Positions 1 through 64,000 are shown, counted from the stretch's first letter. The stretch: DNA of 64,000 bases from Dehalococcoidales bacterium (GCA_034430375.1 DAOUER010000075.1:2027-66026), one strand, 5' to 3'. Made by a program: numbers and translations. Notes: generated by a model from the sequence alone, not told the origin.

Positions 1-186
1 GCGTCTTTCAGCAACACGGGTTCGCCGGTGCTTACGATGATATGGCACCACTGGCTCTTCAAGACAGGCATCGAGGTAGTGGCCACGCCGGCCACCTACG
101 CTATCGTCAACTGGCTAAAAAAGAGTGAAGGAATCGACACCTACGATTACAAGACCAGGTACAATCCTTTTAACGTAACGGGATAG
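1..186 (+). CDS. 3' end of a membrane protein, possibly a YhhQ/VUT-family (queuosine-precursor transporter-like) protein; truncated by the window edge
   Basis: Frame 1 is open from base 1 to TAG at 184-186 (...TPATYAIVNWLKKSEGIDTYDYKTRYNPFNVTG*). The C-terminal tail resembles YhhQ/DUF165 ends, recalled from memory only. Confidence 0.4.
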   Translation, partial: ASFSNTGSPVLTMIWHHWLFKTGIEVVATPATYAIVNWLKKSEGIDTYDYKTRYNPFNVTG

Positions 187-204
187 CAATGGAGGAGGTT
201 TGGA

Positions 205-420
205 ATGAGTATATTTGTGCAATTGGCTTCATTTCAGAGTATAAGCGGAAAATTTGATGAAAAAAAGGATTCGCAACGTATCAATGAAATCTTGAGCAAG
301 TTACGAGAGAAAGGGGCAAAAATCGAAGGAATAAGTGCCAGTATCGGTGGTTCCGGAGGAGCGAACGCCACCGCTATATATTTAATAACTTATGAAGCCA
401 ACGCCTCCATAGAAATTTGA
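205..420 (+). CDS. hypothetical small protein (71 aa)
   Basis: ORF-track ORF. GGAGGAGG lies 6 nt upstream of the ATG. No family recognised. Confidence 0.45.
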   Translation: MSIFVQLASFQSISGKFDEKKDSQRINEILSKLREKGAKIEGISASIGGSGGANATAIYLITYEANASIEI

Positions 421-472
421 TACAGGCAACACCGAGATATCAAAATTACTTAAGAGGAAAACCACGACGAAA

Positions 473-1243
473 ATGGATATTACAATACTGGGCGCTCATA
501 ATATAGAGTCGAAAACCACGGGATTGGTTACCCTGCTGTTTGACGATATCCTGGCCATAGATGCCGGGGCGCTTACCTCTAATCTCAGTTTCGATGACCA
601 GCTGAAGTTCAAGGCTATCCTGCTTACCCACCAGCACTACGACCACGTCCGGGATATACCGGCCATCGGTATGAACTTTTTCCTGCACCAGCTAAGTCTG
701 GATGTTTACGGCACGCAGCCGGTGCACGATGCCCTGGCGACTCACTTTCTGAATGGCGTCGTCTATTCCAAGTTCCTGGAAGAGCCCCCCGGAAAACCCG
801 CTATTAATTTCAAATTACTCGAAGCCGGACGGGAAGAAAACATCGGCGGCTACCAGGTGCTGCCGGTGCCGGTAGACCATTCCCAGCCGACGGTCGGTTT
901 TCAGATTAATTCCCCGGAAGGGAAAACCATGTTCTACACATCCGATACCGGCCCCGGTCTGGCAGAAGTATGGCGGCAGGTAGAACCGCAGTTACTGATA
1001 ATCGAGGTAACGGCGTCCAACCAATGGGAGAATACCGCCATTGAGAGAAAGCACCTGACTCCCTCTTTACTACGTCGGGAACTGGCGAGCTTCCGCGATA
1101 TCAGGGGCTATCTGCCCCGGGTAATCACGGTGCATATGAACCCGATCGAAGAGAACGTGATAGAAAAGGAAATTGCCGAAGTAGCCGGGGACTTGAACGC
1201 TGATATCAGCCTTGGCTATGAAGGAATGAGAATACAGATGTAA
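473..1243 (+). CDS. MBL-fold metallo-hydrolase
   Basis: Metallo-beta-lactamase HxHxDH motif (LTHQHYDHVRD) and downstream His/Asp ligand positions. Confidence 0.85.
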   Translation: MDITILGAHNIESKTTGLVTLLFDDILAIDAGALTSNLSFDDQLKFKAILLTHQHYDHVRDIPAIGMNFFLHQLSLDVYGTQPVHDALATHFLNGVVYSKFLEEPPGKPAINFKLLEAGREENIGGYQVLPVPVDHSQPTVGFQINSPEGKTMFYTSDTGPGLAEVWRQVEPQLLIIEVTASNQWENTAIERKHLTPSLLRRELASFRDIRGYLPRVITVHMNPIEENVIEKEIAEVAGDLNADISLGYEGMRIQM

Positions 1244-1294
1244 AGGGGCGGGGAGGGGATTATCGAAGAGATAAGGTTTATCATCGACCATAAC

Positions 1295-1768
1295 GTGGGC
1301 AAACTGACCAAATGGCTGAGGATGATGGGCTTTGACAGCCGGTTCTTCAACGGGAGCGACGATTCCGACATGGTAAGGCAGGCACTTACGGAGGACAGGG
1401 TGATATTAACCCGGGACACAGAAATTATGCTGAGAAGAGTCGTCAAGAACGGCCGTATTAACGCCATCCTTATTTCGAGCGAAATCCCGGAGGAACAGAT
1501 AGTCCAGGTAATAAAAGCTTTTAACCTTACCGATAGCCTGCGGCCTTTCACGCGCTGCCTGGAGTGTAATGCAGAGCTTACCGGGCAAACAAAAGAGGGA
1601 GTTAAAGACCGCGTGCCGCCTTACGTCTTCGGCACGCAGGACCAGTACATGGAATGCCCCACCTGCCGCCGCATTTACTGGCGGGGTACGCACTGGGAGG
1701 CGATGATAGACAGACTGCAGAGGATATTAGGAAATAAAACTGATTATCTTAAGGAGGTATCCTCATGA
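1295..1768 (+). CDS. Mut7-C (DUF82) PIN-like RNase domain protein with C-terminal zinc ribbon
   Basis: KLTKWLRMMGFD... matches Mut7-C. Zinc ribbon is CLECN...CPTCRRIYWRGTHW. The conserved first strand RFIIDHN lies upstream of the GTG at 1295, so the true start is probably non-canonical at 1259-1271 (see findings). Confidence 0.8.
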   Translation: MGKLTKWLRMMGFDSRFFNGSDDSDMVRQALTEDRVILTRDTEIMLRRVVKNGRINAILISSEIPEEQIVQVIKAFNLTDSLRPFTRCLECNAELTGQTKEGVKDRVPPYVFGTQDQYMECPTCRRIYWRGTHWEAMIDRLQRILGNKTDYLKEVSS

Positions 1769-2358
1769 ACGTATACGAAGCCGCCACAAAACGCCGATCG
1801 ATAAGAAGATTCAAAGATAAACCCGTGCCCTACGAGGTACTGGAGAAGTGCGTGGACGCCGCGCGCCTGGCGCCGTCGGGAAGAAACCAGCAGGTATGCG
1901 AATATATCGTTGTCGACGACCCGGATCTATTACCGAAGATGTTCGGTAACATCGGCGGCTCGGTAAAGCTGCCGCCGGAAAAGGGCGGGCCGCGCCCGGA
2001 AAACACCCCCAAGGCCTACACGGTAATCCTGATCAACAAGTCCAGGGAAGGCGATGCCAACCGTCGTACCATCAGCCTTTATGATGTGGCGATGGCTGCC
2101 GAAAATGTCATACTGACCGCCCTGGAAGAGGGTATCGGCTGCTGTCCGGTGATGATGTTCCAATCCGAGGGTATGAAAACTATTCTGAACATATCCGATG
2201 ATTATGATATCGGGCTGGTCATCGTGATGGGCTACCCGGATGAGAGTCCGGTGGCCGAGGTAGCTACGGATTCTATCGACAGCCATGTCGACGAGAACCT
2301 GCAGCGCCATGTCCCCAAGCGTAAGCTGGCGGATGTCCTGCACCGGAATAAACTCTAA
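1765..2358 (+). CDS. nitroreductase family protein
   Basis: N-terminal RRSIRRF...PSGRNQQ motif typical of NADH/FMN nitroreductases. ATGA overlap with the upstream gene. Confidence 0.85.
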   Translation: MNVYEAATKRRSIRRFKDKPVPYEVLEKCVDAARLAPSGRNQQVCEYIVVDDPDLLPKMFGNIGGSVKLPPEKGGPRPENTPKAYTVILINKSREGDANRRTISLYDVAMAAENVILTALEEGIGCCPVMMFQSEGMKTILNISDDYDIGLVIVMGYPDESPVAEVATDSIDSHVDENLQRHVPKRKLADVLHRNKL

Positions 2359-2416
2359 ATCAGTCTTGTTGACCGTAGTATAATATATTGATACACTCAG
2401 TTCATCGGAACTACCT

Positions 2417-3982
2417 ATGAAAATAGTAACGGCCGAACAAATGAAAAACATCGACGGGGAGTGCGCCCGGCAGGGCACACCGTCCAGCGTTCTCATGGAA
2501 AACGCCGGTAAAGCGGTCGCTGAGGAAACACGGAACTTCCTGGGCAGGCTGGAGAGCCGTAACATCCTGTGCCTTATCGGCGCGGGAAATAACGGCGGAG
2601 ACGGACTGGTGGCAGCGCGTTACCTCAACGAATGGGGCGCGAAAGTCAGCGTTTACCTGTGCGCCGGGCGATCCGCTGATGATGAAAATCTAAAGCTTAT
2701 CCGGGATAAAAATATCACCTGCATCGAGGCCGACGACGATGAAAAGCTCGAAATATTCGACGGACTGCTAGCATCGGCCACATGTATCGTTGACGGAATG
2801 CTGGGCACGGGTAAGATGCGCCCTCTTACGGGTATATTCCAGCAGGTGCTGGAAAAGGTAAATAACGCTAAGATAAAGCGTAATATAAGTATCATCGCTA
2901 TCGATATACCGTCGGGCATGGACGCCGACACCGGCGCTGTCGATGACGCCTGCCCAACTGCCAACGTCACGGTGACACTGGCCTTTCCCAAGCCGGGGCT
3001 GTTTAGCTTTCCCGGCGCCGGAAGAGTGGGTTTACTCAAGATAGTCGATATCGGCATAGCGGAATCGCTGGCTAACGATATCTGCCTGGAACTCATCGAT
3101 GATAAATGGGCTAGAACCGCCCTGCCGTCAAGACCGCCGAAAGCTAACAAGGGTACCTTCGGGAAAGCACTGGTAGTAGCCGGCTCTATCAACTATTCCG
3201 GTGCGGCTTACCTGGCCTGCAGCGGCGCCATGCGTGCGGGGGCCGGACTGATAACCCTGGCTATCGCCGAAAGCCTGCAGCCGGTACTGGCCGCCAAGCT
3301 TACCGAAGCTACCTATCTGCCATTGCTGGAAAGCCGGCCTGGTATCATTTCCACCGAGGCGGTCAAGATCATTAACGATAATCACCGGCAATATAATACC
3401 CTCCTGATAGGGTGTGGTCTGGGGCAGGACCCGGCGACCGCCGAGTTTGTAGGCTCTTTAATCGGCCAAGAAGAATTGCCCAGATTAGTGCTGGATGCTG
3501 ATTCTTTGAATATATTAGCGGGGGTCTCAGATTGGTGGGCTCAGGTAAACGATGATGCTATACTCACACCCCACCCGGGAGAGATGAGCCGTTTGTGCGG
3601 ACTCACTATTGAAGATATTCAATCCGACAGACTCAATATTACACAGAAGTTCGCCGCCAAGTGGCGGAAAACGGTCGTCTTGAAAGGGGCTTACAGCATT
3701 ATCGCCGCCGCCGACGGCCGGTGCCGGGTCAGTCCTTATGCCAATCCGGGGCTGGCTTCAGCCGGGACGGGTGACGTACTGGCCGGGATAATCGCCGGGC
3801 TGTCGGCTCAGGGTCTTTCGCCTTTTAACGCCGCTTCTCTGGGGGTATATCTACACGGCAAAACCGGCGAAATGGTGCGGGATATACTGGGAGACACCGG
3901 CATGATAGCCTCCGACCTGCTGACGGCGCTGCCGGTAGTCATCAAGCAGCTAAAAGATAATACCAACTCAGCGGGAGGTTAA
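2417..3982 (+). CDS. nnr: bifunctional NAD(P)H-hydrate repair enzyme (epimerase + ADP-dependent dehydratase)
   Basis: N-terminal YjeF_N (GAGNNGGDG) and C-terminal carbohydrate-kinase-like domain (GPGLG-like ...AGTGDVLAGIIAG). Confidence 0.9.
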   Translation: MKIVTAEQMKNIDGECARQGTPSSVLMENAGKAVAEETRNFLGRLESRNILCLIGAGNNGGDGLVAARYLNEWGAKVSVYLCAGRSADDENLKLIRDKNITCIEADDDEKLEIFDGLLASATCIVDGMLGTGKMRPLTGIFQQVLEKVNNAKIKRNISIIAIDIPSGMDADTGAVDDACPTANVTVTLAFPKPGLFSFPGAGRVGLLKIVDIGIAESLANDICLELIDDKWARTALPSRPPKANKGTFGKALVVAGSINYSGAAYLACSGAMRAGAGLITLAIAESLQPVLAAKLTEATYLPLLESRPGIISTEAVKIINDNHRQYNTLLIGCGLGQDPATAEFVGSLIGQEELPRLVLDADSLNILAGVSDWWAQVNDDAILTPHPGEMSRLCGLTIEDIQSDRLNITQKFAAKWRKTVVLKGAYSIIAAADGRCRVSPYANPGLASAGTGDVLAGIIAGLSAQGLSPFNAASLGVYLHGKTGEMVRDILGDTGMIASDLLTALPVVIKQLKDNTNSAGG

Positions 3983-3993
3983 ACGGATATTAT

Positions 3994-4761
3994 ATGTTGT
4001 TAGCTTTAGACATAGCCAATACCAACATCAAGATAGGCATGTTTGACGGAGATGAACTTCGAGCTACCTGGCGTATTGTTACTTCCGTTCAGCGTACGCC
4101 GGATGAATATGCTGTTACCATACTCAGTTTACTCCATCATCGGGGAATAGACGTAGCCGATATCAAAGAAGGGGCGATAAGCTGCGTTGTCCCTCCTTTA
4201 GTGACCACATTCAACGAGTTATTCCAGAGTTATTTCAAGATTCAACCTCTATTTATCGGGCCCGGTGTTAAAACGGGGGTAAGTATCCGCACCGATAATC
4301 CCCGTGAGGTAGGCGCCGACCTGATTGCCGATGCCGCCGCATCTCTCCATCTCTACAAACTCCCGGTAATCGTGGTGGCCCTGGGGACCGCCACCGCTTT
4401 CGGGACTGTTTCCAGGGATGGTGATTACCTGGGTGGGGTAATTGCGCCGGGTATCGGCATTTCTGCCGAGGCTTTATATACCCGTGCCGCCGCCCTGCCC
4501 CGTTTGGATCTAGTACGCCCAAAAACAGCCATCGGCCCCAACACCGTAGCCGCCATGCAGTCCGGTATTATCTTCGGCTACGCCGGGCTTATCGACGGCA
4601 TCGTAACGCGGATACAGGAAGAACTGGGAGAGAAAGCCACCGTGGTGGCTACCGGGGGTTATGCCGGTGTTATCGCCAATGAAACCCGGACAATCGATGA
4701 AATAAATCCCGATTTAACCTTAATCGGCATAAAAACAATCCACGCCATGAACCGGGAATAG
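3994..4761 (+). CDS. coaX: type III pantothenate kinase
   Basis: MLLALDIANTNIKIG N-terminus and ...ATGGYA... C-terminal motif of CoaX. Confidence 0.9.
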   Translation: MLLALDIANTNIKIGMFDGDELRATWRIVTSVQRTPDEYAVTILSLLHHRGIDVADIKEGAISCVVPPLVTTFNELFQSYFKIQPLFIGPGVKTGVSIRTDNPREVGADLIADAAASLHLYKLPVIVVALGTATAFGTVSRDGDYLGGVIAPGIGISAEALYTRAAALPRLDLVRPKTAIGPNTVAAMQSGIIFGYAGLIDGIVTRIQEELGEKATVVATGGYAGVIANETRTIDEINPDLTLIGIKTIHAMNRE

Positions 4762-4779
4762 TCGGCCAAGGAGAATAAA

Positions 4780-5325
4780 ATGTTAGAAAATAAAACCGTA
4801 GTCCTGGGTATTACCGGGGGCATCGCCGCTTACAAAGCCGCCGACCTGGCCAGCAAGTTGACCCAGGCCGGCGCCAAAGTGGAAACGATTATGACCGAAG
4901 CGGCTACCCGGTTCATCACGCCGTTAACCCTGCGCAATATTACCGGCCGGCCGGTGGTCACCGACATGTTCGAGATGGCTTCCGAGTACAGCGAGGAACA
5001 TATCGCCCTGGCCGAAGCGGCCGACGTGGTTATTATCGCCCCGGCGACGGCCAATACGATAGCTCAACTGGCCGCGGGCATGGCCGACGATATGCTGGGC
5101 TGCGTGGTGCTGGCTACCGAAGCCCCGGTTATCGTCGCACCGGCAATGAACGACGTGATGTACAAGAACGCGGTCACGCAGGAGAATATCGAGAAACTCA
5201 AGGCCAGGGGTTTCCGGTTCATCGAGCCGGAGTACGGCCGACTGGCCTCCGGGAAGATGGGTCAGGGACGCCTGGCAGCGACCGAGACAATAATGAAGTC
5301 GATAGAACAGGCGGCCGGTGAGTAA
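4780..5325 (+). CDS. coaC: phosphopantothenoylcysteine decarboxylase (flavoprotein, stand-alone CoaC)
   Basis: VVLGITGGIAAYKA...PATANTIA...PAMN motifs of the Dfp N-terminal half. Confidence 0.85.
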   Translation: MLENKTVVLGITGGIAAYKAADLASKLTQAGAKVETIMTEAATRFITPLTLRNITGRPVVTDMFEMASEYSEEHIALAEAADVVIIAPATANTIAQLAAGMADDMLGCVVLATEAPVIVAPAMNDVMYKNAVTQENIEKLKARGFRFIEPEYGRLASGKMGQGRLAATETIMKSIEQAAGE

Positions 5326-5962
5326 ACAGGATTTGGTCGGGAAACGTATCGTGGTAACAGCCGGAGGCACCCAGGAGCCGATAGACCCGGTAAGGTATAT
5401 CGGCAACCGTTCTTCGGGGAAGATGGGCTACGCCCTGGCCAGCGCCGCCCGCGACCGCGGGGCTGAAGTTACCCTGATAACCGCCCCCACCGCCTTGTCG
5501 GAACCATCCGATATGAAGATTGTACATATCAGAACGGTGGACGAGATGAGGGAGGCGGTAATGAAAGCGGTAAGCGGGGCTGACGTGCTGATAATGGCGG
5601 CGGCGGTCTCGGACTACCGTGTCGACGGTCCGGCCGACCGGAAAATCAAGAGAGAAAGCGGTAAGATAATCCTGGAGCTGGTGCCGACACCGGATATATT
5701 AAGCGAAGTACCGGACGGTATAATAAAAGTGGGTTTTGCCGCCGAGAGCGAGGACCTGATCATTAACGCCAAGAAAAAGCTGGAATATAAAAGACTCGAT
5801 ATGATTGTAGCCAACGACATTACCGCCACCGACAGCGGCTTCGATGCGGATACGAATAGAGTTTCACTAATAGATAAGACCGGCAAGGTAGAGGAACTGC
5901 CCCTGATGAGCAAGCGAGAAGTGGCGGAGATTATCCTGGACAGGGTGGCGGCGATATTTTAG
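5318..5962 (+). CDS. coaB: phosphopantothenate-cysteine ligase (stand-alone CoaB)
   Basis: VVTAGGTQEPIDPVRYIGNRSSGKMG and AAAVSDY motifs of the Dfp C-terminal half. GTG start overlaps the coaC stop (GTGAGTAA). Confidence 0.85.
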   Translation: MSKQDLVGKRIVVTAGGTQEPIDPVRYIGNRSSGKMGYALASAARDRGAEVTLITAPTALSEPSDMKIVHIRTVDEMREAVMKAVSGADVLIMAAAVSDYRVDGPADRKIKRESGKIILELVPTPDILSEVPDGIIKVGFAAESEDLIINAKKKLEYKRLDMIVANDITATDSGFDADTNRVSLIDKTGKVEELPLMSKREVAEIILDRVAAIF

Positions 5963-6003
5963 GTTAATCTATCGATTTCCCGGCCCCACCACAGGTGATG
6001 CGA

Positions 6004-6050
6004 GGGCGGTCGGGTGGGAAAAGATATCTCAACCGGGGCGGGGGAAACCC
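6004..6050. repeat. G-tract intergenic repeat module (GGGCGG-N-GGGTGGGAAAAGATATCT...GGGGCGGGGGAAA)
   Basis: GGGCGGTCGGGTGGGAAAAGATATCTCAACCGGGGCGGGGGAAACCC closely matches 57491-57536 and, inverted, 18988-19033. Confidence 0.65.
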
Positions 6051-6068
6051 TGAAATACGGAAAAATCC

Positions 6069-6488
6069 ATGATAGTTGAACAGTATAAACCAGAATACGA
6101 AAACGCTGTTATTGAACTATGGGAGAAATGCGACCTGACCCGACCGTGGAACTACCCTGGGCTGGACATAGCTCGCAAGATGAAAGTAAACCCGGAACTT
6201 TTTCTGGTAGGCCAAATCGACGGTAAAATAGTAGCCTGCGCTATGGGCGGCTACGAAGGCCACCGCGGCTGGGTCTATTACCTGGGCGTCGATCCGGAAT
6301 ACCGGCGGCAGGGATTGGGCAAGCAGATGATGGACGCCGTTGAAACCAGGCTCCTGGAGATGGGCTGCCCGAAAATCAACATACAGGTACGTGACGGAAA
6401 TACCAACGCTCTTAATTTCTTCAGTAAAATCGGCTATAGTACAGAGGATAGAATCAGCCTGGGTAAACGACTGATCGAAGATGGATAA
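6069..6488 (+). CDS. ypeA: GNAT family N-acetyltransferase, YpeA-like
   Basis: LWEKCDLTRPWN...GGYEGHRGWVYYLGVDPEYRRQGLG...LGKRLIED tracks E. coli YpeA as I recall it. Confidence 0.7.
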   Translation: MIVEQYKPEYENAVIELWEKCDLTRPWNYPGLDIARKMKVNPELFLVGQIDGKIVACAMGGYEGHRGWVYYLGVDPEYRRQGLGKQMMDAVETRLLEMGCPKINIQVRDGNTNALNFFSKIGYSTEDRISLGKRLIEDG

Positions 6489-6819
6489 TCTGGAAATAAT
6501 AGCTTTCGGATTCCAGCGAAGCATTCCTGAAATAATAGCGTGGAGTATGGGTATTACCCTGGCCATAATCATGCTCCGACGGGGCGGTAAAAAACCGGAA
6601 ATACTGCTGCTGCTCGGATGCATCCTGTTCCTGCTGGCTTCACTTTCATCGCTGATAATCACCAGCCTTATCCAGTGGGGGCATGTGTTTGATATAAGCG
6701 CGGTGGGATACGGGCTTATAATTGCCCTAACCACCGGGTTATTCTCTCTGGTCGGTTTTATATGCCTGGCCTGGGGTTTCTGGACCAGGTTCCGTAAAAG
6801 AGGAGTATCACCACCATGA
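6481..6819 (+). CDS. small multi-pass membrane protein (paralog 1)
   Basis: Hydrophobic segments. Shares IIMLRRGG(K/G)xPE and CLxxxFWxxF motifs with the next ORF. Overlaps the GNAT stop. Confidence 0.6.
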   Translation: MDNLEIIAFGFQRSIPEIIAWSMGITLAIIMLRRGGKKPEILLLLGCILFLLASLSSLIITSLIQWGHVFDISAVGYGLIIALTTGLFSLVGFICLAWGFWTRFRKRGVSPP

Positions 6820-7172
6820 CCGTAACGGATTTTCTATTAATATTGTCAGCTTCAACGCCATCCCTGCTTTTTTGGATCGCCGTTATTGTCCTCGGCATTA
6901 TCATGCTGCGACGGGGCGGCGGTAGACCCGAGCGTTTTCTAATAACCGGAGGTAGCCTCAAGATAATTGCCATCATACTGACAGCGTTATCCCCCTACTA
7001 TCTATTCGGTCGTATGGATAATGTCGATGAAATAGTTTCGGTCTATCACTGGAAGCAGATATTCACCAGTATTATCCATGCCGCCGGTATCACTTGCCTT
7101 ATCTACGCCTTTTGGGTAAAGTTTAATAGTAAAATGAATCATCGGGGTACCATGGCTTTACCCCAGCAATAG
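6816..7172 (+). CDS. small multi-pass membrane protein (paralog 2)
   Basis: Tandem paralog of 6481-6819. ATGA-type 4 nt overlap. Confidence 0.6.
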   Translation: MTVTDFLLILSASTPSLLFWIAVIVLGIIMLRRGGGRPERFLITGGSLKIIAIILTALSPYYLFGRMDNVDEIVSVYHWKQIFTSIIHAAGITCLIYAFWVKFNSKMNHRGTMALPQQ

Positions 7173-7184
7173 AGAGAGGTAATT

Positions 7185-9851
7185 ATGACACAAACCCCCG
7201 ATAGCGGAGAGATGCCCAAGGCCTACGAGCCGGGCAATACCGAGAGTAAATGGTATGACTTCTGGATGGAGAAGGGCTATTTTACGCCGCAAATAGTCCC
7301 CGGAAAACAACCTTTCGTTATCATCCACCCGCCCACCAATATCACCGGCGATATGCACCTGGGCACCGCTATCACCGCTACACTGGAAGACATCATGATA
7401 CGTTGGCACCGTATGCTCGGGGAACCCACTCTCTGGCTGCCCGGGATCGACCACGCCGGTATCGCCACCCAGGTAGTGGTTGAAAGGGAACTGACTAAAG
7501 AAGGCATCGACCGCTATGAACTGGGGCGCGAGAAATTCCTGGAAAAGGTATGGGAATGGGCCGATAAATACCGCGGAAATATCATCGACCAGCATAAAAG
7601 ACTGGGGGCTTCTCTCGATTGGTCGCGCCTCTGCTTCACCATGGACGAAGGACCGAGCAAAGCAGTGCGTACGGTTTTTACCAATCTTTATAAAAAGGGG
7701 TTAATTTACCGGGGAGAGCGGATTATCAACTGGTGTCCGCGGTGCGTCACCGCCATTTCCGACCTGGAGGTGGACCATATTGATACCAACGGGCATCTCT
7801 GGTACGTCAATTATCCCTTGGTAGATAACAAGAAGAAGTCTATCACCGTGGCCACCACGCGCCCGGAAACGATAGTCGGGGATACGGCGGTAGCCGTTAA
7901 TCCCAACGATATCCGCTTTAAAAAGCTCATCGGCAAGAAGGTATTATTACCCGCCGTCAACCGCGAGATACCCGTCGTCGCCGATGAAGCGGTGGACATG
8001 GAATTCGGCACCGGCGCGGTGAAAATCACCCCCGCCCACGACCCCGTCGACTTTGACGTGGCCCAACGACAGGGCTTGTCTTTGATAAACATCCTTCATG
8101 CCGACGCCACCATGAACGAGAACGCCGGACCTTACGACGGTATGGACCGGTTTGAGGCCCGTGAGGCGATTATAGCCGACCTGGAAAAGAGCGGACAGCT
8201 GGTGAAAACCGAGGAATACAGTCACGCCGTGGGACACTGCCAGCGCTGCCATACCATGGTAGAACCGCTGGCCAGCCTGCAATGGTTCGTGAAAATGAAG
8301 CCCCTGGCGGAGCCGGCGATTGCCGCTGTCAGAGATAGGCAGGTTAAAATCATCCCCGAAAGATTTTCCAAGGTCTACTTCAACTGGATGGAAAACATCA
8401 GGGACTGGTGCATCAGCCGCCAGCTGTGGTGGGGACACCGCATTCCCGTCTGGTACTGCCATGACTGCGATGAAATAACGGTAGCCATTGAGACGCCGAC
8501 TAAATGCTCCAAATGCCAGTCAGCCAATATCGAGCAGGACCCGGACGTGCTGGACACGTGGTTCAGCTCGGCGTTATGGCCCTTCACCACGCTGGGCTGG
8601 CCCGGTGATACACAAGACCTGCGCTACTTTTATCCGACCACCGTCATGGAAACCGGTTACGATATCCTCTTCTTCTGGGTAGCCCGGATGATTATGATGG
8701 GCATCGAGCATACCGGGGACATCCCCTTTCACACCGTCTATCTGCACGGCCTGATACGGGACGAAAGGGGCGTCAAGATGACCAAGACCAAGGGCAACGT
8801 CATCAACCCGGTAATCGTCATCGAGAACTTCGGCACCGACGCCCTGCGTTTCGCCCTGCTGATGAGTACGTCCCCGGGCAACGACAGCAAGCTGTCCGAC
8901 GCCAAGCTGGAAGCCGGCCGGAACTTCGCCAACAAGCTATGGAACGCCACGCGGTTTGTGCTGCGTAACCTGGAATCCAGAGAAAAAGTCGATAGTGATA
9001 TCGACCGGAAGCGATTGCCGGTCGAGGACCACTGGATACTTTCACGATTGAACCGCACCATTGAGAGCGTGACGCGGCTCATGGAAGAGTTCCAGTTCGG
9101 CGAGGCCGAAAGGCAGGTGCATGACTTCCTCTGGGGAGAATACTGCGACTGGTATATCGAGCTGGCCAAGATAAGATTACAGTCGAACGACAGATCACCC
9201 CTGCCGGTGCTGCTACACGTACTGGAAAAATCCTTGCGACTCCTCCATCCCTTCATGCCCTTTATCACCGAAGAGCTATGGCAAAACCTGAAAAAGCACC
9301 TGGACTGGCTTGATACCGAATCCATCATGGTGGCGCCCTACCCACAGGCCGACCAGGCATTGATAGATACCGGGGTCGAGGAAGAGATTAATACGCTCAT
9401 CGAGATTACCCATGCTATCCGTAACGTCCGGGCCCAGTACAAGGTAGAACCACAGCGGTGGATTGAAGCCGTTATTCATACCGACACCGCCGTCGGTCAA
9501 TCATTGCTACCCTACGCCGAAGCGGTCAAGACACTGGCACGGGCTAATCCGGTCAGCTTCAGGGAAGATGAGCCGGCGAGTGAAACCGATAGTAACACGC
9601 TGGTATTACCGTTAAACAAAGCGACGGTGGCTATCCCCATGAGCAGCATGGTGGATATCGAAGCCGAGAAACAACGCCTGCAAAAAGAGATTGACTACGT
9701 TCAGGCGGAAGTAACCCGACTGGAAACCAGGCTGCAGAACGAATCTTTCCTGACGAAAGCTCCGAAAGCGGTTATTGAAAAGGAAAACCAAAAACTCTAT
9801 ACTTTACATGATAGGCTGGAAAAGCTTGAACAGCAGAGTTCCAGGCTGTAG
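7185..9851 (+). CDS. valS: valine-tRNA ligase
   Basis: Class I HIGH (PPTNITGDMHLGT) and KMSKS-like (KMTKTKGN) motifs, plus a C-terminal coiled coil. Confidence 0.97.
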   Translation: MTQTPDSGEMPKAYEPGNTESKWYDFWMEKGYFTPQIVPGKQPFVIIHPPTNITGDMHLGTAITATLEDIMIRWHRMLGEPTLWLPGIDHAGIATQVVVERELTKEGIDRYELGREKFLEKVWEWADKYRGNIIDQHKRLGASLDWSRLCFTMDEGPSKAVRTVFTNLYKKGLIYRGERIINWCPRCVTAISDLEVDHIDTNGHLWYVNYPLVDNKKKSITVATTRPETIVGDTAVAVNPNDIRFKKLIGKKVLLPAVNREIPVVADEAVDMEFGTGAVKITPAHDPVDFDVAQRQGLSLINILHADATMNENAGPYDGMDRFEAREAIIADLEKSGQLVKTEEYSHAVGHCQRCHTMVEPLASLQWFVKMKPLAEPAIAAVRDRQVKIIPERFSKVYFNWMENIRDWCISRQLWWGHRIPVWYCHDCDEITVAIETPTKCSKCQSANIEQDPDVLDTWFSSALWPFTTLGWPGDTQDLRYFYPTTVMETGYDILFFWVARMIMMGIEHTGDIPFHTVYLHGLIRDERGVKMTKTKGNVINPVIVIENFGTDALRFALLMSTSPGNDSKLSDAKLEAGRNFANKLWNATRFVLRNLESREKVDSDIDRKRLPVEDHWILSRLNRTIESVTRLMEEFQFGEAERQVHDFLWGEYCDWYIELAKIRLQSNDRSPLPVLLHVLEKSLRLLHPFMPFITEELWQNLKKHLDWLDTESIMVAPYPQADQALIDTGVEEEINTLIEITHAIRNVRAQYKVEPQRWIEAVIHTDTAVGQSLLPYAEAVKTLARANPVSFREDEPASETDSNTLVLPLNKATVAIPMSSMVDIEAEKQRLQKEIDYVQAEVTRLETRLQNESFLTKAPKAVIEKENQKLYTLHDRLEKLEQQSSRL

Positions 9852-9862
9852 GAGGTAAGGGA

Positions 9863-10339
9863 ATGTTTAAGCACGTACTGGTACCCCTGGACGGCTCCAA
9901 AGTCGGTGAGGCGGCCTTGCCGGTTGTCGACCGGCTTTGCGACAAGCTGGCATCCGGAACCAAAGTGGAAATAACCCTGCTCGGGGTAATCACCCTAGTC
10001 CGGCACTGGGTAGTGGTGGGTGAAGCCAGTGCCCCGGTCTCCTATACTGAAGATGAGATGGACCTCATCAAGCAACGCGTCATGAATTACCTTGAGAAGA
10101 CATCCAAATCGGTGATTTGTAAAGGAGTTTCGGTCAATTTTCTCGTCAAGACCGGGAATGCCGCCGACGAGATACTGAAAACAACCGAAGAGATAAACGC
10201 CGATTTGATAGCCATGTCGACGCACGGACGTTCCGGACTCCGCCGCCTGGCCTTCGGCAGTATCACCGATAAGATCCTGCACGGGGCCAGTGTGCCGGTA
10301 CTTATGGTGAGGGCTGCGGAAGGAACCCTTAACGAATAG
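9863..10339 (+). CDS. universal stress protein (UspA family)
   Basis: MFKHVLVPLDGS...MSTHGRSG...GSITDKILHGASVPVLMV. Confidence 0.85.
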   Translation: MFKHVLVPLDGSKVGEAALPVVDRLCDKLASGTKVEITLLGVITLVRHWVVVGEASAPVSYTEDEMDLIKQRVMNYLEKTSKSVICKGVSVNFLVKTGNAADEILKTTEEINADLIAMSTHGRSGLRRLAFGSITDKILHGASVPVLMVRAAEGTLNE

Positions 10340-10353
10340 CAGCCGGCCGCGGT

Positions 10354-11118
10354 TCAGTCGTCGTTTTCCGGTGATACCCGGGTGGATAACACCCTGAAAA
10401 TTCCCCGGCGTCCCCAGTGGGCTTGCAGATAACGAAGAGCCTTGCTGGTATCGCTGGCAATCCTGGCTTTCTCGCAACGCTTCAGCCGGTACTTAAAGAG
10501 CCAGTAGATAAACTCTTTCAACTCGGCCAGGCTGATATTTTTCCGGTGGGAAATCTTTTTCTCACGGCGGAACTCTTTCAATAATGATTCACGGGTTTCG
10601 GTGTATACCCTCAGGAAGGCTTCATCGGTAGCGTCGGCGTGGGTGCGAAAGCCCCGAAGCCGCCTTTCCTTTTCTATTTCTTCCTGCACGGCCAGATGGA
10701 TACCTTCCTCAACGGTTACGCCGTAAAAATAGTTCAGATACTGGCCGTACTTACGGCTGCCGATGAGCTTTTTTACTTCCTGAGGATCCAGCTCCAGGGG
10801 CGGGATGCCGTAAAAAAGCAGGTCGTTCCGTTCTTTTTCCGGTATAACGCAGTCCACCGCGCCGCAAAGGCGTTCGGCCAGCAGCAGCCAGTCGAAGGCT
10901 TCGCCGTCAATAAGGTAGTTATAGATGCGTTCGTCACGTTCTTCACGGGCACTCGTCCAGCGTCCCATGGAACCCAGCAAGGCGATATACCAGTGCTCAC
11001 CGGCGTTAACAGAATCGCGGAAATACCGGATGGCATCGGCATCGCCGGCATTAGCGGCATCGGTGGCAACCAGTTCGGTATACGGTTCTTCCATCGGATA
11101 GTTAGCGCCCGCGGACAC
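10354..11118 (-). CDS. hypothetical protein (254 aa; alternative ATG start at 11094)
   Basis: Long ORF in an operon position downstream of secA and the HhH ORF. No family recognised. Confidence 0.6.
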   Translation of the reverse strand: MSAGANYPMEEPYTELVATDAANAGDADAIRYFRDSVNAGEHWYIALLGSMGRWTSAREERDERIYNYLIDGEAFDWLLLAERLCGAVDCVIPEKERNDLLFYGIPPLELDPQEVKKLIGSRKYGQYLNYFYGVTVEEGIHLAVQEEIEKERRLRGFRTHADATDEAFLRVYTETRESLLKEFRREKKISHRKNISLAELKEFIYWLFKYRLKRCEKARIASDTSKALRYLQAHWGRRGIFRVLSTRVSPENDD

Positions 11119-11187
11119 GGGAAGATGCGGGTAATTCCTTCTTCAGTTTCTCGTAGTATTCCAGCCGGCCGGTCCGGACCAGCTCGG

Positions 11188-11417
11188 TTATTTTTTGGTA
11201 ATGGCTTCCCCGGCGCCGGGAATCTCGTTAATCCGGTTCTCAGCAACGAGTTTGGCAACGGGTTCGGTCAGTTCCGTAATTGAGCTGGCTACTTTCCGGT
11301 AAGCCCTGATTTTGAAGATGTTGTCCTTCTTTAGTTCCAGTCGCCGGGCGATATCTTCAAAGATGGTGGCAATTTCAGGATTGGTCATTGTTGGATGAGC
11401 GTCAGCAGCGTCCATGG

Positions 11418-11421
<4 letters not shown>
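11188..11421 (-). CDS. PolX-like 8-kDa helix-hairpin-helix domain mini-protein, apparently interrupted at an A6 run
   Basis: [32 protein letters not shown]...[11 protein letters not shown] matches the DNA polymerase X N-terminal domain. The ATG at 11421 overlaps the secA TGA (ATGA). The expected continuation is in another frame (see findings). Confidence 0.6.
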
Positions 11422-14049
<2,628 letters not shown>

Positions 14050-14057
<8 letters not shown>

Positions 14058-14280
14058 TATTTTCACTCCGGATTAATGATTTAGCTTCCTCAGCCATAGA
14101 TTCCAGCACCATGACCTTGAACTCACCCATGCCGTCGACGGTGAACAAATGAACCGAGGGAGCGGCGTTCGACTTCAGGAAACAGGGTATATCATAGCTT
14201 TCCAGCAGTCCTTTAATCACCTGCGCCTCCATTTCATTGGGGGCTTTGTATATTTCCACCATCTTGTCTTTATTATTCAA
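14050..14280 (-). CDS. DUF2007-like small protein (putative signal-transducing protein fold)
   Basis: 76 aa ORF overlapping both the prs stop and the secA start. ...EAQVIKGLLESYDIPCFLK... resembles DUF2007. Confidence 0.65.
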
Positions 14281-15214
14281 ACATGGCTCCTACCGACTGG
14301 CCGGTGTGGATACGTTTGATAGCCTCACCCAGGATAGGCGCGATTGAGAGCACGGTAACCTTGTCTTTCAGCTTGCCGTCATTAACCGGGACAGTATTGG
14401 TAACAACAACTTCTTCCAGCTTACTAGAAGCAATTCTCTGTACCGCCGGGTTGGAAAAAATGGGGTGGGTACAACAAGCATATACTTTTTTGGCCCCCCG
14501 CGCTATGAGTGTATCGGTTACTCCCATCATGGAGCCGGCGGTATCAATTTCATCATCTACGATGATAGCCACCCTATTCTCAACCTCACCGATGACGTTA
14601 AGCGTCTCGGTGCGGTCATCATTTCCAAGTCTCCTTTTTTCCATAATAGCTAAGGGGGCATTGAGCTTGGTAGCCAAATCTCGGGCACGCTTGGTAGCGC
14701 CGATGTCAGCGGCGACCGCCACAACATCACCGTAATCAGCCATACTAAAATAATCGCCGATGAGATAAACGGCAGTGAGTTCATCGACTGGTATATTAAA
14801 AAAACCCTGAATCTGGGCGGCATGTAAATCAACCGTAAGAATACGGTTGGCACCGGATACGGTGAGTAGGTCAGCCACCAGCCTGGCCGTTATGGGCACG
14901 CGGGGCTGGTTTTTCCTGTCGGAACGACCGTAGGCATAATACGGAATGACCGCGGTAATCCGGCTGGCGGAAGCGCGTTTCATGGCATCTATCATAATGA
15001 GCAGTTCCATTAAATTACTGTTAACCGGGGGGCAAATAGGCTGAACGATAAAAGCGTCCCTTTCACGGACGTTTTCCAGGATGCGAACAAAGGTGTTTTC
15101 ATTACTGAACTGAAATACTTCACATTTTCCCAGTGATATCCCCAGATAATCGGTTATTTCTTTCGCCAGCTTGGGGTGGGCATTTCCGGTAAATACCCTC
15201 AATTCTTCCATCAT
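14273..15214 (-). CDS. prs: ribose-phosphate pyrophosphokinase
   Basis: PRPP synthetase motifs (VIPYYAYGRSDRK; IVDDEIDTAGS). Confidence 0.95.
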   Translation of the reverse strand: MMEELRVFTGNAHPKLAKEITDYLGISLGKCEVFQFSNENTFVRILENVRERDAFIVQPICPPVNSNLMELLIMIDAMKRASASRITAVIPYYAYGRSDRKNQPRVPITARLVADLLTVSGANRILTVDLHAAQIQGFFNIPVDELTAVYLIGDYFSMADYGDVVAVAADIGATKRARDLATKLNAPLAIMEKRRLGNDDRTETLNVIGEVENRVAIIVDDEIDTAGSMMGVTDTLIARGAKKVYACCTHPIFSNPAVQRIASSKLEEVVVTNTVPVNDGKLKDKVTVLSIAPILGEAIKRIHTGQSVGAMFE

Positions 15215-15261
15215 TCATCTCCTTCTTACAGCATTTACTTTCCGCACCTATATTATAGCAC

Positions 15262-15270
15262 GATTTTGTG
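15262..15270 (-). promoter_or_regulatory. candidate extended -10 (TGcTATAAT) for prs
   Basis: Minus strand reads cgTGcTATAATatagg about 45 nt upstream of the prs ATG. The -35 is weak. Confidence 0.35.
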
Positions 15271-15349
15271 TCTGGCTCATCCCTTTCGTTCTTTTAACTA
15301 CACCATAAATTGTGGGTAAAAACGCTGCAAAAATAAAGTTTGACAAAAC

Positions 15350-15377
15350 TATTCAAACGAGTATAATTGATTTGCTT
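15350..15377 (+). promoter_or_regulatory. near-consensus sigma-70 promoter (TTGACA-16 nt-TATAAT)
   Basis: TTGACA at 15350-15355 and TATAAT at 15372-15377, about 135 nt upstream of the 15512 ATG. Confidence 0.55.
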
Positions 15378-15511
15378 GAATAAACAACTGAATAAATCCG
15401 GTGGTGTTGCGAGATGTTCCGGGGAAATAATAAGGACACCAGTACTCGTTAATTAATGGCGGTTACCGGTGCCTTTTAATTGGGGTAATTAATGAACAGG
15501 AGGAATGAACG

Positions 15512-16678
15512 ATGAACACGGAAGAGAAAGGAATTAATTTCACTAGAAACCACCTGATTATTGCCGGCATCGCCGGAGTAGCCATAATCTGTATTGTAGT
15601 ACTGAGTATCCTGACGTACGTTAAAACCGTTTCCGACGAAAATACTATAAATACGCTCCGGGACCAGTTGGTCGCCTTACAAAGCCAGCTATCAAGCGCC
15701 AGGACCGAACTGAATTCATTAGAGGGCCAGGTTGCTGTCGCCGATGCAAAAATAACCACTTTAACCAGTAAGGAGACTGCGGATATCTCATCGCTGCAAA
15801 ACGAACTATCATCAGCAGCCGATGATATATCCTCCCTAACCACCCAGCTAGGTAGCGTTTTATCCCAGGTTTCCGGCCTGCAGACTACGGTATCCTCCGA
15901 CAGTAGCCAAATTTCATCAATACAGGCACAATTATCCTCAATCAACAACCAATTAACCAGCCTGGGAAATACAACGACATCACTGCAGAATACCCTGACC
16001 TCGCTACAAAACACGGTGGATTCGTTGGTCACCCGGGTAAACGCTCTGACCGCAGCGGCGACAAACCCGATTGCACTGTTTTCATCACAGGCCGTTTCAC
16101 AGGCTTTCGGTACTCAAACCCTGCTGTATACCTTTACGCCGACTTCCAGCGGCTATATTTATATCACCGGCACCAGCAGCTCTACGACGGGATACATCAG
16201 GGTAACCAATAACACCACGAGCACCTACGCCGATTATGCTTTCGGCACCGGCACCACCGTTACCGCTCCGGTCACGGCCGGGTATAATTATTCCATAAGG
16301 TTCGGGAATACAGAGGTTGCCGGGACGGTTACCGCCACCCTGAACGCCGTATTTTATCCTTCCTCTTCCCCGGGAACCAGTTCAACTACCCTGTTTAACT
16401 CGCTGGCTTTTTCACAGGCCTTTAGTACTCAAACCCTGCTGTATACCTTTGCGCCCCCCTCCAGCGGCTATGTCTACATAAGCGGGACCAGCAGCTCAAC
16501 GACGGGATACATCAGGGTAACCAATAACACCTTGAGTATTTCCAACGTTTACGCTTTCGGCACCGGTACCACCATTACCGCTCCGGTCACGGCCGGATAC
16601 AGCTATTCCATAAGGTTCGGGAATTCGGAGGCTTCCGGGACGGTTACCGCCACTTTGACGGGAATCTATTATCATTAG
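15512..16678 (+). CDS. N-terminally membrane-anchored coiled-coil protein with a tandemly duplicated Ser/Thr/Gly-rich C-terminal domain (candidate surface protein)
   Basis: TM helix at aa 15-35. Repetitive SxLQN/QLxS coiled-coil region. Two roughly 95 aa repeats at 16076-16360 and 16391-16675. Confidence 0.75.
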   Translation: MNTEEKGINFTRNHLIIAGIAGVAIICIVVLSILTYVKTVSDENTINTLRDQLVALQSQLSSARTELNSLEGQVAVADAKITTLTSKETADISSLQNELSSAADDISSLTTQLGSVLSQVSGLQTTVSSDSSQISSIQAQLSSINNQLTSLGNTTTSLQNTLTSLQNTVDSLVTRVNALTAAATNPIALFSSQAVSQAFGTQTLLYTFTPTSSGYIYITGTSSSTTGYIRVTNNTTSTYADYAFGTGTTVTAPVTAGYNYSIRFGNTEVAGTVTATLNAVFYPSSSPGTSSTTLFNSLAFSQAFSTQTLLYTFAPPSSGYVYISGTSSSTTGYIRVTNNTLSISNVYAFGTGTTITAPVTAGYSYSIRFGNSEASGTVTATLTGIYYH

Positions 16679-16709
16679 CGTTAACGGTAAGAACAAAGAG
16701 ACTGTCCGC

Positions 16710-17642
16710 CTAGGGCGGACACTTGGCGCAGAAGGAGCGGAAGAGGGTGGTGCTGAGATAGCGGTCGCCGCGGTCCGGGAGGATAACGACGATAGTACCC
16801 CGCTTCATGCCTTTAGCTATCCGTAAAGCCCCGGCAACGGCAGCGCCGCTGGACATGCCGACGAGGAGGCCTTCTTTTAAGGCCAGCTGCCGGGACATCT
16901 CGAAGGCTTCACCATCCTCGACGGTTATCTTGTCGTCGAGTGTCTTAGGGTGATATATCCTGGGCACGATGTTCTCGACCATGTTCTTAAGTCCCTGGAT
17001 GGTATGCCCTCCCGTAGGCTCAACGCCAACGACTTTAACGTCGGGTTTCTTTTCCTTGAGATACCGGCCGACTCCCATCAGGGTGCCGGTCGTCCCCATA
17101 CCGGCCACGAATACGTCTACCTCGCCGCCGGTCTGCTTCAGTATCTCGGGGCCGGTCGTTTCGTAGTGGGCCAGGACATTTGCATCATTTTCAAATTGAT
17201 TGGGCATATAATATTTTGACGGGTCGGATTTCACGGTCTGATGCGCCCGTTCGATAGCGCCATCGACACCGGCTCTGGCCGGGGTAAGAACGACATCAGC
17301 CCCGTAGGCCCGGAGTACCAGATGCCTCTCCGTACTGACGCATTCCGGCATAAAGAGTATGACATTATAACCCTTGGCGGCGCCGATCATAGCCATGGCA
17401 ATGCCCATATTCCCCGAAGTAGGTTCGACGATGGCCTTCTCCTTGGTAAGCACCCCGGATTTTTCCGCCTCATTAATCATGTAATAGGCCGGGCGGTCTT
17501 TAACCGAACCGCCGGGATTGGTTCCCTCTATCTTGGCGATAATCCTGACTCTATCATTACCGTTCAGGTGCGCCAGTTCCACCACCGGGGTGTTGCCGAT
17601 TATATTTAAAATATTACCGTTGCTATTTTTCATTAAACTCAC
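16710..17642 (-). CDS. cysK: cysteine synthase (O-acetylserine sulfhydrylase family, PLP-dependent)
   Basis: NPGGSVKDR PLP-lysine motif and GTTGT loop. Confidence 0.85.
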   Translation of the reverse strand: MSLMKNSNGNILNIIGNTPVVELAHLNGNDRVRIIAKIEGTNPGGSVKDRPAYYMINEAEKSGVLTKEKAIVEPTSGNMGIAMAMIGAAKGYNVILFMPECVSTERHLVLRAYGADVVLTPARAGVDGAIERAHQTVKSDPSKYYMPNQFENDANVLAHYETTGPEILKQTGGEVDVFVAGMGTTGTLMGVGRYLKEKKPDVKVVGVEPTGGHTIQGLKNMVENIVPRIYHPKTLDDKITVEDGEAFEMSRQLALKEGLLVGMSSGAAVAGALRIAKGMKRGTIVVILPDRGDRYLSTTLFRSFCAKCPP

Positions 17643-17656
17643 CTAATAATAAAGTA

Positions 17657-18901
17657 TCAGTCATCAATTCCCGGCACCGGGAAGGCGGTACACATGCAGG
17701 CCACGTCCTTTTTAACCGTAGCCAGTACTGCCTCGTCGTCGGGGCTTGCCAATACTTTCACGATAAGCCCGGCTATTTGCTTCATTTCTTCTTTACCGAA
17801 GCCGCGCGTCGTTACGGCAGGAGTACCCAGCCGAATACCGCTGGTAATCAGGGGCGGGCGGGTATCAAAGGGGATGGAATTCATATTGGTAACGATTCCG
17901 GCAGCCTCAAGAGCCAGTCTGGCCTGGGCGCCGGTTATCTCTTTATCGGTAAGGTCTACCAGTATCAAATGGTTGTCCGTGCCGCCTGAGACAAGACGGA
18001 GTCCCAGCCGCTGCAGTTCCACGGAAAGCGTAAAGGCATTCTCGATGATTTGCCGCTGGTAATCGGCGAATTCCGGTTTCATAGCCTCGTAGAAAGTTAC
18101 CGCCTTGGCCGCGACGACATGCATGAGGGGTTTGCCCTGCATATGGGGAAAAACGGCGCTATCGACGGCTCCGGCCAGCTCGGCGCGGCATAGTATGAAT
18201 CCGCCGCTGGTGCCGCGTAGAGATTTATGGGCGGTGGAGGTAACGATATCCGCGTAATATACCGGTGTGGGATGAACGCCACCGGCCACCATGCCGGCGA
18301 TATGCGCCATATCAACCATCAACTTTGCCCCTACAGAGTCAGCGATATGGCGGAACCGTTCGAAGTCAATCACCCGGGGATAAGCGGTGGCCCCGGCGAT
18401 AATCAGCCTAGGCCGGTGTTCTTTAGCCAGCTTTTCCAGCACCGGATAGTCGATACGCTCGGTTTCACGGTTCACCCCGTACGGTACGAAATTATAGGAC
18501 TTGCCGGAAAAGGTAACCGGCGAGCCGTGGGTGAGGTGCCCGCCGTGGGCCAGGTCCATAGCCATGACCGTATCGCCGTATTTCAGCAGGGCGAAATAGG
18601 CCGCCATATTGGCCTGCGAACCGCTGTGGGGTTGGACATTAGCATGGTCGGCGTGAAAAAGCTCTTTAGCACGCTCCACGGCCAGATTTTCTATTTCATC
18701 TACATTTTCACAGCCGCCGTAGTAGCGCCGGCCGGGGTAACCCTCGGCGTACTTGTAGGTGAGGTACGAACCCTGCGCCTCCAGTACCGCCCGGCTGACA
18801 TAGTTTTCCGAGGCGATGAGGTTTATGGTCCGGCGCTGGCGTTCTTTGTCAGCCTCAATTATGCGGTTCAGTTCAGGGTCGGTCCGGCTTAAATAATCCA
18901 T
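17657..18901 (-). CDS. glyA: serine hydroxymethyltransferase
   Basis: SHMT motifs ([12 protein letters not shown]-type PLP lysine: [16 protein letters not shown]). Confidence 0.97.
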
Positions 18902-18987
18902 TAATATAAGTCTCCTCAGGACGGGAGTAATAGCTTTAAATAGTCTACAACCAGGACTGTAATAGTGTCAATTTGGGATTATTTACC

Positions 18988-19066
18988 TCGCCCCCTTTTC
19001 CCCCCTCCCCAAAAGGATTTTTTCCCACCCACCCTTTTAATGAAAAGAGGGGCTTCGCCCCTCTTA
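18988..19066. repeat. C-tract/G-tract repeat module (inverted orientation) plus AAGAGGGGC-TTC-GCCCCTCTT hairpin
   Basis: The reverse complement of 18988-19033 resembles 6004-6050 and 57491-57536. The 9 bp hairpin at 19045-19065 resembles 57342-57364. Confidence 0.6.
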
Positions 19067-19178
19067 AACACCCGCGATAATCAAGGCCGGGCATATTCGG
19101 CAACAATCCTTCGGCGTTGGGAAAAGACGGGGCATATCAACGGCTGCAGTCAGGATGAAAGGAGGACGGCTATAAAGG

Positions 19179-19207
19179 CTTGACAAACAAACATCTCATT
19201 CTTATAA
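19179..19207 (+). promoter_or_regulatory. consensus sigma-70 promoter (TTGACA-17 nt-TATAAT) for pyrG
   Basis: TTGACA at 19179-19184 and TATAAT at 19202-19207, about 160 nt upstream of the pyrG ATG. Confidence 0.55.
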
Positions 19208-19365
19208 TTAAAAGAAACCCCCACTTCTTTCAAGAGTCATTTCTTATTAATAGTGCAAATAGTATAACACGAGGCACTTGTGACAGAATTCCGGACCAAT
19301 ATCCAGGTGAATTTCCTATAGTATAACTGGAAATATTCCAGATTATATAAAGTTGGTTCAAGTAT

Positions 19366-21000
19366 ATGCCAAAATATATCTTTGTGACCGGAGGCGTGGT
19401 TAGTTCCGTAGGCAAGGGGATAGCCATCGCTTCAATCGGCACCATTCTGAAAAGCCGCCAGATATCCGTATCGGTACAGAAACTGGACCCCTATCTTAAC
19501 GTGGACCCGGGTACGATGTCTCCCTACCAGCACGGCGAGGTATTCGTCACCAAGGACGGCGCCGAGACCGACCTCGACCTGGGGAATTACGAGCGGTTCA
19601 TCGACGCCGAGTTCACCGCCGATTCCAATATAACCTCCGGGCAAATCTACAGTACGATTATCGCCAAGGAGAGACGCGGCGACTTCCTGGGCGGCACCAT
19701 CCAGATTGTTCCCCACCTGGTCAACGAAATTAAAGACCGCTTTAAGAAGCTGGCCGATAGTTCGGGCGCCGACGTTATCCTCATCGAGGTGGGGGGCACG
19801 GTCGGCGACATCGAAGGGCAGCCTTTCCTGGAAGCCATCCGGCAGATGAGAAACGACGTCGGCCGGAACAACGTGCTCTATATCCATGTCACCTTTCTGC
19901 CCTATCTCAACACGACCAAGGAGTTGAAGACCAAGCCCACCCAGCACAGCGTCAACGAATTACGCCGCATCGGCATCCAGCCTGACGTTATAATATGTCG
20001 GAGCGATTACCCGATAGCGGAAGAAATAACCGATAAGATTTCGCTGTTTTGCGACGTCGAAAAGCAGGCAGTTATTCCGCTAACAACCGTGGACACTATC
20101 TATGAAATACCCTTAATTCTAGAAGAAGCCGGCATGGGGAGGATAATCCTCAATAAACTGGGGATGGATACCAACTCAGCCAAACTCGAACCGTGGCAGG
20201 AAATGGTCGACCGTATCAAGACGCCGCGTGACCCTGTAAACATAGCGCTCGTAGGTAAATACGTCGAGTTGAACGATGCCTATTACTCGGTACGCGAGGC
20301 GTTATACCACGCCGCCCTGTACCACGAAAGAGAACTCAACCTGCTCTGGGTACACTCGGAAGACCTGGATAACCATGATATCGAATCATTATTACGAACC
20401 GCCCAGGGAATTATCGTCCCGGGGGGTTTCGGGGAGCGGGGAATCGAAGGTAAAATCAAAGCGGCCCGGTACGCCCGGGAGAACAGTATACCTTACCTGG
20501 GACTTTGCCTGGGGATGCATGTCATGGTGATTGAATTCGCCCGTCACGTGTACGATTCCGGCGAACCCAATTCCACTGAATTCAATAAGACCACCCCCTA
20601 TCCGGTTATCGACCTGCTGCCGGAGCAGAAGAATATTAAAGACAAGGGCGCTACCATGCGCCTGGGGAACTACCCCTGTAAGCTGGTCGACAGCAGCCGG
20701 GCGGCCCAAGCCTACGGGCAGGTAGAAATCGAGGAGCGGCACCGCCACCGGTTTGAGTTCAACAATAAATACCGCGATCAATTAGCGAAGGCCGGTATGA
20801 TATACAGCGGCGTCTCACCCGACGATAAACTGGTGGAAATCTGTGAACTGGCCGACCACCCTTGGATGCTGAGCTGCCAATTTCATCCCGAATTTCGTTC
20901 CCGGCCGGGTCGGCCTCATCCCCTTTTCCGCGATTTCGTGGGCGTGGCCAAGACCATCTTCCGCGAAGGCGATCAGCCGCCGCTACCCCTTGTGGAGTAA
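19366..21000 (+). CDS. pyrG: CTP synthase
   Basis: [19 protein letters not shown]-terminus and a glutamine amidotransferase domain (GLCLGMH). Confidence 0.97.
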
Positions 21001-21018
21001 GCTCAGGAGGAAAATCCG

Positions 21019-21672
21019 ATGCAAATCTTTCTGGATACTGCCAATATCGAAAATATCAGACAGGCCGCTGAACTGGGAATCATCAGCGGGGTTACCACCA
21101 ATCCGACGCTCCTCTCTAAGGAGTCGACGGCCGACTACGAGACGGTAACCAAGAAAATATGCTCGATAGTCAACGGGCCGGTTTCCGTGGAGGTACTGGC
21201 CGAAGACGCCAAGTCGATGATAAAGGAAGCCAAACTTAAGGCATCCTGGGCTCCCAACGTAAATATCAAGATACCGATTACCGCCGACGGACTCCGGGCG
21301 ACATCCGCTCTCAGTAAGGAAGGCATTAAAGTCAATATGACGCTCTGCTTTTCCGCCAACCAGGCGCTGCTGGGAGCCATGGCCGGGGCAACTTACGTCA
21401 GCATCTTCGTGGGGCGGCTGGACGATGCCGGCCAGGACGGCATGCAGGTAGTCCAGGATACCATGGACATCCTGGATAATTATCCGGAACTGGGTACACA
21501 GTTAATTGCCGCCAGCATCCGGAATCCGATGCATTGTACGCAGGCGGCCTTAATAGGCTCCCATATCGCCACGGTACCTTATAACGTGTTGATGCAGATG
21601 ATACAGCACCCATTTACCGATGTCGGCATCAAGCGTTTCCTGGCCGACTGGAAAAGCGTGGCGAAAAAATAA
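21019..21672 (+). CDS. transaldolase / fructose-6-phosphate aldolase family (short type 3B)
   Basis: MQIFLDTANIE...GVTTNP...KIP... typical of the roughly 215 aa Tal/FSA subfamily. Confidence 0.85.
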   Translation: MQIFLDTANIENIRQAAELGIISGVTTNPTLLSKESTADYETVTKKICSIVNGPVSVEVLAEDAKSMIKEAKLKASWAPNVNIKIPITADGLRATSALSKEGIKVNMTLCFSANQALLGAMAGATYVSIFVGRLDDAGQDGMQVVQDTMDILDNYPELGTQLIAASIRNPMHCTQAALIGSHIATVPYNVLMQMIQHPFTDVGIKRFLADWKSVAKK

Positions 21673-21729
21673 CTGAAAGAAAGAAAAACCACCCCTGAAT
21701 AGGGATAAAGGTTAGAGCGAGGTGGCATC

Positions 21730-22992
21730 ATGAATATCGTAGACCTTGAACAAAAAACCAAAGAAGAACTGGTGATAATGGCCAAGGAGAGTGATATCTC
21801 TCTCCAAACGGGCATGAAGAAGCAGGATATTATCCTGAAGCTGATGGAAATCCATACGGAACAGCAGGGCAATATATTCTGCAGCGGTATCCTGGACATC
21901 ATGAGCGACGGCTACGGATTTCTCCGGCAGGAGACATTACTCCCCAGCCAGACGGATGTCTATATTTCGCCATCGCAGATACGGCGTTTCGGCCTGCGCA
22001 ACGGCGATATGGTTACCGGGCAGGGAAGACCCCCTAAAAGCAACGAGAAGTACTTCAGCCTGCTGCAGGTGGTAGCCATTAACAATCTCAACCCGGATGT
22101 CGTCAAGAAAAGACAACCATTTAGTTCATTTACGCCTACCTTCCCGGACAAGCTGATTAACCTAGAATACTCACCCACCGACCTCTCAACACGGCTTATC
22201 AACCTCATCGCTCCCATCGGACGCGGGCAACGCGGACTGGTAGTATCTCCGCCCAAAGCCGGTAAAACCCTGTTACTCAAGTCCATCGCCGCCGCCATCT
22301 CCGCTAACTATGAAGATATACACATGATTGTCTGCCTTATTGGGGAGCGACCCGAGGAGGTTACCGATATCAGACGTTCGGTAAAGGGCGAGGTAATCGG
22401 GGCTACCTTCGATGAACCGGTAGAGAACCAGACCCGCGTAGCCGAGCTTACCCTGGAAAGGGCTAAGCGGCTGGTGGAAAGCGGTAAGGACGTGGTTATC
22501 CTCCTCGATGGTATTACCCGCATGACCCGCGCCTATAACCTGGCAATGCCCTCCAGCGGCCGTACGCTTTCCGGCGGTATCGACCCTGCCGCCCTGCACC
22601 CGGCCAAGCGCTTTTTCGGGGCGGCCCGTAATACCGAAGAAGGGGGCAGCCTGACGATTATCGCCACCTGCCTCGTCGATACCGGCAGTCGTATGGACGA
22701 CCTTATCTACGAAGAATTCAAGGGCACCGGCAACATGGAACTCCACCTCGACCGGCGGCTATCGGAGAGGCGTACCTTCCCGGCGATAGACATCCAGAAG
22801 AGCGGCACCCGGCGCGAGGAGCTGCTACTGAAGGAAGATACCTTGAAACAGGTATGGCTGTTGCGACGTATGGCAGCCATGATTTCCAATGATTCCAATA
22901 ACTTCGTCGAGGCTACTGAACGGGTGCTGGACTGGATGCGTAAGTCCGAGAACAACGCCCAGTTCCTGGCCAGCCTGAATAGAGAGATGTAA
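21730..22992 (+). CDS. rho: transcription termination factor Rho
   Basis: N-terminal RNA-binding domain (GYGFLR), Walker A (PPKAGKT), and Q/R loops. Confidence 0.97.
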
Positions 22993-22994
22993 AG

Positions 22995-23324
22995 ATGCAA
23001 ATCCGAAAAACATACACGGAAATAAATCCCGAACTGCTTTACGCCGAGATAAGGGACTTCACCCTGAAACAGGGATTAACCCTCGTTAAAGACAAGCAGG
23101 AAACTTATACCATTCCCGATGAATCGGCGACGTTCATTTCACGCGGTACCATGATTTTTAACGCCAAGGACAAGGAATCCATGCGGGTCCATATCGTGGG
23201 GAATGTCCGGGGTGAGACCAAGCTGATGATTGACGCCGACGAATCGCTCTTTCCCCAGGAAAAACTGACCGGCCTCCAGGAAGATATCGACTTTATTTTC
23301 AGTCCTTACGAAGCCGAAGAATAG
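22995..23324 (+). CDS. hypothetical protein (109 aa), tightly coupled to rho
   Basis: The ATG is 2 nt after the rho stop. No family recognised. Confidence 0.5.
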   Translation: MQIRKTYTEINPELLYAEIRDFTLKQGLTLVKDKQETYTIPDESATFISRGTMIFNAKDKESMRVHIVGNVRGETKLMIDADESLFPQEKLTGLQEDIDFIFSPYEAEE

Positions 23325-23373
23325 CCCGCCTATTTATCTGGAGTTCGCTGTTCCTATTTACTAAAAATTGAGG

Positions 23374-24552
23374 CTATAACTCCTCATTTCTTCTGGCCCT
23401 ATCTTCTTGAGACATCTCTTGGTATTTTTTCACTATTTTGGACGAAAGGGCTTTATTTTTACGGAACCGTTCTTCCAGACCCTTGACAATTTTTCCCAAT
23501 CCCTTGCGGTTAGGTGAACCTTTGACATTCTTCGGAATATTTCCACCGGCGGATTCGAGTACATCTTTAGCGACAAAGATTGGAACATCATTAAGGACGG
23601 CGAGGGCGATAGCATCGCTCGGGCGCGCGTCTATTTCGCTCGTCTTTTTGCCACAACGCATTTTAACCACCGCATAGAAGGTGTCTTTTTTCAATGCCAC
23701 AACACTTACCCCTTCGACGCGGGCATTAATGCTCTCAAGAAGGCTGGAGTAAAAGCGGTGCGTTAAAGGCCGCGGAAACGCCAAGTCGCTTAGTCCTATA
23801 GCGATAGATTCTCCCTCAGCAGGACCTATCCATATCGGCATAAGGCGTCGGCCTACTTCATCATACAGCGCAACAACATAACTGTCGAAGGGCAGTTCCT
23901 GACCTTCCTTTTGTTCCACATGAATCACATCAGCAATAGTAACCTTGACCATAGTTGGCCTCCTCTTTTCTGGCGGTATTATTTCCGGGTATTGTGAAAG
24001 CAGTTTTTCCTTAAGTCGCTGGCGGGCGCGGTGGAGGCGAACCTTAACGGCGCTGAGGGATATACCCTGTACCGTTGCGATTTCCTGCAGGTTAAGCTGG
24101 GCGTAATAGAACAGGAGGGTGGCGTCCCGGTCCCGGGAAGGCAGGGTATTGATGACATCCAGCACGGTCCGGTGCAGCTCACGCTCTTCGGCCATCTTTT
24201 CCGGGGACAGCGGTACGTCGAAGAGTGGCACCGCGAATTGCTGCAGACCGCCCATAATAGCCTCCAGAGAAAAGAAGCTGATTTCCCTGTCCCGAAGGTG
24301 GCTCCGGCAGACATTCAAGACAATGCCGTAAAGCCAGGACTTGAATTTATCCGGGCGGCGGAGGCTGGCGATAAAGAGGTAAGCCTGCACCATGGCTTCC
24401 TGGGCGAGGTCCTGGGCCAAATCTTCACGGGAGACCAGCCGCCTGGCCAGCCGACGGGCGGGTAAAAGATACCGGTGCGTAAGAACACCGAAGGCTTCTT
24501 TATCACCCTTCCGCGCCAGCGCAACCAGCTCGCTATCTGTTTTTCCCTCCAA
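23374..24552 (-). CDS. ECF-type sigma-70 factor fused to a C-terminal bifunctional nuclease (BFN/DUF151) domain
   Basis: Sigma regions 2 and 4 in aa 1-190. BFN motifs (PIWIGPAEGESIA, PRPLTH, DARPSDAIALAV) in aa 200-340. TTG start. Confidence 0.8.
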   Translation of the reverse strand: MEGKTDSELVALARKGDKEAFGVLTHRYLLPARRLARRLVSREDLAQDLAQEAMVQAYLFIASLRRPDKFKSWLYGIVLNVCRSHLRDREISFFSLEAIMGGLQQFAVPLFDVPLSPEKMAEERELHRTVLDVINTLPSRDRDATLLFYYAQLNLQEIATVQGISLSAVKVRLHRARQRLKEKLLSQYPEIIPPEKRRPTMVKVTIADVIHVEQKEGQELPFDSYVVALYDEVGRRLMPIWIGPAEGESIAIGLSDLAFPRPLTHRFYSSLLESINARVEGVSVVALKKDTFYAVVKMRCGKKTSEIDARPSDAIALAVLNDVPIFVAKDVLESAGGNIPKNVKGSPNRKGLGKIVKGLEERFRKNKALSSKIVKKYQEMSQEDRARRNEEL

Positions 24553-24632
24553 GATGATACCTGCTAATGTCTTTATACTATATAGTGGTATAAAAACACG
24601 AAAAGGTTACAAAAAGCGTTGCGTAACGGTTA

Positions 24633-25520
24633 TTAGAGACCTTCTACTATCCGGTACATCTTCTCGTAGGATTTCACGAAATCGGGCGCGACCTTTTCCA
24701 ACCGACTTTTCAAGGCCTCCATACTCCGGACGAATTCCTGCCGGTCTTTACCGGCTACGAGGTCGGCCCATTCACCGGTTTTATCGCGGAAAAGCTGCTC
24801 ATAATCGGTTACCCGTGGAAAATTCATCTGCAGGGAGGCATAAAGCTCAGGGTCTTCCGAGAGGACGCTTTCGATAAGCGTCAGCAGCACCTTATAGGTC
24901 GAGCTGCCCGAGGTGGCCATCGGCCTGATATCACCGGAGCTAAGCAGGGTATCAGCGGCCACGAGGGCGATGAAGTGGGATAGGCCGAGGACGAGACTCA
25001 TGGTATCGTCGTGTTCCTGCGGGGTCATCAGACTGACCCGGGCCCCCCGGGATTCGAGGTAACCAGCGATTTTCCTAGCCATGTCACTCTCTTCATCGGT
25101 CGTCGGGGTGAGGACGATGTTCTTGTTGGTAATACTGGCGGCACCCGGTCCGAAAAGGGGATGCCCGCCGAGTACCAGTCCCGACTTTACATGCCGGTGC
25201 ATGATTTCCACCGGGCGGATTTTGGTGGAAGTAATATCGATAACAGCCTGCCCCTCCCCTACGTGCGGGCCTATCTCGCTGACGACATCCTCAAAGACTT
25301 CTATGGGGACCGAGAGCAGGATATAATCAGCATCAGTAAACGCTTCAATATTACTCCGAGCGACGCTGATGCCGGACCGCTGTCCGGCTTCCCGGAGGCT
25401 TTTTTCATCGGTATCAGCGATAACGACCCGGAAACCATCTTCCGTGAGAAAGCCGGTCAGCCAGCGTCCCATCTTACCGGCGCCCCCGATGACGGCAATT
25501 GATTTCTTTCTATCCATCAT
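24633..25520 (-). CDS. tyrA: prephenate dehydrogenase
   Basis: Rossmann IAVIGGAGKMG and the PDH domain. Last gene of the aromatic operon. Confidence 0.9.
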   Translation of the reverse strand: MMDRKKSIAVIGGAGKMGRWLTGFLTEDGFRVVIADTDEKSLREAGQRSGISVARSNIEAFTDADYILLSVPIEVFEDVVSEIGPHVGEGQAVIDITSTKIRPVEIMHRHVKSGLVLGGHPLFGPGAASITNKNIVLTPTTDEESDMARKIAGYLESRGARVSLMTPQEHDDTMSLVLGLSHFIALVAADTLLSSGDIRPMATSGSSTYKVLLTLIESVLSEDPELYASLQMNFPRVTDYEQLFRDKTGEWADLVAGKDRQEFVRSMEALKSRLEKVAPDFVKSYEKMYRIVEGL

Positions 25521-25647
25521 TTTCAGGTCTCTTATTCTGCTTACTCTTTATACGCTTAACCAGAAATACCAGTATGCCTACAAATATTAGCAAGATTACT
25601 ACTATGGAAATGATTACCAGTAATTCCCAAATGCCTAACTTATCCAT
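25510..25647 (-). CDS. candidate 45 aa single-pass membrane peptide between pheA and tyrA
   Basis: Found by hand; it is below the ORF-track size cutoff. AGGTGA lies 4 nt upstream of the ATG. Translation is MDKLGIWELLVIISIVVILLIFVGILVFLVKRIKSKQNKRPENDG. Its stop overlaps the tyrA start by 11 nt. Confidence 0.4.
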   Translation of the reverse strand: MDKLGIWELLVIISIVVILLIFVGILVFLVKRIKSKQNKRPENDG

Positions 25648-25692
25648 ACCATCACCTACCTCCCTGATTTCATCGCAGATAGTTCGGCGTGA

Positions 25693-26760
25693 CTACTTGG
25701 CCCGGGGATAAGAGCCCAGTACCCTGACGAAAATGGACAGTTCATCCAGCTTTTTCAGGGCGTTCCGGACGTTTTCATCTTCGTGATGCCCGGAGATATC
25801 CATGTAGAAATTATATTCCCACGGCTGGTGGCGGGTCGGACGCGACTCCAGCTTGGTCAGGTTGATATCACTAGCAGCGAACTCCTTGAGGCAATCATAG
25901 AGGGCGCCGGGCTTATGTTTCAGCGAAAAGACGATGGACGTCTTATCATTGCCGGTGGGCGGGGCGTCATCTTTGGAGAGAACGAAGAACCGGGTAAAAT
26001 TATGCGGATTATCTTCAATCTCGCTGGCGATTATGGCCATATCATATATCTCGGCGGCCCGGGCGCTGGCTACAGCGGCGCTATCCATGAGATTCTTTTC
26101 TTTAATCATGCGGACGCTCCCGGCCGTATCCGATTCCGGTATCAGTTCGGCATTTAAGTGGCTGAGGAAGTTGCGGCACTGTCCCAGGGCCTGCGGGTGG
26201 GAATAGACCTTTTTGATAGTGTCCAGTCCCGCCCCGACACTACCGATGAGACAATGGCTGATACGCATCTCCATTTCCCCGCATATCATCAGGGGAGAAT
26301 CGAGCAGGAGGTCGTAGGCGCGCGTAATGCTGCCTTCCAGCGAGTTTTCCACCGGCACGGCGGCATAGGGTACATCTCCCCTCTCCACGGCTTCGAAAAC
26401 CTCGTCCAGGGTGCTGTAGGGACGGCCTGCGGTCAGCTTTCCGAAAAAGCGGTGGGCGGCCTCTTCCGTATAGGCGCCCGGCTCTCCCTGGAAAGCGACA
26501 TCCACCGACTGTATTTTCTTGCTGGCATCGATTATCTGCCGATAGATGCCGGCGATATCGCCGGGGCTTATCTTATTATCTTTGGCCAGGTTGCGCACGT
26601 GTTCCAGCACCCTGAGTTCCCGCTCGCGGTCTTCGATGAGCCGGTTCGTTTCTTTCTTATCCCGCCCTATTTCCTCGGCTATCCGGACGCGCTCGCTGAT
26701 AAGCTCAACGATACGGTTATCTATTTCATCGATTTTCTTTCTTAAGTCATCCAGGCTCAT
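25693..26760 (-). CDS. pheA: bifunctional chorismate mutase / prephenate dehydratase (P-protein)
   Basis: N-terminal CM_2 helix bundle, a PDT domain (TRF...), and a C-terminal ACT (ESRP). Confidence 0.92.
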   Translation of the reverse strand: MSLDDLRKKIDEIDNRIVELISERVRIAEEIGRDKKETNRLIEDRERELRVLEHVRNLAKDNKISPGDIAGIYRQIIDASKKIQSVDVAFQGEPGAYTEEAAHRFFGKLTAGRPYSTLDEVFEAVERGDVPYAAVPVENSLEGSITRAYDLLLDSPLMICGEMEMRISHCLIGSVGAGLDTIKKVYSHPQALGQCRNFLSHLNAELIPESDTAGSVRMIKEKNLMDSAAVASARAAEIYDMAIIASEIEDNPHNFTRFFVLSKDDAPPTGNDKTSIVFSLKHKPGALYDCLKEFAASDINLTKLESRPTRHQPWEYNFYMDISGHHEDENVRNALKKLDELSIFVRVLGSYPRAK

Positions 26761-27863
26761 TTTATCACCCTCGGGATAATACCCGCCCTCAATGCGAAAT
26801 CACACAGTGTTACCGCCATCATCGCTTCCACCGCCACGACCGCCCGGGGGACGATGCAGGCGTCATGCCGTCCGCCGACGGTAATGGACGTGTTTTCCAT
26901 TTTCTTAATGTCGGCGGTAGCCTGCTCGATGGATATGGAGGGAGTCGGTTTGACGACCACCCTCAACACCACCGGCATACCGTTACTGATACCGCCGAGA
27001 ATACCGCCGGCATTATTGGTGGACGTGGTTATTTTCTCATTATCAACCTGAAACGAGTCGTTATTTTCCGAACCCTTCAGGCGGGCGGCGGCGAAACCGG
27101 CGCCGAACTCGACGCCTTTGACGGCCGGGATAGCCAGCATGGCTTTAGCCAGTTCGCCCTCCAGGGTTTTAAAAACAGGCTCACCCAATCCGGCCGGTAC
27201 GTTGAGGGCAATGCCTTCAATAATCCCGCCAACGCTGTCGCCGGCTTCCCTTACCCCCGAGATAAGTTCGGTCATCTTTACCGCCGCCGCGGGGTCGGCA
27301 CAGCGGAGCGAATCGTTCTCCGATTTTTCTCTGATAGCAGTATAGTCGCCCGAAGAAGCAGTGATTCCACCAATCTCGACGGTATGGGCAAGAACCTCGA
27401 TACCGACCGTATCCAGGATTTTCTTAGCGACAGCCCCCGCCATCACGAAGGTCGCCGTAATCCGACCGGAAAACATACCGCCGCCCCGCCAGTCATTGAA
27501 GCCGCCGTACTTGACATTAGCCGTGTAATCGGCGTGTCCGGGTCGCAACTTATGCCGGATACGCTCGTAATCGCTGTCATCGACGTCCTCATTAGGAATC
27601 ATCATGGCGATAGGAGCGCCGGTAGCAACACCGTCCATAATCCCGGAGAGAATTTCCACCTTGTTCTTCTCCGCCCGGGCGGTATAGGCGACGCTCTCGC
27701 CGGGACGTCTCATGTCCACTTCCCGCTGGATATCTTCCGCGGATATTTTCAGTCCGGCGGGGCAGCCGTCAACAATTACACCGATGCACCTGCCATGACT
27801 CTCGCCGAAGGCGGTAACGACCAATAATTTTCCGATGCTGTTACTCATGTTGTTCCACCTCAC
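26757..27863 (-). CDS. aroC: chorismate synthase (alternative start at 27848)
   Basis: FGESHG, GRHDACIVPRA motifs. Confidence 0.95.
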   Translation of the reverse strand: MRWNNMSNSIGKLLVVTAFGESHGRCIGVIVDGCPAGLKISAEDIQREVDMRRPGESVAYTARAEKNKVEILSGIMDGVATGAPIAMMIPNEDVDDSDYERIRHKLRPGHADYTANVKYGGFNDWRGGGMFSGRITATFVMAGAVAKKILDTVGIEVLAHTVEIGGITASSGDYTAIREKSENDSLRCADPAAAVKMTELISGVREAGDSVGGIIEGIALNVPAGLGEPVFKTLEGELAKAMLAIPAVKGVEFGAGFAAARLKGSENNDSFQVDNEKITTSTNNAGGILGGISNGMPVVLRVVVKPTPSISIEQATADIKKMENTSITVGGRHDACIVPRAVVAVEAMMAVTLCDFALRAGIIPRVIK

Positions 27864-29187
27864 CGCCGACGCTTTTTAAGGCTTCCCAGAAACCGGGATA
27901 CGTCTTGGCGACGCATTCGGCGTTGGTAATGGTAATATCACCGATGGCGCTACCGAGTACACCGAAAGCCATGGCAATACGGTGGTCGTTATGGCTATCG
28001 ATAGTAACCGGCTCATATGTTTTCTCAGCGGCGTCCTCAGCCTTGTTCTCTTCATCTTCCTCTTTTGATTCGTCAATCGGCTTGGGAGTATTCATACCGG
28101 TGACGGTGAGGCTGCTCCGGCCTTCACTTACTTCTACTCCCCTTGGTGCCAGCTTTTTCAGTCCCTCGCACACGGCGGCAACACGGTTCGACTCTTTGAT
28201 ACGGGCCCTTTCGATTCCTATGAATTCACTGGTACCCTCGGCCAGTGCCGCCAGGACCGCCATGGTCGGCAGCAGGTCTATGCAATCGGAAAGATCGGTC
28301 TTTATCGCTTTCAGATTACCTTCTTTTTTACCTACCTCCACTGTGTTTCCGGCCACCCTCACCAAAGCCCCCATACTCCGGAGGAAGTCGAGAATAAGCC
28401 GGTCTCCCTGGACACTGGCCGTGGTGATGTTTTCAACGTCCATTCCCTCGGATAAAGCCCCCAGTGCCAGGAAATAAGATGCCGAAGACCAGTCGCCCTC
28501 CAGCGGAAACGTTTCCGACCGGTAGGTCTGCCGGGGGACGACGAATTTATCGAACGAGGTTTTCACGTTAATCCCGAATTTCTTAAGACAACGGGTGGTC
28601 ATGAAGAGGTAGGGACGGGACGTTAACTTGGAGGTCAACCTGATATTCACTTCTTTCTGTGCGAAGGGGGCTATGAGAAGTAAAGCCGATACGAACTGGG
28701 AGCTGATATGGCCCGGTAGTTCCGTATTTCCGCCGCGAAGAGCGCCGCCTTCAACATTCACCGGCGGAGTGGTTTTCCCTTCCATGGAACACTTTACTCC
28801 CAGCATATCCAGTGCTTCCACCAGCGAACGCACCGGCCTCCTGGAAAGGGAAGGTCCGCCGACCAGTCGACTTTTACCGGGTATCAGCGAGCAGATGGCC
28901 GTCATGAAACGCAGCGTGGTGGCTGACTCACCGCAGTAGAGGTCCTCGGTGGGCGCCCGGAAAGTACCTCCCCACACCCGCCAAGAACCGTCGTTGCGTT
29001 GAATCTGGATGCCGACCTTGCTCAGCACATCGGCGGCAACATCGGTATCCTCGCATACCAGGGGATTCTCCAGAACGCTCTCACCCTCGGCCAGGGCGGC
29101 GCACATCAACCCTCGGATAGTCTGACTTTTCGATGAAGGTACGACTACTTTCCCTTTTACTTCGCTTTTCTTAACGGTAACCTGCAT
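27841..29187 (-). CDS. aroA: 3-phosphoshikimate 1-carboxyvinyltransferase (EPSP synthase)
   Basis: PSSKS...NDHRIAMAF motifs. Contains an acidic insertion before the DHR motif. Confidence 0.93.
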   Translation of the reverse strand: MQVTVKKSEVKGKVVVPSSKSQTIRGLMCAALAEGESVLENPLVCEDTDVAADVLSKVGIQIQRNDGSWRVWGGTFRAPTEDLYCGESATTLRFMTAICSLIPGKSRLVGGPSLSRRPVRSLVEALDMLGVKCSMEGKTTPPVNVEGGALRGGNTELPGHISSQFVSALLLIAPFAQKEVNIRLTSKLTSRPYLFMTTRCLKKFGINVKTSFDKFVVPRQTYRSETFPLEGDWSSASYFLALGALSEGMDVENITTASVQGDRLILDFLRSMGALVRVAGNTVEVGKKEGNLKAIKTDLSDCIDLLPTMAVLAALAEGTSEFIGIERARIKESNRVAAVCEGLKKLAPRGVEVSEGRSSLTVTGMNTPKPIDESKEEDEENKAEDAAEKTYEPVTIDSHNDHRIAMAFGVLGSAIGDITITNAECVAKTYPGFWEALKSVGGEVEQHE

Positions 29188-29698
29188 TTTTCTCTATCTC
29201 TCTTATGATTTTTTCTACAACAGCTTTAATATCCAGCTTTGAAGTATCTATCTCCATATCGGCCGCCCGCCGGTAAAACGGTCGCCGGTAATTCATGAGT
29301 TCCTTTATCTGGGCCAGGCGGCCAGCCACAGCCAATAGAGGCCGGTCACCCCTGTCCCCGGATGTCCTCTCAACAATCACCGGGGGTGTCGCTTTAAGGT
29401 TTATTATAATACATTTTTTTCTTAACCGGTCAATGTTTATCTTGTTCAGCACCACGCCGCCACCGCCGGCAATAACACAATTATCCTTTCCGGCTATTTC
29501 CTTGATAACTTCAATTTCCAGCTCGCGGAAAGCTATTTCGCCATCCTGTTGAAATATATCGGGGATGGACTTTCCGGATTTATTTTCAATCAGGGCGTCG
29601 GTTTCCACGAACTCCCTGCCCATTCTCTTCGCCAGGGTTTTCCCCACGGCGGTTTTGCCGGTGCCCATGAAACCTATCAAAGCAATATTAGTCTTCAC
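29171..29698 (-). CDS. aroK: shikimate kinase
   Basis: Walker A GFMGTGKT and the SKI family layout. Confidence 0.9.
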   Translation of the reverse strand: MKTNIALIGFMGTGKTAVGKTLAKRMGREFVETDALIENKSGKSIPDIFQQDGEIAFRELEIEVIKEIAGKDNCVIAGGGGVVLNKINIDRLRKKCIIINLKATPPVIVERTSGDRGDRPLLAVAGRLAQIKELMNYRRPFYRRAADMEIDTSKLDIKAVVEKIIREIEKNAGYR

Positions 29699-30557
29699 GA
29701 TTCTCCAGTCCTTTTAAAACGACCTCTTTCATTAAATCGAAGGGCGCTTTCTGACCGGTCCATTTCTCGAAAGCCATGGCCCCCTGCCAGACGAGCATAT
29801 CGATCCCCGCCACGGTAACGGCGCCGGCGGCTTCGGCTTCCCGGAGTAATCTTGTTCTTACAGGATTATAGACGATATCGACCACAACCAGTTCCGATTT
29901 CAATAGTCCCGCCGGAACCGGACTGGCATCGCTTTCAGGGCTCATGCCTACGCTGGTGGCATTGACCAGGACATCGGACGCCGCCAGCGTTTCCCGGAGA
30001 TATTCGGGCAGCAGTTCAAACACCTTCACCTCTTGAGCGAGGTCTGTTTTAATATTAGCGGCGATCGCCTCCGCCCAGTCGATTTCCTCTCGCCGGTTCA
30101 GGATGGTAAGTCGGGTGTTACGTTCAGCCAAGATGTAGGCGATAGCCCGGGCGGCGCCCCCCGCCCCCAGCAACACGATATTCTTTCGGCGCGGCTCAAT
30201 GCCCCGCTCCAGCAAGGCCTGCAGAAATCCGGAGGCATCGGTATTGTAGCCTTTAAGGACGCCGTTATCGTTCACCACCGTATTGACAGCCCCTATTTTC
30301 TCCGCCAGCGAATCCAGTTCATCCAGCAGCGGGATTACGGCCACCTTGTGCGGAATGGTCACGTTGAATCCAACAACATTCAGGGCTCTTAGTCCGCTAA
30401 CCGCGTCGGATAAATCTTCCGGTCTGACGTGGAAGGGCAGATAAGCATAGTCTAGCCCCAGCTTATCGAAGGCGGCGTTGTGCATCGGCGGCGACATGGT
30501 GTGTTCCACGGGATCGCCGATTAACCCGCATATTTTTGTTTTGCCGGTTATGTTCAT
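29688..30557 (-). CDS. aroE: shikimate dehydrogenase
   Basis: GLIGDPVEHTMSP, NVTIPHK, GAGGAARA motifs. Confidence 0.93.
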   Translation of the reverse strand: MNITGKTKICGLIGDPVEHTMSPPMHNAAFDKLGLDYAYLPFHVRPEDLSDAVSGLRALNVVGFNVTIPHKVAVIPLLDELDSLAEKIGAVNTVVNDNGVLKGYNTDASGFLQALLERGIEPRRKNIVLLGAGGAARAIAYILAERNTRLTILNRREEIDWAEAIAANIKTDLAQEVKVFELLPEYLRETLAASDVLVNATSVGMSPESDASPVPAGLLKSELVVVDIVYNPVRTRLLREAEAAGAVTVAGIDMLVWQGAMAFEKWTGQKAPFDLMKEVVLKGLENRED

Positions 30558-30634
30558 ATCATTTTATCCATATACTATTATCTTTTCTTCTCGGTTACAT
30601 CATTAAAACGCGCCCGAAGGCATCCTGGTGTTCT

Positions 30635-31303
30635 TTAAGCATTATCCACCTCCCCCAACATTCGGTATATCTCCCTGAGTTCTTTTACGGTCAACTGCCC
30701 GGCCGCCGATTCTTTTCCCGGTTCAATCGAGCCGTAGATAAGATACCCACCGACGAGAGGACAAAGCATACGGGAAATCCGCCCTTCGCGACCCATGGCG
30801 AAAGCCACTATCCTGTTCTCCGGGAATTCCTCAACCAGCCGGAGAACACTGGGATTGTCCAAAGTGCCGCGGGCGGTAGTGACAACCTTGCAGATATCAG
30901 CCCCGGCATCCACTTGCCTATGAACAATATCTTTCATCGTTTCCAGTGACGGCGTTTCTTCCAAATTATGATAGGAAAGCAGCACCTCCGCTTTACCCTT
31001 TATTTTCTTGACCAAGTCGCCGACGCCCGGGGTGCTTAGTTCAATATCAACGATGGCCGCCCCCAGGTCGATAGCTTTTAGCAGTTCTTCTATACGAGCT
31101 GTTTCGTTGCCGTTCCAGGCGCCGCCTTCGTCTTTTTTCCGGTTGCAGGCTATCCAGGGTAGGTCGAGTCGTCCGGCCAAATCCTGCCAGCCTTCACCAA
31201 CGAGGTCGATGCGTACCTCGAAAAGGTCGGCCAGCGGCGTGACTTTTTTCACCGACTCAATATCTTTATTCGTGATGGAAGCGCAAATACGGGGACTAGC
31301 CAT
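30635..31303 (-). CDS. aroD: 3-dehydroquinate dehydratase, type I
   Basis: Type I DHQase length and layout (...EVRIDL...SYHN...), in the aro operon context. Confidence 0.85.
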   Translation of the reverse strand: MASPRICASITNKDIESVKKVTPLADLFEVRIDLVGEGWQDLAGRLDLPWIACNRKKDEGGAWNGNETARIEELLKAIDLGAAIVDIELSTPGVGDLVKKIKGKAEVLLSYHNLEETPSLETMKDIVHRQVDAGADICKVVTTARGTLDNPSVLRLVEEFPENRIVAFAMGREGRISRMLCPLVGGYLIYGSIEPGKESAAGQLTVKELREIYRMLGEVDNA

Positions 31304-32375
31304 GGCCGGACAACACCTCCTCTACCAGGGAAGGGCTGACATCATCAGTGACGTAAGCATCCCCGATGGCGTTAAGCAGGACGAACCTTATTTTACCGGC
31401 AGCGACTTTCTTATCGTGCTGCATGGCTTCCATCACCTGAGAAATATCGATATCCGGGACAGTCACGGGCAGACCGGCTCTCCGGAGGAGATTTTCCAGC
31501 CGGGAAACACTTTCCTTGTCTAGTCCACCCAGTCGACTGGATATCCTGGCTTCCGCCACCATGCCGACAGCCACCGCCTGACCGTGCTTCAGTCCGAAGG
31601 CAGAGACAGCCTCAACGGCATGACCTATAGTATGCCCGAAATTTAGCATAGTCCGGAGTCCCGACTCTTTTTCGTCCCGGCCGACTACACCGGCCTTTAT
31701 TCCGGCGTTCCGGTAGACTATCTCTTCCAACACATCTGTATCCAGAGCCCGGGCTTTTTCAATATTTTTGTCTATATAGTCGAAAAGGTCGCTACTCATG
31801 ATAGCTGACATCTTGATAGCTTCCGCCATGCCGTTGGACAGTTCCACGTCCGGCAGCGTTTTTAAGGTACTGACGTCAGCGATTACGAGTCGAGGTTGGT
31901 AGAAGGCGCCAATCATGTTTTTCAACGTACCGTGGTCCACCGCCGTCTTACCGCCGATACTGCTATCCACCTGCGCCAGGAGTGTGGTCGGTACCTGCAC
32001 CAGGGGCACGCCGCGCATATAGGTGGCCGCCACGAAACCGGCCAGATCGCCGATGACTCCCCCACCCAGAGCTATAACGGGAGTAGTCCTTTCCGCATAA
32101 GCACTGGTGAGTTTCTCATAAAGGCCGCCCGCCATTTCCAGGGTCTTCTGCTCTTCACCCGGGGGTATTTCCAGAATACCGCCGCTGAAACCGGCGTTGG
32201 CCAACCCCCCGGATAAAACATCGGCGTAAAGCCCCTTTACGGAAGAATCGGTGATGATAACGACTTTACCGGCATACCCCATCTCCCGCAGCCATTCCCC
32301 CGCCTGCGCCAGTATATCGGCACCGATGCGTACCTCGTAACTATTCTCCTTTAATTCTACCTTCACTTTTTTCAT
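31296..32375 (-). CDS. aroB: 3-dehydroquinate synthase
   Basis: GGGVIGDLAGF, NFGHTIGHA motifs. Confidence 0.95.
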   Translation of the reverse strand: MKKVKVELKENSYEVRIGADILAQAGEWLREMGYAGKVVIITDSSVKGLYADVLSGGLANAGFSGGILEIPPGEEQKTLEMAGGLYEKLTSAYAERTTPVIALGGGVIGDLAGFVAATYMRGVPLVQVPTTLLAQVDSSIGGKTAVDHGTLKNMIGAFYQPRLVIADVSTLKTLPDVELSNGMAEAIKMSAIMSSDLFDYIDKNIEKARALDTDVLEEIVYRNAGIKAGVVGRDEKESGLRTMLNFGHTIGHAVEAVSAFGLKHGQAVAVGMVAEARISSRLGGLDKESVSRLENLLRRAGLPVTVPDIDISQVMEAMQHDKKVAAGKIRFVLLNAIGDAYVTDDVSPSLVEEVLSGHG

Positions 32376-32391
32376 TTATGCCATTTTACCT

Positions 32392-33450
32392 TTACTTCCT
32401 GGTAGATGCAATAATCCCGCGGATACGCCGGCAGGTATCAATTAGTTCTTTAAGCTCATCCGGGGTTATCATCTGCTGGCTATCGACGGGTGATTCCTCC
32501 GGATTGTAATGAGTTTCGATGATCAGTCCTCCGGCACCGGCGGCAATAGCCGCGCAGCTCATATCGAAAATAAGGTCGCTCCGCCCGGTGCCGTGACTGG
32601 GATCGGCAATTACCGGCAGGTAGGTCTCCTTCATGAGAACCGGGATGGCAGCCACGTCGAGGGTATATCGCGTGTAGTTCCTGCCCTTACCCAGCGGCAG
32701 GATGCCCCGCTCGCGTAAAATGATGTCCCGGTTGCCCTCAGCGGCTATATACTCGGCGAAAGATAAAAATTCTTCGATACCCGCGCCGAAATGCCTTTTA
32801 TAAAGGACCGGCTTCTTTTTTCTGGCTACGGCGGAAATCAAATCCTGGTCATACATATTCCGGGTGCCGATTTGTATAATATCGACGTATTCGGCTACCA
32901 TGTCGACCTGTGATTCGCCCCTGACCTCGGTTATTACCGGCAGTCCGTACCGGTCACCGGCCTCACGCAGCCAGCTTAAAGCTTCCTCGGCCTGCTCCCG
33001 TCCGTTAGCGCCCAGACCCTGGAAGCTGTGGACGGACATCCTCGGCTTGAAGATGCCTCCCCGCAGGATATGGGCCCCGGCCTTTTTAACGCCCTCGGCT
33101 ATTTTGAAAAGCTGCTGCCTGCTTTCCACGGCGCACGGTCCGGCGATGTAGACCGGCTCGTCACCGCCGATGCTGACATCATTAATTTCAATAACGCGGC
33201 GTCGCATCTCCTGGTCATAATACCCGGCATATTCCCGGCTGATCAGCCGGTAGGGCGTGTCCACCATCATCGCCTCTTTGACGCCGGGAAGGACCGCCAG
33301 GTGGGAAAACGGCACCTTATTCTGGTCCCCCACCAGGTTGATTACCGTGCTGGCGCCCCGGGTAACATCGGCGCGCAGGCCGTATTTAGTCGTTTCCCTG
33401 ACCACCTCCGTAATTTCCCGGTCGGTGGCTTCCGGTCTCATGATTATCAT
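32392..33450 (-). CDS. aroF: 3-deoxy-7-phosphoheptulonate (DAHP) synthase, type I-beta with an N-terminal ferredoxin-like regulatory domain
   Basis: Roughly 80 aa N-terminal regulatory domain followed by a KDSA/DAHPS TIM barrel (GPCAVES...DPSH). AAGGAG SD 8 nt upstream of the ATG. Confidence 0.9.
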   Translation of the reverse strand: MIIMRPEATDREITEVVRETTKYGLRADVTRGASTVINLVGDQNKVPFSHLAVLPGVKEAMMVDTPYRLISREYAGYYDQEMRRRVIEINDVSIGGDEPVYIAGPCAVESRQQLFKIAEGVKKAGAHILRGGIFKPRMSVHSFQGLGANGREQAEEALSWLREAGDRYGLPVITEVRGESQVDMVAEYVDIIQIGTRNMYDQDLISAVARKKKPVLYKRHFGAGIEEFLSFAEYIAAEGNRDIILRERGILPLGKGRNYTRYTLDVAAIPVLMKETYLPVIADPSHGTGRSDLIFDMSCAAIAAGAGGLIIETHYNPEESPVDSQQMITPDELKELIDTCRRIRGIIASTRK

Positions 33451-33504
33451 TTTTCTAACTCCTTATATTTATGTCTTGTATATATTCAAGTCGGGCAATT
33501 ACCC

Positions 33505-33531
33505 AATAAAAAAACCCTCCGTGAGGAGGGC
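33505..33531 (-). terminator. intrinsic terminator/attenuator hairpin in the aro operon leader
   Basis: Minus strand reads GCCCUCC-UCAC-GGAGGGU followed by UUUUUUUAUU, ending about 55 nt before the aroF ATG. Confidence 0.65.
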
Positions 33532-33599
33532 TGTCTCTACTTTATAACTTTACTATTACTTGATTATGAATATGTTTATATGCCTCGGCCCTCCTTCAC
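33521..33599 (-). promoter_or_regulatory. candidate antiterminator pairing (33599-33588 with 33531-21)
   Basis: GUGAAGGAGGGC is complementary to GCCCUCCUCAC with one bulged A. This pairing is mutually exclusive with the terminator stem. Confidence 0.5.
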
Positions 33600-33662
33600 G
33601 CTAAAAGCGCGCCAAGTAAATGTAAAGCTAAAATAATATGTATTTATCACGTGTTTTTTCAT
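33576..33662 (-). CDS. candidate aromatic-rich leader peptide (28 aa): MKKHVINTYYFSFTFTWRAFSVKEGRGI
   Basis: Hand-translated small ORF between the promoter and the terminator. Seven of codons 9-20 encode Tyr/Phe/Trp. Its 3' end overlaps the antiterminator strand. The SD is weak. Confidence 0.5.
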   Translation of the reverse strand: MKKHVINTYYFSFTFTWRAFSVKEGRGI

Positions 33663-33687
33663 TGCTATCACTGTCAATATATTATAT

Positions 33688-33716
33688 AATATAACATAAC
33701 GTCGCCATCCCGTCAA
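33688..33716 (-). promoter_or_regulatory. candidate sigma-70 promoter of the aro operon (TTGACG-17 nt-TATATT)
   Basis: Minus strand has TTGACG at 33716-33711 and TATATT at 33693-33688. Confidence 0.5.
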
Positions 33717-33768
33717 TACATATCCCGGTACTAGACCTGATTTATGGCATTTTCCACCCGGAAAAATG

Positions 33769-33797
33769 TTGACAGACAGTACCGATTTGTGTTAATT
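33769..33797 (+). promoter_or_regulatory. candidate promoter of the str operon (TTGACA-17 nt-TTAATT, preceded by TGTG)
   Basis: TTGACA at 33769-33774 and a -10-like TTAATT at 33792-33797 with an upstream TG. Confidence 0.4.
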
Positions 33798-33923
33798 TTT
33801 ATATTTAGTGCTCAGTATTCAGCGTTAGTGACGGAGAATGTTAGAGAAAACGAAATCTGTCGCTAGATCTTGGAATGGATGGGCTAAGGCTCATCCATTG
33901 TGATTGTGGGAGAAAAAAGAATA

Positions 33924-34355
33924 ATGCCAACGATAAATCAACTGGTACGCAAAGGACGCAAAAAGACGGCTAAAAAAGACAAGACGCCGGCGCTGGGTTT
34001 TACCTATAACGCCCTGAAAAACCGGGTATTGTCCGGCAAGAGCTCGCCGCAGAAACGCGGCGTCTGCGTGCAGGTAAAGACCACCACGCCCAAGAAGCCT
34101 AATTCGGCGCTGCGCAAGATAGCCAGAGTACGGCTGACCAACCACGTCGAGGTAACGGCTTATATCCCGGGTGAGGGACATGAGCTCCAGGAGCACTCCG
34201 TGGTCCTGATCCGCGGCGGTCGTGTGAGAGACCTGCCCGGCGTACGTTACCACGTTGTCCGGGGCGCTCTGGATACCGCCGGAGTGGCCGACCGCAAACA
34301 GGGTCGCAGTAAGTACGGCAGCAAGAAGGCCAAGACCAGGACCGAGATAGAATAA
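33924..34355 (+). CDS. rpsL: 30S ribosomal protein uS12
   Basis: [14 protein letters not shown]... Start at the internal ATG of the ORF-track ORF. Confidence 0.97.
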
Positions 34356-34367
34356 CAGAGGGACATT

Positions 34368-34838
34368 ATGCCGAGAAGAGCCAGAGCTCAAAAAAGAGAA
34401 GTTTATCCTGATGCGAAATACCGCAGCGCGACGGTAGCCAGATTTATCGCCAAGATAATGCTCTGCGGGAAGAAACGAACGGCGGAAAACATCGTCTACG
34501 GTGCGCTGGAAAAACTGGGACAGCAGGTACAGAAAGACCCCGTAGCCGCCCTGGAACAGGCGGTACGTAACGCCACTCCCCTGCTGCAGGTCAAACCCAG
34601 GCGGGTTGGCGGCGCTACCTACCAGGTGCCGGTAGAAGTCCAGCCCGACCGCGGTCTTTTCCTGGCGCTTACCTGGCTGATTGCTTCCGCTCGCGCCCGT
34701 AAAGGCAAACCGATGGTGGACAAACTGGCCGATGAACTGACCGATGCTTTCCAGGGTCAGGGAACAACGATTAAGAAACGCGAAGATACGCATAGAATGG
34801 CGGAGGCCAACCGGGCTTTCGCTCACTATAGATGGTAA
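34368..34838 (+). CDS. rpsG: 30S ribosomal protein uS7
   Basis: [12 protein letters not shown]...uS7 family. Confidence 0.97.
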
Positions 34839-34900
34839 GAGGTTTTTTGAAAATTAGCAACGCCAACCTAAAAAATACAAAGACAACGGGAGAAAAAAAG

Positions 34901-36988
34901 GTGCCCAGGAGCTTTCCTCTAGAGGATATCCGCAATATTGGCATTATCGCCCATATCGACGCCGGTAAGACAACCGTTACCGAGCGGATACTCTTTTATA
35001 CCGGGCGTACCTATAAAATGGGTGAGGTTCACGAAGGCACCGCCGTCATGGACTGGATGGAACAGGAAAGGCAACGCGGCATCACTATCACCGCCGCCGC
35101 CACTACCTGCGACTGGCGTAACCACCGCATTAATATCATCGACACTCCCGGACACGTCGACTTTACCGCCGAGGTGGAACGCAGCCTCAGGGTACTCGAC
35201 GGTGGCCTAGTGGTATTCGATGCCGTAGCCGGCGTGGAAGCACAGTCGGAGACGGTCTGGCGGCAGGCCGACCGTTACAAGGTACCGCGAATCTGCTTCA
35301 TTAATAAAATGGACAGGGTCGGCGCTAATTTTCACAGAACCGTATTAATGATTGAGAACCGCCTTCAGGCGGTTCCTTTGCTGATACAGGTTCCCCTTAA
35401 TGATGAAGTTTCCTTCCAGGATGTTGTTGACCTGGTAGAAAATAAAGCCTGGAGAATGAATACCGACCCCGAAAAAGGACCGGAAGAGATTACCATACCG
35501 GAATCAGAGACGGACAGGATTATCGAACTGCGCCATTCGCTTATCACCAAGCTGGCCGAGTATGATGACGCCATGATGGTGGCCTATATTGAAGGCCACG
35601 AGGTCAGTCCCGAAGAACTAAAACAAGCTTTAAGACGGGTAACTTTAAAAAATAAAGGGGTGCCCGTTCTTTGCGGTAGCGCCCTGAAAAATATGGGAAT
35701 TTTCTCCCTGCTGGATGCCATCGTTGATTACCTGCCTTCACCCGTGGAAGTACCGCCGGTAGAGGGTACCGATAGCAAAACGGGCGATATTATCACCCGT
35801 ACCTCCAGCGATGACACCCCGTTTGCGGCGCTGGCCTTCAAAGTAGTCACCGACCCCTTCGTGGGTCGGCTCGTTTATTTCAGGGTATATTCGGGCAAGG
35901 TAAAAATAGGCTCACAGATATATAATCCCACCCGCGGCCGGACCGAAAGAGTCGGCCGTCTCCTGCTGATGCACGCCAATCACCGTGAAGACGTAGAGAT
36001 TGCCGATACCGGGTCTATCGTGGCAACACTGGGACTAAAAAACACCTTTACCGGCGATACTCTTTGCGATGCTTCCAACGGGATTATCCTGGAGACAATC
36101 CGTTTCCCGGAACCGGTAATTTCGGTGGCCATCGAGCCCAAGACCAGGGTAGACCAGGAAAAAATGGGTGAAGCCCTGCAGAAATTAACCGAAGAAGACC
36201 CCACGTTTAAGGTCGTCTTTAACGAAGATACCGGACAGACAGTTATCTCCGGCATGGGAGAACTCCACCTGGAGGTTATCGCCAGCCGGCTGATAAGCGA
36301 ATTCCGGGTGGGCGTGAAAGTAGGACAGCCGCGCGTTTCCTACCGCGAGACGATAACGGTGCCGGTGCGGGCCGAGGGCAAATTCGTGCGGCAGAGCGGC
36401 GGTCACGGGCAGTACGGACATGTCAACGTGGAATTAGAGCCCCTCGAACGCGGCCAAGGGTTCCAGTTCGTCGAGTCCATCAAGGGCGGCACGATACCCA
36501 AACAATATATCTCCCCGATAGAGACGGGCATTAAAGAATCCATGGAGACGGGCATACTGGCCGGTTATCCCGTGGTGGATATTAAAGCCACGCTCTATGA
36601 CGGCAGTTACCACGAGGTCGATTCCTCGGAAATCGCTTTCAAGATGGCCGGCTCCATAGCCCTCCGGGAGGGCATGAAGAAAGCCAAGCCGGTACTCCTG
36701 GAGCCGATTATGAAACTGGAAGTAGTCACCCCGGAGCAGTTCCTGGGTGATATCATCGGCGATATAAACGCTAAAAGGGGTCACATAGCCAAGATTGACA
36801 CACAGGGTGAGACATACGTTATTCATTGCCTGATACCGCTCTCTGAATCGTTCGGCTATGCCACCAGACTAAGGTCAATATCGCAGGGAAGAGCCACCCA
36901 TTCGCTGGAATTTAACAGCTACGAGGTACTGCCGGCAGAATTGACCGACCAGATTATAGAAAAGACTGTGGGTAGAAAATATGGCTAA
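34901..36988 (+). CDS. fusA: elongation factor G
   Basis: [16 protein letters not shown]-domain. Likely GTG start at 34901 with GGGAG 8 nt upstream; the ORF-track start is 34832. Confidence 0.96.
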
Positions 36989-37292
36989 TCAGAAAATCCG
37001 CATCAAATTAAAGGGGTTCGACCATAAACTGGTTGACCAGTCGGCGCAGCAGATACTGGAAGCGGTGGAAAGCACCGGCGCGGTGGCCGTAGGGCCGGTA
37101 CCGCTGCCGACACGCATCCAGAAATACAGCGTTATCCGTTCACCGTTTATCGATAAGGACTCGCAGGAGCAATTCGAGATACGTACCCACAAGCGCCTGA
37201 TAGATATCGTGCAGACAACGTCCAAGACCATCGATGCGCTGACCAAGCTCAACCTGCCCTCGGGAGTGGAAATAGATATTAAAATGCAATAG
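36981..37292 (+). CDS. rpsJ: 30S ribosomal protein uS10
   Basis: [16 protein letters not shown]... Overlaps the fusA stop by 8 nt. Confidence 0.97.
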
Positions 37293-37303
37293 CAGATATT
37301 GAT

Positions 37304-37930
37304 ATGACTGACGGTATAATCGGGAAAAAAATAGGAATGACCCAGGTCTATGACGATGACGGCAAAGTACACGCTATTACCGCCATCGCGGCCGGGCCGT
37401 GCACGGTTACCCAGCTGAAAACGGTAGAAAAGGAAGGGTATAACGCTACCCAACTAGGTTTCGGGGGTAACGAGCCGGCTAAATCTTCGCGGAAAAAGAA
37501 GGCTAAAGAGAAGGTACGCTACGCTGTGACGCGTGAATTCCGTGTAGATGACATCGGCGACCTGGAAACAGGACAAACAGTCGACGTGGGCCTGTTCAAA
37601 GCCGGCGACATCGTGAATGTTACCGGGATTTCCAAGGGCAAAGGATTCGCCGGCACGGTAAAACGCCATCACTTCGCCGGTGGCCCCAAGACCCACGGCC
37701 AGTCCGACCGCCACCGTGCGCCGGGTTCCGTCGGGGCCGGCTCCACGCCGGGCCGGGTGGTCAAAGGCATGCGCATGGCCGGGCACATGGGACACCAGCA
37801 GGTAACCGTCAGCAACCTGGAGGTCTTCGAGGCGGATTCCGACCGTAACCTGCTATTCCTGAAAGGTGCCGTACCGGGGACGAAAAACACCATATTACTG
37901 ATACGGAAATCCAGGAGGGTGAAGAAGTAG
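37304..37930 (+). CDS. rplC: 50S ribosomal protein uL3
   Basis: uL3 family sequence (GKKIGMTQV..., FAGT..RHHF). Confidence 0.97.
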   Translation: MTDGIIGKKIGMTQVYDDDGKVHAITAIAAGPCTVTQLKTVEKEGYNATQLGFGGNEPAKSSRKKKAKEKVRYAVTREFRVDDIGDLETGQTVDVGLFKAGDIVNVTGISKGKGFAGTVKRHHFAGGPKTHGQSDRHRAPGSVGAGSTPGRVVKGMRMAGHMGHQQVTVSNLEVFEADSDRNLLFLKGAVPGTKNTILLIRKSRRVKK

Positions 37931-38586
37931 TGCAGATTCCGGTTTATAACGTATCCGGGGAAGAAGTCCGGCAGATTGAAGTAAGCGACGCGGTTTTCGG
38001 CGTGCCGTTCAACGAGGCTATCGTCCACCAGGTAATGGTGGGACAGCAGGCCAACGCCCGTCAGGGGACCGCTGCCACCAAGACGAGGGGAAATATTCGG
38101 GGCAGCACCCGGAAGCTTTACCGGCAGAAAGGCACCGGCTATGCCCGGGCCGGTAGCAAGAAATCGCCGCTGCGCGTCGGGGGCGGGGTTACTTTCGGTC
38201 CGCACCCGAGGAGCTACCACCAGGACCTGCCGAAAAAGATGCGAAGGCTGGCCTTAAAATGCGTCCTTTCCGCTAAAGTTGCCGACGGCGAACTAAAGGT
38301 GCTGGAGAAATGGGACTTCACCGAACCCAGGACCAAGCAGATGGCCGCCGCCCTGGCCGCGCTGGGCATCGAAAGCTCAGCCCTGATTGTGACGCCGGAG
38401 CCGGATGAAAATGTAATAAAATCGGCCCGTAATATCAAGAAAATCAAGACATTACCGGCCAATATAATTAACGTAAATGAAATACTGACCTACCGGACTT
38501 TACTGATGACCGAAGCCGCGGTGCGCCTGGCGGAAAAACTCTGGGGCAACGGCAATACGCAGGGAGAAAACAATGCATCTGCATGA
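37930..38586 (+). CDS. rplD: 50S ribosomal protein uL4
   Basis: uL4 family. GTG start overlaps the rplC stop (TAGTG). Confidence 0.95.
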   Translation: MQIPVYNVSGEEVRQIEVSDAVFGVPFNEAIVHQVMVGQQANARQGTAATKTRGNIRGSTRKLYRQKGTGYARAGSKKSPLRVGGGVTFGPHPRSYHQDLPKKMRRLALKCVLSAKVADGELKVLEKWDFTEPRTKQMAAALAALGIESSALIVTPEPDENVIKSARNIKKIKTLPANIINVNEILTYRTLLMTEAAVRLAEKLWGNGNTQGENNASA

Positions 38587-38857
38587 AGTATTGCGCAAGC
38601 CGCTGATTACCGAAAAAAGCACCGACCTTCAGTCGCTTAATAAATACGCTTTTGAAATAGCTTCTAAGGCCAACAAGCCGCAGGTAAAGAAGGCGGTAGA
38701 AAACGCCTTCAAGGTAAAGGTAACCAGTGTTAACGTCATTACCATGCCCGGGAAGTCCCGCCGTTTGGGGCGCCGTATTGTACAGTACCCATCCTGGAAG
38801 AAAGCGATCGTAACGTTGCAGCCCGGGGATAAAATAGAATTCTTTGAAGGTGTTTAA
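38573..38857 (+). CDS. rplW: 50S ribosomal protein uL23
   Basis: LRKPLITEKS... uL23 family. Confidence 0.96.
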   Translation: MHLHEVLRKPLITEKSTDLQSLNKYAFEIASKANKPQVKKAVENAFKVKVTSVNVITMPGKSRRLGRRIVQYPSWKKAIVTLQPGDKIEFFEGV

Positions 38858-38860
38858 TAA

Positions 38861-38965
38861 CGGGGAAGTTTGAAGGGGCGGAATCCCTTCATAAAACACC
38901 CTTCCCCCTCTCCTTTGAAGGAGAGTTGGACCGAGGGGGTGAGGATGAAGGCGGGGGACGGGTGG
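38861..38965. repeat. G-tract/C-tract hairpin repeat element inserted between rplW and rplB
   Basis: Hairpins GAAGGG...CCCTTC (38872-38890) and CTCTCCTT-TG-AAGGAGAG (38908-38925), followed by GAGGGGGTGAGG...GGCGGGGGACGGGTGG. Confidence 0.6.
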
Positions 38966-39014
38966 TAAATAAAAATTGAAAAAGCTACCAGGAATATCGG
39001 AGTAAAAATATAAA

Positions 39015-39842
39015 ATGCCGTTAAAGAAATACAATCCAACTTCACCCGGTCGACGGGGGATGAGCGGTTATACCTTTGAGGAGATAACCAAGGATAAACC
39101 GGAAAAATCCCTGCTTCTGCCCTTAAAAAAGAAAGCCGGGCGGAATAACCGGGGCAAGATTACCGTACGTCACCGCGGCGGCGGCGCCAAGCGGCGTTTA
39201 CGCATTATCGATTTCAAGCGGGACAAGTTGGACGTCCCCGGCAGGGTAGCCGCCATAGAGTACGACCCCAACCGGTCGGCGCGTATTGCCTTGATCTTCT
39301 ACGTCGACGGAGAAAAGAGATATATCCTGGCGCCGGTGGGCCTGAACGTGGGAGATACGGTTATGTCCGGACCCAAAGCCGAAATGAAACCGGGCAATGC
39401 CATGCCCCTGTCGCAGATGCCTACCGGTACCCAGATACATAATATCGAACTGCAGAAAGGCCGCGGCGGCAAGATAGTCCGCAGCGCCGGAGCCTCGGCT
39501 CAGCTGATGATTAAGGAGGGTGAATACGCCCTGATACGGCTGCCTTCCGGAGAAATCCGACGGGTACGCAGCGAATGCATGGCGACCATCGGGCAGATCG
39601 GCAATGTCGAACACCAGAATATCAACCTCGGCAAAGCCGGACGTAAGCGCCACATGGGCTGGCGACCGACGGTAAGGGGTTCGGCGATGAGTCCGCGGGA
39701 CCATCCGCACGGCGGCGGCGAAGGGAGATCGCCGGTGGGTATGCCCGGCCCGAAAACCCCCTGGGGCAAGCCGGCCATGGGCTACAAGACCCGGAAGCCC
39801 CAGGCTTCCGACCGGATGATTGTGAAACGCCGAGGTAAGTAG
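39015..39842 (+). CDS. rplB: 50S ribosomal protein uL2
   Basis: [15 protein letters not shown]... uL2 family. Confidence 0.97.
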
Positions 39843-39859
39843 GCGGTTAGGGAGATAAT

Positions 39860-40150
39860 ATGTCAAGGTCAACGAAAAAAGGACCGGCAATAAATGAAAA
39901 GTTAATGAAGCACGTGGATGCCGTAATACGCTCCGGTAAAAAGACGGTAATCAAGACCTGGGCCAGGTCTTCAACGATATTACCGCAAATGGTCGGCATG
40001 ACCATCGGGGTGCATGACGGCCGAAGGCATGTACCTATCTACGTCAATGAGAATATGGTAGGTCACAAACTGGGAGAATTCGCTCCTACGCGAACATACC
40101 GGGGGCATGTATCCCGATCCGAGAAAGTCACTCAGGTAAGGAAGAGATAA
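39860..40150 (+). CDS. rpsS: 30S ribosomal protein uS19
   Basis: MSRSTKKGP... uS19 family. Confidence 0.97.
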
Positions 40151-40172
40151 AACCCGAAAAGGTGCAGGAAAA

Positions 40173-40508
40173 GTGGAAGTAAAAGCTACAGCTAAAGACA
40201 CGGGTATTCCGGCCAGCAAGGTACGACCGCTGGTGGACCTGGTGCGCGGGAAAAAGGTGGACGAAGCCCTGACGATTCTAAAGTTCACACCCACGCCGAA
40301 GGCTTTAATAGTATCCAAGGTGGTACAATCAGCGGTATCCAACGCCGAGAATAACTTCCAGATTGATCCCGCCGACCTTAAGATAGTGAAAATCTATGCC
40401 GATGAGGCCCGGGGCTTGCGGAGATTCCGGCCGCGTTCGCGGGGACGCTCCAGCCCGATACGCAAGAATTCCAGCCATATCACCGTCATCGTTGCGGAGG
40501 AGGTATAA
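40173..40508 (+). CDS. rplV: 50S ribosomal protein uL22
   Basis: uL22 family. GTG start. Confidence 0.95.
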   Translation: MEVKATAKDTGIPASKVRPLVDLVRGKKVDEALTILKFTPTPKALIVSKVVQSAVSNAENNFQIDPADLKIVKIYADEARGLRRFRPRSRGRSSPIRKNSSHITVIVAEEV

Positions 40509-41741
40509 TTGGGTCATAAAGTACACCCGACCGGTTTTAGACTGGGGGTAATCAAGGACTGGCAGTCCAAGTGGTACAGCGACAGTCAATATGAAGAGTT
40601 CATATTAGAGGATGTTAAGCTCCGGAATACGATAAAGAAGAAATACCCGGAAGCGGCCATTTCTTTAATCGAGATAGACCGGCAGGCTAAAGATGTTACC
40701 ATCACCCTGCATACCGCCCGACCGGGCATAGTTATCGGGAGGGGCGGCCAGCGGGTCGACGAGATGAGGCATTACCTCGAAGGTCTTATCAGCAAAAAGA
40801 TAAGATTAAATATTCTCGAGGTACGCCAGCCGGAAATGGACGCCTACCTGGTAGCTCGCTCCGTGGCGGAGCAAATCGAACGCCGCATCGCCTACCGGCG
40901 CGCCATGAAACAGGCCATTTTCCGTACCATCCAGGCCGGCGCTCAGGGAATCAAGATAAGTTGTGCCGGCCGCCTCGGCAACGCCGAAATAGCCCGCCGG
41001 CAGACCTCTCACGAGGGCCGGGTACCCCTGCATACCCTGAGAGCGGATATAGATTACGGTTTCACCGAAGCGCATACCACCCTGGGACGCATCGGTGTCA
41101 AGGTCTGGATATATAAAGGACAGATTTTACCCGAACCAAAAGTAACCGAAGTTGAAGAAGAACAACCTACCGAAGCGGTCGCTGAGACACCGGAAACAGC
41201 CCCGGCGGCGGAAGCGGTAGAAGAGAAAGCAGCCGAAAAGCCAGCCGAAGCAGTGGCTGAGGTAGCCGAACCAGCTCCGGTAGGAGAAGCAGCCAAAAAG
41301 ACGGCCGAAACAGTGGCTGAGGTAGCCGAACCAGCTCCGGCTAAAGCGGAAAGGAAGCCGGTTAAAGCCAAGGCAAAAAAGACGACAACGGCTGCGGCAG
41401 AAGAGCCGACCGAAGCGGTGGCCGAAGCACCCGAACCGGTTCCGGTGGAAGAAATTAAAGAAGAACCGGCCGAAGCGGAAAAGAAGCCGGCTAAAGCTAA
41501 GGCAAAAAAAACCGCTACTACGACCGCAAAGAAAACGAAGAAAACCACCACCAAGGCAACGACTAAAAAGAAAGAAGTAAAAGCCGAAGCGACGGTGGAT
41601 GTAAAAGAAGAAAAGAAGCCGGCGGCGAAAAAGACCCGGAAAACCGCCAAAGCCAAGAAAGCCGAGGCGGAGCCGGACGTAACCGCGACAGCGGAGCCGG
41701 CGGCGGATACCCGGGAAGAGGAAAAGGATGCAACAACCTAA
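40509..41741 (+). CDS. rpsC: 30S ribosomal protein uS3 with a roughly 200 aa Ala/Glu/Lys/Pro/Thr-rich C-terminal extension
   Basis: Canonical uS3 (KH + C-terminal domain) in aa 1-210. A repetitive tail follows, to aa 410. TTG start. Confidence 0.93.
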
Positions 41742-42162
41742 ACGAGTTAAATACCGTAAAGCCCAGCGCGGCCATCGCCGCGGTAAAGCGAATTCTGGCA
41801 ACATTATCAACTTCGGTGATTACGGCATGCAGATAATGGAATCCGCCTGGCTTACCGGCGCTCAGATAGAAGCGGCGCGGCGTGCCATTACCCGTTATAT
41901 ACGCCGCGGCGGCAAGGTCTGGATACGGGCTTTTCCGGATAAACCGGTCAGTAAAAAAGCCGCCGAGACCCGTATGGGCAGCGGTAAAGGCGCCCCGGAC
42001 CACTGGGTAGCCGTGGTAAAAGCCGGCCGGATATTGTTCGAGATGGCGGGAGTCGGTGAAGACACCGCCCGGGAAGCCATCCGCCTGGCATCGCACAAGC
42101 TGCCGGTAAAATCGAAATTCATCGTCAGGGAAACCCTGGCGGCGATGGGCAGCGAATCATAG
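41728..42162 (+). CDS. rplP: 50S ribosomal protein uL16
   Basis: [15 protein letters not shown]... uL16 family. Confidence 0.97.
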
Positions 42163-42180
42163 GAGCAGGGAGCCAGTAAG

Positions 42181-42378
42181 GTGAAACTTAAAGAATTCAG
42201 AGACATGAACACGGACGACCTGAACAAAGAACTGGAGGAATCACACCAGGAGCTGTTCAACCTCCGTTTCCGAGTGGCCACCAAGCAGCTGGTAAATCAC
42301 CGCGAATTACGGCGGGTGAAGAGAAAAATAGCCCGACTGAAAACCCTGCTTACCGAGAGGGAACTGGGGATAAGGTAG
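42181..42378 (+). CDS. rpmC: 50S ribosomal protein uL29
   Basis: uL29 family. GTG start. Confidence 0.95.
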
Positions 42379-42388
42379 GTAATAAGGG

Positions 42389-42688
42389 ATGGAGCAAAAA
42401 CGCAAGGTAAAATTCGGCAAAGTTATCAGTGACGCGATGGACAAGACGGTCGTCGTGGCGGTGGATACGCCGCGCCGGCACCGGCTGTATAAAAAGAACA
42501 TCAGGAGAGCTGTTAAATATAAGGTTCATGACGAGAAAAACCAGAGTAAAACCGGGGATACGGTAAGAATCGAAGAAACCCGGCCTCTTTCCAAGGAAAA
42601 ACGATGGCGGGTCGCCGAGATAGTCACCAAGGGTGAAGTTGCCGATATCAAACCCGAGGAAATAACGACGGAAATAGCGGTAGATTAA
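42389..42688 (+). CDS. rpsQ: 30S ribosomal protein uS17
   Basis: uS17 family ([14 protein letters not shown]...). Confidence 0.96.
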
Positions 42689-42689
42689 A

Positions 42690-43058
42690 ATGATTCAGAT
42701 GCAGTCCAGACTAAAAATAGCGGATAACACCGGTGCCCGGGAAATAATGTGCATCAACGTCCTCGGGGGCACCCGTAAGAAATATGCCCGTGTGGGAGAT
42801 GTAATTGTAGCTTCGGTGAAACGGGCCATACCGAATGCCGGCACCAAGAAAGGCGAAGTCGTCCGCGCCGTGATAATCCGCACGGCCCAGCCCTACCGCC
42901 GGCCGGACGGTTCATATATAAAATTCGATGAAAATGCGGCGGTTATTCTCACGGATAAGAATAATCCCAAAGGTACCCGGATTTTCGGTCCGGTAGCCAG
43001 AGAACTGAGAGACAAAAATTACACCAAGATAATCTCTCTGGCGCCGGAGGTTTTATAA
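42690..43058 (+). CDS. rplN: 50S ribosomal protein uL14
   Basis: [16 protein letters not shown]... uL14. Confidence 0.97.
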
Positions 43059-43070
43059 GGTTTAGATGCG

Positions 43071-43382
43071 ATGAAAATAAAGAAAGACGATAACGTAGTG
43101 GTAGTTGCCGGCAAGGATAAGGGTAAAAAGGGGAAAGTACGCTTTGCTTACCCCAAAAAGAACCTGGTTATCATTGAAGGCATCAACTTTATTAAGAAGC
43201 ATTCTAAAGCCCGGGGAGCCGTGAAACAGGCCGGGATTATCGACCTGGAAGCGCCGGTGCACATATCAAATATCATGCTGGTTTGCAATAAATGCGATAA
43301 ACCCAGCCGCATCGGGTATAAAAAATTGGATGACGGCCGCAGCGTCCGCGTCTGCCGGACCTGCAGCGAGGTGATTGATTAA
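43071..43382 (+). CDS. rplX: 50S ribosomal protein uL24
   Basis: KIKKDDNVVVVAGKDKGKKG KOW motif. Confidence 0.96.
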   Translation: MKIKKDDNVVVVAGKDKGKKGKVRFAYPKKNLVIIEGINFIKKHSKARGAVKQAGIIDLEAPVHISNIMLVCNKCDKPSRIGYKKLDDGRSVRVCRTCSEVID

Positions 43383-43934
43383 ATGGCAAGATTGAAAGAG
43401 AGATACCGTGAAGAGGTTATCCCCCGCCTGATGGAACTTTGCAGCTTCAATAATGTTATGCAGGCGCCTCGCCTGGAAAAAGTAGTACTGAATATCGGGA
43501 TGGGGGAGGCTATCAGCAATGCAAAAGCACTGGAGTCCGCCGAGGGAGATCTGGTGGCTATTGCCGGGCAGCATGCCGTTACCACGCGGTCGAAAAAATC
43601 GATAGCCGCGTTCAAGCTGAGGACCGGCATGCCCATCGGCCTGACGGTAACCCTGCGCGGTAAGAGGATGTACGAGTTTTTTGATAAACTGGTCAACTCC
43701 GTATTACCCCGCATGCAGGACTTCGCCGGGGTCTCACCGGACTCTTTCGACGGGCGGGGCAATTATACCCTGGGACTGAGAGAACAAATAGTCTTCCCGG
43801 AGATAGACTATGACAAGATAGATAAAGTACGCGGCATGGAAATCACTATTGTAACCACCGCGAAAACAGATGAGGACGGCAGACACCTGCTGGAATTGCT
43901 GGGAATGCCCTTTGCCAAGGATGGAGAAAACTAA
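43383..43934 (+). CDS. rplE: 50S ribosomal protein uL5
   Basis: uL5 family ([12 protein letters not shown]...). Confidence 0.97.
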
Positions 43935-43936
43935 TT

Positions 43937-44122
43937 ATGGCTAAAAAGTCGATGATAGCTAAATCCAAGCTTTCGCCCAAATACTCCACGAGGAAGTATA
44001 ACCGCTGCCAGTTGTGCGGACGACCCCGCGCTTATATCAGGAAATTCGGGATATGCCGGATATGTTTCCGTGGACTGGCCCTGAACGCACAGCTTCCGGG
44101 AGTAAGGAAATCAAGCTGGTAA
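43937..44122 (+). CDS. rpsN: 30S ribosomal protein uS14, zinc-binding type Z (61 aa)
   Basis: CxxC...CxxC (CQLCGRP...CRICFR). Confidence 0.96.
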
Positions 44123-44144
44123 TATATAAAAGGAAATTACAGGT

Positions 44145-44543
44145 ATGACAGTAACAGATCCAATAGCCGATATGTTGACCAGAATAAGAAATGCCCTGAT
44201 GGCCCGGCATGATAATGTCAAGATACCTGCCTCAAAGATGAAGCTGTCCATCGCTCGGATTCTCAAGGAGGAAGGCTTTATCACCGATTACGAGGTAATC
44301 AAGGGCAAGCCGCACCGGGATATCAGCATCCGGCTGAGATACATGGAGGATAATAAGCCGGCCATTGCCGGACTGAAACGCGTCAGCAAACCGGGATTAA
44401 GGGTATACACCCAGAAGCGGGAAATCCCGCGGGTATACGGCGGGCTGGGTATTGCTATTGTCTCCACGTCTCAGGGTGTGAGAACCGGAAAGCAGGCCTG
44501 GCAGCAGGGTTCCGGCGGAGAAATTCTGTGTTACGTATGGTAA
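44145..44543 (+). CDS. rpsH: 30S ribosomal protein uS8
   Basis: [13 protein letters not shown]... uS8. Confidence 0.97.
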
Positions 44544-44561
44544 TTATCCAGGGAGATATTG

Positions 44562-45110
44562 ATGTCTAGAATAGGTAAAATGCCGATAACAATACCCTCC
44601 GGGGTAAAGGTAAATATCGACGGAAGTAAGGTCACGGTAACCGGGCCCAAAGGCGAACTGAGTCGTTCGCTCCCGGAAGAGATGAATATCAACATGGAAG
44701 GCGATATTATCGAGGTGACCCGTCCCAGTGACAGCACCCGGCACCGCTCTTTTCACGGGTTAACGAGGAGTCTCCTGGCCAACATGGTAGAGGGAGTATC
44801 CAAGGGATTTGAAAAGACACTGGAGATAGTCGGGGTCGGTTATCGTGCGGAAAAAACCGGAGATAACCTCACATTACGTATCGGCTTTTCTCACACGGTA
44901 GAAATAGTGCCCTTACCGGGCACGGCACTGGATGTGGAAGGCAATAACAGGATAAAAGTAACCGGCGCTAATAAGGAAGTTGTAGGTGAAATGGCGGCGA
45001 ATATACGTGCCATTCGCCCGCCCGATTCTTATAAAGGCAAGGGAATCAGATATGCTGGTGAAGTAGTACATCTAAAACCGGGTAAAGCCGGTAAAGTGGT
45101 TGGTGGATAG
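44562..45110 (+). CDS. rplF: 50S ribosomal protein uL6
   Basis: [15 protein letters not shown]... The ATG is one codon inside the ORF-track TTG start. Confidence 0.96.
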
Positions 45111-45115
45111 ACAAA

Positions 45116-45481
45116 ATGGGTAAGATAAACACGAGAGAAGCACGCTACCGACGGCACCGCCGTGTCCGGCAGAAGGTATCCGGGACGGAGGAAAGACCGC
45201 GACTCTGCGTTTTCCGGAGTCTGAACCATATCTACGCCCAGATTATCAACGATACCCAGAGTCACACGCTGGTGGCGGCATCAAGCCTGGATGCCGAGAT
45301 AGCCGGAAACGGTAAAGGGAAAACCAAGACCGATAAAGCCGGACTGGTGGGTACGCTGCTGGCCAAGAGAGCCAAAGATAAAAAGATAAAACAGGTAGCC
45401 TTCGACCGCAACGGCTGTAAATACCACGGTCGTATCAAGGCGCTGGCCGAAGCAGCCCGGGAGGGCGGTTTGAAGTTTTAA
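45116..45481 (+). CDS. rplR: 50S ribosomal protein uL18
   Basis: uL18 family ([14 protein letters not shown]...). Confidence 0.96.
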
Positions 45482-45500
45482 TGGGGGATTTAAACGTCTC

Positions 45501-46025
45501 ATGAAGCAGCCTTTAAGTCAAATAGATGAAACCGAACTGAATCTGAACGATAAGTTAATCGACGTTAACCGCGTCGCCAAGGTAATGAAAGGCGGTAAGC
45601 GCCTGCGTTTCAGCGCCCTGGTGGTAACCGGCGACGGTGAAGGTCATGTAGGATTGGGCATCGGCAAGGCGAATGAAGTCCCCACGGCGATAAATAAAGG
45701 CGGCGCCAAGGCCAGGAAGAGCCTGATTAAAGTCCCGCTGGCCGGGCACACCATCCCCCACGAGATTACCGTCAACTTCGGGGCGGCCCGAGTCCTGCTG
45801 AAACCGGCGGCGCCCGGCACGGGCGTCATCGCCGGCGGCAGCGTCCGGGCAGTACTGGAAGCAGCCGGGGTACAGGATATCCTGACTAAATCGCTGGGTA
45901 CGGCCAATCACATCAACGTGGCCAGGGCAACCATGAGAGCCCTGAGCGAGCTGAGAAATCCCGAGGAAGTACTGGCCAAGCGCAAGGCTGGAGTAAACGC
46001 CGAGGAGGCGCCGGCCGGTGAGTAA
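45501..46025 (+). CDS. rpsE: 30S ribosomal protein uS5
   Basis: uS5 family ([16 protein letters not shown]...). Confidence 0.97.
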
Positions 46026-46212
46026 GATCAGGGTTACATGGGTCAAGAGCGGTATCGGCTACGAAAGAAGGCAGAAAAGAACCCTGGCAGCGCTCGGTTT
46101 TCACCGATTAAACCAGAGCGTCGTTCATGAAGATACCAATTCGATTAGAGGCATGATCAATAAAGTAAGACACCTGGTAAAAGTGGAGGAAGAGATTGGT
46201 CAGACAAAATAG
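46018..46212 (+). CDS. rpmD: 50S ribosomal protein uL30
   Basis: [12 protein letters not shown]... uL30. Confidence 0.93.
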
Positions 46213-46660
46213 TATCGCGCCGGCACCCGGCTCCCGGAAGAACCGAAAACGCGTGGGACGCGGTGATGGCAGCGGCAAAGGTACTTATTCCGGGCGTGGT
46301 TCCAAGGGACAGAAATCACGCGCCGGATATAAGATGCGGCCCGGCTTTGAAGGCGGGCAGCTGCCGCTAATTAAACGTCTGCCCGAGAAGCGCGGTTTTA
46401 CCAATATTTTTAGAGTTGAATATAACACCGTAAGTGTGGAAAAGCTAAGCAAGTTTGAATCCGGCAGCGAAGTAACACCGGAGAAACTGGTGGAAGCGGG
46501 ACTGGTAAAATCCCTGCGGAAACCGGTAAAAATCCTGGCTGACGGAGAAATCAAACATCCACTTACAGTTAAAGCGCATAAGTTTTCAGCTTCGGCGAAA
46601 GTAAAAATAGAAGCCGCCGGCGGCAAGGTTGAGGAGGTAGAATATGCGTCAAAGGCCTAG
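46196..46660 (+). CDS. rplO: 50S ribosomal protein uL15
   Basis: ...[19 protein letters not shown]... TTG start. Confidence 0.95.
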
Positions 46661-46682
46661 TAGGCCGAGACTCCTGCAGGCA

Positions 46683-47963
46683 ATGATTGACGCATTCAGC
46701 CTGCCTGACCTGCGACGCCGCATCCTGATTACCGTCGGCATCCTAGTCATATTTCGTTTTATCTCTCACGTTCCCTTGCCGGGAGTAAACCCTGATGCTC
46801 TCAAGAAGCTATTCGATAGCAACGCCCTGCTCGGTATGCTTAACCTGTTCAGCGGCGGCGCCATGAAACAGTTCAGCGTGGCGTCGATGGGAGTCTACCC
46901 CTATATCACCGCATCGATTATCATGATACTGCTGGTGCCGGTGATACCCCGCCTGCAGGCGCTCTCCCAGGAAGGCGAATCCGGCCAGAGTAAGATAAAC
47001 CTGATAACCCACTGGCTGATGGTCCCGCTGGCCGGTCTTTCCGGCTATGGCCAACTGGTCTTATTGCAGCGCGCCGGAGCCGTTGATGCCAGTGCGACGA
47101 TGCTGACGGTAACGATAGTGATATCGCTGATGGCCGGAACGGTTTTCCTGGTCTGGCTCGGCGAACTCATCACCGAGTACGGAATCGGCAACGGCATATC
47201 CATCATTATTTTCGGGGGAATTGTCGCCGGCTATCCGCAGCTTATCCAGCAGGGTTACGTCGCCGGAACAAGCGGCGAAGGCTGGAGCGGACTGATTGCC
47301 TACCTGGTCATCGTGCTGATAACCATCGTCCTGATAGTAATATTTACGGAGGCGCACCGCAGGATTCCGGTGCAGTACGCCCGGAGTGTCTTCCGGGGCG
47401 GACGCATGTACAAGCAGTCCGGGACCACACATATACCGATGAGGGTAAACAGCGCCGGCATGATTCCGCTTATCTTCGCCATGTCGATGGTGCTCTTTCC
47501 GGGAGTCGTGGCCAGCTACTTCGTAGGCAACGCAACATCGGGATTCTGGTTTACCATCCAGCAACTGTTCAGTCCGGGTACCGCACTGCCGCTAGGAGCG
47601 TTTTACTGGGTTCTCTACTTCTTCCTGGCGGTGGGGTTCGCCTTTTTCTACACGATGATAACCTACCAGCAGCAGGACCTACCCGGTACGCTACAGAGAC
47701 AGGGCGGTTTTATACCCGGCATCAGGCCGGGGAAAAACACGGCTACCTATCTCCAGGGGGTTATCAACCGGATAACGTGGGCCGGAGCGCTTTTCCTGGC
47801 CTTCGTGGCGGTAATGCCGTTCCTGGCGAGAACGGTTACCGATGTCCAGCAGATACAGCTATCCAGTCTGGGTATGCTTATCGTGGTGGGCGTGATATTA
47901 GATACTATGAAGCAGCTCGAGGCGCAGCTGGTAATGCGGCGCTACGAGGGCTTTATTAAATAG
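46683..47963 (+). CDS. secY: preprotein translocase subunit SecY
   Basis: 10-TM SecY. Likely start is MIDAFSLPDLRRRIL at 46683; the ORF-track start at 46644 overlaps rplO. Confidence 0.95.
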   Translation: MIDAFSLPDLRRRILITVGILVIFRFISHVPLPGVNPDALKKLFDSNALLGMLNLFSGGAMKQFSVASMGVYPYITASIIMILLVPVIPRLQALSQEGESGQSKINLITHWLMVPLAGLSGYGQLVLLQRAGAVDASATMLTVTIVISLMAGTVFLVWLGELITEYGIGNGISIIIFGGIVAGYPQLIQQGYVAGTSGEGWSGLIAYLVIVLITIVLIVIFTEAHRRIPVQYARSVFRGGRMYKQSGTTHIPMRVNSAGMIPLIFAMSMVLFPGVVASYFVGNATSGFWFTIQQLFSPGTALPLGAFYWVLYFFLAVGFAFFYTMITYQQQDLPGTLQRQGGFIPGIRPGKNTATYLQGVINRITWAGALFLAFVAVMPFLARTVTDVQQIQLSSLGMLIVVGVILDTMKQLEAQLVMRRYEGFIK

Positions 47964-47971
47964 GAGTAAGG

Positions 47972-48613
47972 GTGTATATTATACTTCTGGGAGCGCCCGG
48001 TGCCGGTAAAGGCACCCAGGCCGTGATGCTGGCGGAAAAGCTTGAACTGGTGCAGGTAGCCTCCGGCGACCTGTTTCGGCAGGCTTTAAGGGATGAAACG
48101 GAGCTTGGCCTGAAAGCCAAAGCGTATATGGACAAGGGGCAGCTGGTCCCTGATGAGATTACTATACAGATGGTGCTGGAAAGGCTGGCGGCTCCAGATT
48201 GTCAAGACGGGGCAATCCTCGATGGCTTTCCCCGGAATTTATCACAGGCGGAAGCCCTGGATAAGGAACTGGAAAAACAGTCCAAGATGATTGGTAAAGT
48301 GGTCTATATCGCGGTATCGGAAGGTGAACTGATGAAGCGACTCGGCGGACGCTGGATTTGCCGGAACTGCCAGGCGCCCTACCACAGCACCGATTCACCG
48401 CCGAAAGTCGCCGGTAAGTGTGACCGCTGCGGTGGAGAGCTTTACCAGCGTGACGACGATAATGAAGAAACGATAAAGAAACGACTTAAGGTTTATTTTG
48501 CGGAGACAGCCCCATTAATCGACTACTATAACCGGTCCGGCAAACTGCTGGAAATCAACGGTGAAGGTAACGCAGCCGAGGTAAACCAGAGGATAGTAGC
48601 CGTTCTACTTTAG
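47972..48613 (+). CDS. adk: adenylate kinase (zinc-lid type)
   Basis: GAPGAGKGTQ P-loop. Lid is CRNC...CDRCG. GTG start. Confidence 0.96.
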   Translation: MYIILLGAPGAGKGTQAVMLAEKLELVQVASGDLFRQALRDETELGLKAKAYMDKGQLVPDEITIQMVLERLAAPDCQDGAILDGFPRNLSQAEALDKELEKQSKMIGKVVYIAVSEGELMKRLGGRWICRNCQAPYHSTDSPPKVAGKCDRCGGELYQRDDDNEETIKKRLKVYFAETAPLIDYYNRSGKLLEINGEGNAAEVNQRIVAVLL

Positions 48614-48629
48614 GGGGATTGTATCCTGC

Positions 48630-49388
48630 ATGGGGATAATAATAAAATCTGATAAGGAAATAGCCATAATGCGGGAGGCTGGCAGGATTGTTGCCGAGGT
48701 ATTAAGGACAGTCAGTCGGCAGGTAAGACCGGGAATTACGACGATGGAACTGGATGCTATAGCAGATAAGGAACTGAAAAAGAGGGGAGCCATATCTTCG
48801 TTCAATGGCTACCGGGGTTTCCCGGCCAACCTCTGCACGTCCGTCAACGACGAGATAGTACACGGAATTCCGGGCGATAGAGTTCTAAATGAAGGTGATA
48901 TAATATCATTAGATTTCGGGGTAATATATGATGGCTTCCAAGGTGACGCCGCATTAACGGTACCAGTCGGTAAGATATCTCCGGAAGCCGTCCGGTTGAT
49001 GGAGGCCACCCGGGAATCGTTAGAAAAGGGTATCGCCGCAGCCAGGCCCGGGGCCACCCTTGGCGATGTATCCTCGGCCATCCAGCGACATGCCGAGGGG
49101 AAGAACTACTCGGTAGTGCGGGAATACACCGGCCATGGGATCGGGCGTGATATGCACGAAGACCCACAAATCCCGAACTACGGCATCCGGGGAACCGGCC
49201 CGGTATTAAAGAAAGGGATGACACTGGCCCTGGAGCCGATGCTGAATATCGGCGGCTCGGGCACCAGAGTAGCTAAAGACCAGTGGACAGTACTGACCGC
49301 CGATGGCAGTATTTCCGCCCATTTTGAACATACCATAGCCATTACAGATAATGAACCGGAGGTGTTAACCAGAGGAACATATGGCTAA
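48630..49388 (+). CDS. map: type I methionine aminopeptidase
   Basis: Pita-bread fold metal ligands (D..D..H..E..E pattern; GHGIG). Confidence 0.96.
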
Positions 49389-49599
49389 AAAAGAGGCCAT
49401 AGAAGTTGAAGGGACAGTAGTCGAGGCGCTACCCAATGCCATGTTTCGGGTTGAACTCCCCAACGGGCACGAGGTATTAGCCCATATATCGGGGAAAATA
49501 AGGATGCACTACATCAGGGTATTGCCCGGTGATAAGGTGCTGATAGAGCTCTCTCCCTACGACCTTACCCGGGGCAGAATCACCTACCGGTTAAAATAA
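49381..49599 (+). CDS. infA: translation initiation factor IF-1
   Basis: [25 protein letters not shown]... S1-like fold. Confidence 0.97.
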
Positions 49600-49615
49600 G
49601 ACAAAGGTATATAAT

Positions 49616-49729
49616 ATGAAAGTCAGAGCTTCAGTTAAAGTAAGATGTGAAAAGTGCAAGGTAGTGAAGAGACGTGGTGTCGTCAGGATTATCTGCACTA
49701 ACCCGCGTCATAAACAGAGGCAGGGTTAA
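49616..49729 (+). CDS. rpmJ: 50S ribosomal protein bL36 (37 aa)
   Basis: Hand-translated: [37 protein letters not shown]. Below the ORF-track cutoff. Confidence 0.95.
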
Positions 49730-49753
49730 ATTTTACACATAAGGAGAAGGTAA

Positions 49754-50143
49754 ATGCCACGTGTAGCCGGAGTTGACATACCAGTAAACAAACAGGCCTG
49801 GGTTTCTTTGCAGTATATTTACGGCATCGGTTCTTCTTCAAGCTATAAAATCCTGGAAAAAGCCGAGATAGCGCCGGATACCAAGGTCAAAGACCTTACC
49901 GAGGAAGAAGTAAACCGTCTCCGTGAAATTATTGATAAACAGCACCGGGTCGAAGGAGACCTGCGCAAAGAGATTAATTTCAACGTAAAGCGGCTGATTG
50001 AAATAGGCAGCTATCGCGGCCTGAGGCATCGCTACGGATTACCCGTCAAGGGCCAGCGTACGCGCACCAACGCGCGTACCAAACGGGGCGTACGCAAGAC
50101 GGTCGCCGGCCGGGGTCAGCGACGCGGCATGGCTAAGAAATAA
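49754..50143 (+). CDS. rpsM: 30S ribosomal protein uS13
   Basis: [10 protein letters not shown]... uS13. Confidence 0.97.
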
Positions 50144-50168
50144 TCAGTGAGGAAATAAGGAGGACAGG

Positions 50169-50561
50169 GTGCCACCAAAAAAGAGAACCAAGTCAAGAAG
50201 GCGGGAGCGAAAGTCGGTTCCCAGCGGCCGGGCTTATATACAGTCTACTTTTAACAACACTGTAGTAACCCTTACCGACCTGCAGGGTAACGCGCTGGCC
50301 TGGGGAAGCTCGGGGACGGCAGGATTTAAAGGCTCCCGTAAAGGCACTCCTTACGCCGCCCAGATGGCAGCCCGTGATGCCGCCCGTAAGGGCATGACGC
50401 ACGGACTGCGGCAGGTGGAGGTATATATAAAGGGACCGGGCAGCGGCCGTGAAGCGGCTATCCGCTCTCTGCAGGGTTCCGGACTATATATCACCGGCAT
50501 CCGGGATGTCACACCGATTCCGCATGCCGGCTGCCGACCTCCAAAAAGAAGACGGGTTTAG
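50169..50561 (+). CDS. rpsK: 30S ribosomal protein uS11
   Basis: uS11 family. GTG start. Confidence 0.96.
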
Positions 50562-50573
50562 AAGGGGAACAAT

Positions 50574-51206
50574 ATGGCAAGATATACAGGAGCAGTATGC
50601 CGTTTATGCCGCCGCAGTGGCGAGAAGCTCTTATTAAAAGGGGCTCGCTGCTTCACGCCTAAATGCGCTGTTGATAAACGACCGAAACCGCCGGGACAGG
50701 CCGGCGCCGGAAGAAGGCGAAGAAGGGTATCCGACCGCGGTTTACAGCTGCGGGAGAAGCAAAAAGCCCGCTACACTTACGGTACCCTGGAAAGGCAGTT
50801 CCGGAAGACCTTCCTTATCGCTGAGAAGCAGGCGGGAATTACCGGCGAGAACCTTTTAGTCCTTCTGGAAAGAAGGCTGGATAACGTGGTCTACCGGCTG
50901 GGTTTCGCCGATTCACGCGCTCAGGCCCGGCAGCTGGTGCAGCACGGGCATATCCTGCTCAACGGTAGGATTACCAATATCCCGTCAGCGCTGGTTAAAG
51001 AGGGAGATACTATCAGCTGGCGCGAGGGAAGCCAGAAAACCGAATATTTCAAGCAACTCGTTGAAGATATCGAAGCCAAGACCGTATTAAACTGGCTGAG
51101 TCTGGACCGGCAAACCATGACGGGGCAGATAATTTCCATGCCCACACCCGAGGAAGTAGATGCCAAGTTTGACGGCAAGGCCATTGTTGAGTATTACTCG
51201 CGATAG
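50574..51206 (+). CDS. rpsD: 30S ribosomal protein uS4
   Basis: [14 protein letters not shown]... uS4 with an S4 RNA-binding domain. Confidence 0.97.
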
Positions 51207-51229
51207 CTAACGGATAAGGAGGTAGTTCA

Positions 51230-52261
51230 TTGTCTGAACTATTAATCCCAATAATAGAATGTACGGATATTGAGGAAAATTACGGGAGGTTTATTGCCGA
51301 ACCGCTGGAAAAGGGGATTGGTATTACTCTGGGTAACTCCTTTCGTCGTGTTTTACTGGGTTATCTGCCCGGGGCAGCCGTCTCTCAGGTAAGAATCGAA
51401 GGGGTTCAGCATGAATTTACGGTTATCCCGAATGCCAAAGAAGACGTCATGGAGTTTCTTCAGAATATCAAGGAAATGCGATTGAGACCGCTTTCCAGCC
51501 GGGGCGGCACGCTCATCCTCGAAGTTGAGGGGGCTGGCCTTGTCTGCGCGGCGGACATCAAACCTTCGGCTGATTTTGAGATTACCAATCCCGAGCTCAA
51601 CCTGATTACGATGAACCGGCCGGACGCTACTCTTTACGTAGAGATGGACGTGGAAATAGGTACCGGATTCAGGGTAGCCGAGTCCACGGAAAATATGCCG
51701 GTGAGCACTATCCCGGTGGATGCTATTTTCACACCGATACGTAAAGTCAATTACAGCGTCGAACCCACCCACCTGGGACGCGAGACCAGCCGCGAGCGCC
51801 TGCAACTGGACGTCTGGACGGACGGCACGATGTCGCCGGTAGACGCTGTCAGCCAGGCGGGTGCTATCCTGATAGAACAGTTCACGCCCTTCGTGGAATA
51901 CGTCAAAATTTCGCAGATGAAAGCCGAGGAACGGGCGATTCGGTTATCCATACCTGACGAAAAATTCAATATGCCCGTGGAACAACTCGACCTCTCGGTA
52001 CGCACGATGAACTGCCTGAGACGCAGTAATATCGCCACCGTAGGGGAGTTAATCGGTAAAGGCGCCAAAGAACTCCTCAAGCTCCGCAACTTCGGGCAGA
52101 AGTCCTACCAGGAGATTGAGGACCGGCTCTCGTCTATCGGGCTATCTCTCAACCCGAAACCGGAAGACGAAGAGGAAGAAGAGATCGAAGATATGGAAAG
52201 CGTCGGACTGCCGGAAGCTGAAGAGCCGGAAGAACCTGAAACTGGAGAATCACTGACATGA
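51230..52261 (+). CDS. rpoA: DNA-directed RNA polymerase subunit alpha (with an acidic C-terminal tail)
   Basis: NTD and CTD ([14 protein letters not shown]). TTG start. About 35 extra Glu/Pro-rich residues at the C-terminus. Confidence 0.96.
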
Positions 52262-52611
52262 GGCACAGAATAGCCGGAAGAAAACTGGGTAGAAGGAGCA
52301 GTCACCGACGGGCTTTATACCGGAATATGGTGACCGACCTGCTGCGGCATGAGAAACTGGTAACCACCGAGCCGAAAGCCAAAGAGGTACGCGGCATTGC
52401 CGAAAAGATGATAACGCTGGGTAAGAAAAGCGGACTGCACAGCTACCGGCAGGCCTTGTCCTTTATTACGGATAAGAAAGTAACCGAGAAATTATTCGCC
52501 GACCTGGCCCCCCGGTATAAGGAAAGGCCGGGCGGCTACACACGGATTATTAAACTCCAGCCCAGGCTGGGGGACGGTGCCCCGATGGTCAAACTGGAGC
52601 TGGTAGAGTAA
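52258..52611 (+). CDS. rplQ: 50S ribosomal protein bL17
   Basis: [20 protein letters not shown]... bL17. Confidence 0.97.
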
Positions 52612-52643
52612 CGGTGTTGCCTGCTGCCGTGAGAAGGTGAACA

Positions 52644-53420
52644 ATGGCAGAGTCGATAAAGGGCAGCAAGATTGTGCTGATAATTGAATACGACGGTACG
52701 AATTACCACGGCTCGCAGTACCAGACCAACGCACCGACGATACAGGAGGAGATAGAAAAAGCTTTGGAGAAGCTTACCGGGAAAAGAACGAGGATAAGTA
52801 TGGCCAGTCGCACCGATACCGGCGTTCACGCCACCGGACAGGTAGCCGGTTTTAGCATGGATTCGGCGCTGCCATTAGAATCCTACGTAGAAGGCCTGAA
52901 TCACTTCCTGCCGGACGACATATCGGTCAGGGAGGCTTTTATGGCTGAGGAGTCTTTCGATGTCAGACGCCGGGCGGCCAGTCGGGAATACCGCTACAGC
53001 ATATTGAACAGTCCGACCCGTTCCCCGATAAGACAGCGTTTTTCTCACAAGGTGGCCGGAAAGCTTGATACTAAAGCGATGAATAAAGCCTGCCGGGCAC
53101 TTATCGGGAAACACGACCTGGCTTCCTTCGTTTCCAGCGCGGAAGTAGCCGCGAAAAAGAGAACGGTGCGGCATATACATAAAGCGGAATTTACAAGAGA
53201 CGAGAACATGGTTCACTTCGATATCGTCGCCAATTCCTTTCTGCCCCATCAGGTGCGGAATACCATCGGCTGTCTTCTCAAGGTGGGACAGGGCAAGATG
53301 ACCGCCAGTGAATTTGAAAAAATGATAGAGGCGAGGACTCCCGGACTGGCCGGACCGACGGCGCCCCCGACGGGCTTATGCCTAATCAGGGTAAACTATC
53401 CGGAGCCTCCGGGGAGATAG
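52644..53420 (+). CDS. truA: tRNA pseudouridine(38-40) synthase
   Basis: EYDGTNYHGSQYQ...ASRTDTGVHA catalytic Asp motif. Confidence 0.95.
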   Translation: MAESIKGSKIVLIIEYDGTNYHGSQYQTNAPTIQEEIEKALEKLTGKRTRISMASRTDTGVHATGQVAGFSMDSALPLESYVEGLNHFLPDDISVREAFMAEESFDVRRRAASREYRYSILNSPTRSPIRQRFSHKVAGKLDTKAMNKACRALIGKHDLASFVSSAEVAAKKRTVRHIHKAEFTRDENMVHFDIVANSFLPHQVRNTIGCLLKVGQGKMTASEFEKMIEARTPGLAGPTAPPTGLCLIRVNYPEPPGR

Positions 53421-53425
53421 ACAGG

Positions 53426-53863
53426 ATGAAGACCTACACCGCCAAAGCGGCGGATATTCAACGCGAGTGGCACCTGGTAGATGCCACCGACCAGACGCTG
53501 GGCAGGATGTCCACCCAGATAGCGCGCCTCATAATGGGCAAGCATAAACCGATATTCACGCCGAGCCAGGATACCGGTGACTACGTCGTGGTAATTAACG
53601 CCGCTAAAATCCGCTTTACCGGCAATAAAGCCAGGCAAAAATTGTATTACCGCCATTCCGGATATCCGGGCGGCTTTAAAAGCGTATCCCTGGAAAAGAT
53701 GATGCAGATGGATCCGTCCAAGGTTATCACGCATTCCGTCAACGGGATGCTGCCCCATACCCGGCTGGGCGCCGTGATGAGGAAAAGATTGCGGGTTTTC
53801 AATGATGATGAACATCCCCACGCGGCTCAGCTGCAGGGGAATACCGTAAAGGAAGAAAAGTAA
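53426..53863 (+). CDS. rplM: 50S ribosomal protein uL13
   Basis: MKTYTAKAADIQREWHLVDA... at the internal ATG of the ORF-track ORF. Confidence 0.96.
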   Translation: MKTYTAKAADIQREWHLVDATDQTLGRMSTQIARLIMGKHKPIFTPSQDTGDYVVVINAAKIRFTGNKARQKLYYRHSGYPGGFKSVSLEKMMQMDPSKVITHSVNGMLPHTRLGAVMRKRLRVFNDDEHPHAAQLQGNTVKEEK

Positions 53864-53878
53864 AGGGACAGGGTAGAT

Positions 53879-54274
53879 ATGGATAAACAGAGCTATTTTT
53901 ACGGGACAGGACGGCGAAAAGAGGCCGTAGCGCGCGTCAGGGTGATGTCCGGCAAGGGCGCCATTATCGTCAACGGTACGCCTTACGAAGAGAGGTTCCC
54001 TTCGCTGGAGCACCAGCGTTTAATCTCGCAGCCGCTGCTGGTTACCGAAAGCCTTAATAAATACAACGTCGTTGTGAAAGTCGAGGGCGGCGGTGTGACC
54101 GGGCAGAGCGGCGCCATCTCTCACGGGATTTCACGCGCCCTGGTCAAGGCCGACGAACGCTACAAGCCCATCCTGCGCCAGAACGGACTGCTCACACGCG
54201 ATTCACGCACCAAGGAGCGGAAAAAACCCGGCCTACGCCGGGCCCGCAAGGCACCGCAGTACACCAAGAGATAA
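53879..54274 (+). CDS. rpsI: 30S ribosomal protein uS9
   Basis: ...GGGVTGQSGAI...RKAPQYTKR C-terminus. Confidence 0.97.
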   Translation: MDKQSYFYGTGRRKEAVARVRVMSGKGAIIVNGTPYEERFPSLEHQRLISQPLLVTESLNKYNVVVKVEGGGVTGQSGAISHGISRALVKADERYKPILRQNGLLTRDSRTKERKKPGLRRARKAPQYTKR

Positions 54275-54303
54275 TCAGATAGAAATAACCGAATCAACAG
54301 ATT

Positions 54304-54345
54304 AGCTGGAAGCCTTGATATTCCTGGCTTCCAGCTTTATCTTTA
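54304..54345. terminator. bidirectional intrinsic terminator between rpsI and the PGI/PMI gene
   Basis: Perfect 11 bp stem AGCTGGAAGCC (54304-14) / GGCTTCCAGCT (54326-36), followed by TTTATCTTT on the plus strand. Confidence 0.6.
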
Positions 54346-54348
54346 CCC

Positions 54349-55416
54349 CTACCCCTTCGCCAATCTGTCCTTGAGGTAGGTAATATCATCGACGGGGGTA
54401 GGGTCGACGCCATTAAGAATCCCCAGGTAATAGCTGACGAAATCACCCGTTAACACCAGGCTCATCATCTGACTTATCGGGCTTTGTCGGACGCTATCCA
54501 GATACTCGTAAGCCACTCCGGCTTTTCCCAGGAGTTCCGCGGTTACCTCGTAGCGCAGCTTGAGTCGTTGGTTAAATAACGGCGAACGCAACATTATAAC
54601 CCTAACCTTGTCGATAATCTCCGGTGGGAAGGGATAGCCGACGGTAGCGTTGTGGTTGAGCTCGGGGAAAACCTCGTAGAAAGCCCAGGCCTTGCTGTTC
54701 TCGTTTATCTGGGTTTTCCAGCGGTGGGCTACCTCGGATAGAATCCCGGCGCCGTATATCACCGCCATCTTCCCGTGGAGTCGCCGGGCTATTTGCTTGG
54801 CGGTATTACCGGACAGCGGCGATTTCTCATCCAACTCGGGTATTAGTTTTTCCATGATAACAATAGCTTCGGCTACTTCGTTGGTTTTATCGGGCAGAAA
54901 ACCCAGCTTTTGTAAAATCCCGAGAATGGAGATAAAGCCGTATCCCAGGGCGGCGCGGGGCTGCGATTGATAGTCGATTTTAAAGACGGGGATATCATTA
55001 GCTTCAGCTAACTCACCAAGCTTGCCGCCGGTGGTAATCACCAGTTTTTTAGCTTCAGTTTTCAATGCTGGCTCGAAAGCCGAGAGCACTTCTTCCGTAT
55101 TACCGGAATAGCTGGAAGCAATCAGTAAAGTGCGTTCGTTGACATACATCGGTAAACCGTAGTCGCGGTGAATAATAACCGGAGCGCCGGCTTCGGATTG
55201 GGCCAGGGTTCTTACCAGGTCAGCGCCGATAGCCGAACCCCCCATACCGAGAACTACGATTTTATCAACATGGGCATAATCCGGCGACAGTGAAAATTCC
55301 TGTACTGCCTGCCAGGCCTGTCGACATTGCTGCGGCAGCTCTTTAATACGCGCCAGCATATCCCGGGGGTCATACTTTGGATATATTTGGAGGTCATCCA
55401 GATTGATATCGTTCAT
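54349..55416 (-). CDS. bifunctional phosphoglucose/phosphomannose isomerase (SIS domains)
   Basis: Two SIS-like halves (VVLGMGGSAIGADL, SYSGNTEE) and a PGI/PMI C-terminal region. Confidence 0.85.
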   Translation of the reverse strand: MNDINLDDLQIYPKYDPRDMLARIKELPQQCRQAWQAVQEFSLSPDYAHVDKIVVLGMGGSAIGADLVRTLAQSEAGAPVIIHRDYGLPMYVNERTLLIASSYSGNTEEVLSAFEPALKTEAKKLVITTGGKLGELAEANDIPVFKIDYQSQPRAALGYGFISILGILQKLGFLPDKTNEVAEAIVIMEKLIPELDEKSPLSGNTAKQIARRLHGKMAVIYGAGILSEVAHRWKTQINENSKAWAFYEVFPELNHNATVGYPFPPEIIDKVRVIMLRSPLFNQRLKLRYEVTAELLGKAGVAYEYLDSVRQSPISQMMSLVLTGDFVSYYLGILNGVDPTPVDDITYLKDRLAKG

Positions 55417-55434
55417 ATTTTTCTACCTCACCCC

Positions 55435-56868
55435 CTAATCAACACCGGCTATTTGCTTACCGATTTCCAGCAAACGGCCGACCCGCTCCGGCGAGTCGGT
55501 CTCGGTGTAAATGCGGAGCAGGGGTTCGGTGCCGGAAAAACGGATCAGCAGCCAGGTATTGTCCTTGAGAATATAGCGGAAACCATCGGTTGTATCCAGC
55601 CGTTCGACGGCGACATTATCGATGATTTTCCGGGGATTATCTTTTACCCGGTTGATAATCTTCTCCCTCTCCGCCGCCGGGAACCTTATGTCAACCCTCC
55701 GGTAATGGTGCGGCCCTACTTTGGAGTAAAGGTAATCGATGAGCTCCGAAGGTTTCTTGCCGGTTTTCACCATGAAGTCGAGGAAGTAGAGGATGGCCAG
55801 GATGCCGTCACGCTCGGCGACATGGTTGCGAAAGCCGTAGCCGCCGCTTTCCTCGCCACCGATAATCGCTCCGGTCTCCATCATTAATGGGGCTACGTAC
55901 TTAAAGCCCACCGCCGTCTCATATACCGGGACATCGAATATCTCACCGAGGCGGTAGGCCATACTGGTGGTGGTTATTGTTTTAATCAGGGGTCCACGCT
56001 CACCCCGTACCTCGAGCAGATACAGGCAAAGGAGCGCGAATACCTGGAGTTGGGTAAGGAAAATGCCGTTTTCATCCACGATGCCCATGCGGTCGGCATC
56101 ACCGTCGGTAGCCAGTCCAGCATAAGCCCCTTTTTCTTTCACCACCCGGGAAAGCTTATCCAGATTGGGTGCAATCGGCTCCGGCCTGATGCCGGGAAAA
56201 AGCGGATTACGTTCGCCGTTTATTTCAATTACCTCGGTCATTCCCCCCGTTAAAAGCCTTTCCAGATAGCCGGCTCCGGCGCCGTACATGGGGTCGTAAA
56301 CCAGCTTGAGTCCCGCCCGGCGTATAGGTTCCAGGTCAATTAATCTGGCCACTTGCTCGAAGTAGATGACGTCCAGGTCGATATCTTCAACCAACCTCTT
56401 TTCACGGGCTTCCGCCAGCGGCAGCCGGCTGATTTTCTCGGTATCAAAGGCAGTAGCGACGCATTTTTCTATGGAAGCGGTCGTCTCATCCGAAGCACTG
56501 GAGCCGTGTTCGTTTTTATATTTAAAGCCGTTCCAGATTCCCGGATTATGACTGGCGGTGATGATAATGCCACCACCGGTCTTTTTAGCCAGGACACCGT
56601 AGCTGACCACCGGGGTGGGTGTAGCCCGGGGACAGAGAAATACTTTGATACCGTTACCGGCAATCACCTCGGCAGTGGCGGCCGCGAAATCCTCGGAGGC
56701 AAAGCGGGTATCATAACCGATGATTATGCCCTGTTCCGAAAGCCCCGACTGCTTGAGGTAGTCGGCAACGCCCTGGGCACAGTAGCGCACATTATCAAAG
56801 GTAAAGTCTTCGGCAATGACAGCCCGCCAGCCGTCGGTACCGAATTTTATGGGATTTTTCCTGGCTAT
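55435..56868 (-). CDS. phosphoglucomutase/phosphomannomutase family protein; probable non-canonical (ATA) start
   Basis: TASHNP phosphoserine loop and GDGDADR metal loop. The conserved N-terminal FGTDGWR lies upstream of the first GTG (56790). GGAGGTGA sits 5 nt before ATA at 56868. Confidence 0.85.
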   Translation of the reverse strand: MARKNPIKFGTDGWRAVIAEDFTFDNVRYCAQGVADYLKQSGLSEQGIIIGYDTRFASEDFAAATAEVIAGNGIKVFLCPRATPTPVVSYGVLAKKTGGGIIITASHNPGIWNGFKYKNEHGSSASDETTASIEKCVATAFDTEKISRLPLAEAREKRLVEDIDLDVIYFEQVARLIDLEPIRRAGLKLVYDPMYGAGAGYLERLLTGGMTEVIEINGERNPLFPGIRPEPIAPNLDKLSRVVKEKGAYAGLATDGDADRMGIVDENGIFLTQLQVFALLCLYLLEVRGERGPLIKTITTTSMAYRLGEIFDVPVYETAVGFKYVAPLMMETGAIIGGEESGGYGFRNHVAERDGILAILYFLDFMVKTGKKPSELIDYLYSKVGPHHYRRVDIRFPAAEREKIINRVKDNPRKIIDNVAVERLDTTDGFRYILKDNTWLLIRFSGTEPLLRIYTETDSPERVGRLLEIGKQIAGVD

Positions 56869-56906
56869 TTACGTCACCTCCTGAACTATCTGATAAATAA
56901 AGAGGA

Positions 56907-57194
56907 TTACCTGCCCTTTCTGATTTTATCAACTTCCTTTTCTATCTCGTTTAGTTCCCAGGCCGACTGCTTATGGAAGATAAAGACATCCAGGCCGTGA
57001 AAAATCAGGCCGACACCCCAGGCGGCCATCGGCCAGACAAACCAGGGGTAACCTCTGCCAGTAAAAGCCCAGATGATTACCAAGAGTAGATTGATAACGA
57101 CATAAACAGCAATGTGACTGTAAAAGTCTCTCTTTTCCCTGACTCTTTTTCTGGCAATGGAGTATATTTCTTCTTCAGACATCGGCGGTGGCAT
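56907..57194 (-). CDS. 2TM domain-containing small membrane protein
   Basis: RKRVREKRDFYSHIAVYVVINLLLVIIW...WPMAAWGVGLIFHG pattern of the 2TM family. Confidence 0.7.
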   Translation of the reverse strand: MPPPMSEEEIYSIARKRVREKRDFYSHIAVYVVINLLLVIIWAFTGRGYPWFVWPMAAWGVGLIFHGLDVFIFHKQSAWELNEIEKEVDKIRKGR

Positions 57195-57314
57195 AACTAA
57201 TACCCCCTATCGATAACATACCTGCCATTATTATAGGACATATGCGGTTGGTTATCTACCCATTGAGATTAGCTTTATACCTCTCACCCTGTGTCCCCCA
57301 TTCGAAAGATATTA

Positions 57315-57536
57315 TTACCCCCCCTCCCACCCATTAAGGAGAAGAGGGGGCTCCGCCCCCTCTTTAAGATAAATCTCCCTTAATCCCTCCTTACGAAGGA
57401 GGGAAAGATTGACTAATAAATAAGATATACGGTTTGTACAGTCATCCTCTCCCCTTCGTAAGGGGAGAGCTAGAGAGGGATTTACCCCAAGGGCGGCCGG
57501 GTGGGATTAGATATCTAAAAAAGGGGCGGGGGAAAG
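57315..57536. repeat. cluster of G-tract/C-tract hairpin repeats (three perfect hairpins plus a GGGTGGG...GGGGCGGGGG module)
   Basis: Hairpins at 57342-57364 (10 bp), 57385-57403 (8 bp) and 57447-57469 (10 bp). The module at 57491-57536 matches 6004-6050. Confidence 0.7.
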
Positions 57537-57558
57537 GAAGAGGATTAATTAGTCTTTA

Positions 57559-58257
57559 TTAAACCGTCTTTAGTCTATTGCTAGACTCTAGATTCTTCAT
57601 AGCGAATGACTTATTCTCATACATATAGTTTAAGAAATGCTGTATAGTAGTAATTACTTCTTCACAAAATGACGCCGTTAATGCTATCTCTTCATCAATA
57701 GTATCATGAGAGATGATACCCGTTTTCTTGAGATATGGAATGAGTACTCTTCTGTCTTTATATTCCAGTTCCATAATTAAGCCATCCTTGTGCACGATAC
57801 AATTTCGTACTTTGTAATAAAATTTTAGTTCTTGCCATATTTTACTACGATGATAGGATTCCAAATCTACAAGTTTCCAGACTAACTTAGCCTGCTCGTA
57901 TCCTTTATCTGTCGAATCTTTTGATGGTATTAACTCTATTTTCTTCAGTCTGCTGTATATTACATATATTTCATATTCTAAATATGAAATAGCAGTAACT
58001 AAAAAAGAATTGCGAAGAATCCTGGGAAATTTAACATCATAGTACCAGTGTTTATCATTATAAATATCATTTCGTATATCATTTGGAAGAGAGTCAAGTC
58101 CTAATTCTGTAAATGACTTAGTTTCAAACTCTGATTTAGCTTTGGCCAGATATTTTTCAGTGACATTCAGGAATTGTTTAAGTTCATCAAACTCCTTGTA
58201 CGCCACTAAATGGTCGATGTCTCCTCTTATTGTAATTTCACACATTAAAATTCCCAT
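57559..58257 (-). CDS. AT-rich orphan HEPN-like protein (Rx4H motif RNCIVH)
   Basis: 232 aa ORF, visibly AT-rich compared with its neighbours. YYKVRNCIVHKDG (57807-57790) fits the HEPN Rx4-6H signature. An upstream helix, FPRILRNSFLVTAISYLEYEI, resembles RiboL-PSP/AbiU2-type HEPNs. Confidence 0.6.
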   Translation of the reverse strand: MGILMCEITIRGDIDHLVAYKEFDELKQFLNVTEKYLAKAKSEFETKSFTELGLDSLPNDIRNDIYNDKHWYYDVKFPRILRNSFLVTAISYLEYEIYVIYSRLKKIELIPSKDSTDKGYEQAKLVWKLVDLESYHRSKIWQELKFYYKVRNCIVHKDGLIMELEYKDRRVLIPYLKKTGIISHDTIDEEIALTASFCEEVITTIQHFLNYMYENKSFAMKNLESSNRLKTV

Positions 58258-58279
58258 AGGGTATCTACATAATTGACTA

Positions 58280-59488
58280 CTACCCCATTCCCTCTTTCTT
58301 TAATACCTCAGCCTTGTCGGTTTTCTCCCAGGGCAAGTCGAGGTCGTCACGGCCAAAGTGCCCGTAGGCGGCCGTCTGCCGGTAGATGGGACGGCGGAGG
58401 TCAAATCCCTGGATGATAGCGCCGGGCCGGAGGTCGAAGTGCTTATTAATCAGTTCCTTTATCTTATCAACGGATACCTTACCGGTACCGAACTCTTCGA
58501 TAGATATCGAGAGCGGGTGCGCCTTACCGATAACGTAAGCCACCTGGATTTCCAGTCGGTCGGCCAGTCCGGCAGCGACGATGTTCTTGGCGATGTAGCG
58601 CGCCATGTAGGACGCCGAGCGGTCGACCTTGGTGGGGTCTTTACCGGAGAAAGCCCCGCCACCGTGCCGGGCGGCGCCGCCGTAGGTATCCACGATTATT
58701 TTTCGGCCGGTAAAGCCGGTATCGGAAACCGGCCCGCCGATGACGAACCGGCCGGTGCCGTTAACGTAGTACTGCGTATCGGAGTCTATCAGCGAATCGG
58801 GAACGACTTTCCTGATTACCTGAGCGATGATATCTTTTTCAATCTGCTCCAGGCCGACATCGGGGTTATGCTGGGCGCCGATTACGACGTTAACAATCCG
58901 TTTGGGGACACCATTATGATATTCAACCGTTACCTGGGACTTGCCGTCGGGACGGAGATATTTTAAAGTACCGTCTTTCCTGACCCTGGCCAGCTGCCGG
59001 CAGAGTTTATGCGCCAGCGAGATAGGCAGGGGCATCAGTTCCGGGGTCTCGTTGCAGGCAAAGCCGACCATCATTCCCTGGTCGCCGGCCCCGATTTCGT
59101 CGAGATGGCTGCCGCCACTGGTCTCTTTCGACTCCATTGACTTACTTACACCCTGGTCGATATCAGCCGACTGCTCGGTGATGGAGACCATGACGCCGCA
59201 GGATTGATAGTCGAAGCCGTAAGCGGGACTCGTGTACCCGATATCACGGACAACGTCTCTGACAATCCGGGGGACATCAACGTAGCAGTTAGTGGTGATT
59301 TCACCCAGGACGATAACCTGTCCGGTGGTGGTAGCTACTTCGCAGGCCACCCTGCCGTAGGGGTCTTTACCCATAATATCATCAAGAATGGCATCGGATA
59401 TCTGGTCGCACATTTTATCAGGGTGTCCTTCGGTAACCGATTCCGATGTGAGCATATATTGAGATGAATTAGCAAAACTGGTTGACAT
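58280..59488 (-). CDS. metK: S-adenosylmethionine synthase
   Basis: [26 protein letters not shown] motifs. Confidence 0.97.
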
Positions 59489-59521
59489 TTCGTCCTCCTT
59501 CGAGCCAGCCGGTTGTTATTA

Positions 59522-60799
<1,278 letters not shown>

Positions 60800-61024
60800 T
60801 TAATTTGGTATCCAATTCCCCACAGGTTTGTGGACTACTGGCACATTATTCCCGATGTTATTATCTGTTATTTCATTCACCTGCCAGTTCAGGTTAACTA
60901 TAACATAATACAAGACATGATACAACATATAGAGCGATATTTCAAGTATCATTTTGGACATTTGTCCCTTTTTATCATGTCACAAACGTTATTCATCCCT
61001 AAATGCTTGTACTTTCCTACCCTC

Positions 61025-61417
61025 TTAGATAATTCCCCAGTCCTGGAAACCCTGCTTAATAACGGCCCCGTACGCTTGAGAAGGTAGGGTTTCTTCCAAC
61101 TGCCCGGATTTAATATAGGTAATCGCCTGGTGAGGCTCATTATCCTCGTCAAAAACGGTAATATTCATTCGCTGATAGCCGACTTCGAACCTGTCAAGTT
61201 GCCGTAAACAGGCTTCACTTACCTCGTAAACGGCTCCACGCACCTTTTCCCCCCGGAATGACTTGATGCTGGCTTTACCCCCACGCCATTCCCTTGACCA
61301 GCCGGTGAAGACGAGTTTATAGTTCGGGAGAACCGCCGTGAACAGGGGCTTACTGTCCGGACAGCGTGTCTGCATCTGCTTTTTACTCAAATTCGTGGCG
61401 TAAGCGAAGTAATACAT
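61025..61417 (-). CDS. gamma-glutamylcyclotransferase-like (AIG2/GGACT family) protein
   Basis: MYYFAYATNL (YFAYGSNL-type motif) and a conserved Glu later in the sequence. Confidence 0.7.
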   Translation of the reverse strand: MYYFAYATNLSKKQMQTRCPDSKPLFTAVLPNYKLVFTGWSREWRGGKASIKSFRGEKVRGAVYEVSEACLRQLDRFEVGYQRMNITVFDEDNEPHQAITYIKSGQLEETLPSQAYGAVIKQGFQDWGII

Positions 61418-61801
61418 TGCGTTTCCCCTATCTAATGCCCGTGATTATGCACCGGGCTTTCCCCCGAACCGGGGGTCTGTTCGACGGTCTGTCAGCATCC
61501 CGGCTCGCCCGGATGGCCGCAACAACTTTGCCGTTTCGTTATTTTTATCCAATTGTTACGAAAAAGCAGGTATATTTTTCTCGGCAGCGGCATCGGGGCC
61601 GACATATTGGTAAAAAAGGACCATAACGGCATCAGGATTACTCTCCCCTCCGATATTCCCTGTATTTATTATAATACATGCCGCGGCAACTCTCTAGAAT
61701 ATGCAGGATATATACACCCGAGTTTTCAAATTTAGCATACTTCCCCGTATATTCCCAATATTTACAGGCAAACCGGAGAAATAGTAAAATACGGGAACGC
61801 C

Positions 61802-62242
61802 ATGCTCATTCATGAAGATGTCCCGCGGTACGATTCCTGGCTGAAACCATTTATCAGTGGCTTTATAATGTTCACCATGATGCTGGGGCTTATCTTTCTG
61901 CTGTTTATTACCGAACTGGCCATCGCCATGTTTGCGATTTCGGCATTGGATGGCCTGCTTTTCTGGGCTATCATCCCCCGCGGCTTCCAGATTTACGAGG
62001 ATCGGCTGAGAATCCGGCTGGGCTGGCCTTTCGCCATGAATATACCGCTCCGGAATATAGATAAAGCCAGACCGGGTTCGTCCGGCGACCTGTGGTTCTA
62101 CTGGGGCATCAGGTTCGGCACCTCGACCTCAAACATCGTGGAAATACTACGGAACAAGGGGATGAACGTTATTATTACGCCGGATAATTCAGAAAGATTC
62201 ATAGACCAGCTTAATCAAGCCATCGAACGAGCTTCACTCTGA
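61802..62242 (+). CDS. membrane protein with two N-terminal TM helices and a bacterial PH-like domain
   Basis: Hydrophobic aa 15-65, then YEDRLRIRLGWPF...IPLRNI resembling bPH/DUF304-type domains. Weak recognition. Confidence 0.45.
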   Translation: MLIHEDVPRYDSWLKPFISGFIMFTMMLGLIFLLFITELAIAMFAISALDGLLFWAIIPRGFQIYEDRLRIRLGWPFAMNIPLRNIDKARPGSSGDLWFYWGIRFGTSTSNIVEILRNKGMNVIITPDNSERFIDQLNQAIERASL

Positions 62243-62318
62243 ACACAACGTAGTACAAGCCTTTTTACACTCACCACCATCGTAATATGTGATAAATGTC
62301 GCATACAATCCTTAATAA

Positions 62319-62337
62319 CAACTATATAATATAGTTG
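62319..62337. promoter_or_regulatory. perfect 19 bp palindrome overlapping a TATAAT upstream of hsp20 (candidate operator)
   Basis: CAACTATAT-A-ATATAGTTG. TATAAT at 62325-62330. 34 nt upstream of the hsp20 ATG. Confidence 0.45.
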
Positions 62338-62370
62338 ATAACGAATTGTTAAAGTTTAAGGAGGTTCATT

Positions 62371-62820
62371 ATGGTAGCACTAATAAGAAGAAGCCCGAAT
62401 GGAGTTTACGCGGTAAGGCCTTTTTTCCGCAGGTTCAACCTGCTTGACGAGGTGGAAGAAATGGCGAAGAGAGCCTGGGATACCAGCCTGACACCCCGGG
62501 TTGACATGTACGAAGAGGACAATCAGGTAATCGTCAAGGCGGAATTACCCGATATCAAGAAAAAGGATATCGAGATCAGCCTAGAAGATGACGTACTGAC
62601 CATCAAGGCGGAGAAGAAGGAAGAGACCGAGGAAGGCGAAAAAGGCACCACCCACTACACACGGGAAAGGCGTTTCGGAAGGTACGTACGTTCGATGACC
62701 CTGCCGGGTCTTGTAGACGCCGAGAATATTACCGCCACCTTGAAGAAAGGCTTACTCGAGATTAAACTCCCCCGGGCGGAAGAACCGGAAGCCAAGCAAA
62801 TTGATATCGAAGTAAAGTAA
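62371..62820 (+). CDS. Hsp20/alpha-crystallin family small heat-shock protein
   Basis: Alpha-crystallin domain (VDMYEEDNQVIVKAELPDIKKKDIEISLEDDVLTIKAEKK...GLLEIKLPR). GGAGG SD. Confidence 0.92.
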   Translation: MVALIRRSPNGVYAVRPFFRRFNLLDEVEEMAKRAWDTSLTPRVDMYEEDNQVIVKAELPDIKKKDIEISLEDDVLTIKAEKKEETEEGEKGTTHYTRERRFGRYVRSMTLPGLVDAENITATLKKGLLEIKLPRAEEPEAKQIDIEVK

Positions 62821-62840
62821 GCGGACGTGGGGTAGAGGAC

Positions 62841-62872
62841 AGAGACCGGGAATAAATCCCGGTCTCTTTTTT
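62841..62872 (+). terminator. intrinsic terminator after hsp20
   Basis: 10 bp stem AGAGACCGGG / CCCGGTCTCT with a 7 nt loop, followed by TTTTTT. Overlaps the 3' end of the convergent ATPase gene. Confidence 0.7.
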
Positions 62873-64000
62873 ATGCGGGTGATGTTTTTTCTTTTCGTTT
62901 GTTTTTCTGCACCGGCTGCCACTTTCCGCGGCTGAACAATCCAGGGAAGAAGTACTTACGGGCTTCCTCGATGATAAAGATACTGCCGCCGGCCAGGAGA
63001 ACGATACCCCACTGGTTCAGGCTGAGAGGAACCGTCCGGAAAGCCTCCTGGAGGAAGGGCACGTAAATCACCGCCATCTGCAAAAGGACGGCTCCGGAAA
63101 CGGAGAGCACCAGCCAGCGATTTCGCAGAATACCTAGTTGAAACACGGTTCGTTCATCGGAGCGGGCGTTAAAAGCCCGGAACCACTCGAAGGTCACCAG
63201 TGTGCAGAAGGTAAGCGTCCGGGCTTCTTCGATGCTCATCCTGGCCTGGGCCCAGTTGAAAATAACAAAGGCAGTCACCCCCATCAGCAAAGACATAAAC
63301 ATTACACGTATCAACATACCGGGATAAATAATTCCCACGCCGGGGTGGCGGGGCGGTTGGTTTAACTCATCGCCGGACTTGGGTTCGAGTCCCAGCGGTA
63401 TCGCCACCGCGGTGTCCGTGAGCAGGTTGTTCCAGATAATCTGGACCGCCAGCAGCGGGGCCTTCCCGATGAAGATAATACCCAGAATCAGGGCCAGCAG
63501 TTCGCCGATATTGGTACTCAGCAAGAAAAATATCACGTTCCTAAGCCGGTTGAAAATAGTCCGGCCTTCGTCAACCGCCGCCACAATCGAGCTGAAATTA
63601 TCATCCGCCAGGGTCATATCGCTGGCCTCCTTGGCGACATCCGAGCCTGTAATACCCATAGCGATGCCGATATTGGCCGTTTTCAGAGCGGGGGCGTCAT
63701 TAACGCCGTCGCCGGTCATGGCCACGATGTGACCGTGGTCTTTCAGGGCATTTACTATCCGCAGTTTCTGAATGGGTTCTATCCGCGCGAAAACCGATAC
63801 GTGTTCAACCCGGCTGGCAAGTTCTTTATCGTCCATCCGGTGCAATTCGGGTCCGGTGATACATTCGCCGGGGGGCAGTTCGAGCTGCCGGGCTATCGAT
63901 TCGGCGGTTATTTTATTATCGCCGGTAATCATTATGACCTTGATACCGGCACGGGTGCAGAGACGTATCGATTCTTTGGCTTCTTCCCGGGGCGGATCGG
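62871..64000 (-). CDS. cation-transporting P-type ATPase, C-terminal portion (5' part lies beyond the window edge)
   Basis: MITGDN and MTGDGVNDAPALK hinge motifs, followed by C-terminal TM helices. The frame stays open upstream of the ORF-track Met to base 64000 (...AGIKVIMITGD). Confidence 0.88.
   Translation of the reverse strand, partial: DPPREEAKESIRLCTRAGIKVIMITGDNKITAESIARQLELPPGECITGPELHRMDDKELASRVEHVSVFARIEPIQKLRIVNALKDHGHIVAMTGDGVNDAPALKTANIGIAMGITGSDVAKEASDMTLADDNFSSIVAAVDEGRTIFNRLRNVIFFLLSTNIGELLALILGIIFIGKAPLLAVQIIWNNLLTDTAVAIPLGLEPKSGDELNQPPRHPGVGIIYPGMLIRVMFMSLLMGVTAFVIFNWAQARMSIEEARTLTFCTLVTFEWFRAFNARSDERTVFQLGILRNRWLVLSVSGAVLLQMAVIYVPFLQEAFRTVPLSLNQWGIVLLAGGSIFIIEEARKYFFPGLFSRGKWQPVQKNKRKEKTSPA

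Follow-up and report, generated by a model that had tools for sequence, protein, structure and literature searches.

The stretch of DNA analyzed here, referred to below as the window, comprises 64,000 nt from an uncultured Dehalococcoidia bacterium (GCA_034430375.1, DAOUER010000075.1:2027-66026), and positions are counted from its first letter. On the minus strand, between positions 33450 and 24633, lies a series of genes whose content, as judged from Pfam domains, would supply chorismate, phenylalanine, and tyrosine. The series begins with aroF (33450-32392), which codes for a DAHP synthase with a DAHP_synth_1 domain, and continues with aroB (32375-31296), aroD (31303-30635), aroE (30557-29688), aroK (29698-29171), aroA (29187-27841), aroC (27863-26757), pheA (26760-25693, with chorismate mutase, prephenate dehydratase, and ACT domains), an ORF for a 45-amino-acid protein with a single transmembrane segment (25647-25510), and tyrA (25520-24633). 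Adjacent genes overlap or are separated by short gaps, and they are presumably co-transcribed as one operon. Pfam agrees with the original prediction both on the gene order, aroF-aroB-aroD-aroE-aroK-aroA-aroC-pheA-tyrA, and on a regulatory N-terminal domain in the DAHP synthase, which is identified as FXD, together with an ACT domain in PheA.

The operon is divergent from the str operon, such that rpsL and rpsG, followed by fusA, are encoded on the plus strand. A 311-amino-acid ORF on the minus strand at 33891-34826 was dismissed as spurious, with the plus strand there encoding rpsL and rpsG. A rho gene is also present within the window (21730-22992). Matches listed for the DAHP synthase of the window in a search for homologous proteins came exclusively from uncultured relatives, with at least 71% identity, and cultured Dehalococcoides, Dehalogenimonas, and members of other phyla were absent from these listed matches. 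The protein itself is otherwise recorded only on a Logan contig from SRR9710542 and on one NCBI/JGI contig.

Upstream of aroF on the minus strand, a consensus scan identified a candidate promoter at 33716-33688, as had been proposed. It consists of a -35 element TTGACG (33716-33711), a 17-nt spacer, and a -10 element TATATT (33693-33688) preceded by TG. The hexamers match the consensus at 10 of 12 positions and, with the extended TG, form the best sigma-70-like match on that strand over 12 kb. Transcription would probably start near position 33681. Between this promoter and the first gene is a short ORF of 28 codons plus a UAA stop codon (33662-33576), which codes for the peptide MKKHVINTYYFSFTFTWRAFSVKEGRGI. 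An in-frame GTG at 33671 provides an alternative start. Codons 9 through 17 (33638-33612) read YYFSFTFTW, so that two Tyr, three Phe, and one Trp residue occupy six of nine positions, compared with an aromatic share of 6.8% among the codons of the window's genes. Both the ORF and the aromatic run lie exactly where they had been predicted. The ORF is presumably translated, although the earlier doubt about its Shine-Dalgarno (SD) sequence holds. This sequence is weak or partial, reading GUGAU in the window, and an SD-like match of 4 nt precedes the leader in 28 of 77 loci in the comparison described below.

Downstream from the leader ORF is a hairpin, AGCCCUCC-UCAC-GGAGGGUU (33532-33513), followed by seven U residues and then AUU ending at 33505. 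A terminator scan assigned this site (33532-33505) as an intrinsic terminator with stem strands at 33532-33525 and 33520-33513, a UCAC loop, and an energy of -12.9 kcal/mol. No other site on the minus strand between 22800 and 34900 resembles a terminator as closely, and nothing comparable was found on the same strand inside the operon. The possibility that the hairpin serves as the terminator of an upstream gene was rejected because the neighboring rpsL, rpsG, and fusA genes diverge from aroF. The SD sequence of aroF itself (AAGGAG, 33464-33459), which precedes the ATG at 33450, lies about 40 nt downstream from the U-tract, outside the switch.

A second structure competes with this terminator. 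Codons 22-25 of the leader contain a G-rich strand, GUGAAGGAGGGC (33599-33588, hereafter region 2), that can pair with GCCCUCCUCAC (33531-33521) to form an 11-bp duplex with one bulged A and an energy of -20.0 kcal/mol. Because both structures use region 3 (33532-33521), which comprises the 5′ arm of the terminator and its loop, the two are mutually exclusive. A U-tracted terminator opposed by an 11-bp antiterminator had been proposed from inspection of the window, and this arrangement is confirmed with the difference that the terminator stem is 7-8 bp long rather than 6-7 bp. The UAA of the leader begins 10 nt past the G-rich strand, also as originally described. The aroF SD sequence is sequestered by neither structure.

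The evolutionary record of this arrangement was assessed with a comparison set produced by a scan that used one genome per species. The scan yielded 80 aroF loci, all from metagenome-assembled genomes (MAGs) of Dehalococcoidia within the Chloroflexota, and the DAHP synthases encoded there are 64-85% identical to that of the window. The number of usable upstream regions differs among the tests reported here and was 73, 75, 76, or 77 aroF loci. Of 73 relatives, 64 have a near-perfect promoter of the form TTGACA-17-TAnnnT ahead of the leader, compared with 11% of shuffled sequences, and the distance from the end of the -10 element to the start codon of the leader is mostly 25-31 nt. The conserved position of this promoter indicates that transcription should begin upstream of the leader ORF.

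Almost all loci with sufficient upstream sequence carry a short ORF with a dense run of aromatic codons approximately 170-270 nt before aroF. When a leader was defined as an ATG-initiated ORF of 12-45 codons in which at least five of nine consecutive residues are aromatic, 72 of the 76 orthologous regions (95%) qualified, compared with 1.2% of dinucleotide-preserving shuffles and none of the 76 reverse complements. The difference between observed and shuffled sequences means that AT-richness, which had been raised earlier as a trivial source of TTT and TAT codons, does not explain the run. Tyr is represented in all 77 runs (mean 3.7), Phe in 75 of 77 (mean 2.1), and Trp in 60 of 77, and all three amino acids occur together in 58 of 77. 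The runs vary from five to 10 aromatic residues, with Tyr, Phe, and Trp interchanged in no set order, and the N-terminal portions of the leaders are unrelated across lineages. For ten of the leader peptides, no NCBIfam match was obtained at E-values up to 10, and an exact look-up returned none that is recorded as a called protein.

The RNA structures are conserved as well. A hairpin orthologous to the CCCUCC/GGAGGG terminator, with a U-rich tail, is present in 75 of 77 loci, and the U-tract is imperfect in some relatives. In fixed alignment columns, 82-84% of the cells of the terminator helix are paired, a figure that is blurred by register shifts within the runs of C and G residues. Every lineage has, toward the 3′ end of the leader, a G-rich strand with complementarity to the terminator's 5′ arm and loop (mean -19.1 kcal/mol). 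This pairing is specific to each locus, because the same strands pair with the terminators of other loci with a mean of only -16.2 kcal/mol (permutation z -10.3). The loop portion of the terminator varies by lineage and the G-rich strand follows it, as seen in the combinations GUGA:UCAC (the window), CGCUUG:CAAGCG, CCCGG:CCGG, and CGCCUG:CAGGC.

This complementarity was also evaluated as covariation. In a structure-blind MAFFT alignment, 89.9% of the cells of a 10-pair antiterminator helix are paired and 63 double-sided changes are evident, compared with 18.4 ± 5.5 after shuffling (a value reached in none of 500 shuffles). Control helices slid by one column in the same alignment give at most 69% paired cells and at most 19 double changes. 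A covariance model built from the MAFFT alignment gave an alignment in which 91.3% of cells are paired with 68 double changes. This model identifies one match per locus, including a single match in the 64-kb window (33606-33505, 50.9 bits), and also recovers two loci that were absent from its seed. The comparison of orthologous aroF upstream regions that the original prediction had called for returns the small ORF (72 of 76), the terminator (75 of 77), and a covarying antiterminator (63-68 double-sided changes).

Each of the three possible reading frames is used for the G-rich strand in some lineages (45, 19, and 13 loci), and the apparent peptide motifs CAWE, AGEG, PGG, and KEG are simply this strand in different frames. 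Its use in three frames implies that the RNA, rather than the peptide, is constrained in this portion of the leader. Across the family, a gap of mostly 10-17 nt separates the final aromatic codon of the run from the start of the antiterminator strand, and the stop codon is located a median of 15 nt from the first G of the strand. Both spacings agree with the footprint of a ribosome.

Other portions of the structure differ between lineages. In the minimum-free-energy fold of the window RNA, the strand at 33630-33612, which overlaps the aromatic codons, pairs with 33563-33545 (UCAAGUAA..GUAAAGUUA) in the linker that follows the leader stop codon. This predicted anti-antiterminator clamp is an interrupted helix of 17 bp (duplex energy -18.5 kcal/mol) that was absent from the original account. 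The same fold includes a small hairpin, CGCGCU-UUU-AGCGUG (33611-33597), that is predicted to sequester GUG, the first three bases of the antiterminator strand. With the clamp formed, the probability of the antiterminator in ribosome-free nascent RNA is 0.05. The closest relative with such a helix (L002) has a clamp of -25.6 kcal/mol. The clamp was rejected as a family feature, however, as its mean energy within loci is -9.3 kcal/mol versus -8.5 kcal/mol across loci (z -2.8), and strong pairing is confined to the window and this relative.

Many distant relatives instead carry a C-rich region 1, which directly precedes the aromatic run and pairs with region 2. This pairing averages -12.4 kcal/mol within loci and -10.7 kcal/mol between loci (z -7.1). 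Region 1 is absent from the lineage of the window, where the best such duplex reaches only -9.5 kcal/mol. Half of the family, not including the window, has a start codon 7 nt after the G-rich strand followed by a conserved mini-ORF of three codons. The G-rich antiterminator strand resembles an SD sequence, and to our knowledge an SD-like antiterminator strand combined with a mini-ORF is not known from classical attenuators.

The consequences of translation were modeled by constrained folding in which a ribosome was assumed to cover nucleotides -15 to +12 around the codon in its A site. In the absence of a ribosome, the window RNA is predicted to form the terminator (P 0.98) and not the antiterminator (P 0.00), an outcome that reflects the clamp helix and the small hairpin. 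When the A site is placed at codons 13-18, the antiterminator is formed with probabilities of 0.41-0.95 even though the full terminator sequence is present. From codon 20 through the stop codon, the RNA is predicted to return to the terminator (P 0.98) with no antiterminator (P 0.00). For nascent RNA that ends at the terminator loop, the probability of the antiterminator is 0.70-0.94 with ribosomes at codons 9-19.

Folding of the two alternative structures, which had been suggested as a check, therefore associates a stalled ribosome with the antiterminator and a completed leader with the terminator in the window. Given the assumed footprint, it also reproduces the proposal that a ribosome finishing the peptide would mask the antiterminator strand and that a stalled one would leave it free. 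The original account had additionally pointed to the Phe residue at codon 20. This residue is present, but a ribosome stalled there would be expected to mask the antiterminator strand, which argues that Phe20 is not a regulatory codon.

Extending such calculations to the family required a different treatment. When the complete leader was folded at equilibrium with a ribosome stalled in the middle of the run, no more than about 22 of 75 relatives showed a terminator probability under 50%, and equilibrium folding was replaced by a nascent-transcript model for the family-wide test. This model gives an antiterminator probability above 0.5 in 63 of 75 loci with a stalled ribosome versus 13 of 75 with a ribosome at the stop codon. 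Without a ribosome, the antiterminator is still favored in 45 of 75 relatives. As modeled, a difference between stalled and completed translation holds generally across the family, and default termination in the absence of translation does not. The small number of relatives that respond at equilibrium means that the proposed mechanism depends on co-transcriptional kinetics and on presumed coupling of transcription and translation.

We consider it very probable that the element in the window is a ribosome-mediated, leader-peptide transcription attenuator of the aro-pheA-tyrA operon, as judged from its conservation, its covariation, and the thermodynamic consistency of the modeled structures. 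The features expected of this class are found together: a short ORF between promoter and first gene, enrichment of the cognate codons, an intrinsic terminator, a covarying and mutually exclusive antiterminator, and, given the assumed footprint, a suitable geometry for stalling and stopping. Sequence comparison and modeling likewise support the initial assignment to pheL/trpL-type attenuation, with each element kept in an orthologous position in about 77 aroF loci of Dehalococcoidia.

According to the proposed mechanism, transcription would start near 33681 from the conserved sigma-70-type promoter and a ribosome would translate the 28-codon leader. With charged Tyr-, Phe-, and Trp-tRNAs available, the ribosome would traverse the G-rich strand (33599-33588) and reach the UAA ten bases farther on. 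With this strand covered, the terminator hairpin (33532-33513) would form, its U-tract would follow, and transcription would end near 33505. When one of the aromatic aminoacyl-tRNAs is scarce, the ribosome would stall on codons 9-17 (YYFSFTFTW), which would melt the clamp (33630-33612/33563-33545) and the small hairpin and free the G-rich strand. Once free, the strand would engage the terminator's 5′ arm together with its loop (11 bp, -20 kcal/mol) while the 3′ arm has yet to be transcribed, and polymerase would continue into aroF. If no ribosome is present, the clamp would keep the window RNA in its terminating form.

Other explanations for the same observations were considered. Alternative structures and covariation alone say nothing about the nature of the sensor, and so the switch might be genuine while the ORF is incidental and sensing is accomplished by T-box-like contact with tRNA, by a small-molecule riboswitch, or by a protein of the TRAP or PyrR type. 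The weak SD sequence of the leader and the many relatives in which antitermination is predicted without a ribosome would be compatible with such a sensor. Nevertheless, an in-frame, ATG-initiated aromatic run in 95% of loci, versus 1.2% by chance, is hard to reconcile with an incidental ORF, and the spacings from run to strand (10-17 nt) and from strand to stop codon (median 15 nt) suit a ribosome. Searches permitting E-values up to 10 revealed no T-box or riboswitch, with Phe_leader and Trp_leader as the only leader-like matches, and there is no further conserved structured domain between promoter and terminator. A sensor other than the ribosome seems quite improbable. Slightly less probable still is that leader translation exerts its control chiefly by way of Rho-dependent polarity, or of mRNA stability or translation, and not by way of the intrinsic terminator. 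The rho gene of the window and the poor U-tracts of some relatives could be cited for this scenario. It is opposed by the canonical GC-rich stem and U7 tract of the window, by the hairpin and U-rich tail preserved in 75 of 77 loci, by an antiterminator that is specifically built to disrupt the terminator hairpin, and by an aroF SD sequence that lies about 40 nt beyond the U-tract and is sequestered by neither structure.

The least probable of these explanations gives the product of the ORF a function of its own, as a hydrophobic or aromatic micropeptide expressed along with the operon, and regards the hairpin as a leaky terminator or an element affecting RNA stability. Although a micropeptide would agree with the conserved position and aromatic richness of the ORF, only the aromatic character is retained, whereas the run varies freely in length and order and different lineages have unrelated N-termini. 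Three frames are used to read the conserved 3′ portion, as expected for selection on RNA, and no protein family was matched.

Gene regulation in Dehalococcoidia is poorly known. These bacteria are slow-growing and genetically difficult, and they matter for bioremediation and subsurface ecology. The element is nearly universal among the sampled aroF loci and is well defined as a cis-regulatory element, and it could be entered in RNA-family databases and help in the annotation of MAGs. If the proposed function is correct, it predicts control at the RNA level of the shikimate, Phe, and Tyr pathways by aromatic amino acid supply, on top of allosteric control through the FXD and ACT domains. A leader transcript of about 175 nt, as opposed to full operon mRNA, would provide a testable readout. 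Leader-peptide attenuation would also be extended to another phylum, as would, by implication, functional coupling of transcription and translation. A broader and more speculative proposal, which we hold only tentatively and regard as rather unlikely in full, is that this is the first family of leader-peptide attenuators documented in Chloroflexota, that Dehalococcoidia sense the charging of Tyr, Phe, and Trp tRNAs with a single leader through ribosome-polymerase coupling and in this way regulate an entire aromatic operon, and that the SD-like strand and mini-ORF could park or re-initiate ribosomes that keep the antiterminator masked.

At gathering threshold, a search of the whole 64-kb window against Rfam returned no family. 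Under permissive conditions, the best match was Phe_leader (RF01859), with 35.9 bits (E-value 2.5e-4 in a 551-nt search) and a gathering score of 55 that was not reached. Trp_leader (RF00513) followed with 17.6 bits (E-value 0.73), below its gathering score of 41. The element therefore works like these leaders, on the reading preferred here, but is a member of neither family. The T-box covariance model gave no match in either the gathering or the permissive search (E-values up to 10). T-boxes commonly control aromatic amino acid genes in Firmicutes, and their output, in which biosynthetic operons are antiterminated in response to uncharged tRNA, is the same as that proposed for the window. The difference is that sensing would here be accomplished by the translating ribosome and not by direct contact between tRNA and RNA.

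According to a survey from 2010, no leader-peptide systems were known at that time outside Proteobacteria and Actinobacteria, and the survey itself contributed a His leader from Firmicutes (PMC2965389). A literature search for such an attenuator in Chloroflexi, Chloroflexota, or Dehalococcoides found none, and an earlier computational mention is possible. A leader-peptide attenuator with a mixed Tyr/Phe/Trp run thus appears to be undescribed in Chloroflexota. The original suggestion that attenuators of this kind were undescribed stands for this phylum, but a mixed-aromatic leader is known from Corynebacterium glutamicum, where aroR carries a Phe-Tyr-Phe sequence before the aroF operon and ribosome stalling is described as raising transcription (PMC11802643, citing Neshat et al. 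2014).

The aroR-aroF system is the closest precedent. Both elements place a short ORF with mixed aromatic codons ahead of an operon whose first gene codes for DAHP synthase, and the resemblance is a functional one. However, aroR belongs to the Actinomycetota and the window element to the Chloroflexota. The aroR run comprises three codons, compared with the five to 10 aromatic residues of Dehalococcoidia runs. For aroR no Trp codon is reported, and Tyr supply was reportedly without effect (PMC11802643). The operon of the window, unlike aroR-aroF, adds the whole common pathway as well as pheA and tyrA.

Two classical attenuators of other bacteria share further features with the element. The enterobacterial pheL-pheA system has an aromatic run in its leader, a helix between this run and a downstream segment, and a GC-rich terminator of the CCUCC/GGAGG type with a U-tract. 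Indeed, the Rfam Phe_leader model aligns end to end with positions 33651-33506 of the window, below threshold. In contrast to the mixed run and long operon described here for a member of the Chloroflexota, pheL is found in Gammaproteobacteria, senses only Phe, and controls one gene. With Escherichia coli trpL, the element shares a mutually exclusive terminator and antiterminator chosen by ribosome position, and the 1:2, 2:3, and 3:4 pairing scheme of trpL has a counterpart in most of the more distant relatives, which also carry a region 1. The lineage of the window departs from trpL in lacking region 1 and in enclosing region 2 within a helix between the aromatic run and the post-stop linker. 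Its antiterminator, unlike that of trpL, pairs with both the 5′ arm of the terminator and its loop. Taken together, the lineages compared here offer a natural series of rebuilt anti-antiterminators.

Among the 77 related aroF loci with leader features that were analyzed, 38 carry an ATG, GTG or TTG codon downstream from the GGGAGG-like antiterminator strand (loci L003-L076, for example L016:1108-1218; columns 12-45 of alignment A2, one of two alignments of the aroF leader regions). The distance between this strand and the start codon is 7 nt in 29 of these 38 loci, which is an ideal spacing for a Shine-Dalgarno sequence. The resulting mini-ORF has exactly three sense codons in 22 of the 38 loci, compared to an expectation of ~7% when the tails are shuffled. 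In 20 loci, the leader's stop codon itself overlaps the start of the mini-ORF as NUGA. The remaining 18 loci have the leader stop elsewhere, and the NTG codon and a stop at +9 are still kept. The window lacks the mini-ORF and instead has AUA UAA at 33581-33576.

One possible role for the mini-ORF is to park ribosomes or permit their re-initiation, such that the antiterminator strand stays masked. Alternatively, the stops could lie out of frame to intercept ribosomes that have shifted frame on the U-rich run, or the pattern could be due to shared ancestry of the loci.

Codon choice in the leader runs of the window and of L001-L080, the full set of related loci, favors U-ending codons for both Tyr (193 TAT versus 95 TAC) and Phe (135 TTT versus 30 TTC). 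This is opposite to the genes of the window, where U-ending codons are the minority for these amino acids (44% and 41%, respectively). The bias could result from the AT-rich composition of the leaders, or codons that are decoded more slowly could be preferred.

The sequence GGGAGG precedes a 45-aa ORF located between pheA and tyrA (25510-25647, minus strand; MDKLGIWELLVIISIVVILLIFVGILVFLVKRIKSKQNKRPENDG), whose 3′ end overlaps the start of tyrA by 11 nt. Its product has no Pfam match and appears to form one hydrophobic helix, making it an unannotated, predicted small membrane protein within the aromatic operon. Directly downstream from tyrA is a gene (23374-24552, minus strand) for an unusual fusion of ECF-type sigma-70 regions 2 and 4 with a C-terminal bifunctional-nuclease (BFN) domain.

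Upstream of the aro operon, the longest ORF (33891-34826, minus strand; 311 aa, no Pfam hit) was rejected as spurious. The plus strand codes for ribosomal proteins S12 (33900-34355) and S7 (34368-34838). These are followed by EF-G (34832-36988), and therefore the aro and str operons are divergent, with a common intergenic region whose length is ~450-560 nt, according to where rpsL truly starts. Elsewhere, the ahcY-metK pair for SAH hydrolase and SAM synthetase (58280-60784, minus strand) has a 240-nt upstream gap (60785-61024) in which an Rfam search of the window found no riboswitch match.

The CCCUCC and GGGAGG/GGAGGG cores of the pairing strands (33530-33525 and 33594-33589 in the window) are almost invariant in all aroF leaders of both alignments, A1 and A2. 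The DAHP synthases of the same genomes are only 64-85% identical. This slow divergence may derive simply from three- or four-way complementarity. The cores are also identical in sequence to the anti-Shine-Dalgarno/Shine-Dalgarno pair, and the G-rich strand may interact with 16S rRNA.
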